64,000 nucleotides of DNA from Tricharina praecox (lineage: Eukaryota), in assembly GCF_024521635.1 (NCBI RefSeq), contig NW_026250413.1, positions 248,001 through 312,000 on the forward strand, read 5' to 3'. Shown here in pieces: positions 1-64,000 of this stretch. Every line of letters begins with the position of its first letter. Within the stretch, counting starts at the first letter, position 1. The position numbers and the translations under genes were made by a program. Below the pieces are notes generated by a model. That model ran no database searches. It was not told where the DNA came from and saw only the letters and a list, made by a program, of their open reading frames with translations.

Positions 1-796
1 CCCCCGGACTACATAGTACGCAGTCACAACGGGTCCTTCACGAGGTCCGAGCCGACGTCGCCGTAGGTACATAGGTAGTCAGGTGGTAGATAGCGCCTAG
101 GTAGCGTAGCTATAGTTTCCTATCAACAGTATCATTCCATCATTCACGCATCAATTGAGTGTTGTCCCAAGCGCAAACTATTCCTCAAGGATTCAGGTGT
201 CTTGGTTCAGTGATACGTATGACCTCGAGTGATGGATGTGGGCAACCGGCAGTGTTGTAGCTAGTAAATATTCCACCTGCCAACAAGGCTGTCCCTCCTG
301 TCCCTCCGGCCACCGAGCAAGGTAGAAACCGTTGCCAGTGCGCGGGGTCCATGAGAGAAAGCCAACACCGCCAAGGGTGTCTCGGCTCGGAGAGACGAAA
401 AATTGGGAAACGGCATGTTCACCGCGAAACATCCTATCCGCTCCGGAATATCACCGACAGCATCAGGTATGCTACCGGAACCCACATCGAGCTCACGGCC
501 AGCTGCTAGAGACAGTGGGGTGGAACCGGATGTTTGTACATCCATGATCTGATAAGGTAGAATGTCGGGACAGAGTGATCTCGTATGTATGTAGCCATTA
601 CGGCAGCAGCCATTCGTCTTCCCCGTCTTCCCGCACCTACATATCTGAGCTGTTGCATCGGATGCATCGGAGGGGCTACCGGCAAAAGAGCCACCAGCAG
701 AAGAATCACCAGCAAATAGAAAAAAAAGTTATGCGCCAAACCCGGATTGAACGGGTGACCTTCAGATTACCCCGGATATTGGATAGGACCGAATTA

Positions 797-827
<31 letters not shown>

Positions 828-991
828 TAGCGCGCTTGATGTCCCACCTTCGCTCGCGTCGTACTCTGAAGCAACTTGCGAGTGATACCGCTCTGTCCCA
901 GCAAAATCCACCATTTCATTGCTAGTATGATGCTATGTGTAGAGTAGGTATCTGATCGCGGTAACTACAAAAATCCAAAAACCCGCAATCT

Positions 992-2577
992 CTACATCGC
1001 ATCTCGGGGCATCCTGGCACCTTGCACCGCCAGCAAATCTGCCATGGAGTTTCCATCGTTGTGGCCAGTATGACCCTTCACCCACTCGAACCTAGTCGAG
1101 CTCCCGTACTGCGACTCCCTTTGACGGATCTTGTCGACAATGGCCTCGACCAGATCGCGATTCTCAACCGGGCGCCCCACACTCGTGATCCAATCATTCC
1201 TAATCCAGGCGTGATGCCACACCGTCACGCATTTGATCGAGTACTGCGAGTCGGTGTAGATGTGAACGTCGCGATGCCCGGGCGCAACATTGAGCGCGCG
1301 GAGGATCGCGGTCAGTTCGGCGCGCTGGTTCGTTTGGCGGGGGCCGGCGAGGGGCTCGGAAATGTTTCTGAAGGAGGCTGTTAGAGTTGAAGGAGTGGGT
1401 ATTCGCAAGTGGAGTTACCGATCATCCTGCTCACCGAACCACACTCCGATACCGGCCATGGACCCGGATTGCCCGTTGTTAAGAGCGCTGCCGTCGGTGT
1501 AGATTTTGAGGACCGCGCTACTCTTTGGCCGGGCGCGCTTCCTATCCACCACAGGCACGTCTTCCGGTGACGACGACGAGCTAAGATCTAGATCGTCGAG
1601 ATGAGGTCGCTTCTTGGACGCGGGGAGGCCATCGCGTCGGGCATCGAAGATGGTCGGTTTGGACGTCAGGATTGCAAGATCATCGTCTTCGTCATCGTCG
1701 TCGTCGTCATCATCGTCGTCATCGTCATCGTCCGGTTCTTCGTCCGGCGGCTGGTGAGGTGGTGAGGGTGGTGATGCTAGCTGTGCCCGCGATTGGGGCT
1801 CTAGTGGTTTGGCGACTGTGGGGCCGCAGTTCACGAACGCCTCTGCCTCCTCTCTCGTCGCAAATGCTCTGCGCCGTCCGTCAGTCTTCCGCCCTCATCC
1901 GGCAAAGACGAGCAAACATGGGAAACACCTACTTGACCTTCGGCTTCGTCACGCCCTTGACCTGCTTCTCCGCCGAGCTCCAATCGGTATAAACGCCCGG
2001 GACCTTTCCACTCCTCACACCATAAAACTTGGCCGTATACGAGCTCGAATTGGGATCAAGAGAAGGGTCCTTCCCGGTGATGAACAGAGCTGCATCTTCG
2101 GCGGTGGGGAACGACTTGACTATTCACAACTCCCACGATCGTTCAGCACGCCGCGTTCCCTCCAACCACACGTGATGACGACGGATGGGAGATGTACGGA
2201 CACTTTGCGCCCTTGAAGCCGCGGATCTGGTTCATGCAATCATTCCAGCTGGTGTAGATACCGGGGTGGTGGCCGGCCTGCACGGCATAGAACTTCGTCT
2301 CGCCCAGCCGTTTTCTTTTTGTTCCTGCACTCGCCGACATGCAGCCGGATCGTGGTGGAGTATGCGATGTTTGCGGGGGGAGGTGGAGGCGCGCAAGTGC
2401 AGCGTTGACCCGGGCGAGCTTTGAATCGGCCCACGAGATGGACGCGGGCGGGGGAGGGGAACGGGGAAAACGCGTAAACCGCGGGCAGCTCAAGGAAGCG
2501 TCAGCACCAACTCTACTACGTCCGCGGAATAGAGTTACTCTGCGGAGCGAAAGAATATACGGAATTCGAGATCTCAT
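992..2577 (-). CDS. RNH1: Ribonuclease H1: two N-terminal hybrid-binding (Cauli_VI) domains plus RNase H domain; 4 exons (2577 or 2340-2202, 2119-1933, 1868-1419, 1367-992)
   Basis: Spliced translation gives KFYAVQAGHHPGIYTSWNDC..GFKGAKFKSF, KFYGVRSGKVPGVYTDW, IYTDGSALNNG, TNQRAELTAI, YTDSQYSI and WVKGH..GNSMADLLA. GT..AG introns keep the frame (383 aa from ATG 2340; 462 aa from ATG 2577). Confidence 0.95.
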
Positions 2578-2582
2578 GCCAT
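2574..2582 (-). promoter_or_regulatory. Minimal uORF (ATG GCA TGA) whose stop overlaps the first RNase H1 AUG
   Basis: Minus strand reads CGC ATG GCA TGA GAT; the RNH1 ATG is 2577-2575. Confidence 0.5.
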
Positions 2583-3552
2583 GCGAAGAGTGAAGCGAAA
2601 AAAAGGCCGACTCACGCGTGGGTCGTGCGGGGGAGGGAAGGATGGGTGCTGGCTTACTTACTATGGGGACTCTAGCAGCAGACTTTTTTTTTTTCGAGCG
2701 AGATGACGTACAGGAAGGACGCGCTTCTGTTTATACTTCTGTTTCGAGTGGTTTAGATGGAGGAGTGACCGATTATTTTCCGTATCAAACGCCAGAGGCC
2801 GATTGATTGATTGATATCTCAGAGCCTGGACCAGGTCTCATTAGCTCCCGTACACACATGGACATGTGGAGCAATCAACAATATCCAGGGCGGAGGCCAC
2901 GGCAGAGCAGAGAGAGAAGGCGGGAGATCATACCAGCCAGCAAGTATTCGACCTCGACAAGCGGGATGAACAGCGAAGCGACGAGGAAAAGAAGAAAGTA
3001 AAGCAAGGTGAGTGATGGAGGATGTAGGGTGGCAGATTGTTGGTGTCAGCGGGGGGGAGGTGGAGGAGCCGGGGGGTGGGGGGTTAGGAGAGGAGAGGGA
3101 GGGGGGGCTTTGTATCGTGGATTCGTGGGGCCGAGAACGAGGAGAGGAGGAATCACAACAAACGCCACAGAGACGCAGCAACAACGAAACTACGAAGGAG
3201 CGGGAGGAGGACACAAGAGAAAAGCAGAAGCAGAACTTCTTAACCGCAAGGGATAAATATGGGAAGGAGCGAGGAAGTTGGAGAAGAAGAGGGGGGGTGT
3301 CCACTGTGTTGAATGGGGGGGTGTTGAGAGGGGGGGGGTTGTGCAAGGTCACCCACCCTCCCAGAACGCCCCCCCCCCCCCCCCCCCAAAGAGAGCTACA
3401 GCTACTCTACATCCGTCTCCCACTCCCCGCACACCCCCCCTTCCCTTTCCTTCCCTTCTTCCCCATAAGCCTACGGTCTGGAGCGGAGTGTGAGTGTGAA
3501 GGGGAGGGGGGGTGTGTGGTGGGTAAGAAGACAGGAGAAGATATGCTGCTGA

Positions 3553-3603
3553 AGAGGAGGAGGAGGAGGAGGAGGAGGAGGAGGAGGAGGAGGAGGAGGA
3601 GGA
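3553..3603. repeat. (GAG)n microsatellite
   Basis: About 16-17 perfect GAG units seen directly. Confidence 0.95.
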
Positions 3604-4517
3604 GGGGGAGGAGAGAGGAGTGGACACCACTCAGACGACCCCCCCCACCAGGGCCACACCAGGGCCACTAACCATACTCGTAGTTGCACCCCCCCTTCCT
3701 TCGTCGAAACACACCACTAAGCAACTTGCAAGAGCGGTTTCTGCTGCATCCCCCATCCCCCCCAACGTCGATCTGTCGCAGCAGTTGCGATCCCTTAAAC
3801 TTCAACCCCCCCCCTCCCCTCCCCCTCCCACCGCGGCAAAAAGGAGAAGGCAAAGGTAGAAGAAAAGTCGACGAGTCGACGAGCCTGCTCTGTCTGGAGT
3901 CTGGTGTAACTAATGGTGTATGCTGGATGGTGTATGGTGGGGGCTTGTCAATGGCAACGACTCGACTCAGCGTACCTACCTAACCTCTTGGTGGGTTAAC
4001 TACTGTGGGTATGGAGAATAGAGTGGAGCACAGGAGAGTAGAGTACAGGACAGTGGAGTGCAGTGGAGTACAGAGTGGAGTAAAGCACAGCACAGTACAG
4101 TAAGAAGAGTACAAGCTGCCGCCGCTGCTGCTGCTACGCTTCCCGGCTCTCTCTCTGGCTCTCTACCCACGCGTGGGGAAGACGTGTGGAGCAGGAGCAG
4201 GAAACGACGAGTGATGGATTGGCCTCAGGGCCTGGGGTACCATACCGTAGTGAGTGAGCACTGAGCACTGAGTGACTGAGCACCATGCGGATTCCAAGCT
4301 TCCAGCCCCTACATAGAGCACGGTACATCCATACATCATACGGTACTCGACCGTCAACCCCACAGGCAGGCCTCGTCCTTTCACGCCACGCCGCACTCTG
4401 CTACCACCTACTGGTACTCCAGTTCGTCGGCCCAGTCAGCCAAGCAACTTGTTCTTACCTCAGCCAGCCAGCCAGCCAGCCAGCCAGTCATCCAGAATAT
4501 CGATTCAACGCGAAGCC

Positions 4518-4586
4518 AATCCACCGAATCCCTCGAATCCACCGAATCCACCGAATCCACCGAATCCCTTGAATCCACCGAATCCA
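4518..4586. repeat. 9-bp tandem repeat (CCGAATCCA)n, degenerate
   Basis: About 7 units seen directly. Confidence 0.85.
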
Positions 4587-5591
4587 TCGAACTCTACTCT
4601 GAATTCTAGAGGAGGAGGGGGGGTGGAGGGCACCCACTCACCCATCCAAGCATCGACCACTCCGCGCGTTGTACCTATGGGGGTCTGCACGCGATCGCGG
4701 ATACTCCGCTTCCTTCTCCTCGCCCTCCTCTTCATCTTCCTCGCCCAGATGACCGAGCTCAACATTCAACAGCCCAACAGCCTAACAGCCGGTTCCGCAC
4801 CCAAGTACATTCATAAGTATAAACCCACAGCATAACCCCACAGGTGAAAATCACAGTGACCGGTAAAGTACATAAAAGTTTCCAGCACGAAAGTTCACAG
4901 CACGCAAGTTCAAAGCTCACAGCACGAAAGCTCAAAGTTCGCAGTTCAAAGCTTCTCTGTGTTAAAAGGTAACCCTGATATTACACTATTTGCATCATCA
5001 ACCATATCTCAACCAACACAACCATATCCCCACCATATTTCATCCCCATCCACCCATCCCATCACCGCACGGCGCACGCACGCGCAAGTATTTAGATGTG
5101 TACAAAATGTATCCCCCGCCCCCGCCCCCGTCCCGCCCTGCCCCTCGTGAGAGGGAGAGAAAAAAATATAATCACCCCAAAGCATCCATGAGATTATCCG
5201 GCCACCGTCCACCGCAGAGTAAGTATCGTACGACGAGTCGAAGACGACGAAGGGGCACACAAAAAAAAGAATAAGAAGAAAGGAAGAAAAAAAAAGGGAT
5301 CCCCAAAACGCCCGGTTCGTCCGAGAAAAACGCGAGCAAAAAAAAGAGAAAGAAAAAGAAAAAAGAAAGGGAAAGGGAGAGGAAAGGAAACGAAAAAGCC
5401 AAATGCATGCATGCTCCGCATATGTCCAATGCGGAAACCAAAACCAAACCATCCAAACGAAACGAAACGAAAAACCCCTCCCAAAAAAAGCAAAACCTAG
5501 TACATCCAAAACATGCGTGGCCACCCCCCGCCCCAACATATGACTGCTGCTCCCGGTATCCCTCCCTCCTCCGCATCCCCCAGTTCAAAAA

Positions 5592-7160
5592 TCAAACATT
5601 AACCATTTCCACCCGGAGAGCCGGTACCGGCACATTACTGTTCCTGCTACTGCCACCTCCGCTCCCCCTGTCCGCAACCGGTCGCACGCCAAAGTCGTCG
5701 TCGGCGTCGGTGTCGTCGACATCCTCGGTCCGGATCATGAAGCGGTTCGCCTCCAGCTGCAAACGCCTCAGCGCCGCCTCCTCGCCGTCGTGTAGCTGAT
5801 CGCTGCGCCTCCGCTGCGGGAGTTCGAGTGCTGGGAACGGGCCATCGTGGCGTTGAATCTGCGACGAAAGCTGATCCCAGCTGTTGTGCAGGCTCCGTCG
5901 GCGCGCGGCGTTATTGTTTCCTCCGTTCAGAGTCGGCTGGCCAACCGAGCCTGCATCTTGCCGAGGCGCACGCCATTGGCTGTCGATCCCGGGTGCCATC
6001 GAGTGACGTCGTTGTGGCTGGGCGATCGGCGCTGTCTCACTTGAATCCCCGCATTCCTCCTCCATGATGATCTGACTCGTCACTGTCCTGCGGAAACTCC
6101 GACCTTTCGCCTCCTTCCAAGTCCGCCGGCCGTGGCTCGGGCGCCCACTCCCACCATCCACCGGCGATCCACTGTCGCTGCTACCACTGCCGCCAACGTA
6201 GCTGTTGCGCTGCGGGCTCAGCGTAGATGTCTTGGGGTACAGGTAGAATCCATATCCTGCGGGATCAGCTCCCAAGATGGATTCGTGCTCCATCTTCTCC
6301 TGTTCCGTGTAAGAAGTCGGCTTCTCGATATCCGCGCGCCCCTTCTCGGTCGCCCTCCTCCTCAATGTGCGTGCTCTCGACGGGACGCCTGCGGACGAAG
6401 GTTTCGAGTAGGGCTTCGTGGGCATCGGGGGCATTGCCCCCTCGTCACTGTCCTCCGACATCCCGGAGAGGTCGGGACTCGATTGGTATCCCCGCGAAAG
6501 CAACCGGCCCAATGAATTCCTCCGCTTCGGCATGAAACTATTGCGCCGGTCGTGCAGGATCGGTGATGCCGGCGGCGACGGAAGCGGGTACAGCGAGAGT
6601 GGTGGTCCCGCTGACTGCATGTTGGACAGTGGTGACGGGTGCTTCCGGTAGTTCTCGGGGACCGTCCAGCTCGGTTTCTTCGCTGGCTGGGGACGGCGAG
6701 GGGGCGCGGCGGCGGCGGCGGCGCACTCGCCGAGACTGGTGGTGGAAGCACCCGCACCGAGACTGCTCGTAGAAGCACCCAAGGCCGAATCGAGACCCTT
6801 CATCACCACCGACGGCGAGGAGGTCGAGGGTGTAGTAGCGGCCGTGGAAGCGTCCGAAGTGAACTCGAGCGAGGATGCCGACGAGGACGAGGACGAAGGC
6901 AGGCTCGAAGCCGCAGGTAGGGACATTGTCGACAGGCGATCGGGATTCCCATAGGGAGACGACGGTTTGTCGGTTTGTGTTTGGGGGAGGGAGTCGAAGG
7001 ACAATGTGGTCTGGATATTGTCCTTCTCGGGGTAGCCGCGCTGTTGCGGCACGGCGGGGGCGGACTTTGAGCTCCGGAAGATGGAGAATATAGACCGCAT
7101 GCTGCTCTTCTTCTTGATAGGGTCCGCAGCCTCTCGTGGGTATTCCTCGACGCTCGGCAT
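5592..7160 (-). CDS. Hypothetical Ser/Pro/Arg-rich, probably disordered protein (~522 aa, single exon)
   Basis: Long ORF with coding-like composition; ATG at 7160 in ACCATG context; several RRxS motifs; no recognised domain. Confidence 0.75.
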   Translation of the reverse strand: MPSVEEYPREAADPIKKKSSMRSIFSIFRSSKSAPAVPQQRGYPEKDNIQTTLSFDSLPQTQTDKPSSPYGNPDRLSTMSLPAASSLPSSSSSSASSLEFTSDASTAATTPSTSSPSVVMKGLDSALGASTSSLGAGASTTSLGECAAAAAAPPRRPQPAKKPSWTVPENYRKHPSPLSNMQSAGPPLSLYPLPSPPASPILHDRRNSFMPKRRNSLGRLLSRGYQSSPDLSGMSEDSDEGAMPPMPTKPYSKPSSAGVPSRARTLRRRATEKGRADIEKPTSYTEQEKMEHESILGADPAGYGFYLYPKTSTLSPQRNSYVGGSGSSDSGSPVDGGSGRPSHGRRTWKEAKGRSFRRTVTSQIIMEEECGDSSETAPIAQPQRRHSMAPGIDSQWRAPRQDAGSVGQPTLNGGNNNAARRRSLHNSWDQLSSQIQRHDGPFPALELPQRRRSDQLHDGEEAALRRLQLEANRFMIRTEDVDDTDADDDFGVRPVADRGSGGGSSRNSNVPVPALRVEMVNV

Positions 7161-9632
7161 GGTTTCCGATAGTGTAGGGTAGACAGGCAAGACGAAAGCC
7201 GGTTGGGGAACAATCCTCTTTCTTTCCTTCCGTGTTACTGGGGGAGGAGGTAGGGGGGGCTCTGGGGAAGATGTAGGTAGTCCGGGTGTGGTGGGGGATG
7301 TTGATGGGTATTAACGGGGGGTAACGGGGTATCGTATATAACTTGTAACGACGAGCGAGCGAGATCAATGAGACGAACGAGCGAACGAGTGGACGGTACG
7401 GTACGGGCACAGCTACCGGGATCGGGATGCGAACGAGTGATGTGGGGGGCACAGCTTTCCGACGTTCCTTCGTGCGAGACAAAGCTAGAGTAGCTGGCGC
7501 CTGTAGATGGTGTTGAGTTGATTCAGTAGTATCTGCTGTCCGCAACCATGATGTGGGTTCCGGGTAGCGATTGCAGTATGTAGATGGCGGCGGAGGAGGA
7601 GGAGGGTACGGTATTATGTGGGGCTAGGAGTGAGATGGGAAGGGACAGGGAAAGACGGGAGGCGGAGGAGTATGAGAGGTGGAAGGAAGGGGAGCAGGAG
7701 AAGACGAATGGGCCACAGGAGAAGACGGAAGGGCTACTCTACAGGAGGAGACGAGTGGTCTACAGGTAACAGGAGAGCAGACGAATGGGCTCCAGGAGAA
7801 AACAAAAATATAAGGTATGTCTGCCGCCGAGGAGGGATAGCGAACCCGCTGCTGGTCGCTTGCTTGGGTTGCTTGCTTGCCTGGGATGCTCTGCCGTCGT
7901 TGCAAAAGAAACAAGACCGCGCGCGCCGCTACGGGATCTTGCGTAGTAGGCTGTAGTTAGTAGTTAGTGGTGATAGTAGTAGTAGCAGTAGCGCAATGAC
8001 CATGTCAGCCAGCACTGGCTGCCTGCCCTCCAAGGATTTTTCCTTCATCCTTCCTTTCCTTTCCTTGAAGCGTGCAGGTGAGACACCACCATCACATCAC
8101 ATCAATAATCCCTACAAAGGACCTTTCCGGCCAGCCAGCAATCGACGACGACGTCGCCTCTCTCTCTTCCTCCAGTAAGAGAAAAAATAAATGCAAGATT
8201 TGCATGTTCGACCCACCGGGACTTTCTTACAGAGACCGGGGGGGTCGCTGGTCCTAATTAAAAACGTGCGGCGGTTGAAGATGTTTGAATTCGACGGGCT
8301 ACAAAGGGGGGCGGAAGGACAAGGTTGGAGGATGGACAGCCGGAGAGTGATCAGTGGCAATGCTGTAACTACGAATAGTACCGTACGGTACCTACTTGGA
8401 GCACTGTAGGTATCTACTCTACATACATGAAGGAACGGGGGAAACGAAACACTGCGCCTGCGTTCGTCGTGCCGACTTGCTGCTTGCTGCTGGATCGCGG
8501 AGGGCGAAGGGCGGAGGGCTTAGAAACGGGCGGCAAGGGAGGGAGGGAGTGCAGATTGCCGACAGAGTGCAGAGTGCAAGCAGGAGGAGCCTAGAGGAGT
8601 TTCCAATGGATTCTGCAGAGTGTCGGTCGAACGATCTCGGCGTTCTCGTGGTTGCTTCAATGCTTAAAGAAGTTACCTGTGATGTGTTGTGCTTGCTGGT
8701 GGAGGAACACAACACAACACAACTCAACAAGCACAACACAGCATAACACGGGCCGTCCGTGGTTCCATCCATTCACCGTGCTACTGTATGTGCTAGTACT
8801 ATATCCGAGACCCCATCGCTCATCGCTCACCATTCACCATCATTACCACTGCCACTGCCATTGCAACCACTAACACTACTGCAACCGCAAACACCACTGC
8901 CACAGCAATTGCCACAGCCACTGCCACTGCCACAGCAATCACCACCACAATCACCACCACCACCTCCACCACCCGCGCCAGCCAGCCCGTTATCGTGTCC
9001 CGCACGTTGTTGCTGGAGCTGAAGCAGTTATGTTCCACATCTCCGTTCGTCCCCCATAACCCCATAACCCCATAAACCGTACGCGCGATGTGCTCATTGC
9101 AGTACCAACAACAACACACCGTCCCGCCGGTTGGCCACCCACCACCACCCACCAACGGAAATCTCTCCCTTCAACCCAGACTGCGGAATCCGTCGCCGCG
9201 CGATCGCACGCCGGCCCCTCCCCTACCTACCTATCTCATCATCCTCATCCAATGCGAATTCATGTCATAATGAAGATCTGGATCGGTGCGATGACGCTAC
9301 CCACCTGCTCCCGACTCGGAGGTGGGTGTAGATCGATAGATAGATAGAATCCTAGACAGATAGGTGGGATGCAGTGGCAGCGTCATTTCGCCCAGACGCC
9401 GTCGCATCGCTGGAGATAGAGTACTCTAGTAAGAAGTAGTGGGTACTTGGTTAGTTAGGCACTGGTACATACTGCGCTCCGTGAGATAGATAAGGAACGT
9501 TCATGATTCGATGGATGTGATGGAGTGTGTGTGTGTGCGGTGGGTGGGTGATGGGTGGCTGGGGGGACCTGCCTTCCGTAGCTATTACCGTAGCTACATA
9601 CCGGTGCTCGAGAGTGGAGTGGAACTGCGGGA

Positions 9633-9988
9633 CCTGGAACTGGAACTGGAACTGGAACTGGACAGAACACGCGCGGAGAAAATTGGAAAAAGCTCGAAGG
9701 GAAAAGAAAAAAAGCCCCGCCAACAGCGATTGACTTTTGACTTTTGACTTTTCGGTCGCGCGTCGGAGCTCGATAAGAGAGGAGGTGGAGGAGGAAGCTT
9801 CGTTGCAGGTGGTTCAACTCGCCCTCAGGTATCTGCTACTTCTAGTGCTGGTAGATGTCGTACTTTCACGCAGCTCATACACGACTCTAGCATACACGTG
9901 CATCCGTGCCCAAAGATAGGTGGCCGAGTATGAACGTTGGGACCTGGATGGAACTTGGAACTTGGAACTTGGAACTTGGAACTTGGAA
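9633..9988. repeat. (GGAACT)n at 9633-9662 and (GGAACTT)n at ~9950-9988
   Basis: Two related short tandem arrays seen directly. Confidence 0.85.
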
Positions 9989-12900
9989 GATGTATCTACA
10001 CTACTGCTAGTCTTACTTGGTATCTCGAGTACCGTGGTTAGTTGATGTCTGTGGACTCTAGCGAAGGGCTTAGGGAAAGAAAGCTCGAAGAAAGAAAAAA
10101 AGAGTCGAGCGCTAAATTAAGCCTGACAGACGTCGGACGGTCGGACGAACCGAAGTTCGAACTGGGAGCCTGGAGCCTGGAGCCTGGGAGCTGATCCAGC
10201 GAAACGTTGCGGACTCGCAGCTTCCTCTTGCGACTCGCGATATGGGAACCACGTCAAGGCGGCGGCGGCGAGTGGGAGATATGTATATAGAGTAGAGTAG
10301 GTACGTGCCGCAATCGCCACCCCCACAAACAACGAAAACGACGAAAACGCTGACATGACATGACGGGCGGAAGCCTGAAGGAATGGGAATGTACCCCCAC
10401 GAATCGCACATCACACATCACACATCTCCCGTGCAGCCGTGCGATGTAAGTACGGTATGTGCAATGTGCTATGCGAAATGTGCACTGCCTGCCAAAAATA
10501 CATATTCTACTCTATTTTACTCTATTATATACCCCACCCCCACCCCATCCTTCACCCGTCTCCACCGTAATCTATGGGAGCCTGGGAGGCAAACTTCAAT
10601 AGATATCATACATACCTCCATACCTCCATACCTATGGCTATAAGTAGTAAGTTCCTATGAGGTAGGTACCATACATACCTTCTACCGGTATCCCCCATGA
10701 ATCCATGATGACAACCGCCCGCGATCCAAGTTCAAAGCAGCCCAGCTGCCCAACATTCATTCTCTCCTGCTCCCTCACTCTCTTCCACCCTCTTCCACTC
10801 TCACTCTTCCCGGTGATGTGATACAATGCAATGCAATGCGTTCGTGGGTGTGGGTATCTATGTCCCATATTACCTCCGTCGCAAATCTCCATTGCCGCAG
10901 TGCAGTGCATGCAGCGTCTGAAGAGAGGATCCGAAATCACATCCGAAATCACCAGAATCGCACTGACTGAAAGCACTAACTGCACAACTGCGCGGGCAGC
11001 GGACAACGGACAACGGTTTCCTCTTGTGTAAAAAGTCGTCGTACTCTACTCTACCCGTCCGTCCGTTTTCGTCGCTCGGGAATATCGAGAGAAAGAGAGA
11101 ACACACACACCTTACGCACCGGCTGATGTGCTGTGCTGTGTTGTGCGTGATGAGACATTGAGACATTGAGACATTGAGACATGAGGCCTTCCACCCCCCG
11201 CCAATGAATGGATGGATGAATGAAAGGAAGGAAGGAAGTGGATGAAGTGGATCCGGATTCCAGATTCCAGATGGCGATTTGGATCAAGTCAATCAATCAA
11301 TCATGGCTCGATGTCTCAGACGCGGCAGCAGCAGCAGTAGTATCATAGCAGCCGCAGTAGCAGCAGCAAATTCGGGTCCGTATGTGCGTACATAATTGCC
11401 CTAACATCAAGGCGTCCCGTATGTATTGTACTCATATGTAGGCTGTATGTAGAGAGAGTAGGTCCTCGGAAAAATCGGAAAATCGGTAAATCGGTACTGA
11501 CTGCCAAAACGGACCGGCCGGCCTGGTAGGTACTCTTCTCGACCTGGCGAGCGAGCGGGCGAAAAGGCGAAAAGGCGAAGGCACTGCCCGCCGTATGTAG
11601 ATACCGGTATCTAGCCTCAACTTGTCGATCCTGATTCCTGATTCCTTCCCGTCCAAACATCACAGCACGGTGTATGTAGTGTACGCACGCACTAACTACA
11701 TCTTTACGCGCCCCGTTATCTATCTGCCTACCGTATCTACATACCAGTACCTACAGGCTACAGCACTGGTAACAGCGTCCGAGACCTTCCCACAGACGCC
11801 CAAACGAATGTAGCTCCCTCGCAACAGCTCTTACCCAGAATCCAGATACCCGGCGCAATCGTCCGGATCTTCGCGTTCGGCCCGCTGCCCAATCCAGTCC
11901 ACTCAATCGTCGGCCCTGTTTCAGTTGTTCAAGCCGCGCAATTTCCGAGCCTTCCGAGACTTCCGAGACCTTCGTTCCGGCCGACTGACTGGAGTTGATC
12001 TGCGATTTCCCACCCTGGCGAGACGAGGCGAGTGCGGGTTTATGCTTCAATCGGCGTCCCCCCATAGTACTTGGTAGGTACATGGTACCTACAGTCGCAA
12101 GTGCAAACCACAATGTTTCAACCCTTCCTGAGCGAACGAGCGAGATTCAGTGCGTGAGCTTCCCGTCCCCTGCCCAGTTGACGCCAGCAGCTCTGAATAT
12201 TGAAATGCCGCGCGCCCGTCCACCCGTCCGCCCACCGGCACGCACGCTTAAGCATGTGGAAGTGAACCCCAGTCCGCCCTGTAGAGAAATGAAAGGGTTT
12301 ATCTCTTTTACCTACTATGTAGCTGGCCGGGGATGAAAAAAAAGAAAAAAGAAAAAAGCACATGTATGATACTCATGCAATCTGGGGCGGAAAGGGACGG
12401 AAACGTGAAAGGGACAGAAACTTGAAAGGGACGGAACAGGACGGAGGGCTGGTCGATTGAGAACGAAGGGGGAGGTGTATTTATTGGACATGTTCCTCCT
12501 ATGACACCTATCTCTGATACATCTCGAACTGGAACACTTCAGGCTTCGGACTCTCCAACTACCTATGGACCTATGGTAGAGTACCTACTCGATGAACCAC
12601 TGACTGGATTTTCCATTGACTGATTTTCCATCGGCGGCGGACATTGTGTGTTTTTCCGTGATTGGAGTGTGAAAATCAATTCGCAACCCCCCCCCCCCCC
12701 CCTATCTGGCTATCTACCTGGTATCTGTCTATCTATCACTCGCCCACTCGCCCACTCGCCCTCCTACCGAGCCCCAAATCTCCTGCCGGGCCCTTCAGGT
12801 TAGAGTACCGGTAGGTAATTGGTTAGTTAACGCGATTCGGTGCTGCTAGACGAGACGAGACCGCGTCCTCCCTCCCTCGCTCCCTCTGTCTTTCCCTCCG

Positions 12901-13444
12901 TCTCTCCGTCTCTTCTATCTCTCGGTTACGACGCGCGCTCGCGGGTTCGAAAATTATTTTACTGCTTTACTTCTTGCTTTTTCAGCTGGTGTTTTCTTTC
13001 AGCTGGTGGGTGCGCGATTGCGGGTGCAGCTAGCAACTCAATTACTAGCTCAATACGCACGGACTACGCTGGTAAGGTGGTAGTGGATTGATCCGGCCGG
13101 TGCTAGGTGGACGTCGGACTCGGACGCGAGGATGGAAAGTCTAATTTGGGGACGGTGACTTCTGGATGGTTGGATGGATGGATGGATGGAAGATAATTGA
13201 TCCGGCCGGTGCGGTGCGGTGGAATCTGGATGCGAGGACTGGAATTTTCTACTGGATGGATGGATGGATGGCTATCCTCGTCCTTTCGCACCCCCCCCAC
13301 TCCCAGGCGCGTTCAGTTGCCCGCAGCAGCTACGGTCTAGACGGGACACATCATCCCTCCCCACCGCCCCGCATGCAGTCGTGATGGTTATCTCGATGTA
13401 AAATATTTAACTTTTAGATACGCGGCCTCACTACTACAGCCTAC

Positions 13445-15157
13445 CTACCACATAGCCTGCTCGTAACTCTGCCTCATCCCCTCCACCGTCATGTCCTCTG
13501 CGACCGGGTCCGCACCCAACGGCTGCGGATCCTTCAATGCCACCGGCTCCTGCAGCTCCTCGGGCTCGCCCCCCCCACCGAACGGCTTCAGCTCCTCCAA
13601 TGCCACCGGCTCCTGCAGCACCTCAGGCTCGCGACCCCCACCGAACGGCTTCAGCTCCTCCAATGCCACCGGCTCCTGCAGCACCTCAGGCTCGCGACCC
13701 CCACCCACCGCCTCCACCGCCGTCGCACCTCCCTCCAAACCACCCAGCGCGCCATAGAACCTCCCGAACGCCTTTCCCAGATCGCCCGCGCCCTCCGTCG
13801 CGCCTCCAGCCAGCCCATTAGCCCAAGCGCTGACGGGGCCCTCGCGGAGCCTCTTCACGCCGCCCGCCAGCGCCCTCATCTGCCTGACCGAGCTCTCGAC
13901 GTCGGCCTCGTCCGCCTCCAGATCCAGCACCCTGCCGAGCACCCTGCGCACGCCGCCCTGCGCGTCCAGCAGCGCCCTATCGACAGCTCTCGCGCGCCAG
14001 CGCAGCGCGCTCACGAGGCCCGCATAGTTCCGGCGCAGCGTGGATTCCCACGCCGCCGAGGAGATCGCGGGGACGCCCTGCGGTGGAGAGGAGGTGCGCC
14101 CGCTCTGCTGCAGGAGGTAGCCGCCGAACCGCCTTAGCAGCCGCGTGCACGCCGCCAGGTGGAAGTTCACCTCGGTGATGGTCGCGCATAGGTCATGCTG
14201 CGAAGAGCCGGCGAGGAGGAGCAGCGGCGGGAGGAGCGTGTTGCTGCTGTTTTGGAAGGTGGCGGTCGAGACGAGGTGGCTGTGTGTGCGTGTGAGCAGC
14301 GTGTGGATCGTGTGATGACGGGAGTCGGACCAGGCGGGGCAGGTGGGGTCGAGTAGGCAGGCGAGGGGTGTGGGAAGGTGCACTTCGGGGAGTGGGAGTT
14401 CGAGTGATGATATCGGCGCTGGTACCCCGCCGAGGACGCCGGCGCGCCAGCCAAAGTATATGGCAAGTAGGATGGAGGCGAATAGGACGACGGTGGAGGT
14501 GAGGAGTCCGTATACAGCTCGGAGCACCCGACGCTCCTGGTGGATGGGGTAATACATCTGACGAAGACGTTCGCTCCGCCTTACTCCGTCGCGACTGGGC
14601 GGCCGCCATAGGAGCTTACTGCACTTCGGTACCTGGTCCCAGTCGTTCGTGAAGTCTATGGGGCTATGCGGATCCGGCGTCTGTAGATAGTACGAATCGT
14701 CCCCTTCCGAGGTGGACTCGTTGGCTTCGGTGAGCGGCGTGGATTCCCGCATGCGCCAGCGACGTCGGTGCCCCGGAAGACTACAGGCGCGCTGTTGCCG
14801 TGGCGAGGCGGAGGGGGAGATGAGGGAGCCAACGAGCCGCCGCAGGGTGGTCGGCGTGTAGAATTGCTCGGGGTCGGGTGTCTCCCGTCTTGGTGTGCTG
14901 GGTGCCACCAACGGTGACGCCGCTTCGGGGTGCACCCGTATGGATATGGACAATACATCCGTTCCCTCCGCTTCCTCGTCCTCTACCGTCGGCAGAGTCT
15001 CCGCGGCCGGGTGCGATCCCGCGTGTGAATACCACGCCGCGCTGATGGTAGGATTCTTCACTTCCGATATCGTTTCGGGCACCAGGTTGGCGGGGAGACT
15101 TAGGCGGCCCAAGCGGCATCGCTCCGCAGGGTGGATCGTGTCGGGCTCGGATGCCAT
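13445..15157 (-). CDS. Hypothetical single-pass membrane protein (~570 aa) with C-terminal 21-aa tandem repeats
   Basis: Long ORF; probable ATG 15157 (MASEPDT); hydrophobic helix AVYGLLTSTVVLFASILLAIYFGW; three copies of a GGGREPEVLQEPVALEELKPF-like unit. Confidence 0.75.
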   Translation of the reverse strand: MASEPDTIHPAERCRLGRLSLPANLVPETISEVKNPTISAAWYSHAGSHPAAETLPTVEDEEAEGTDVLSISIRVHPEAASPLVAPSTPRRETPDPEQFYTPTTLRRLVGSLISPSASPRQQRACSLPGHRRRWRMRESTPLTEANESTSEGDDSYYLQTPDPHSPIDFTNDWDQVPKCSKLLWRPPSRDGVRRSERLRQMYYPIHQERRVLRAVYGLLTSTVVLFASILLAIYFGWRAGVLGGVPAPISSLELPLPEVHLPTPLACLLDPTCPAWSDSRHHTIHTLLTRTHSHLVSTATFQNSSNTLLPPLLLLAGSSQHDLCATITEVNFHLAACTRLLRRFGGYLLQQSGRTSSPPQGVPAISSAAWESTLRRNYAGLVSALRWRARAVDRALLDAQGGVRRVLGRVLDLEADEADVESSVRQMRALAGGVKRLREGPVSAWANGLAGGATEGAGDLGKAFGRFYGALGGLEGGATAVEAVGGGREPEVLQEPVALEELKPFGGGREPEVLQEPVALEELKPFGGGGEPEELQEPVALKDPQPLGADPVAEDMTVEGMRQSYEQAMW

Positions 15158-15431
15158 CTTTTGTGGGATGATTTTGTGGAAGACTGGACGACGAAGTGAG
15201 TCCCGTTGCAAGTAGTATATGTACATAGGCTGGGGGGAATTTTCTTGTCGGCCGCCAGGTATATGGATGACGAGCTGGCTTTGTTTCGATGTTCCATCGA
15301 TCGTTTCTTTGTCTCGCCCGCGCCCGCGACTGCGTCTCCGTGGAAATGGAGGCAGATATACCCATACGCACCCGCTACGGAATCCAAATCAAAACGCCTT
15401 TCGCCAATCCCAAACGCCGTGCTCTCTCCGC

Positions 15432-15976
15432 CTATTTGCCTCCAGTGCCCTCAATAATCTTCCCCACCTCCTCCATCAGCTCCGGAAAGCTAACCTCCAT
15501 CTGCGCAGCGAGCACATCCCTGAACCTCTTGAATGCCCTCCTCTTCCCATTCATGAACTGATTCTGCTTGACCACCAATTCGACAAACTCCCGTGTATAA
15601 ATATCCGGATTTCTGCCGTCCTCGACGTACTGTATAACCTCCCGCGGCAGCGCTGCAGTCGCGGGGACACTTGTCGCCGTGCTGTCCAGGCGTTGGAATT
15701 GGTCGACGAGCTCTTTACTAAGGGAGCGTCAGTGGGAATAGAGAATATAGCGGAGGCGGTGGGGGGGGACGGACATTGTGGTGGCGATGATTTCGTTTGA
15801 TTCTGCGCCGCCCTCGTGGCTGTGCACGCGCACTTGGAGCTCGTAGAGGGTTTGGATTATTCGGTGCATGTCGCCTACATACTGGGTTTAGCTAGGGACG
15901 TTTCTGCGAACGAACGGACGGAATCCATACGCTCGACACCGGCGAGCGGCCCGGCGCTGGGTGTTGGTGGGGCCAT
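15432..15976 (-). CDS. MED10: Mediator subunit 10; 3 exons (15976-15931, 15874-15775, 15717-15432), 143 aa
   Basis: Spliced product contains LPREVIQYVEDGRNPDIYTREFVELVVKQNQFMNGK..F..FRDVLA, the Med10/Nut2 signature. Absent from the ORF track because of introns. Confidence 0.93.
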
Positions 15977-18468
15977 GGTCGTGATCGTGGTCGTGAGTGG
16001 TGGGAATGTGGGAAGACGTGAGCGTGTCGCGAGAAGGTGGGAGCTTCAGGTGGAGACAAGGGTTCGCCGCGGGCTTGGCAGGTACATGCGCCCCTTGAGG
16101 GAACAACAGGCGCTGAACCGCTGGTCGCTGTCTCAATTCTACCTCAACTTTTCCAAGAGCGCAATCATCTACAATACCAAAGATGCAAAAACGATGTTTC
16201 CATGACCCATCTACACGGACGGTACTCTAACCACGGCGATATCATAACCCCAGTCCTGGTTAGGGTATTTTGTTTGAATAGTGCAAAGCTGTCACACTAA
16301 AACATCCAGCAACATGGCGCAGCGGAAGCGCGCCGGGCTCATAACCCGGAGGTCCCTCGATCGAAACGAGGTGTTGCTACGACGATTCGGCCCCTAAGTC
16401 CTTGCGTGGGGGCGTTCCTTTTTGTTTTTGTTTCTGTTTGGCGATGGGTGACGGATAGGGGAGCAGGCGGAGACCAGTGAGAGCAATTTCTTCAGCGTCA
16501 GCCGAGATGTCTGGCTACTGATGCATGGTCTATTATATTCTGTCGATCCTAAATATTTGTACATACGTGGGCACTCCTTCCCGTACATACAGGCTGCCGA
16601 CAACGATTCTCCACAAACGCTTGGTGGAGGCATATCTACATATCCACAGACTCTGGTCCAAGTCCAATCTACTGAATTCACTCTCACAGAAATGGGTATC
16701 ATATTCTCTCTCTCAAATGCTCATCTAGGAATGCTAATACAAGTACAGGGCTCATTACGACAACTCCCGTGTGGTCTACACCTTGGTGCGTTTAACGCTG
16801 GGAGTTGTGGCATCTATGGCCATCCTCTTTCCGGAGAGGCTCGCCGTAGTCGTAGAGCGAGTACCGGCAACGGCCTTGCCCTTCGCCTTGCTGGAGGTAA
16901 TGGGACCGGTGGCGTTGCTGGTGGTGGAGGCAGAGGCGGCTTTGTCCTGAGAGATCTTTCCCCCAATATGTCCCTGGGAGCTCAGACTTCTTCAGACAGG
17001 CTCGGCTTTCGGTCAGAGTCAGAGTTAGAGTCAGAGATAAGTACTCAGAGATATGTAGGTACTCTGCTGGCATTCTGCTCTGCTCCCGCCGACGACGGGA
17101 AAGGGCCGGGCCGGTGAGCGACGTATGTATAGTAGGTACGTATCCCGTGCAGAGGCCACCACCATCGATATGTCAGCATTGCCAGGGCTGTTTCTACATA
17201 CACTGGGCCTTCTACACCGTACTGTAGTAGTAGTATCCCCGCGATCACGCCCTCCAGCAGTCCTCTACAGAAACCACCACACGGGACAGGCGACAGGGGA
17301 GAGGCGCGGGTGATGCGACGGCGGCCCATATTGTATTATAATATTGAGATCCGTTCGTTGATTAGTTAGTCAGTCATAACGGGAGGCCTGGCCTGCTAGG
17401 TGTCCATCTTTTCTTTCTCTCGAGGCTCAAGGCTCTCTCAATACAATACATGTTACCTTTAATATCATCCATTACAATCCGACAGCCCACAACCAGACCG
17501 GGCCGAACCATATCCTATGACCGCGCGCCGACGTGCCCGCCCGCCATCACGTATCACGTGCCCGCCCACCCTTCTCGCGACCGCTTGGCCGCTCGGCGGG
17601 CATCTCGCCACTACCCTACCACTACGCGCGATCCCTGTCCCTGCCGGTTCTGGAAGCTATCATAGGGGCCGGCCGGTAGATACATGATAGGGCAGGGGGA
17701 GATCGACGATTCCAGTGCATGCTGTGGCCTGTGGGCTGTCGGTTTTCGCTGGGGTTTTGCTGGATCCAACGGCCACGCAGCAGCATCGACTCTCGGTGGA
17801 AGTGGAAAGTTTTTTTTTCCTTTCCACGCTTCGACCGTGAAAACGCTGATTGGCTGGACGGGAGGTGGGAACATGGTGCGCGCGGAACAAAGAGTAAAAA
17901 CGATGAGTCCCGAGACAGAGAGATCGAGATAGATAGAGATACAGATGGAGATAACGATACAGATACCTAGATCCCTCCCGTCTGAGCTTTGTCGTATCCC
18001 ATGTTCCTTTGAAAGCGAAGGCGAGACCGAAACGAACTTGAACCTGAACATGGTGACTTCACAGCTGGTACTCCACCAGTACTTGCTCCGCTACCCTAAG
18101 AGAGCCTTGGCGCGCGTTCTGGACGAGCTTGGCACAAAAACGCCCCACCAATCCACCACGCTTCGCACATCAGAAGTACTTGGCATGTACCGTTGGTCGT
18201 CCAGTCACCCCCACAATCGTCATCACATACTACTTCACCGCACTCACACACCCAGGACCCAGCTGGCTTCAAATTTTTGTTGCGGCGAACCAACAACCAC
18301 GAACGAACGCACTGACCTGAACTTTCTTTCTTCCTCAACCACGACCCACAACCTTAACCCCACCAACCTTCAACCTTCAGCCACGACCACAGACAACACA
18401 TATCCAGATCGTTGCTGATTGACTCATTCCAAGACCCATCCTCTTCCAGTTGAGTAGAGAATACAAAG

Positions 18469-18587
18469 GTACATTCCGTCCTGTCTTTCGTCTACTCACT
18501 GGCACGAAAGAGAGCGAGAGAGAAAGAAAGCGTGTGTTCCATGCTATCGCCTCGACCGTATTCTAACGCGACCGATCGCATATATAG
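18469..18587 (+). other. Probable 5'-UTR intron of PFK26
   Basis: AAG|GTACAT donor, TTCTAAC branch at ~18561, TAG acceptor 8 nt before the ATG. Confidence 0.55.
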
Positions 18588-18595
18588 ACAAGTCT

Positions 18596-21061
<2,466 letters not shown>

Positions 21062-22342
21062 CCTTTTCATCTGTTCGTTTCCGGTTGATTTTTTTCGTTT
21101 TCTTTTGCGCGCGATGGGATGGCGATGGCGATGCGGGGTATATCATGGGGGCGTTTAATGGGTGTTTTTCTTGCTACTTGCTACTACTACTTGCTGAGGG
21201 ATCGATCGATCTGAATGGTGTTTCGGTGTATGCTTTCTTCTTCTTTTTGTTTGTTTTGTTTTGTTGGGGATTTGACTGGAATGGACTGGCTTGCGAAGGC
21301 GAAGGGTGAAGAATTCGAATACATAGATTTCTCTTCACGGTTGACTGCGCACATGACACATGGGATATCATTCGCCCTCACTTTGATATCACAACTCGCG
21401 CCGGGTGGTCATGAGAATCAATGATTAAACAATAATAAAAGAACAAAACGGTGGCCATGAGAAATAGTCCTTAACACTATTAACCCAAGTACATAGTCTG
21501 AAGAACACACCCGCATCATACCGCGTCGTTCCAGTGTTGTGTTGTTTATTCGTACATCCCATCCCATCCTCTCCCTTTTCTCTTCACAAAACCCGTTAAA
21601 ACTGTTAAAACTCCGCACACTCCAGACCAGATCATCACGCCAAGGGGGTAAGGTAAAACAAACAGAGTATCCCGATAGAAAACGGAAATACTGGAATGGG
21701 AGGAAAAATTCAAAAAATCGCATTCAGTTGTTAGTTTGTTTGTTTGAAACCTCCCTTCGTCCCTCCGTCCACTGCATCCATCCACTCCGCGAACTCCCCA
21801 TACACGTCTCCATTGCCATTTCCACTTGAATCCCTTTCTGTGAATCCTCTTTCTGTGGATCCCTTTCTGTGGATCCCCTTTCTGCAAAACAAAGCAAAGC
21901 GAAGCAAAACAATACCATCCAATCCAATCCAATCCCATGGCACACCAGAGTCCCATCCCGAATGAAAAGAAAAACAAGGTACACAAGTAGGGTACCTAGC
22001 ATAGCGTATACCGACCGACTGATCGATCATAGACCGTGGACCGTGCGATCCCGACCAGACAGACAGACAAAAAAACACTAGAGAAATACAAAGGAAGTAA
22101 CAGTTACAAAAAAAAAGAGAAAAAAAGCAAAACTCGCAAGTTAGTAGCAGAAACATAGCAAAAGACGTAAAAAAAACGTAAAAACCGCAGCAGGAAGCAG
22201 GCAGAATTTCGAAAAGACCAGATTGATTATCTCATTCGTCATCGTTCCTCATCCCATCCCATCTCATCTCATCTCGTCCAAGTATCATCATCACCGAGCA
22301 ATTCCCCGTCCACCTCCGATCGTCACGTCTCAGTAAGTCAGG

Positions 22343-24423
22343 TTAGTTACCGGCGGCAGTACCAGCCTGCTGCTGCTGCGCGCGGTACCCGCCGCCCGTT
22401 CCGCTGCCTCCACGGGAGTATCCAAAGCCTCTTCCGCGGTACCCACCCCTAGCTCTGCCGCGGCCGCCCCTCCATCCGCCACGGTATCCGCTGCCATACC
22501 CATCAACGCTTCCCTGGCCAAAGGTCTCAAGGTTCTTCTTCTGCTCTTCGGAGCGGAACTGTGCGCCGCCTCTACGCTCGCCGGGAACTGCCTCAGCACG
22601 CTCCTTATTCTCGCAGGAGATGTTGTCAAAGAAGCTTGACTTCTTGTTGTAGAAGCCGTCTTTCGGGGGCGGCGGAATACTGACGGCGGCCTCGTCGGTG
22701 TTGGCCGACTGCTCTTCCGTCGACGATGCGGGCTCCGTGACGTGGGGTGCGTTCTCGTCCGTGCCCGACGCGATCGCCTCCTTGACCAGGTCTTGCTTGT
22801 TGAACTTCTCGTTGTTGCCCTGGAAGTCGAAGTCTGTCGTGGGAACCTCCACCTTGCGCGTCTGCTGGTTGAAGTTTCCACGTAAACTACCGCGGCCACG
22901 GCCGGCGACAAAGTTGCCGGTGCCGGGCTGCTGGCGCGTGCGCGCTTGGTGGTGAGTCACCTGGACGCCGGGGGCTGGGACATTTGGTACCGGACCGTCG
23001 ACGGCACGGGGGCTGTTGGTGTGGTTGGCGTTATTGGTGTTGCTATTGGTGGTGGCGGTTGGCTTCGGCGCTGCAGCAGCATTTCCAGCTGTCACGGCCA
23101 AGCGATTGACCTTGTCGGCGAGATCCCTAACCGCGGCACTGGTAGCATTTGCACTCGCGGCTGCTTCAGGCTTCGGAGGAAGCTGCGCAGGAGATGCTGC
23201 AGCATTGTTCGCTGTGGTGGTAGTTGAAGGTCTAGCGGCTGGCGACGTTCGGGGGAGAGCGGGGACGATTCCACCACGTGCCTTGGGTCCGGAAGGAGCA
23301 GTGGCAGGATTGTGGGGGGCAGCGGCTACAGGCGCACCGGCATTGGTCTGTTCGGACAGCTTGGGTTGGTTGGTGTTCTCGCCTTTGGGTTGCTGTTGCA
23401 CAGGCGCTGCGGTAGGCTGGGCGGGCTGCTCCTGCGGCTTGGGAGCTTGCGCAGGAGGCTGACGAGAGGCACCGGGGACCTGACGATTCGCAGAGGGGCC
23501 GATCGGAGCTTGTGGAGGCGCTCTGTTCTGTGGACCAGTTGGCGGCTGCTGCTGGTTAGGCTGCGGGGGCTGCTGCTGCTGCATAGGCTGCTGTGGGGCT
23601 TGATGAGGCTGCTGGTGCGGGGGCTGCAGCGGGTGAGGCTGTTGCTGTGGAGGCTGCTGCTGTGGACCAGCCAATCCAGGACCTGGCATTCCCATAGGAG
23701 ACTGACCACCCATCGGCGGCGGGTAAGCTCCAAACATGCCAGCAGCCTGGTAAGGACTAGGGCCGGGTCCGTAGCCGCGATGCTGTTGCTGAGGCGGGGG
23801 AAACTGGTAATACGGCGGCATTCCCATCGGAGGCGGGGCCTGTTGCTGCTGGAACTGCCCAGGCGGAGGCTGTGGTGGCGCATACGGACGAGAGCTTTGC
23901 TATTGCACGCACATTCATCAGCCTCCCCCTCCCCTCCCAATCACCTTCCCGCCAATACTTACACCCAAGATAGCTGGATCATCCAGCTGCGGCGGTGGGA
24001 TAGGTGGCTTCTTCTGCGCCGGCTCCTCAATCCTCAAGTCCTTAACGTCGCTTCCACGGAATACAATGTATTCGTAGACATTTTCCGAGCCCGCAATTTC
24101 CCCATCGCCCCCGCGTCTGCCCTCCGTGCCATGCGACACCACCTGCTCGAGCGCTACCGTGCTGGTCTCGGAATTGATCTCGTGGAGGGTACCGACATAT
24201 CTACCTCATGTTAGAGGCTGAAGCCTGGGGGACGACGACGAGGAGGGGGGGATGAACCGTATGTTGCTCTTCGAAATCAACGAGATGCGAGCACTGTACA
24301 ACAAAAGAAAGACTATCAGCAGCTCTCCTCGTATACCTCATATCTACCATCACCAAGTAAGGAGGCGGGGTGGATGGGAGGGAGTGAAGGGGGGGAGAGG
24401 ACATACCCAATGAATTCCGTCAT
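22343..24423 (-). CDS. SCD6: Scd6/Lsm14/Sum2 P-body protein, 4 exons
   Basis: MTEFIGARISLISKSNIRYVGTLHEIN..GTEGRR..YEYIVFRGSDVKDL (Lsm14 domain), DFDF (FDF), SSFFDNISC (FFD), NLETFG (TFG) and an RGG tail. Confidence 0.95.
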
Positions 24424-24808
24424 AATCTACTCGTCAGGTTCACGCCCCCGGAGCTTCCTTAACGATGTCGAAGCTGAAGTGGCGGATGCTGGGGTTTTGA
24501 TTGAATTGTTATTGTTTTCTGATGTGCGATGTGATGTGATGGTTGAGGAAGACACGACGACGACGGGGGCAGAGACAGAGAGAGAGGACTTGGGAGGGAG
24601 GGCTTTTGGCGAGCTGCATCCTACCATCCACCGATCCACCCAACCCACCCACCCACTCACAGATTGTTCGCTACCCGGCCCTTTTTTAACTTTGCTAGGG
24701 CCAGTCCGCATTCCATTTCGGGCCCAAACAAAACAACACCAACTGCTATCTACTCTACACACTCCCAAGCTCCAACTCAGCGACAGACATCCATACATCA
24801 ACTCGACA

Positions 24809-25151
24809 ATGCCACCGACAACCCCCTACCCCCGCTCCGTCGTGAAGCGCATAGCAAAAGCGCACACTGGCTTCAACGTCGGCAAGAACGTCGATATACA
24901 GCTATACCTCCAGTACAAGCTCTTCATGCAAGAGTCAGTCTCCATAGCTCGGTTGGTGGTGGTGGAGACCTATCTGACGCGTCACAGATTATTGCGAGAA
25001 GCAGACCTCAAGGCGCGTAAACGGGGAGCTACCAGAATCTCGCCCACAGATATCAAGAAGGTCACTTCGGTATGTGCGAGCTCGAGAAGAAGGGAAGAAA
25101 AGGAACTGATTGAGATCGTGGTAGGATGTCTTGCAGAAATTCAAGGTCTAG
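24809..25151 (+). CDS. CENP-W/Wip1-like histone-fold protein; exons 24809-24933, 24988-25069, 25125-25151; 77 aa
   Basis: MPPTTPYPRSVVKRIAKAH..VGKNVDIQLYLQYKLFMQELLREA..RISPTDIKKVTSDVLQKFKV fits the fungal CENP-W pattern and size. Confidence 0.8.
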
Positions 25152-25869
25152 AGACAACCGAACTGGGAAGGCGTTTTGATATGGCTGGGTCGTTTTGCTT
25201 CTGGGCGGGGCGTTACTGGAGTTCGGGGGTCGAGAATCATCTGTAATACCGCTCGACTTCTACTGTATTGTTTTCGTTCTTCTTTCGAGCATCAATCAAA
25301 GCATCGATTTTACACGCGCAGCGAGGCGGTCGTAGTTACTGAGATGGGCATAAGCTGGAACCTTATATAAAGCTCACAGAACGGACAGACAGAAAAGCAG
25401 AGACAGCAAAGCAAATACGACGAACGACATAAGACGAGACGGAAACCAGACAAGCAAAGAAACTGGAACACAAAAGGACTCCGGATCCTCCATTCAAAAG
25501 ACCATAATCCAAGAAAAACAAGCCACCGCCCGCCCAATGCAATCACAGTCAAACGAATGCGCAACCTTCCTCTCCGCTGGCCCAGTCTTCCCATCAGGTT
25601 ACCTACGACATCCGCAGCCTTTCCCAGTTCACCAATCCACCCCGCAATTGCCCATCCAGACGCATACCGTTCTGCAACAACTACTAAGAAGCACGGAACG
25701 AGTGCATCCAGCGATAATACCCGGACGGGGAGGTGATGAAAAGATTGTTAAGTGAAGAAGACCGCGAAATGCTCCCATCTAAAATTATCTAGAAGCAGTA
25801 GTAGAAGTTTCGAACTGTGATCAGGACGGACTGGCGACACGGAAAAAGAAAAGGCACGGAAACGATTGT

Positions 25870-27130
25870 TTAACAGCAACCTCCAGCCGCTCCCTGCTGG
25901 ACGTCCCGACCGTTGTTGACCGTGACCGCGGGTTTGTTGTTGACAGCAGTGGATCCCATGCGCTCCTACAGGAAAATGGGTTAGCTTCGCGGTCCAACGA
26001 CAAGTTGGCCCAGCCAGACAAGGTAGAGGATGGCAACAAACCTTGATCTGTCGGGCCATCGTCAAGAAGGCCTGCTCGACGTTGGTGGCGTTCTTTGCCG
26101 AGGTCTCCAAGAATGGGATTCCAAGACTGTCGGCAAATTCCTATCCGGCGCGAGCAGCTGATTAGCACAGGAAATCTTTTGCGCGACCGCCGAGTCATGG
26201 GGACTGTGGGGCAAAGTACCTTTGCGACAGCATAGTCGACCACCTTCTTGTCCGCCATATCACTCTTGTTGCCCACGAGGAGCTTGTTCACACCTTCCGT
26301 CGCGTAGCGGTCGATCTCCTGCAACCACTGCTTGACGTTGTTGAAGGAGTCTGGTAAACGAGTTAGCGAGCGTCGTCGTCATCGTAAACGGGAGCCCATA
26401 CCCATGTCCGTCACATCATACACGACACAGATGCCATGCGCCCCTATCGAATTTCGTCAGCCATTCAAGTCATATGACAGCCTTCCGTGAGTCAACACCG
26501 AGCGCCAAGTACCTCTGTAGTAGGAACTGGTGATGGTCCGGAACCGCTCCTGGCCAGCTGTATCCCACTGCACAATATTGTCAGCCGCCCGTGTGGCCTC
26601 AAAGCGGATCGTGGCGGATCCGGGGGCGAAGGGGAGCACGTACGATCTGAAGCTTCACAGTCTTGCCATCGAGCTCGATCGTGCGGATTTTCTGGTTATC
26701 AGGTCAGCATTCCATACGTATTGTGTCAGTCGAACGCATGGACGTACAAAGTCGACTCCGATAGTCGAGATGTAGCTCTCGGTGTAGGTGTCATCTGCGA
26801 ATCTGAGCAAAAGACAGGACTTTCCGACACCAGAGTCTCCGATGAGGAGGAGCTTGAAAAGGTAGTCGTATCTGGAGTTTCCGGCATCGTCAGCATCATC
26901 GCAGGGGCCAGAGAACGACACAGCGACCGAGGATCGACAGCACGAATCCGAGTCGAGCGTGTGCAGAAACGAGGGGAGTAATTGGAAGGGCGGTTGAACT
27001 CTGTACGCTAATCAGCAAACCGATGTGGCCGAGGGAAGTGGTGATGGCGAAGGCGGGGGAGGGGAGGTTTAGAGGGGAGGATAAGGCGGCGATAGAGGGG
27101 GTAGGAAACATACCACTCGGGGGTAACCAT
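25870..27130 (-). CDS. YPT1: Rab1/Ypt1 GTPase, 8 coding exons; first coding intron is a twin intron
   Basis: [72 protein letters not shown]. Confidence 0.97.
26872..27116 (-). other. Putative [D3,4] stwintron: internal intron 27113-27001 nested in the donor of an external intron (27116-27114 plus 27000-26872)
   Basis: GA|GTG[GTATGT..GCTGAT..TACAG]AGT..GCTGAC..CCAG|ATACGAC. Removing the internal intron creates GTGAGT. Confidence 0.82.
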
Positions 27131-27180
27131 TGTTGCGGTAGGATGTTCTTAGTGGTGTTGTTTGGGGAGGGTGATGAAAA

Positions 27181-27461
27181 CTGTTGTTGGATGGAGCAAG
27201 GTCGGTCAGTCAGTGAAGTTGGCTTTAGTTGCGGTGGGCAAGAGGGTGGTGGTGGTGGAAGTGGTGTTGGTAGAGGTGGTGTTGTTGTTATTGAGTTGGC
27301 GGGTTTGAAGCTGAAGGAAGAGGGAGGGAGGGAAGGATCCGAAGCAAGCAAGCGGCAAGCACAGGGGAAGCAAGCAAGCAAAGCAAAGCAAAGCAAGCGA
27401 AGGGGTAGCCACTCAGCCACACCGGGGCGACAGCGACAAGAGAAGACAAAGAAGTACGTAC
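27181..27461 (-). other. Probable 5'-UTR intron of YPT1
   Basis: GTACGT donor at 27461, ACTGAC branch, CAG acceptor at 27181 (50 nt upstream of the ATG). Confidence 0.55.
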
Positions 27462-28420
27462 AGTTCGCCGAAAGCTCTTATTAGGCGGTGACAGTAGCTG
27501 GAGACGGTGGTGGAGAAGTGGTATTCGCGGCTGTCGGGCGTTGAAGCGATGAACGTGGTTGGTGGGTTTGGTGGTGGTGGTTTTGCGGTGGTGGTGGTTT
27601 TGCGGTGGTGGAGGAAGAGAAGGGGAGGAGCGTGAATGGCTTTGCTTTTCGGTGAGTTGACTCCAAGGGTTCTTTTGAGTGATAGTATGTCTGGCGTTCT
27701 TAGCCGCGAGGAGAGGAAAGCGAGCTGCCTTATGTCGGATGGCGGATAGTGAGAGAGCCACAGATGGAAAGCGAGAGAAGAAGACGGCCATTCTATGGCA
27801 GATGTCCTCGTCCTATCCACAGCCTTTAGAGATTCTGTCACATGGACAATCCTTCCGTCTCCACTGATCCATCCGAGATGTTTGCGATCATCATCACCCG
27901 GAAAAGTGCGGTAACTATGCGTTTCACATTTCAGCTATGATGGGCGGACTCCCTCGACTACGATGCGGCTATCCCGCTCAAACAGCTCTTTGATTCAGCC
28001 CGCCGGTCCTGGTTATCATCGACGATATCATAGCTTGCAGACAGCAGGCCAATCCGATTGCTGGTATACTTATGCGTAGAAAGAGCTATGCGCGTGCCGC
28101 ACAAAGTCGTGTGGAGGCTTGAAGCATTCGGCCCCCGAGTCTAGCTAAGGACATGCCATCCACCACCCTCTCTCGTCCTTATATCGTCCTGATATATCCA
28201 TCCCATCTTTCTTCAAAACGGAAAGGTTTTTGCTTCTTCCTGGACCTTGCAGGCGACGCCGCCCCAACTTCGGTAGAGTGCCGACTGTTAACTTTGTCGC
28301 TCTTGCGTCTTTCGTCGTCGACCTCCTCCTCCTCCTCCCCCTCCCTCGTCGTCACTTCTTGACTTCTGCAACCAACACCATCAACACCACCCCCCACCAC
28401 CACCACGACCCCGCGAGCCC

Positions 28421-30415
28421 ATGAATCCTTCAGGCGCGCTGCAACCGTCACCAGGCCCCAAGCCTCCGGCACGCTACCAATGGGGCAAACCCATCAAAGA
28501 CCAGATCTTCTGGCAGAAGCCCGACAAGGTAAGTGGACTCTTCTTTCGATATGACTTCCGTTTGATTGACCCGTTCGATAGCCAATGTTCCTCGACGAAG
28601 TGTTGCTCGACTTCCCAGAGTAGGCAAAACTGCCCTGGACCCTTGCATGCCGCCAACGGACAGCTGACCTCGCAAAGGCCCGTTTCGATACCAACAGTCA
28701 ACAGGGCTGATATGAATGTTGGACCCACCTCGAAGGTCGAGGCCAATGTGCGATTCCTCCGACAGCGCCACCAGGAGCAGAGGTGAGCCCCGTGTTGCGA
28801 CTCATCAGGGTTATCTTGGTGTTTATCATTACTCAGGCGCCGTCTTCTGGCGCGTCACGAAGCCGAGTACCAGAAGTGGATGGCCGACATCGAGAAAGGC
28901 ATCGATGTTGAGGACTTCCCCGCCGACGACTACCAGTTTATCAAGCCTACCATTGGGATTTATCCAGAGTCCGTCGAGATGATCAAATCGGAGGAATCAA
29001 GGGCGATGATCAAGCGTCTGCCGATCGACAAGCGCAACGTGTTGGTCTCTATCGATCAGCTTATCGCCCTCACGCAACCGTCTGGCTCCGGGGGGCACAC
29101 TGCTCCTGATGCCCGAGAATCCTCTGCGTCCGGAGATGCACGCAAGTCAAGGAGCGGTACTCCTCCTGTCCGAAATGACCGGGTGCGTACTCTGGAGAAG
29201 ATAAATCCCATCGACGATGGTCGGACTCGTGCTCGGAGAATTCCCGCTGACGATGGTGGGATTTGCGCTCAGCAGACATCACGCCGTCAGCTAGAAACTC
29301 CGGCGATCAATTTCGCCGCGCTGATTGGGCGTATGGCAGCCGACGAGCGGAGAAGGATGCTGGGCGAAGACCAGGAGCTGCGGCTGTTCCACATTGACAC
29401 CATGGAGATCTACTACCAGGCCATGATGAAACTTGACTCGGTCAAGTATCCCCCGCTGCCTCCGCAGCAGAGGGAGGGTCGAACAACGGCGCCGCTGAAT
29501 AAGGACGGCAGCGCGTTCAGAAGGAGGTCGTCGGGTGGGAGTGTTAACATGCCGCCGCCCGCTAGACGCGAGTCTATCACTGGTTCTACGGCTCTTCCTA
29601 GCCCTAGCGGTCCGACTGGTCCTGCGTCTGGGGTATTGGCTGCTCTTACTATGCAGGCTGGTTTTCCTGCCCAGAGGCCACGGAGTAGTGATGGTGCCAC
29701 TCCAAGGGGAGGAGGAGGGATGGGTGGTGGTGGGGGTGGAAGAGGGGGCGGGGAAGGGGGAGGAGGCGGTAACATTTTCACTCTAAGAGGAAGGGAGCAT
29801 GAGGATGCTGCTCCAAGAGGAAGGGGTGGATCCACTCACAGAGGTAGGAACGAGGACGACCATTCCAGAGAAGGAAGGAGTGGTTATGCTAGCAGAGGGA
29901 GAGATGATGATTCCAGTCCGAAGGGGAAGGGCAACCGCTATGCTTCGCGGGGAAGAGGTAGAGGGAGGGGCAAAACCCGCTCTTCTTCGCGAGAACGTGG
30001 TGGTTACGCTCCTAGAGGAAGAGGCTCTCCTAGAGGAAGAGGCTCTCCTAGAGGAAGAGGCTCTCCTACTGATGACCGCAGAGGATTCGATTATCCTCAC
30101 AGATCGCCCGGATACCGCCCTCCGGGCCCCTCAAGGCCCGATCCAAGAAGTCTGGATAGATCCCGTGCTCGGAGCAGATCCCGTCCTCGGGGTAGACCCG
30201 GTGCTTGGAGCCACTTCCCTCCGAGGAGCAAATCCCGTCCTCCAGTCCAGTCCAGGCCCCCTCCGAGGAGTCCTGGAGCGCCCCGCCCAAAGAGTGCCAA
30301 TCAGTTCCGTCAGAAGAGTCCTGACCAGCGCCCCCCTCCCGGCAATACCCGTCCTCCCCCTGCTACTCTCCCTTCAAGAAGCCCTCCGAGAGACCCTAGG
30401 CTCCCTAGGCCTTGA
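28421..30415 (+). CDS. Hypothetical protein (~609 aa) with RGG/RG- and RS/SP-rich C-terminal half; exons 28421-28528, 28582-28619, 28678-28782, 28837-30415
   Basis: Three GT-AG introns join the upstream ATG in frame to the 511-aa ORF; RGRGSP x3; ends in TGA TAA TAG. Confidence 0.72.
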
Positions 30416-31749
30416 TAATAGGTACATAGACCGATTCATCATGTTGAATGCGGGATCAAGATTTTCTTTTGTGTACTTTTAATACTATCAATCACTGTGC
30501 ACGTCTGATGTTCTATCTTTTTGTTTGTTTATTCATTGTGCATGCGACCTATCTACTCTGGATCATAGCAATAGGTATAGAGTACACGCTCCATTTCCAC
30601 GCCACTGTTCAACGGGACTCTCATCAGGGGAGCGGTGTGGCTTTCTTGACGATATATGAGCGCACCCAGGAAAAAAGAAAGAAAAAAAGAAAGTTCGCCC
30701 CTCAAGCCTTCTCTCAACGTCCTCAACGTCCTCCGCCCCGTCCACTAGCCGCAAGCTCTCTGCCGCAAGCTCTCTGCCTGTCTCTTCCTATTCCCCAACA
30801 TCCCACTCAGACACCCCGCATATGTACTGCATCTTCCTCAACGACCGAGTCCGGGTCCGGGTCTGATATTCGTCTGCCGAGATCTGTGCCGACTTCAGTA
30901 GCGGCAAGAAAGGGTAAGAAGGTGCAAAAAAGTCCAAGAAAGTCCAAGAAAGTCCAAGAAATTCCAAGAAAGTGACTGCCTGACTGCAACTCTCGTGTAT
31001 AATACAAAGAGGTTACAGGTCTTGGAGCTCCCCGTCTCCTTCTGAACCTTTGCATACAGGATCATTCATAGTCTTTGTCCACAGGATGGTGGAGCTTCTA
31101 CTGGATTTTTTATGGCATTAACTACAGGCAGGACTTGAGGATGTCTGGGTTTTGTACATAGCAGCCCCATCTGTACTCGAGTAGAGTAGAGTAAAATAGT
31201 AGCGGGCGTCTGGACTCTGCGCGGTTGTTTGTCCACTGGAGATACATACCGGTATATAGTACTACTGGCCGGTGAGATGAGGCAGTGTCCTATCTTCAGC
31301 TGGTAGTTACCGTACGTCAAACCTTGAGGCCCGGTTCTCGCGGGCCCTGGCCGCCGGCCGGGCTCGGCCCCGGCATCTAACAAAGTTTTCGGCTATAGCT
31401 AACTACCGGTAGCTACATCTTACATCTTGCTGCTGATTCGCTTCGGCCCATGCCTTCACTTCCTTCCGTTTGCTTCCTTCCACATTTGATACCGGTACAT
31501 ATTCCACCTTAGTGATCGCCTATGAAGCACTTAGTACATCGGTAGCCGATTACTATAGAGTAAACAAGCTGCGGCCGTCGGTTAAGCCCGTGCCTGTAAG
31601 CCCGTGCCCGTGCCCGTCAGGCGCAAGCACTGTGCACCATCCACGGTCCACCGGTCAACGCGTCCACCCCACCTCGTCCACCTCCCCCCACCACCCCACC
31701 ACCACCCCCCTTACCTCCCCCCGCCCCACCAGTAAAGAAGCAAACGAAG

Positions 31750-32347
31750 ATGCCCACCTCCGCCGAAAGCAAGACATTCTTCAAGATCCGCGACTACACA
31801 TGGGAGAACAACGCGGAGTTCCAGGCCGGGCTGCGGAGTATCGTCTCCTCGGCAGCAGCGAATGATGTGCGTGTACTCACTAATAGGGCGAAGTGTTTCT
31901 ATTTTGCGAAGTAGGTTTCTCTCTTCTTCTTCTGTTTCTACAGAGGTGCGATTGGGCATTGGGGAGGGGAGGGGGGGGATTGGGGGGGGGAGGGGGTTTG
32001 GGGTTAGAGTGCAGCGTTGATCGCCCGAAAGGAAAACAGGTGTGCATGTTAGCGACGCGGAATACCAGGCCTGGCTCGACGGCGGTATGACGAGTCCGCC
32101 TACTACTCCGGACGAGCACGAAGACGAGCACGAGCACGGTCACGGTCACGAAGAAGTGGAGCAGGAGGCGGGAGGGGAGAAAGACGAAGCGCCGTACCCC
32201 AAGAGCTTTGCGGAGGTGGTGGAGCTCATCACCGCTGGCAAGCCGATCCCGGGGATCATGGAGATCCCAGACACCATCCTGCCGCTGCCGACGGAAGCGG
32301 AAGCGGCGACTGCGCCCGTCAGGAGGAAGCCCTGGGAGAAGGAGTGA
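31750..32347 (+). CDS. PEX39: PEX39-like (YJR012C/C6orf226) KPWE-motif protein; exons 31750-31910, 32032-32347; 158 aa
   Basis: YTWENNAEFQAGL..AKCFYFAK..EYQAWL and PYPKSFAEVVELITAGKPIPGIMEIPDTIL..RRKPWE. Confidence 0.8.
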
Positions 32348-32391
32348 CGAGTGATGGGTGGGCACTGAACACTGCATGGGTTCGGGTGGGG

Positions 32392-32452
32392 GCATTGTTG
32401 GCATTGTTGGCATTGTTGGCATTGTTGGCATTGTTGGCATTGTTGGCATTGT
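32392..32452. repeat. (GGCATTGTT)n 9-bp tandem repeat in the 3' flank
   Basis: About 7 units seen directly. Confidence 0.9.
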
Positions 32453-32655
32453 TGAGGGTTGGCGAGTGGGACATGTGTACCTACCGTATGGTGGCTGGCC
32501 TGGATCATGGGCCCCTGAGGCTTGAGTAAGTGAGCTAGGTAGCATAGCATATGTCTTTCAAGGGTACCTAAATACCCGTCCCGCTCCGCTCTCCGCTGCT
32601 CGCTGCTCGTGTGTCCACAGACTCCCACTCGTACACTGGATACCTATACGCAATC

Positions 32656-33864
32656 ATGATCCCCAGCACGTTCCCACTCGTCACGACCGCGCTCGTCGTC
32701 GCCGCAGGGAGCTACATCGCCCTCTGCCGGCAGCGTCGCTACGCACGGCTCGCCGAGCTCCAAGCCCGCCACAACTCGCACTCCCTCAGCAGCGCCGAAC
32801 TACACTCCACCCTCAGCCTGTCCGCGGCCGAATCCATCATCAGCACGCAAATCGAGCTGGAGTTCCCATGGACATTCCACACGGCGCTTCAATTCGCGTT
32901 ATTCCGCACCTACGCGATCCCCAGCATCTCACGGGTGCTTCAGGGGACGGGGCAGCTATGCACGGCGCACCACGCAGGGCGACGGTACGCGGACACAGTC
33001 GTGCTAATCGGCGAGTTCACGACGTGGCCTTTGGGGTCGGCGCGGGCGGCGCGGGCCATCGCGCGCATGAACTTCCTGCACCGCGCGCACCCCGATATCC
33101 GCGCCGAGGATATGCTCTACACGCTGCTGCTGTTTGCTACCCAGCCCATAGAGTTTATTAACCGCTGCGAGTGGCGCGGGGTTACGGAGCTGGAGGAAGC
33201 GGCGAGCTGGAGGTTCTGGTTTGAGGTTGGTAGGAGGATGGGGATTCCTGAGGAGACGATTCCGGGGAGCTATAAGGACATGGTGGAAGCGTATCACGCC
33301 TACGAGGAGCAACATATGTGTCCTGCCGAGAGTAATGAGTTCGTGGGCAGGCAGACTGTCAAGCTGCTGCTGTATTGGGTCCCCGGCGAGACGGCGAAGC
33401 GGACGGCTAGGCAGCTGGTGTATGCCGTGTGCAATCCAAGGCTGCGGAGGGGCATGGGGTTTCCGGAGCCCGCGGCGTGGGCGGTGTGGTTGCTCCCCGC
33501 GCTCCTGGGCGCGAGACGGTTCTTCCTGAGGCATTTGGCGCTCCCGAGGAGAGATGCCAGCAGGCAGCGGAATGTTTCCGACCGCCCAGCTGAGAATGGC
33601 AGGTACTTCGTGCCGAAGTACGATAACCAGCCGTGGTACGTCCCCGCAACGTTTGGCAATCGATGGGGGCTGTGGGGAGTCGTCTCGAGGATCTTGGGAC
33701 TGCCGGTTGCGGGAACGGAGGGATATGGCGAGGATGGGTATGAAATCGGGACGGTGGGACCGACGGCGTTTAAGAAGGTGGGCGTGCAGACGGTTAGGAG
33801 GGAGGCGGAGGAGATTATGAAGATGGGAAGTGGTGGTGTGGGTGCTGGCTGCCCGTTTGGTTGA
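32656..33864 (+). CDS. MpaB/DUF2236 ER-bound oxygenase family protein
   Basis: N-terminal membrane anchor; FALFRTYAIPSIS, RRYADT, ARMNFLH, DMLYTL, PWYV and a C-terminal GCPF. Confidence 0.85.
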   Translation: MIPSTFPLVTTALVVAAGSYIALCRQRRYARLAELQARHNSHSLSSAELHSTLSLSAAESIISTQIELEFPWTFHTALQFALFRTYAIPSISRVLQGTGQLCTAHHAGRRYADTVVLIGEFTTWPLGSARAARAIARMNFLHRAHPDIRAEDMLYTLLLFATQPIEFINRCEWRGVTELEEAASWRFWFEVGRRMGIPEETIPGSYKDMVEAYHAYEEQHMCPAESNEFVGRQTVKLLLYWVPGETAKRTARQLVYAVCNPRLRRGMGFPEPAAWAVWLLPALLGARRFFLRHLALPRRDASRQRNVSDRPAENGRYFVPKYDNQPWYVPATFGNRWGLWGVVSRILGLPVAGTEGYGEDGYEIGTVGPTAFKKVGVQTVRREAEEIMKMGSGGVGAGCPFG

Positions 33865-34096
33865 GCTTCAGCCTTCAGCCTACTATACTGCTGCTGCTTC
33901 AGCTCATTGGTGAATGCGTTATTTGCCCTTTTGTTTGCTTTTTGTCTGTATCAATGCCCAATGCAGTACCGTTGTCGTGTTTTCTTATTCCGACGACGGT
34001 TCATTGATAAGCACCTTAGTTTTCAGTCATGCATTTGATCATTCGCTTCATTTAATCATTCGCTTCATTTAATTTCCTGTGGCATCAACATCCTCA

Positions 34097-35876
34097 CTAC
34101 TTCTCCGCAGGAGTATGTCTACTCCCACTGCCGCCACTCCCACTCTCGACCGTCACGATCTCCTCCTTCTCGAGCCCCAATCTACTAACGTCCCAGCCAT
34201 TCCTCTCCAAGTATTCCCTAAACATGCGATCCTCCTTCTGTATCGTATCCTGTCCGACATGAGGCAGCAGCATTGCGAGTCCCGCCGAGAGCACGCACAG
34301 GCTGCTACTGACCCAGAACGGCGCCTGATTCCCGCGGACGGTGTCTGACCCCCCGGAGTTCCTGATGATGATGGGGAAGACGTAGGTGCCAACGAAGGCA
34401 CCGATCTTTCCCACCGCCGCCGCGATGCCGTAGTACTGGCCGCGGATGGCGGTGGCGCTGGTTTTCGACGCGAGCAAGCCAATGTTGTCGCCTGGACCGA
34501 GCTCGCCGAAGGACAGGAACAGCCCGTACACGACCACGAAGGCGCCGATGTACTGCGGTGTCGCCAGCGTGCCGTAGAAGCCGCTGAGGAGGAAGCCGGT
34601 TATGCTTTGGAGCTGTGCGGACGCTGTAAGCAGCTATTCACTTGCATGTACATATGATGGAGGACTTACCACGAGACCCAGGATCAAACAGTATCTGGGC
34701 CCGATCCAGTCCGAAACGAAGCAACCCAGGAAGCTCCCGGGGATGTAGAACAGATTCACCACCACGTTCCACCCGAACGCCGTGATCATGTTTCCGTCGC
34801 CGGCGACCTGCGCCATGATGGTCGCCGAGTAGATTCCGGCCGAGTACACCGCGAACTAGATATGCATCATCCGTGAGCTACATACATACCTAGTGAGGGA
34901 CGAGGAGGGGGGAAGGATGGCGATGACTGACGTCGTAGATAAACCAGATCAGAGAGACAAGCGTGAGCCGCCACCAGTAGTACTTGATCACCAACCAGTA
35001 CGGCGTCTTCGTGTTGGCCATGCTGTTCTTCTTGGTCTGCTCGGGCTCCTGCAGGCGGAGACGGAGGAATAGCAGGGTGAAGGGCGGCAGGATTCCGAGG
35101 CCGAGACTTACTCGCCACTGTACAGTGTCAGCCCTTCCATAGTTAACAGACATCCGGGGGAGGGGGAAGCACTCACGTTGATCATCAGATCATGCCTCTC
35201 AGTCCCGAGGATCCACAGCCAAACCAGAGGTACGAACGCAGCCACCACAAAGCCGACATCGATACTAAAGTTGGTGAAGAGGATGAACCACCTATTCCTC
35301 GTTCCCTTCTTGACCTCACCGGTTGCCTCTGCAGCAGCAACACTGCCGGCGGGATACTCCCCGCCGATGCCAATGCCCAGGAAGAATCTGCACACGACCA
35401 GCATTGTGAACAGCCCGTCGACGCTTCCACCCGCGCCATAGCTCCCCGTACACAGCGCCGCAAACACGATCAGTATGACCGCCGAAATGGTCATGGCCAG
35501 CTTGCGCGTGTAGTGGTCCGCGACGTAGCCGAACGCCAGCTGCCCCACCACCGTCCCCGCGAACGCGATGCTGCTGACGTTGCTTTGCGCTTTGGACCCC
35601 GTGTATTCGTCGGGGTAGATCGTCGAGAGCATCACGCCGACTTGGCCGATTACCTGTCGTTCTCGTTCTCATTAACACCACCACCACAGAAATGCACAGC
35701 AGCGAGAGAACAGGACGCACCGCGTTGAGATACCCATCAGAGAACAGTCCGGCACCGCACGCAAACACGGGCCAGACCTTCTGCCATTTGCTCTTTTCCT
35801 CGGCACCCTCGTCCCGCACCACCTCCTCGTGCACCGAGTCTGCATCGTGCAGCGGAAAGGGATTAAGCTTGACCAT
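34097..35876 (-). CDS. GIT1: MFS glycerophosphodiester (Git1-like) permease, 5 exons
   Basis: ACGAGLFSDGYLN, GQLAFGYVAD, RFFLGIGIGGEYPAGSV, GELGPGDNIGL..RGQYYGIAAAVGKIGAFVG. Confidence 0.88.
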
Positions 35877-36060
35877 AGCCGCTGTCTGTCGTCGTACGTC
35901 GTCGTCGTCGTTATCGTCGTTAACCTTTTTCCGTATATATACTTTCTCGGAGGGAGGAGGAGAGGGGGGGGGAGATATAAACTCTCGCCAGCAGGCTCCC
36001 CCCGCTCCATGTGCAACCCAAAAACCCGATTAACCTACCGACTTACTACGTATATTGGTA

Positions 36061-36753
36061 AACGTGTGCTGCGTGGATATCGAAGCCATGGGATCTCTCG
36101 TCTATGTATGCAAGCCCGGAAGCATCATCGACATTGAGGCAAGATCTCCGTCCTCGGTCCCCGAAGGGGGGTGGCCGCCGTGCTAAGTCACATACATTAG
36201 GTACGGACGAACAAACCCATGCGATTCGGAATATCGGAGTTTGGGTTTGGGTTTGGGTTTGGGGTGCTAGGTATGATATTTTCCCTTCCCTTCCCTTCCC
36301 TGGGGCGGCGGGGCCTGTCAAGGGTCTTGCATGGGAGTGTCTGTGATTCCTGAGAAAACGAAAATAAAGCAAAAAGCAGGTTTCTCTACCGGGGATAAAC
36401 AAAAGCAGTGAGGAAGGTCATCAGTACTCTAGAGTACATACCGTACCAGGTACATAGCATCGACCGTTTCCCCTCTAACTATCCTCTTTCGCTCCCGACG
36501 CCGACTACATAAAAACACCGCACTTCTCTCCTCTCGAGAACCATCATGCGTAGACATTACGGTAGTTATCTCCAGCCAAGAGCGGGAAGCGGGAAGCCTA
36601 GCAAGCTAAGCTTTCCTTAGCCAGCGCCTTCCCTTCAGGGTGCATGTTTCGGAGGGTGCCGCTAAGTCGTACGAGATATAGATTACCGGTGAGGAAGAAA
36701 ATCTGAGTGATGGCGTCACATGGCCAATTGGCTATGCGGGGGTCACGCACGTG
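36061..36753. promoter_or_regulatory. Candidate Pho4/NUC-1-type E-boxes upstream of the GIT1-like gene
   Basis: AACGTG (CACGTT on minus) at 36061 and CACGTG at 36748. Confidence 0.35.
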
Positions 36754-38124
36754 CAGGTCTTCGGTTTTGTTTATCTACTCTGTCATATGCTTACCCGCCG
36801 GTTGCGTGCCGGTGAGAAACTGAGAGTGGATTCGATGGTTATCTTCGGGTTGTAGGGGGATTCATAGGGCATCACTCTCAAGGCCCGATGGGATGTGATG
36901 AGAATTGTCGTGGCTCCAACTACGTACAAGACCTGAGATGCGGGAGACCCAAGTACCGGGATATAGTACATACCTCATAGGCAAATCGCCCAGTTTCCGG
37001 CGATGACAATGGGATTCGCCTCCAAGCAATGAGATATCTCTCTGATCATCTGAGCCTGCCCATTCCGCAGCCCAAAAACTACATACTTCTATGTACCTAC
37101 ATCAACATACATACGACCAAGGCCCAGCTAGTTCCCTAACTACCCGCTGATGAGAGTGAACTTGGTGTTGAACACAGAACCTCACTCCCGAATCCCGAAT
37201 CGGTAAATACAGAAGTGTGAAGAGTACCTATCGAGCACTTTCACTACTGCAATCACTCGGTCTGCATGTTCCCACATGGAGCGCTCGAAAAAAAAGAAGA
37301 AAAAAACCGCCACAGATTTCGTTTCCATCGAGGGATACGATATATACATCTCGTACACTCAGTGAAGGCGGAGTGGGGGTATAAAAGAGCCAGTCTGAAC
37401 GAATAACGAGCACCGTAATCGAGCACCGTGATGAAGACTCAAGCACACATCGCAGAAACGCACCCCACAATGAGCACCTACTTCTTAGACACAAAGCTTG
37501 TGGAAAGACATGTACCATATCAGAAAATATTGCCGTAGTGTAAAACCTCGCCGCGCCCCTCATCCGTACAGGCAATAACTACCTCCATGAGCAACTCCGC
37601 AATACGCATCCCCATTGGTGCGAGTGGATGTGTACATAGCAGTAGACGTTTCAACTTTCACAAGCCATCACACAGCCATTGCTGCAGCCTACATGGTCTG
37701 AAATTTCAATCGAAACGTAGCGTAACGGCCTTCATACATACAGTACTCATTCATGAAAACGAACGCCCTACCAAGCAGCACCAAGCAGCACCAAGCAGGA
37801 AGAAGCGAGAAGCAAGCAAGAAGCAACGAAATCATCAGCATCAGCATCAGCCGGAGGCCTGTCGCATGGCGTCCCTATCATGGAATCCTTAGGAGTAAGA
37901 GCCAACAAAAAACACCCGTCATGATATTGGTCCTTACTTGTACCAAGAGAGAAGTAGAGAAGTAGAGAAGTCAAAAAAAACCCATCCCCATCCCCATCCC
38001 GTATTCCCTTTAACTACACACATTACGCCCTAGCAATGCTGTTCCCCACCATCCCGCCCCACCGTCCCACCATCCCCGGTCCCCCGCCCCACCGTCCTGC
38101 CACCCTATATATTCACATCACATC

Positions 38125-41100
38125 TCACAGATTCTCCATCATGCGATCAACCTCCTCGATTTCGACATCGAAGACCCTCCTATCGACAAGGATAACGACG
38201 CTGACGAGGGCGGCGTAAGCCTCACGCACCGCGCACGAGACACACGTCTTGGACAGATCCGCGGTAACCGAGGGCAGGCCCCAGAACGAGCACCACGCTC
38301 TGGCAAAGACCTCATTATCGGGGACGCCGTAGGCCTCTATGACGAGGACCTCATCGACATCACCGTCCTCTGGCTGGTCGTCGTCCTCGTCCTCATCCTC
38401 GACATCCTCGTCCCTGCCGCCCGACGTCCCCCAGTTCTGTATATCGACTAGGTCGTCGACGCGGACCTCGCGGAAGCGGTAGTCGGCAAACAGCACGTGC
38501 GGGCCGTTCTGGCACGGGTACGCGGCGATGAACGGCGTGTCGTGGCGCAGCGAGACCTTCCACGAGCGCGCCCGCTTCTCTACCGTGATGGCGAACGTGA
38601 TCGACGCGTCGAAGATGATGACAGGCTTCTTGTCAGAGTCGTCCTCGAGTGCTTGCCGGTGAACGCCTATTGGGTTCGAGGCCGCGGGCGTAAAGTTCAG
38701 CCGCTCGATCCGGATCGAGTCCACCGGGTTCTTGCTCGACGCGACTACCGGCAGGTAGTCCGCTACCGGGTAGGACTCCTGTCGCGGGCCTATGGGATCG
38801 CTGTAGTTCGACATGCCGCGGATGATACTTGGCGTGAGCTGGTTCCTTCGGGGCGGATTCTGCTGGATCAAAGCGACTTCCGAGCGGTCCAGGTCCGCCG
38901 AGGCCGAGCACGGGCCAATCCATCCAGCGATCTGCGTGACTCCCGCCGCAGCCCCCAGAACCTTCCCTACGATGCACTCCCACGACCAATACGTGCAGCC
39001 GCGGTATTGGAATCCGATATTTGAAACCGTCTGTTGGAGGTTGCGGAATTCCGGCGGTGTTTCAACATCACAGTCAATCAATGCGTTCATTAGAATAAAC
39101 GGCATCGACTTCCCCGGCAGCAGCAGTCCGGTGAACCATGACATACAGTTGGTGCTGCGGTCTTCGAGGTACTCTTCCGGATCGTCTTCCTCCGAAAATT
39201 CGAGAATGTCTTCTACCTCTGGCATGTTGGGCCACCTGAGAACTTAGTACAACGATATCCGGCACGAATCGAACGGAAGGATATATCGAGGGAAAGAGGA
39301 AGAGAGAGGGGAACAGCTATTTCCAGGAAGAACGATATAAAAAAAAGGGTCCCCACGATCCTACGATCGAAATGATATGGAATGCCTACTCACTTCAATG
39401 TCCAGGCAAAGTTCCTGAGCGCTGCGATTTGATTCTTTTTGTTTGGAAACCTGAACCCTACACTAGATTTCTGTTCTCCGCGACCCTTCACTTTCCGTGG
39501 TGGCTCAATTTCCACGTTCTCCAACCACCGCTGCGCTAACATGAGATCCCACCGGATCTTCTCAGGGATATCGGTTAGCGGCTTACCCCGTAAGCTCTTG
39601 GAGCTCTTCACTCTCAGGTGGAGTTCTGTCGCCAGGAGCAACTGGTGGAAGAAGCTATTTGAGATTCCTGGGTCTGGGTTGTTCAGGAATTTGGCGACTG
39701 TCTGATTGTCCGGCAGCGAGAAATCCACCCAACTCGGCCGGCATAGCGCAGCAACCAAATCCGAGATCTGATTATCCAACGATGATTGGTTTCCCCCGGG
39801 GTAATCGTATTTGTGATTATCATGCAGCAGATGCTCGTAGAGATGGTTGTGCAGGTCCACACTATCCTCCTCAATGCCCGCAACCTGAAGCTGTCGTAAC
39901 CGGTCAAGGACGTAGAGCATGGTGAGCTTCCGGACCTTTCCTCGGGCCGCAATTTCCGATCCCTTGAGCTCACTGCCGAAGCCTGCCACATAATAGGCCA
40001 GCGTCACGGTTCCAGGATATATCCCGAACGCATGGCCCATCGCGGGCCTTTCCAGTGCATCCGTCTGTTTCCCTTCGGGGGCTGAACTCATATCCCCGAA
40101 CGAATCACTCTGGAACGGTGCCGTGTCGGTGTATTCGTCCCATTCCTGGCCGGCGAAGGCGAAGAAGTGGAACTGCCCTCTCGGACCATTCGAGATCTCG
40201 CGGAGCTCGCCGCGAAACGTTGGCGCACCGTTTGCTACGTATTCTTGAGCTTCTTTTTCCGACAAGTCAGTTTGATAGCGGTTGGGCGGCCAGCGCCTCG
40301 GCGGTGCTTCGATCTGTGCGGGGGACGAAGGGGATGAAGGCGAATCCAAAGGATCCTGTGGAGGAAGCACCACGAGCGCTTGGCCCTCTTGCTCTATGCG
40401 GAACCGCGGTTTGGTCGGCTTGTACCGCGAGAGCGATACCTCGCTCAGCTGCGACGCCTCGTGAGGAAGAGGAGATGGTGCGGAATGGGGATGATGAGGC
40501 GCCATATCAATCGCATAACGGCCGGCGGGGGGAGCAGCAGGGTGTGAAGTGGGGTAGGAAGACGAGTGATGGTGATTCGAGTTCTGGCGGCGGTGTTGGT
40601 GTTGGTGGTGGTGAGGGTGGGGAGATTGAGACGGCGGTGGAGCATCGTATGTAGCGAATGGAGGAGGGTGTGAATGAGGAGGAGTGGGGTAGGAGGAGTG
40701 CGCCACGGGAATGCGATGTGCCGCTGTACGGGAGCCATCTTCGTAGGGAGAGTGAGGATCAATCGGTGAAGGGCCATACCCGTGAGATTCATAGACGCCG
40801 TAATCCGGCATGCCCGGAGCGCTCGCAGGTGACCATTGGGTATGATAGTCCTGCAAAGGGTCGCAGTATGTTAGAAGATCGAGCACGATGCAGGCGCGTT
40901 GGTAAATGTAAATGTGTTTATATACGGAAGAGGAATGATATGCCAAACAAAGTGCGGGGTGGACGTCTATGGAATGAGGGGATCGAGGAGGAAGAATAAG
41001 CAAGTAAGCATACCCCTTTGGAGTGTCTCGCACTCGATGTCCTACTCAGAACGGGCACTGGGCGAACGTGTAGTTCCGGTGCGTGGTGGACACGATATTT

Positions 41101-41127
41101 CGATGGACCCGCAGAAGATGATTTCAT
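38125..41127 (-). CDS. Uncharacterised ~893-aa protein; exons 41127-41014, 40850-39394, 39235-38125
   Basis: Two long ORFs joined in frame (AA|GTGAGT..CAG|G TGG); His/Pro-rich N-terminus, globular-looking C-terminal two-thirds ending ARAWCS..CVSCAVREAY. Confidence 0.85.
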
Positions 41128-44100
41128 TTCAAGAATCGGCGCTCGTGGCTATCTATGGAGTTTCGAATCCAGTCAGACAATGGTTCCCCGAGAAACCCTA
41201 GGGAATGACCCGAATATGTATATTCCACCTCTCCGTCGTCGTCACCGCCTGAGGGGGGCTGTCCGCCATCGTTGGAGTGGGAACTAAAAAAACGGCCTTG
41301 CTGCTGAAGCCTCCAAGGGAGAGCCAGATGACACGGGCATGGGTAGCGGCATGCAGGGGGGGTGGTGGGAAGGGAGGGTAGGTAGGTGGGTAGCATATGT
41401 AGCAATGAAGACGAGGGCGATGATGAGAAGGCGCCCGCAGTGCCAGACCAGACCGGAGAGGCAGCAGTGGGTTTTGTTGCAACGATATATGGGCTGCGAG
41501 ACGAGTGTGAAAGGATGAATGAATGTGTAGTATTGGTATGATATGTAGGTACGGCACGAGAGGCAGAACTGTAGCGCTCACCGAGTTGCAATAAACAAGC
41601 TCCTCCGACGCCACCGGAGAGATGGGCGGACGGACGGACGGGGTACGACAGACAGACGTGCGCACAGCGACGGCGACAGCGGGGAGAGGGGGGATGAGGC
41701 GGGCGGGTCGGAGGGGTAACGACAACAAGCCGCGATGGCCGCCGGATGTCAACTTTTGGCTAGTCGGGCTAAGACGTCGATAGGGATCTGTCGCTTGCGG
41801 CAAAAAACGGGGAAGCGGTATCACAAGTCTCGCGGGTTAGCAGTCGCTGGTCGTAACCGGTAGCTGGGGGGCAGAAGTTGAACGGTATGTAGGAGCGGAG
41901 TGATTTGATTGAGCGCGGAGGGGCGGTAGGGGAGGTTGGTGGGTGGGACGGATGGGCTGCAAAAAGCGGAGCGACGTATGGCGATGGCTGATCTCGATGC
42001 CGCTCTTCGCTTTTGGTTCGGTGGTAGTGGAGACGGTGACCGCGGTGGTGGTGGTGGTGGTGGTGGTGGAGGGTGGTGGTGGTGGTGGAGCTGCGGCTGC
42101 CGATGCTGGTGCTGCTGGGTGCTGCTGCTGCTTTGTTCTTTCTCCTCTCCGCAACTGACGCCTAATGCACGGCGAGTAGGTACTCGAGCAACGCTACGGG
42201 GATGCCTGCAGCTAATCGATCACGTCGTTCGTTAAGAACTAGGGCAGCGCAATATCTATGCACTCTGCTGAGGATGAGGATGATCGAATCTGTGCAGCCC
42301 CACTGTCGAGTGCAAGTTCGTATATATTCAGCCAGTAGACTGTACCGACTCGAGTGTTCCTCGATGAAGGTGCTGTGGCTTCCGTTCCTGCGAGCGTCTG
42401 AGGAGAAGTCCTTGTGCACGTGCAGCCCAAAATATCCACGGTGGTTATAACTGCTAGTAAGTAGGCGCGAACGGAATGCCGGGTAGATTACCGTCTCCTG
42501 TTGGGGGCTTCAGCAGAGATCCGATAACAACAGTAACAGCGGGACGAAGCAAGCAAGCGATGCGATGTCGGTGGCGGAGAACGGAGAAGGAGGATCGTTT
42601 CGGTCGCAGGAGTGAGCAGGAGTGAGCGAAAGATATTTGTGCTTGATTGGCTGCGAGCAGCCAGGCCAACTTCTGGGCAACAGCACGGATCCGGATCGGT
42701 AGTGGATGGTGGAGTGGTGATGACAGGCGTCGGTGGCTGCGGAGTATTGAGAGCGATCAGGGATAACTATTTCGCTCGCTGCCGGGTCATTATTGTCCTG
42801 CCACTGACAGTAGGGCGAAGCGTAGATATCGATGTCACGATAGAGATCGATGTCACGATAGAGTGTGTATCCGACGAAGGAGATCTACAAAGTATCAGGA
42901 GGCCTCCATTCACGCTTAACATTCCACAAATACTAGTAAACATTCTCCCGGACCCCAAATACGCAAGGTAACTTGGCATGGCAGGTGACGGACGGACGGA
43001 CTGTGAAGCGCAAGAGCTGGGGATTACGATACCGATGACCATGATGCAAACGTCCCCTCAGCGGAAGGACATCCCGGCTGCGAGATCCAGGCTCGGCGCG
43101 TACCTAGTTACCAGAGGACTTTCTTGGGTAAGTAGACCTGTTTGTGGTAGTTCTGTATCTAGACGATTCTCTGAGCTTTTAACCGATGCATATCACCAGC
43201 CTTCTCCTCCGCATAACGCTGCCACCCCCGCACGTCACAGCCTCATGACTGCAAGTATATACATATCTCGACCAGCAATCCAACTTGCTTCAAAGCGGTA
43301 ACTGGATACCCACCTAGAGTGTGCTCGCTTCCTTCACCCCACACGACGCCGGCGGCCGGTCGGTCAGGCGGTCTTCGATCCTGCCGGATCTGCCCGACGC
43401 TTGTCACATCATGACAGCTTCTCCGCTGATACCGCAGGTCCGCAGCTCGCTCTCGCCCGCAGGCCGCAGGGGTTGGGATCCGAGGCCTCCGTCTATTCTA
43501 TCTAGCGCTTCCTTGCAGGTCGCGACGGACGGACGCCGGATTAGATAATTCGCAACACATCAAAGCACTCGGCGGTTGGTCCTGTTCCGGGAAAATGGTT
43601 TCTGCTCGGTCCACGCCTTTGTCATCAGACACCAGAATACCAAGTCCCCGACTCACTGTCCCTCCATGGCTCATGAACCTGACGGAGAAGGATCGCCCCG
43701 GACACCTTATCGTAGCTTGCCTCAGCCGGCGTGCTGTGCAACTTGCGTGAGCACTTCCGCCTTAACTATCTGGAGGTCCGAGTCAACCTCGCTTTTGCCA
43801 ACACGTTACGGTCGGTGTGCCGGAGGGACGGGGCTTATGAGACGGATTGAGAGCCGATGTACGGGAGCGACTCGCCGGCTGGGTATTCCCAGTCCGTGGG
43901 AGTGGACGGCGGGACTTGGAGTTGCCAACTGGACCGTAGACGCGTGATGGACGTAACAAGTCGCCGTGGGATTCCCGTGAATAAGTAGGTAGTGGTTTGG
44001 TTGCGCTCGGCGGAGAGAGGGATTGAGGGAGGAAGACAATCCGAGGCCGTTGCTTGCTAGAGTACGATCGTTTGAAGCTGCCAGGTCGGATCGTTGTCCA

Positions 44101-44855
44101 GGAGTAGAGGGAATCCATAGGGAGAAAGTTACGACTGCTGGATGTCATGCGCACGTGACCACTAACCAAGTACGTTCAAACAAACTTTGGCCACGTCGGA
44201 CATCGTTAACACTTTATGCTTAATTGGCGTGGTCCGTCTTCCATTGCCCATCATCCCGACCCATCAGACTGACGGCGGAGCATCGAAAGTGCTTTTTAGA
44301 TGGCCTGGCCATTGGTCAGTCGGGCAAACACATAGCTTCCCGAAATACTGTGTTGAGCTCTGCGGGTGATCTCCATACTACATAGACTCATAGAGTATTC
44401 GTCCCCGGCTTTCTGGCCGGTGCTGTAACTATTACTAGTAGCTGTCCGGCTTTGGCATCTCCTGTGGTGCCTCACACGAACAATTACTTTGTACCTACCT
44501 AGAGTAGACAGCCACCACCACCAAAGGCGATCATTGTAGTTGAGCATAGCATAGCAAAGCGAAGCGTCAAGGGAATCGAATTCCCCAGGGCCCAAGCATC
44601 TGATTCCTGAATCCTCGATCTCGACTCCAGCCTTTCCGTTGGCCCGCTACCATGGAAATCATCCCCACTTCCCGCAAGCTTGCACCGGCGAAGGCCAGGG
44701 GGGCTGCTGCTGCGTGGTTGCACCTGCATTGGCCGTCGGTCCATGCTCGAAACCCACCACCACCCCACTCCATTCGCGGACACGCCGACAGGTTGGCAGT
44801 TGACCACCAGGCATGGGAGACATCGCGTCTCGTAATTGCTATATTTGCAAGCCCG

Positions 44856-45180
44856 TTATCGATCATGGTGCTCACGAGGCAGGCAGACAGGGAGGCAGGG
44901 ATAGCTGATAACTAGCTTCTGTACAGTTGCCTACATACCTGCTCTACTTACTATCACACGTACTCCCGGTCGCGGCCACAAACTCCACCTCCTCGTCGCC
45001 GAAGAGAGGCTTATCTTCATTCCTCGGAAAAAAAAACATACATCTGCCCAAAGTGTTCCCCCCTGCGGAGGCAAAAGGCTCGACGTCGTTGCTTTGTTTA
45101 TCCACCTTCGCCTGATCGTCGCGTTTCTCCCCGGCCTGCAGCTTCAAACCCACGAGTACATACCGCCCAGAAGGCTATCT
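44856..45180. promoter_or_regulatory. Cluster of GATA motifs upstream of the amino-acid permease
   Basis: GATAR cores at ~44856, 44900, 44907, 44951, 45011, 45098 and 45175. Confidence 0.4.
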
Positions 45181-45259
45181 ACATATCTACATTCGCGAGG
45201 GGCTTGCAGCAGCAGTCGATTGATTCCCCCCTCCTCCTCACCCCTCCTCTACCGACGTC

Positions 45260-48211
45260 ATGGCACGAGATTCGACGGCCGACGCCCAGCTGGCGGCTAT
45301 GGGCTACAGAGCGGAGCTTCCGCGTAACCTGAGCATGATGTCGATTCTTGGACTGTTTGTTATTCCTCTCTCTCGAAGAAGGAACACCTCGCTGATAGCT
45401 CCTCTCCAGATCATTTGCGATTATGGGTTCGTGGTCATCCCCCGCCCCATTACACCTCCACTGTCCCAGTATCGCTCTGCAAGCATGCGTGCATGATTGC
45501 ATGGCAGAAACGTTCTTCTCGATATCCATCCTCCCCACCCCCACACACGTGCAGAACGTGCAGAAGTAAAGTATCTATGATACACGCCACATCACCAAAT
45601 GCATCGATGTACAATACAATACTCTAGAGTATTATTTGTTTCTGTTTGTCACATTCCGCTAACTCAACTTTGACCGGCTGCAGCTGTGCCATTTGTGCGT
45701 ACATAATCCGTTGTTTTGTTTTCCATCCCGCACCTTGAAGTATTTCCAGCTACATTGCATACGTGCAAATCAACTGATCTCCGCTTCGCGCTTTGCTTTC
45801 ACTAGGGGTTGAGTACTACGATGTACATAACCCTGACGGACGGCCAGTCCGTCACCATCATCTGGGGCTGGGTCTTGGTCTCGCTGATATCGCTGTGCAT
45901 CGCCGCCTCGCTGGCGGAGATATGTGCCGTATTCCCGACTGCGGGAGGGGTCTACTATTGGTACATACATACTTTCTACCTATTCCGCTAACTAGTGGAT
46001 CATTGTGGATGGTTCCCCGGTTTCTGACCGTCTGCGTAAAGGTCTGCTATGCTGTCGAGCAGAAAGTATGCCCCGATTGCTTCGTGGATAACGGGATGGT
46101 TGACCCTGGTGGGCAACTGGACGGTAACTACGAGTATAAACTTCTCTGGCGGCCAACTGGTGGGTCAAGCAAGTCCGGATTCTTAAGTGTGTATGTGCCT
46201 TTGGCTGACTGACGCCTAATTCTTCGAAAAAAGATACTGAGTGCAATCGCCCTGTGGCGTGATGATTGGGCTCCGAATGAATGGCAGACCGTCCTGATGT
46301 TTTGGTGTATGTTTGAACCATCAAGCCGTGGTCTTTTTGTTTTTATTGCGTTTTAACACTGTGGCTGTTCTAGGTGTCATGCTGGTGTGCTTACTGGTGA
46401 ACATCTTCGGAGCGAAATATTTGGATCCCATCAACAAGATCTGCATCTACTGTACGCATGCAAAAAAAACCTCGATGACAGCTTTTGGAGCGAGACTTAC
46501 AAACCATCGTTACAGGGACCGCCGCCAGCGTTGTAATCATCATGATCACTCTGTTATCGATGGCCGACACCCGGCGGAGCGGCGAGTTCGTGTTTACGCA
46601 TTACGATGCGTCCGCTAGCGGGTGGCCGACAGGCTGGGCATTCTTTGTGGGCCTACTTCAGGCTGCGTACACGCTCACCGGTTACGGCATGGTTCGGCTG
46701 CTATCTAAATACCGCTCTGTGCTCTGGATCGACTGACCTTGCTATGTACCTAGGTGGCTTCGATGTGCGAAGAGGTTCAGAACCCCGAGCGGGAAGTCCC
46801 CAGGGCTATGGTGTTGTCTGTGGCCGCCGCCGGCCTCACGGGTGTCATATATCTTATCCCGATACTGTTTGTGCTTCCAAAGGTCGAGGACCTGCTCGGC
46901 GTCGCGAATGGGCAGCCCATCGGTGAGTGAGAGGAAATGTTCCTGTGGAGTACGTACCGAAGACGAGAACTGATAGAGATGTGTAGGCTTGCTGTTCAAA
47001 ACCGTGACCGGCAGCGCGAGTGGAGGATTCGGCCTGCTGTTTTTGAGTTCGTAGATTGACAGTCCGCGCATGCACGATGTAGCATATACCTTGCTGATCG
47101 GCTTTGCGTTTTTATCTAGTCCTGGGGATCTTGTTCTTCGCCGGAGTAGGCGCATTAACTGCGGCTTCGCGGTGCACCTATGCGTTTGCGCGGTACGTCG
47201 CCACTTCCCCCTCCACCCCTCCCCCCCCCCCTCCCCCTCCCCCTCCCCACCCCTCCTCCCCTCACGCAATCAGTGCAGTGCGTATCCGATGCTGATGGAT
47301 TGCCGTTATCGTGCAGAGATGGTGCCATCCCAGGTTCGCGGTTGTAAGTCCAAAAAAAACCCTTCCCTGCCCTGCCCGACGCTCGTGGCTGTCAAGCCCG
47401 CATTGCTGATGAAGATTATGCATAAAAATAAAGATGGTCGCAGGTTAACCACAAGCGGGATATCCCGCTCAATGGCCTGTTCCTGTCGACGATTGTGTGC
47501 TGCCTGCTGGGTCTGATCTATTTCGGAAGGTATGTGTGATATGATATGGGGATTGGAAAACGGCCGAACCGCATCTGCAGGTCCGAGCCGGGCGATACAG
47601 CTGCTGATTGATTCAATTCGATTATAGTTCTGCGGCTTTCAACTCGTTTACCGGCGTCGCGACTATCTGCCTGAGCACTTCGTATGCGATTCCGATCCTG
47701 ATCTCGCTGCTGCGCGGGCGGAAGCTCGTCAAGAACTCGCCGTTCTCGCTCGGGCGGTTCGGCGTGGCTATTAACATGGTCCGGCCTTGACTCCTGCCCC
47801 CCCTCCTATATACCCCAATTGCGATGCTGATGCTGATGCTGACAATGGTGTTTTCAATATAATAGGTGACAATGTTCTGGATCGGCCTGGCAGTGGTGCT
47901 ATTCTGCATGCCCGTTTCTATCCCTGTCCAGGCGGATGGAATGAGTGAGTTGCCCCCTCCCCCTCCCTACTCCCCACTCCTTCCCTCCACACGCAGGCGG
48001 GCGGACAGCGGGCGGGGTTAATACATGTGTTACTACAGACTACGCATCCGTCGTATTCGCAGGCTTCACCGCCATATCCGCGGGCTGGTACTTCATCCGC
48101 GGACGAAAGGCATTCAAGGGGCCGCCCGTCGCAGGCGTGGTAGGACCGGACGCCACGCCGCCGTCGTCCACTGCTGGGGTGGACGATGGCAGGGAGAGGG
48201 AAAAGGCTTGA
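45260..48211 (+). CDS. APC-family amino-acid/GABA/choline permease (ACT/Uga4-Hnm1-like), 16 exons including 17-nt and 11-nt microexons
   Basis: Spliced: LAAMGYRAELPRNLSMMSILGLSFAIMAVPFGLST..SLAEICAVFPTAGGVYYWS..GLLQAAYTLTGYGMVASMCEEV..ASRCTYAFARDGAIPGS..SSAAFNSF..MNYASVVF. Confidence 0.92.
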
Positions 48212-49983
48212 TTGAGTATCGTATGTACATTGTTTTCTTTTGTATTGTGGGTTTTCGGATGGATGAGGGTTTTATGTTTTGTGTAAGACGCGTTTGGAAA
48301 TGGCGGTAATGGGGCTGCAGGAATGCCCGTTAATGCGGTGGGTGGATGGGAGGTGTGTGGGTGTGGATTTGGATGTGTGTGTGTGCACATAATTTATACA
48401 CGAGCGGTATACATTCCGCTATGGTGTTTATACAGGTGTGTATACACATGAACGTGTAACTGTGTAGTAAGCTACTGGCGGTACGCATAGTCACTCTGGA
48501 GTCTACATGCAAGGAAAGAGTGCAATTAATTGACTTGACTTTTGCCCCATCGAGAGTCGACAGTCGAGAACGTCGATTGATACCGTACTTTGTTTCCTTT
48601 TGTCTTTTTTTCTTTTTTTCCTGCAGCCTGCAGCAGCAGCGTTAGGTGTGTTTCGTTTCGTTTCGGTTATTCACATTCACAATCGGGTCTACAATGCACA
48701 GATTGACTTGCATAATTTATCATGTACGGTATGCGTGTGTGCCTTGGGGTGGAAGAATAGCAGGGCTCTGGAGGGGGAGGAGTCTGAAGTCTGAAGGGAA
48801 GGTGCGGGATGAACCGGCAGCTTTTGATTTTGATTTTGCGCAAAGAGAAGAGAATCAAGAGAAGAGAATCAAGAGAAGAGAATCAAGAGAGGAGATGGCT
48901 GCATCGGGAGGATTGTTCGCAAGAGCCTCAGTGTGAGCACCGTGAGCACCGTGAGCACCGTAAGTACCGGTGGGGTGCGGCCAGGCTGCCGTACAATTCC
49001 GTTTGCCTGCCTGGACTGCCTGCCTGCCCCGGCGCCCGCACCTCCTCCCCTCCCTCCCCTCCTCCCCTACTCCCGCTCGGCCAATCCCCGCTCGGCAGGG
49101 AGGAAAGGGAGGGAGGGAGGGAAGAGGGAGGGAAGAGGGAGGGAACTTGAAAAAGAGAGAAAGAAAAAAAAGGGCAAAGAGCAAAGGACAAAGGGCATTT
49201 GGCACCGCACCCGGTCGACGCATCCAATTTACGTATTGTACAGCGACAGTGAACAGCGAACTCACCACGACATCGGACGGACGGTCGAACGAATGAACGA
49301 ATTACTGGGCGGCAGCGGCTGTGCCCAAGTCTGTCTGTCTGTTCGTGACGTCTGGGCTCTGGACGATGGGGAGAGAGCCGAGACATTTGCTGTGGAGCCC
49401 TCTTCCTCCTGGTCCTGCTCTTCCTCCTCCTCTCAGAAAACCACCACTCACGCATCCAGATACGTGAGAGGGTTACACGTTTCAACGTAGAGTAGAGTAC
49501 TCTGTGCTCTGTGCTGCGGACTGCTGCGCGGACTTCTCATTCGACAGCCCTCCCACCCTCCAGTCAGCGATTCCAGCCAGCCAGCAATTCCAGCCAGCGA
49601 CTCCAGCGACTTGAGTCTCCAATTCATGTCCGCGAGTCGGTAGAGATGGGTCTCTCTTTCTTTTTCTTTCGTTTTTTTCTTTCTGTTGTTTCTTTTCTTT
49701 CTTTGCTTTTCCTTTCTTTTCTCACGCTCTATCTACGGTACATGTATGCCGCCTAGTTAAAACTTGACGACGGCCCGGCGGGAATGTGCGACTCGGTGCT
49801 ACTGTGCTACATTTGCATGATATCTGCGATTCTGCGATTGGGTAATCGGGGAGACGCGGCTGGCTGACTGGCTGGATGTATGGCTGGCTGGTTTCGGTGG
49901 CAGGGAAGGCAGGCGTCGGCGGTGGCTTTTCTGGGCCGGCCAGCCAGCCAGACAGCCATGGTGGGGCCAAGTTGCTTGGAGGG

Positions 49984-50030
49984 CGGTGGTGGTGGTGGTG
50001 GTGGTGGTGGTGGTGGTGGTGGTGGTGGTG
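49984..50030. repeat. (GGT)n microsatellite
   Basis: About 15 units seen directly. Confidence 0.95.
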
Positions 50031-51515
50031 CAAAGTGGTTGTGCAAAGTGGTTGTGCAAAGGTGGTGGTGGGTTACGGGCCCGTTCAGCTCAAGCCGGAA
50101 GCGGTCAAGCATCACCAAATCGCTCTTTCGCTCGCCCTTTTGCTTTTCCCGTTCGGTCCTGGCTCGCAGACAGACAGGCAGCCCGCGGTATGTATCAGAT
50201 ATCTTGGTGTCCAAGAACAAGTCGATCGAGAAGCATGGGAGGAACATAGGAAAAAACTCCAAAAGGCCGGTAACTACGGTAGATATGGTACTTGACTTGC
50301 GCTTGATATGACTTGAACTTGTGTGTGTGTGCAGCCTCCATGTGTGCTGCTTGTCTACATGCTTGGTACCTTCATGCTCACTTTAGTTACCTCGTACACT
50401 GATGGTAGTGGCTTTGCCTGCACACGACTTACGACTTTGGCCTGCGGGCTTGCGACTTTGAATCTTTCTTCGCATCGGGTTTTTGTTTTTCGTTTCCCAG
50501 AACACTGCAGACTGTCCCGCGACAGTTGTTTTTCCCGACCGTCCCCATCTTCCCTTCCAGCTAACCCACACAATCTATCTATCAATCCCATAGATCCTAT
50601 ATTATATATCCATCATTCGTCTGTCTGCCGTAGTCATCACTGTCTATCCATCCATCGCCCGACCACACACCCACCCACCACCACCCCCCTCCCAAAATCG
50701 ATAATCGTTCACGAACCAGCAGCCTTACCGAGGGGCTCGGCGGCCACTCTCCAGAATCGTACCCCTGTGACCACCAACTACATACCACCCACGGCCACCC
50801 ACGACTACCACCACCACCCCGTATCCTAAACTCCCATCACACATCACGTACACCCCATCTGCTACACCGGTCGGGAATACTCAGGTACACAATCCAGCAT
50901 CGTCAACCACCTACACCTACAACACCACCACCTACAACCACCACCACCTACACCACCACGTCCCACCCACCGAGACCAGGCCCTCTCCACCTCACCTCAC
51001 CTCCACCCTCACCATCGCCACTACCCTATCCCGCCGCCCCGCTGCTCAACTCCGCCGCGGCACGTACCTGAGTGGAAAGCATAGCACTCACCGCCGCTGC
51101 CGCACCATCGTCGTCTCCGAACGAACACGTACACAGCAGTAAAGTAGGCCTTGCGGCTCGGCTAGCACTAACTCAGCCTTGAACCGCGCCACAGCCCGAC
51201 CGAAAGCCACGGGCCAGTCTCCGGCCACCGCAAAGAAAGAACAACGAGTCTCTCCTCAGAAAACTTAGGTCCTGCACGCAGCCACACACACGGCACACAG
51301 GCGGACTGAGAAATAGAGTGGGAAAAGGGAAGAAAAAAAAGGGAACGGGAAAGGGGAAAAAAGGGAAGAAAAATAAGCTTAACTGCCACAGGCCTACGGA
51401 TTTTTGCTACGTCGCCCCACCACTCTTAATCGGCCAACCACCAACCACCGCCTACATTCTCATAGAGTTCAAAACCAACGGAAAAAGCAGTTTAAAATAA
51501 TCTCGGTTGCTCGTC

Positions 51516-54500
51516 ATGAACGAGGACGACTGGGAAGACTCCGCTAAAGATCCTTCGTCGACCCTCCCATCATCATCATCATCCGCCGCCGCAGCATCAG
51601 CTTCCGTCAGACCACCCACCGATTCCATATATCCAGTACAAGCTCCGTACGGTGATCTTCAGGTCCAGGGTCTCACACCACCGCCCGACGAGTTCGGCTT
51701 TGACGCAATCCTGAGAGACTGTCAGTTCCCCACACAGTTCAACCTTCCGGAGCCCCCAACGCCGCCTCGGACGGAAGCTGTCTCCTCGCCTTCGCGTTCG
51801 TCACATTCCGGGGGATCCTCACCGTCCGACGAGCCCGCGTCACCCGATAGTGATGCTGTGATGGGCGATGATTTAGGCCCAATTGTGTGTGATACTAATG
51901 CTTGCCGCTTCCGGCCTCCCTCCCTCCACCCCCCCCGTATTGTATCTGTTGCTGACGCTCGGTCGCGCGAATAGGGCTCGGGTTTCCACAACGGTATTTT
52001 CGACATGTCCTCGGGCGGGCCCGGCAGGCATGGCCAGCCGCCTCTAGTTGTCGACTCGAGCACTGACATCGACGTCGATTATAACAACCTCCTGCAATAC
52101 TTCGATTTTACCAGCGCAGCAAGCTCGCCGAAGCCAAATCCCAGCGCTCTAAACATGCAACGACAGCTGCCCCAGCAGTACCCCGGTCAGAACCAGTTCA
52201 ATCCCATGAGCTTTCCGCAGCCGAGTAATGGACCGATGCACCGAGCGGCGGGGGGAAAGAGGCCGAGGGACGAGGAGGAAGAGGTGGATAACTTGGGTTA
52301 CGATGACGACGACAGCTACGGTGCTTCCCCGACACACGTCAAGAAGGAATACAACCCGGAGATTCGACATGGAGGTTTTGGGCATGGTGCGGTGGAGTTT
52401 GGATCGCGGACGTCAGTTGGCACTCAGGGCTTCGACTTTTCCTCGTTCATGGACACTTCGTCATTTCCAACTGCGCCTATAGAACCTTTGCAACCGGCCG
52501 TTCAGATGCCCCGGAATGGCGGTGGAGCTGATTTCAACTACCAATTGATGGTCGACTTCCCCAAGCACACGAAATCATCGGGACCAGCAGGCTTTGTGGA
52601 CCCACAAGTCAAATCCAGAGTCGAAACGCAGATCTCGGTACGGTTCATCATGTCGCCAGCACCCGAAGGCGTGTCGAAACTGCGCCTTCCGAGACATGCA
52701 ATCTCCAAGATCAAATACATCGAAGACGGCCACCCCGCGAATCGTCCCGACACTTTGGAGCTCCAGGCGACGTTGGTGTGTGCCAGCGCGATGGGAGTGC
52801 CGGACCAGCTCGAGCGAGCACTGTACGAGGCGAGGGGAGATCCCGTGCCCAAATGGATCACAAAGCTCCAACACGACAAGATCGAGGCGCAAAAGAAGCG
52901 CATTGCGGATGCAGCCTCGAACAGGAGCAAGGATGATGGGGACATGTCGGGCTCGAGCTCGGGAGGCAGGGAAGGAACGGTGGCGAGGAAGGACAAGGAG
53001 ATTGACTACGACAAGTCGGTCTTTGGTGCGCCGGTTCAGATCTGCGAGCAGTGCATGAACAGGGAAAGGAAGCGTGCCAGCAGGAAAAAGAATAAGAAGC
53101 CCGAAGAGGAGGAGAAGTGGGCCCAGGACGAGAGGAAGCGGATCATCGTCTTCAATACCAACCAGGTCCGACAGTTCGAGCAGTACCCAGGTGCGCAGAG
53201 GGCGATTGCGGCGGAAACCCAAATGAGGATATGTTGCTACTGCCGTCACCACGGAGAGAAGGATGGTTTTCAGTAAGCGGAACTCCCCCGCATTCAATGG
53301 ATCCCATGTTTCTTTAACTGACAAAAACTGCGATAGGGTGATCTTCACGCTCAAGGACCACAATGGCAATGTTGTCGCACAGACGATCAGCAGCACCATC
53401 GTCATCACAGACGATCACAAGAACACGGCTGCCACGAACGCCACGGGGCTACCGGACGGAAGCATAGCGATGCCCGCCGATCAGATGTCCCCGGTGCAAG
53501 CGCCGCCGCGGCAGATGGCAGGGTACCCGCAGCAAGCCTTCATGGTCTCGCAGACGCAGCAAGGGCAGGAGAGGTTGAGGGGCTACACTCCCCAACCGCC
53601 AAACGGAATCAACTTCCCCATGCATATGGACCAATCGCCTTCCCCTCAAACGCCGATGCGCGGTTCGCTGAGCCCTGGAGGGCATCAACCCAAGAGACGG
53701 AAGGGCAGCAAGGTGCCAACGAACCTGACCATGACTCCGTCCGAGCCCACGCAGTTCCACCGCCCTCAGTTCGACGGTGGAAACATGGCTTTCACACGCA
53801 ACCATGCAGAAGTGCCGCGCCAGCAGTGGCTAAATACCGGTCCCGTATCCCCGATAGCTCAGCCGGATGAGGCCTTCTTCGTCAACACTACGAATTGGAT
53901 GTCTCCGGTGGAAACGAACGGCAATGGCTTCGGCAGGGCGCTGGGATCCCCAGAGTTCAATAGCATCCCAACGACCCCGACCATGTTTAGCAGACATCAA
54001 CTACCTAATCAGATGATGAGCCCACAGTTCCCACATGGGATGCTAGCGCTGGAGCAGCAAATCAGGCAGGGTCAAGCACACGTGGACGAGATGCAAATCA
54101 GCGGTCCGTTCATTAGTCGTGTGGTGCCAGGCGAGGGAACCTGTCGGGGAGGAATCGAGATCACGATCTTGGGCCGCGCTTTCGCTCAAGGGTTGACCGT
54201 CATGTTCGGCGACCTGCCTGCTAACGACACGACATGTTACAGCGACAGCACCCTCCTTTGCCGCCTGCCACCGAACCCTAATGCTGGGCCCGTCGTGGTC
54301 ACCCTGAAGAACATTGAGCGGCCACACCAAGCCATCGGTGTGCCCGTCTTCACCTATGTCGACGACATCGAAAAAGAGCTGATGGCTCTCGCACTGACCG
54401 TTGTTGGCATGAAGATGAAGGGAGAGATGGGTACCAGCAAGCAGGTCGCCCTTGCCATCCTACGCGACAACGGTGTCGGAGAGGATGAGATCGAGAGCAC

Positions 54501-55984
54501 TCGCAATGGCGGCGGCAACCAGCGTGCGATGGATCTGGAGGCATTGCTCCTGACCTGCCTCGACGTCATCGACATGGACGAAAGCCCGCACCCTGCGACG
54601 TTGGGCCAGAGGAACAAGTCCGGCCAGACAATGCTTCATCTAGCATGCATGCTTGGAATGCAGAAGTTCGTGGCGGCGCTGCTCGCGCGTGGCGTCTATG
54701 TTGACAGCACCGACAAGAACGGTTACACGCCTCTGCATTTTGCTGCTCTGCACAAACGGTCGGATGTCGTTCGGCGACTGTTGATGAATCGTGCCGATGC
54801 CGGATTGCGCACCAGGGGCGGGGAGACGGCTGCCGACCTCGGAGAGTCCGACCAGATCGTCAGGGCTACTAGAAGCGTCCACCAGATTCATTCCCGCCAC
54901 CATAGTAGGAGCAGCTCGGTCTCGTCCGAAACTCGCTTCAGCAGGAGCCGCTCCGGAAGTGTGTCTTCCATCATGGCGCCTATGTCCATGGCCCGCCTTC
55001 GCAGCGTGGACGACTACTTTGCCGACAGTGACGATGATGACGAGGAGGATGATGATGACTTGTATGACTTGGATTACGACAGCAGCGAGGATGGCGAGCC
55101 GGGCTGGGCCGATCGGAGACTCAGCATCCAGGATATTCCTGTGCCCATGAAGTCCGCTCTCATGGAACATACTGCGCAGGAGAAGGTTGTCGAGATGATG
55201 CCGCCGATGGACGCTTCGTTCGGCAAGAATGCCTCGGCACCTCTCATGATCGCGTGGATGGATGCTTGGAGGGAGCAGTTGACGCAGAGCTTCCAGAACC
55301 TACAGCTGAATATTCCTGTGTTGCCAACGGCTCAGATCGACTACCAAACCATGTTGCGAGACCAAATGGCCAAACTTCAGTACCCGCAGATGCCTAGATG
55401 GGGCTTCGCACAGGACCCGGAGCGCAAGGCCGTCGACTACAAATGGTCCGAGCTATTACACCCACCGGCTGCTCCGGAATCTTCCGGGGAAATGGCTCCG
55501 CCTGCCTACGACGAGCTGTACCCCGACGGCAACGGTTCCGGTGGAGCGCCGCCGGAAAAGATCGAGCCTGTACAAGATACGCCGGTGCAAGTTGAGGCGG
55601 AATCTTCCAAACCGACTCGCACGGCGTCGCCCGAGCTTGCCATGGACCTCCGCGAAATCCACAGACAGATCACGCGTCGGGATCAGCCCCTCACCAGTGC
55701 TCAGCAGGCTCACCTCCGCAAGATGAAGCGAATCGAGAGTGATCGGCGGTTGTATTTCTTCTGGGTATGTTGCTGTCCTACCACGTGATGTTTTCAAATA
55801 CTGACTAGTCCAGATTCCGGTTTTGGTCTTCATCATCATGGCCATGGCCTACTCGCATGGCCCACAGGCGTGGACCATCTGCAAGACGGTTGCGACCTTT
55901 GTTCACCAAGCAGTCAACGAACCACAGGTAGTCAGGGAACGACTGGGACTGACGGTGGGGCGGGCTGTTGGTGTCCCTGGTTAG
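51516..55984 (+). CDS. MGA2: Spt23/Mga2 membrane-tethered transcription factor; exons 51516-51884, 51975-53272, 53337-55764, 55814-55984
   Basis: KSRVETQI, C..C.NRERKRA, MRICCYCRHHGEKDGF, IPT/TIG domain (VVPGEG..GGIEITILG), ankyrin repeats (GQTMLHLAC, GYTPLHFAA), PPAY motif and DRRLYFFWIPVL transmembrane tail. Confidence 0.93.
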
Positions 55985-57433
55985 TCCTCTGCGATTCATT
56001 TCGGTGTTCCGGGGTTTTTTTCTCTTTTTCCTTATCTCTCCTACTTTTTCTATTTTCCTATGTCCATATCTATGTCGGCGGTTCTACACGGTATGTGGTT
56101 TACGTCTACTTAATTCTTTGCGGTCTACGTCATCGCGTTCTTTCTTCCATGTCATTGCAGTCTGTTTGGCTAGAAGGGATGAGCTTTTCGGGGGGAATGT
56201 TTTTGCGTGTTTTTGCATGTTTTTGTGTGCTTTACCAGCTTCTGTTCGTTTAGTTTCATTTGCGTTTTTATCTGTTGATTTTGCTTTTGCTTTTGCTTTC
56301 TGCCTTGTTTTATGTTTTAAAATCTGCTATATCCTATACCCCTCTCACTCACTTCCTCTGCCCCCGGCACGGTGGTTTTGCGGATTCTTCTTCTTTTTCT
56401 TCTTAGGGAGGGAGGATCGAACGGGGACATGAAGGTGATGTCCGCCTAAGGCAGGGCATCTCAACTTGTTTTCCTTTTTCCTTTTTCCTTCAAGTTTTGT
56501 TTGTTCTCTGGAGTTTGTGTTTTAGTCCCTTATGTCGTTTTATTTGTCTTTGGAGTGGATCGGTTGAATTGGTCTGTCTGGGATTGGTCTGCGGGCTGCT
56601 GGTGGGGCTAGTGGGAATGGTGGGGCTGGTGGGTGGGGGCTGGTGGGGGTAGTAATATTGTTTCTTGTTGTTCTTGTTTCTCCTCGCGTTCATTGAGATT
56701 TTATTGATGATTTGAGATTTGAGGTTTCGCTGCATTCCCTAGTTAGAGGCTTTTATGTTTTCTATGTTTTCTATGCATACTTTTATGGTTCATGGAAGTG
56801 GAATTGGTTGCAGAATTGGTTGCGCAATATGAATCTATGGTTATTGATGCATGCTTTTGCGGTGTTTGTGAGTGTTGGCGATTATTGATGATGATGACTG
56901 TTGAGATGACGGTTGAGATGACGGTTGGGATGACGGTTGATGCCTAGTTTTGAGATGACTGTTGATGAATTGATACCCGGTGATGCGTGGTTTTGAGAGT
57001 TATTCCCTCGAGTCTTGACAGTGTTTGACAGTGTCAACGGCTGGATGGGGAATAGAAAAGTTGTACAATTCTTAACAGTGCTCGTCGTGATGGCGATGGC
57101 GATGGAGTCAGTGATTCCGCAGGTAGAAACGGGGAGGGGAGGAGGGGAGGAGGGGAGGAGGGGGCTGTGTCACTCCGACTCCACTATGTAGTTACATGTT
57201 AGTCGTACAAGTTTTACACGTGCACGTTCCGTTCCGTTTTGTTGAGGATTCCTGGCTGGGGATTCGTTGAGGTTGAGGTTTTGTCCGCGCGGTACTCACC
57301 CCCACCACCTTCCTAGAAGACAGGGCTGAAGATAGATGGGGATAGAGACAGGTGGAGACGGGTATGGGTGGAGATGGAGACAAAAGGTGATGAGAGAGGC
57401 GGAGGCGGAGGAATGGCGTCACCGCGGGCACTT

Positions 57434-57735
57434 GGTCTGCTCTGGTCTGCTCTGGTCTGCTCTGGTCTGGTCTGCTCTGGTCTGCTCTGGTCTGCTCTGG
57501 TCTGCTCTGCTCTGCTCTGCTCTGCTCTGCTCTGCTCTGCTCTGCTCTGCTCTGCTCTGCTCTGGTCTGCTCTGGTCTGCTCTGGTCTGCTCTGCTCTGC
57601 TCTGCTCTGCTCTGCTCTGCTCTGCTCTGCTCTGCTCTGCTCTGCTCTGGTCTGCTCTGGTCTGCTCTGGTCTGCTCTGCTCTGGTCTGCTCTGCTCTTC
57701 TGCTCTGCTCTGGTCTGCTCTGCTCTGCTCTGCTC
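57434..57735. repeat. Mixed pentanucleotide array (CTCTG/GTCTG), ~60 units
   Basis: Seen directly; it is the source of the repetitive EQSRA/SALLC pseudo-ORFs. Confidence 0.95.
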
Positions 57736-60047
57736 CACTTCAGCTACTCCGCCCCATACGGTGTAGTTACCCAGCCTATTTACGGGAGATGGGAGATGGT
57801 GGGATAGCTAGGTGGGATAGCCAGAGCTGACGATTATCCGTTGAGAGTGGGAGCGGGAGTCTGAGCTCTGTTCTGTTGTGTTCCATGTATATATGTTCTG
57901 TTGTACCGTACTACCATGCGCCCCGCCCCGGGCCGGAGGCGGGCCACTTTCGGCCCGGGCCTGGCATGGCGATAGCATAGCATGGCCTGGCCTGGTCGAT
58001 ATATAGCATGGCCTGGCATAGCATAGCATACCTAGTTTAGCGATAGGAACGGCATGGCGACGGGGATTTGGAATTGGATGGGAATGGGAATGGCATGGCA
58101 TGGCGATAGGAATAGGAATGGGAATAGATAGCGCAGCCTTGTGCGATGTGAATGTTTTTGGCAGCGCTGGGGGTGGGGTACACATGTAGAGTATGGGTGG
58201 TCAGCTATGGCACTATGCTACTATTCTGGCGATCGCGAATGAAGTGTGGTGTACAGCACCAGTGCTACGTGCGGAGCGGTGGTACATACTACGTACCTCC
58301 TCGGTGCCGGTGCCGCTGCCGGTGTCGATATCGATGGAGGGTGAACAGTCGGCTGTAGCGGGGGCGGGCCGTGGACGTCATGTTGCTTATTGTTTGTTGC
58401 TGCAGCAGCTGCAGCTGTACCGGGAGGGGCAGGAGGAGGCAGGCTGAGACTACCCCACCGTCGGGACGTCCCAGTACGGCTTCCCGAAGATCTCATAGGT
58501 AGCTGAGGAGGTAACCCGTTATTACCGGCGATGTCATACCCCCCCGACCAGCGCGGAAGCGCCTGCCTGCCAGGCGGACTGATGGACTGACGGATGAACG
58601 TCGCACAAAGGCTGGCCTCGCGGCATCTACAGGCTAGGCTGTAGAGTAGTACTCTAGTAATCTAGACCAGCTGCAGCCTTGCCCTCCATTTGACCATTCA
58701 CTATGAAGTTGCATTCAAACTGCGGCGGAATCAATTGACCGCTCTCGTTCGTTCACCGTGCTTCCTTTGTGGCTAAGTCCAGCTCCGAGTGCGAGGGTCT
58801 AGACTCCCATCCCCATCCTGAAATCTCCAAAGCACAGTTCCCCCCAGTCCCCGGATGGATCGGAATTGACCCTAGCCTTCTCTGCTGTCTGCTGTTTGAT
58901 GTGCGTAGCCTTCCGGCCGGTGCCAGCCTGACTGGTGCTGACCGGTGTAGCCTGACCGGTGCTCGGTGCGGGCTAGATGCGGGCTAGATGTGCTCGGCGC
59001 GGGCTAGGTACGGCCTAGACCCCCCGATGATGGTGTTGTATGAATAGTACGGTGAGCTGGCGGCAGTAAACATTTCCCTTCGAGATGGCCGTAACTACTC
59101 TACATATCCACATAACCCGTAGGGTGGGGAGCGCCGGAAGCGGAGCCACGATGTTCTGCGTTTTGCTGCGGCCCTGAGATGCTGCCTTGGGTCTTTGCAG
59201 TGGTAAACCTCACTTTTATGGTGGTGGCGGTGCTGTAGTGCTGCTGCTGTTGGTGCTGATGCTGCTGGTGCTGGTTGTGGTGGTGGTCATGGTGGTGGTG
59301 GTGTTCTGGTAGTGCTGGTGAACCATGGTGGTGGTTCTAGAGGTGCGGAGAGTGCCACTCGTGCAGTGGCCGTAGCCGTAGTATATGATGCAACTAGAGA
59401 TGGCTGTGCTTGCTGGCTTGTTTGCTTGCTGGAGTAGGTAGTTAGCTACGTACTGCTGTGCTGGAGGGCGGGCGGAGTGGGAGTATGTTCCGCCGCTTCG
59501 GTCTTGAGGTGGCAATCTTACACCATGGTGATGATGGGGGCGTCACGGAAATGTCGTGGCCGTAGCGGATTGATGGCCCATAGGGGCTATGGGGACTAAC
59601 TACCTACATATACGAACAAACTGTCCATGCAGTAGATACTTGGGTGTTGTTTTGGCCGGTGGCTCGCAATTGAGGATCTGAAAGGTCTGCGTGAAAATGT
59701 CAGTGTTTGCAAGGCAACTCTGTGGGCTGGTTGGCTGGGTGGTTCAAGACGTTATTTTATGTTGACGACCGCGGGCCGAGGCCGAGTCCTTGTGCCGATG
59801 AACCGTCGGGACAGTCGGGACAGTCGGTCAACATAGGGTATGTGCCGAGAGCACGAGTGACCTATCGTGCAATATAGTACAAGTGGTATGGTGGTTGCAT
59901 AATATATCACTCGTCTATGAAGAGCTATCATTGAAATATCAATGGCCACTGGCCTCTCTATATCTCCTTCAAGGGTATCCATCCCCCCCCCCCTCTCCTC
60001 CTCTCCCTCCTCTCCCCCCCCTCTCCTCCTCCCCCCTCGCACCCCAT

Positions 60048-60925
60048 CTACAACATCGCCTTCCCCCCGCCGAGCACAAAATGCGTATTCGGCTCCAACC
60101 CACCCTTCGGTTCGGGCTCGAACTCCAGCATGGCGAGCTGGGGGCCTAAGTTGACCTTATGGTGGTCGGCGACGGTATAGAAAATCTTCCCGTCCGGACT
60201 CTTGATCTCGCCCCGGATCAGCGCCATCGTCCGCCCGGCTTGCAGGACATAGGAGTCCACGATTACCGGAGTCCCTTCTGCGCAGTCCCGGAGGTATGAG
60301 AGAGAGAGGGAGCGCGTTACGCCACCGAGGAAGCTAAGGGTGTCAGTGGGGGTGAAGGGGGAGGGGAATGGGGGAGGGGAAAACGCACACCCAGCGCTTG
60401 TCGCTTGCGAGCGGGCCGAGAGCCGACATTGTGCACACTGTGTGGTGGTTAGACGCCATTACTACCGTATATGCAGCCACCACTTTCGAGAGGGGATCGT
60501 ACTATCCAGCAACAAAGCCGCGCCACCACCATGAAGCGAACCTACGCCCCCCCAATCAATCAGCGCCCATCATCCCCCTCCACTCTCCCCCACCCGGATG
60601 CCACCATACCGTTAAGATTACACAAATACCTGGGAATCGTAATCTCCCAAACAGCGCGGCCCTCCGGGCGAGCATCGATCAGCTTCAAATCCTGCATCAT
60701 GCGGTAGTCCACCAGGTCCTTGTACCCGCGCGCCGCGGAATTAGCGTGGAATCAGCGTGGAATTGGCGTGGGGGGGTTCGCGGAGTACGGGGAGATGTGG
60801 GAAGGCGGTAAGCTCACTTGTAGCTGCTTCGCCTCGACTACCGCGAAGTACCAGTCCCAGATGTGCTGGACTTTTGTCATGGAGGCCGCGTGCGGCGCGG
60901 GGGTGTAGGGTGCTGGTGCTGCCAT
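60048..60925 (-). CDS. PaaI/hot-dog-fold acyl-CoA thioesterase (ACOT13-like), 5 exons
   Basis: Spliced: WEITIPRYLCNLNGSLHGGGAALLLDMCT..VFLGGVTRSLSLSYLR..GRTMALIRGEI..DHHKV. Confidence 0.85.
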
Positions 60926-62571
60926 TGTTGCGTGGGATGGGGGCGGGTGGAGTGACACCTGGTGAGAGGTGGATTGGGAACGGGGTGAGTGAGTGTGTCG
61001 TTATTGTCGTTGTCGTCGTCTTCGAGCGTCGCAAAGCTCCCTGGGTAGAGTACCTTGAGACTCAAGAGTGGGATCCATGCACGGAGATCTCCGACCCGAG
61101 AGCCGAGGTGTGTGGGGATATGTAGACTCGAGAGTCGAGGCGTGCCTGTGACGTCGCCGCCGAAGACGTGCTGATGGAGTTCCGGCGCGTACAAAACAGA
61201 GAACAGTGATATCGGGCACCATCGTTGCGACGTTGCCGGTGTTCCTCAGCGGGCGGGCGAACCGCTGGAACTCCGTGATTGCGGCTGGTTGGTTTCTCGG
61301 CCCGTTGGGCATGGCCGGTAGCGAACGAGCACGAGATAGGTAGCTAGGTAACGTGCAGGCATCACCGAGAGAGAGAGAGATCGATGCGGGGAACCTGGGG
61401 ACCGATAGTTTGGCTTATCCTATGTACAAAGATATCAAGTGGGTATCATGTTAGTTACCAGTGGACGTACATACATCTAAAGTACGATGATTACTTGCTT
61501 AGTGCAGCATGGACAGTTGTAGACTCTCCAGGTCCCTGGGAAGCAGTGATGCATCACGTAGTTCTGGTCCTTGGGATTAGGATGGTCAGGGATGGCCAGG
61601 GATCAGTTCCGGGAACCGATTCGAGTGGATTATGTACCTATCTATCATGATGGATTTTCCAGGCGTCGACCGAGCTCTACGGCCGTAGTTAGCTATTAAG
61701 AATTCAAGGATCGAGATGGACCGGCCTCTGGTCTAGAAGAATGCATCTGTGGGGGAAGTGGGGTGGGGATCTATGGAGAAAGTAGGGCGGGGCAGCTGAA
61801 GCATTAGGGCCATGGACATTGAGCACTCGATTCGATCAGACACGGGGATAACTACCGTCATACGGTACTCGTGCCCGGAAAGGACCAGATCATGGGACAG
61901 TCCGTCCATGCAATGCGTCCGCACTGCCCATCTCAGGGAACCGGCGTTCGGTGGAATTGGGGGTTCCATACTCTACTCTACATACTCTAAGGACCATCAT
62001 GACCCATTGAACATTCAACCGATCATCCATGAGAATGCGGTTCAGGATGCCACCATGTGACAGTGTAGGTAAAGTACCTATGTGTTATGGCAGTCACCCA
62101 CTCACTTTCTACGTGTGTGACGGAAGCATAGGCGGCTGCAGCTCTTGCAGCGCCAGAATTCTGGAAATAGGTAGGCACCGAGAGAAATCACTCAGGAACA
62201 GGGAGTGTGAGTGTGTATAAAGCAGATGGCTTCTCGCCCTCGTTGCGCCGCGGTCGATGGACCTTCGGCTTATATATCCATCCACACTCCTACATATATA
62301 CGGCGTTTGCTGCGCTGATGGTGTGGAGGGGAGAGTTGGATTCGTGCCCGCAAGGTGAACCCGATCGATCGTGTCTGAGAAGTCCCGTGGGGGTGTTTCT
62401 CGGTTTGGGACGGGCAGTTGTCGTTGGAAATCGAACGAAAGACCCCCCGTGGTGGTGATGCTTTTACTATAATCCTAGCACCTTCTCTCCGGGAGATGCA
62501 GTGCACTTGGGGAAGGGAAGGCCGGTAAACACACTGAATTCAATGGCTTGCAGAGTCAATGGAATTGGGTT

Positions 62572-62660
62572 TCCTTTTTTCACTTTCTTTCCTTTTTTCA
62601 CTTTCTTTCCTTTTTTCACTTTCTTTCCTTTCTTTCCTTTTCCCTTTTTTCCTTTTCGTT
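62572..62660. repeat. 18-bp pyrimidine tandem repeat (TTTCCTTTTTTCACTTTC)n
   Basis: About 3 units plus degenerate copies. Confidence 0.8.
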
Positions 62661-64000
62661 TCTTGCCTTGAGAGGAAGTAGCACGCGACCCACTGCCGTG
62701 CTCTCCCTCGCTTTTCCGCATTGCATGCATACCTGGTGCAGTCTCTCCCCAGTCCGACGAGCTCCGAAGAGAAGCATCCAATCGCACATCTGCAAACTCC
62801 AGCTGAGCGAGCAGGAAGCGAAGCCATCCGACGATGCTAACTGCGGCAAGTTCGTTCAGGAGATGGTTGGTGGACGACGACGAGTCGATGACCACTCCTC
62901 TTAGGTACAACTTCTGACTTGGTTACTTACCTGTGCCTAGGGGCCGAGGGCATCGAGCATCGGGTTTTTAGGCTAGCTACTTACACACACCATAGATAAT
63001 GTCACCCCACGCCCCGCAGCAGCCGTTGTTTTCGCAGGCTGAACCGTGTCGTCGCGGATCCGGCTGAAGAATCGTGTCAGGTGCCCCCCAGTGCGGCACA
63101 GGATGTCTGGCCTCGAAGGGCATCTAGAGCAGGGGGCTTGTCAATGTCGGTCCACCTGCCTGCCTGCCTGCGGTCGTGGATAGATATCCGACACGACGAC
63201 GAGCGGAGGAGAAATCGAAAGAAACAGAAGCGGATAAATGTGGAGCAGGATGCCTACGGGGAGCAAAGTCGGCGAGCTGAATGGCAGAAGCCGTCAATCG
63301 GAGCATTCCTCCAGTGATAGATTGCTCGAGATACCTATTCATGTGAGTAATGGAGGGGCCTGGGGGGTTTTGCACATGCCGACTGTAGGGGGATCTGAAA
63401 CTGTTGCCGGGAGTTGCAGCTCGTCACCCGAATTCTCCCGTCGATGAAGTCAGACGGCCCTCGCTCTCTTGGCAGGGCCACTGATGCGATGCAAGCTCCA
63501 CCACCACCACCACCACCAGCACCACCACCATCAGCACAACTACAGGCACACCACCAGCACCACCACTACAACCACCGCCGCCCCGCTCGTGTGCTATGGA
63601 GCGTCTGATTTCCGTCATCCGGACGAGAAGATCCGTCGGTTCAAGGTCCCGATGGCTGCATTGTCGTACGCGCCTCCGTCGGTGGAGTGGCAGCGGCGAC
63701 AGTCCATCAGCAGCGGTCCATCTGCGGCAGTCCATCTACCCTGAGCGTGAATGACGATACTAGTAGGTAGAGTACTAGTACCTTGAGTATCAGTGGCGGG
63801 GCAACGGCTCCCTTATCGATAGTGCACCGTCGGCATTGGCCGCCCCAGTTTGGGCGCACAGCGGGATTGAGGGGGGCGGGCGATGGCTTTTGGCCCTTAG
63901 CCCTTGGGAGTTGGGCGTGTCGGTTCGCTTGGGTGGCGTGTAACCACCGGGGGCACTGGACCAGCTGGGGGAACGGGCCAGTTGCATTCCCGTCGCCCTA

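Follow-up and report, generated by a model that had tools for sequence, protein, structure and literature searches.

Introduction

Spliceosomal twin introns (stwintrons) provide the clearest natural evidence for splice-site pairing across introns in filamentous fungi and serve as models of intron gain and loss. In animals, long introns can be removed stepwise by recursive splicing, in which a donor is rebuilt at the exon end after joining to an internal site. Tandem donors of the GYNGYN type carry two GT dinucleotides three bases apart at the 5' splice site and produce two isoforms. The stwintron types reported in the accessible parts of the literature are [D1,2], [D2,3], [D4,5], [D5,6] and [A2,3], with [D6,7] and [D7,8] added in a wider sense, and nearly all known cases are [D1,2] according to the accessible text of a 2025 stwintron paper.

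Among the splits 1,2, 2,3, 4,5 and 5,6 there is a gap that a [D3,4] case would close. An earlier note on the DNA studied here proposed such a case in the Rab1 gene ypt1, of a type that it did not know to have been described. In our own search no [D3,4] stwintron was found in the accessible stwintron papers, leaving aside supplements and the two papers (2013, 2015) that opened the series, and those accessible papers made no mention of a stwintron in ypt1, or in any Rab or GTPase gene. Here we analyse a 64-kb stretch of DNA, referred to throughout as the window, and conclude that the 245 nt lying in the Glu5 codon of its ypt1 gene are most probably a donor-disrupted spliceosomal twin intron of type [D3,4].

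Results

The ypt1 gene and its intervening sequence

The 245 nt intervening sequence is carried by the ypt1/Rab1 gene on the minus strand of the window. The exons verified by RNA encode a 202 aa product, a full-length Rab1 with P-loop, switch regions and C-terminal CC, and in a protein search the exon peptides were 98-100% identical to named Ypt1/Rab1 proteins. Matches to the exon 2 peptide were not fungus-specific, as this peptide is 100% conserved throughout eukaryotes. The identification as YPT1/RAB1 and the Rab1 N-terminus proposed earlier are thus both confirmed, with the product beginning MVTPEYDY. The parts of the gene discussed below are as follows.

27181 to 27461, minus strand: 5'-UTR intron of 281 nt, GTACGT...CAG; its joint 27180/27462 is found in RNA runs X1, X2 and X3
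27117 to 27180, minus strand: start-codon exon of 64 nt; ATG at 27130-27128; its last two bases, GA, open codon 5 (Glu)
27114 to 27116, minus strand: GTG, putative 5' half of the split external donor; the RNA junction puts the 5' splice site directly before its first G
27001 to 27113, minus strand: putative internal intron of 113 nt; GTATGT at 27113-27108, GCTGAT at 27016-27011, CAG at 27003-27001
26872 to 27000, minus strand: remainder of the putative external intron, 129 nt (132 with GTG); AGT at 27000-26998, GCTGAC at 26894-26889, CAG at 26874-26872
26748 to 26871, minus strand: exon 2; opens with the final A of GAA (Glu5); exon peptide 100% identical to Rab1 proteins

The intervening sequence (26872-27116) separates GA from A in the Glu5 codon. 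All coordinates noted earlier for the exon end, the GTG, the internal intron, the AGT and the second branch element and acceptor match the sequence. Excising the internal 113 nt joins GTG to AGT and yields the donor GTGAGT. The internal intron starts after base 3 of the external donor and has 7 nt between GCTGAT and CAG. For the external intron there is a separate branch element, GCTGAC, followed by 14 nt and the CAG ending at 26872, an acceptor verified by RNA. Internal donor, branch element and acceptor all fit the published pattern (GTNNGN list, DYTRAY, HAG), and the 245 nt hold a single internal candidate, meaning a branch element with HAG/WGY. A complete U2 intron is thus found inside a six-base external donor, as in the strict-sense definition of a stwintron (accessible text of PMC7138796 and PMC5639578). 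Internal excision is needed for the external donor to become canonical, both in the window and in the three further loci described below (L034, L042 and L005). Read before excision, the donor is GTGGTA, which has no G5 and is absent from the 24 common donors of the published pattern; GTGAGT and GTATGT are both among them. At 91 nt, the internal donor-to-branch distance is longer than the published [D1,2] model allows (25-80). Three ATGs occur in the 3' part of the intron (26899, 26896 and 26887), each out of frame with exon 2, in line with the earlier observation that this part has no in-frame ATG.

This layout suggests removal in two steps. In the first, GUAUGU (27113) would pair by intron definition with the nearest GCUGAU...CAG (27001), and a 113-nt lariat with G27113 linked to A27012 would be removed. 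With GUG and AGU joined, a canonical donor GUGAGU would stand directly after the exon, and the intermediate would carry the junction 27114^27000 (GAGTG joined to AGTTC). In the second step, GUGAGU would act with GCUGAC...CAG (26872), the 132-nt external intron would be removed via branch A26890 and GA would be joined to A. We infer both the order of the reactions and the existence of the intermediate from the sequence elements. Were the internal donor to be paired with the distal acceptor, the message of each of the four loci would read GAG-TRA and stop at codon 6.

Elsewhere in the window (52005-55788), two overlapping ORFs, presumably separated by an intron, make up a gene of SPT23/MGA2 type with a DNA-binding domain, IPT/TIG and ankyrin repeats. 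Its protein shares 99% identity with one from Tricharina praecox and the next matches are from other Pyronemataceae (Pezizomycetes), which assigns the window to that family.

RNA evidence for the mature junction

Four RNA runs (X1-X4) were searched, all as assembled contigs of older runs, a form of data that drops rare forms. The X1 and X2 contigs show full identity to the window but lack all seven coding introns, each at GT..AG borders, and are therefore RNA-derived. In both, 27117 is joined to 26871 (depth 6561 in X1 and 2204 in X2) with exactly 245 nt skipped, the mature junction that the earlier note had set as a check. The whole intervening sequence is thus precisely missing from mature mRNA, and the GA/A junction and the MVTPEYDY N-terminus are real. 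The contigs of X3 and X4 come mostly from relatives, and their loose ends at 26871 show merely a GA-ending exon of those relatives joined to the same exon 2.

The same contigs bear on whether the gene model itself is wrong, with another first exon or start codon in use. They fix both the exon 27180-27117 and its junctions, and the ATG at 27130 is the sole ATG of that exon and of the 140 nt upstream exon inspected, which argues against such a misreading.

The route to the mature junction is a separate matter. No contig covers 26880-27071 and no 27114/27000 joint is listed, among contigs that are unable to show transient intermediates; one-step and two-step removal are therefore indistinguishable from RNA here. 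In a one-step route, the 245 nt would leave directly from a weak tandem donor, GTGGTA, and the internal acceptor would be an unused decoy. The lariat would run from G27116 and then GTGGTATGT to the distal branch A26890, as a 245-nt lariat beginning GUGGUAUGU. In a variant of this route, U1 would perhaps bind the strong GTATGT that overlaps the weak donor three bases further downstream. The mature junction fits one-step removal equally well, as does a lack of intermediates among contigs that cannot show transient RNAs.

A mixture of the two routes, with most transcripts spliced in two steps and a fraction in one, has published parallels. Dual use is described for a [D6,7] complex intron of Lipomyces starkeyi (accessible text of PMC7138796), and occasional one-step missplicing for [D1,2] stwintrons (accessible text of PMC9024468 and PMC12403724). 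Those alternatives use a canonical donor, however, whereas the one-step donor of ypt1 is far from consensus. The sole other canonical pairing here, internal donor with distal acceptor (27114/26871), leads to the stop described above and accounts for none of the nine joints listed from the contigs of the four runs. Nor do those nine include the 242-nt skip, 3 nt different, that a GYNGYN tandem isoform would give, which as a rare isoform contigs can miss. We therefore regard mixed use as highly improbable.

Several observations concern the 5'-UTR intron, which lies upstream of the start-codon exon and outside the twin intron. Unbroken contigs run from the start-codon exon into this intron in X2 (27152-27308, depth 2231) and in X1 (27203-27310 and 27407-27491). 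The spliced joint 27180/27462 has a depth of 6276 in X1 and 297 in X2. Contigs that run into the intron suggest an alternative transcription start inside it or frequent retention. The intron also contains a GCTT/GCTTT microsatellite-like run at 27340-27420, and 27311-27406 was masked as repeat in RNA mapping. A non-canonical joint with an 87-nt skip (27154-27242, GT..AA on the plus strand, depth 261-283) is present in X1 and X2; surrounded by CCACC-type repeats, it is probably an artefact of assembly or of the repeats. Finally, the match of an X1/X2 contig to the 5' UTR stops at 27134, four bases short of the ATG, and the contig continues for more than 255 letters that are absent from the window. 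It could be chimeric or derive from a transcript sharing the leader.

Donor strength within ypt1

The earlier note described GTGGTA as unlike every other donor, having neither +5G nor +6T. It does lack both, but other ypt1 donors lack one or the other. The remaining RNA-verified donors of the gene are GTACGT (three), GTACTT (two), GTATGG and GTTTGT; both GTACTT donors (introns 26444-26512 and 26140-26218) are without +5G and GTATGG is without +6T. Weak donors thus work in this fungus, a point in favour of one-step removal. Each GTACTT, however, follows an exonic AG, whereas GTGGTA is preceded by CGA and has no exonic AG to compensate. It departs at positions 4, 5 and 6 from the fungal donor consensus GURWGY, as quoted in the accessible text of stwintron papers including PMC7138796, and GTAGTA, its counterpart in two of the loci below, likewise breaks three of the six positions. 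The rebuilt donor is canonical, and this difference counts for two-step removal. Intron definition, as a principle stated in accessible parts of stwintron papers including PMC7138796, also favours the nearer, complete internal intron being spliced first.

Conservation of the split-donor layout

Related loci were sought in a metagenome scan with the fungal Ypt1 model P0165 as query, which gave 576 confirmed stretches. Eighty loci were kept with unbroken matches ranked first, so fungal loci without the layout may have dropped out. Most of the 80 are unbroken transcripts or genes of other eukaryotes. Three (L034, L042 and L005) have an acceptor directly before exon 2, i.e. an intron at GA/A, and all three have the split-donor layout of GTR, complete internal intron and WGT. 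The comparison of orthologs for a conserved GTG-GT...AG-AGT, suggested earlier, thus recovered the arrangement, in the broader form GTR...WGT, in every GA/A-intron locus among the 80 kept of 576. Such conservation of position among orthologues serves as supporting evidence in the stwintron literature. Slashes mark the borders of the candidate internal intron.

L034: GTA/GTATGT ... ACTGAC ... CAG/AGT; internal 69 nt, external 111 nt; rebuilds GTAAGT
L042: GTG/GTATGT ... ACTGAC ... CAG/AGT; internal 183 nt, external 78 nt; rebuilds GTGAGT
L005: GTA/GTACGA ... GCTAAC ... CAG/TGT; internal 99 nt, external 136 nt; rebuilds GTATGT

The donor rebuilt in L005 is canonical even though TGT takes the place of AGT as its 3' half. 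L042 has a second CAG/AGT (2349-2354), some 70 nt upstream of the site that follows ACTGAC; it has no canonical branch element before it and, if used, would likewise rebuild GTGAGT. The GTRGTA start is conserved in all four loci including the window, which is what a genuine one-step donor would also show. One-step removal does not, however, predict an internal branch element and HAG followed by WGT, which are present in all four loci at unalignable positions.

The 41 residues encoded by exon 2 are identical across the four loci, with 12-18 of the 41 third codon positions differing. The intron interiors align no better than shuffled sequences (z -1.64 to 0.2). Positional conservation of the internal acceptors was rejected as a measure: the interiors are unalignable, and MAFFT misaligned the acceptors when given the window and L034 introns. 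Four intron positions are common to L034, L042 and L005, whilst the window has three more that those loci lack, and at least two lineages are therefore involved. The C-terminal tails of Ypt1 are nearest to a Dothideomycete model in L034 (60 of 63 residues) and L042 (61 of 63) and to a Sordariomycete model in L005 (57 of 65). These tails, 63-65 residues long, place L034 and L042 weakly as Dothideomycete-like and L005 as Sordariomycete-like.

Scans of GTDB (59 loci) and IMG/VR (77 loci) gave no intron-bearing fungal locus. With types pooled over the two, the loci were Rab-like genes of prokaryotes, Asgard archaea and giant viruses, or tiny contaminant contigs. Three contigs of 271-393 nt in bacterial isolate assemblies (L082, L087 and L092) carry Rab1 fragments 62-92% identical and are most likely eukaryotic contamination.

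Public models of fungal ypt1 (P0165, P0189 and P0193, the last a cluster of 286 member sequences) are partial or have spurious residues right after MNPE(Y). The Pyricularia models P0193 and P0189 read MNPEY and then unrelated residues, which fits GAGTA followed by a GT donor; they were not counted as cases. Gene callers plausibly fail on this first intron, leaving faulty or partial N-termini.

Chance and pattern tests

For each locus the first nine and last three bases of the intervening sequence were fixed and the interior was shuffled 10000 times keeping dinucleotides. A match was a DYTRAY 4-40 nt upstream of HAG/WGY with both parts at least 42 nt long. Any candidate at all appeared in 90 shuffles for the window, 505 for L034, 597 for L042 and 298 for L005, whilst each of the four real sequences has exactly one. 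The chance per locus is thus 0.9-6%, with a product over the four loci of about 8e-7. Such rarity counts against a decoy acceptor, and together with the donor comparison it leads us to consider one-step removal unlikely.

We also adapted the published [D1,2] search pattern to [D3,4]. It matched once in the window, both strands considered, at the ypt1 site, and somewhere in 25 of 200 simulated 64-kb windows. The rarity thus lies in the exact coincidence with a verified intron and not in the motif itself. Applied strictly to the four loci, the adapted pattern matched the window only. L034 is missed as its best external branch element is the non-canonical GCTCAC, L042 as its internal intron length and its 24-nt branch-to-acceptor spacing are over range, and L005 as its external part is too long. 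These misses count against a perfectly canonical picture.

The 25 simulated windows, and the many introns scanned in the initial reading, are what could be said for an accidental resemblance. Recurrence of the layout in three of three independent loci makes chance very unlikely, and the unalignable introns argue against the loci being near-identical relatives. Taken with the RNA evidence on the first exon and start codon, the idea of accidental signals or a wrong gene model is scarcely conceivable.

Discussion

Our results favour a [D3,4] stwintron in ypt1. What is observed directly is the set of sequence elements, the exact position of the mature junction and the recurrence of the layout in three other fungi, and two-step splicing is the reading to which sequence and conservation point. 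The layout probably originated within an old phase-2 intron and was retained in several classes of Pezizomycotina, and the stwintron is likely to be old and widespread in filamentous ascomycetes. Whether it is ancient, in the sense of predating the split of Pezizomycetes from other filamentous ascomycetes within this essential single-copy gene, we judge to be evenly balanced. If so, it would rank with the oldest and most widely distributed twin introns and offer a natural model of intron definition, and correct Rab1 synthesis in much of the fungal kingdom would need obligatory two-step splicing. As ypt1 is essential, single-copy and extremely conserved, and the layout recurs in divergent fungi, the origin and losses of the stwintron could be followed across the subphylum.

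The described system nearest to ypt1 is the [D4,5] stwintron of a reticulon-like gene in Lipomyces lipofer (accessible text of PMC7138796). In both, a U2 intron lies inside a six-base donor, the stwintron comes first among the gene's intervening sequences and its two parts are similar in size. The Lipomyces donor is rebuilt as GUGA/GU, with its split shifted by one base in the 3' direction to between bases 4 and 5. Its intermediate was demonstrated by RT-PCR, whereas that of ypt1 is predicted from sequence and conservation. According to the same text, the [D4,5] stwintron is restricted to a few Lipomyces species; the ypt1 layout, by contrast, is found across fungi of differing intron complement.

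The [D2,3] stwintron of bioDA and the [D5,6] stwintron of rtnA in Pezizomycotina resemble ypt1 in keeping their position across whole classes, as given in the accessible parts of PMC5639578 and PMC6616335. They too are in conserved single-copy genes of filamentous ascomycetes and are thought to have been born within an older standard intron. They differ in being split between bases 2 and 3 or 5 and 6, in the genes that carry them and in having been experimentally validated. The [D1,2] stwintrons of Xylariales (accessible text of PMC9024468 and PMC12403724) share the two-step logic, the grammar of signals and the possibility of missplicing from internal donor to distal acceptor. Such missplicing leaves one G and a frameshift in Xylariales, whereas in ypt1 it would leave GTR and an in-frame stop. 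Many of the Xylariales copies are young, similar in sequence and spread within genomes, in contrast to the four ypt1 interiors, which are unalignable.

With tandem GYNGYN donors the ypt1 site shares two GTs three bases apart; those donors give two isoforms in one step, whereas one was seen here. In comparison with recursive splicing in animals, the first ypt1 reaction would be wholly intronic.
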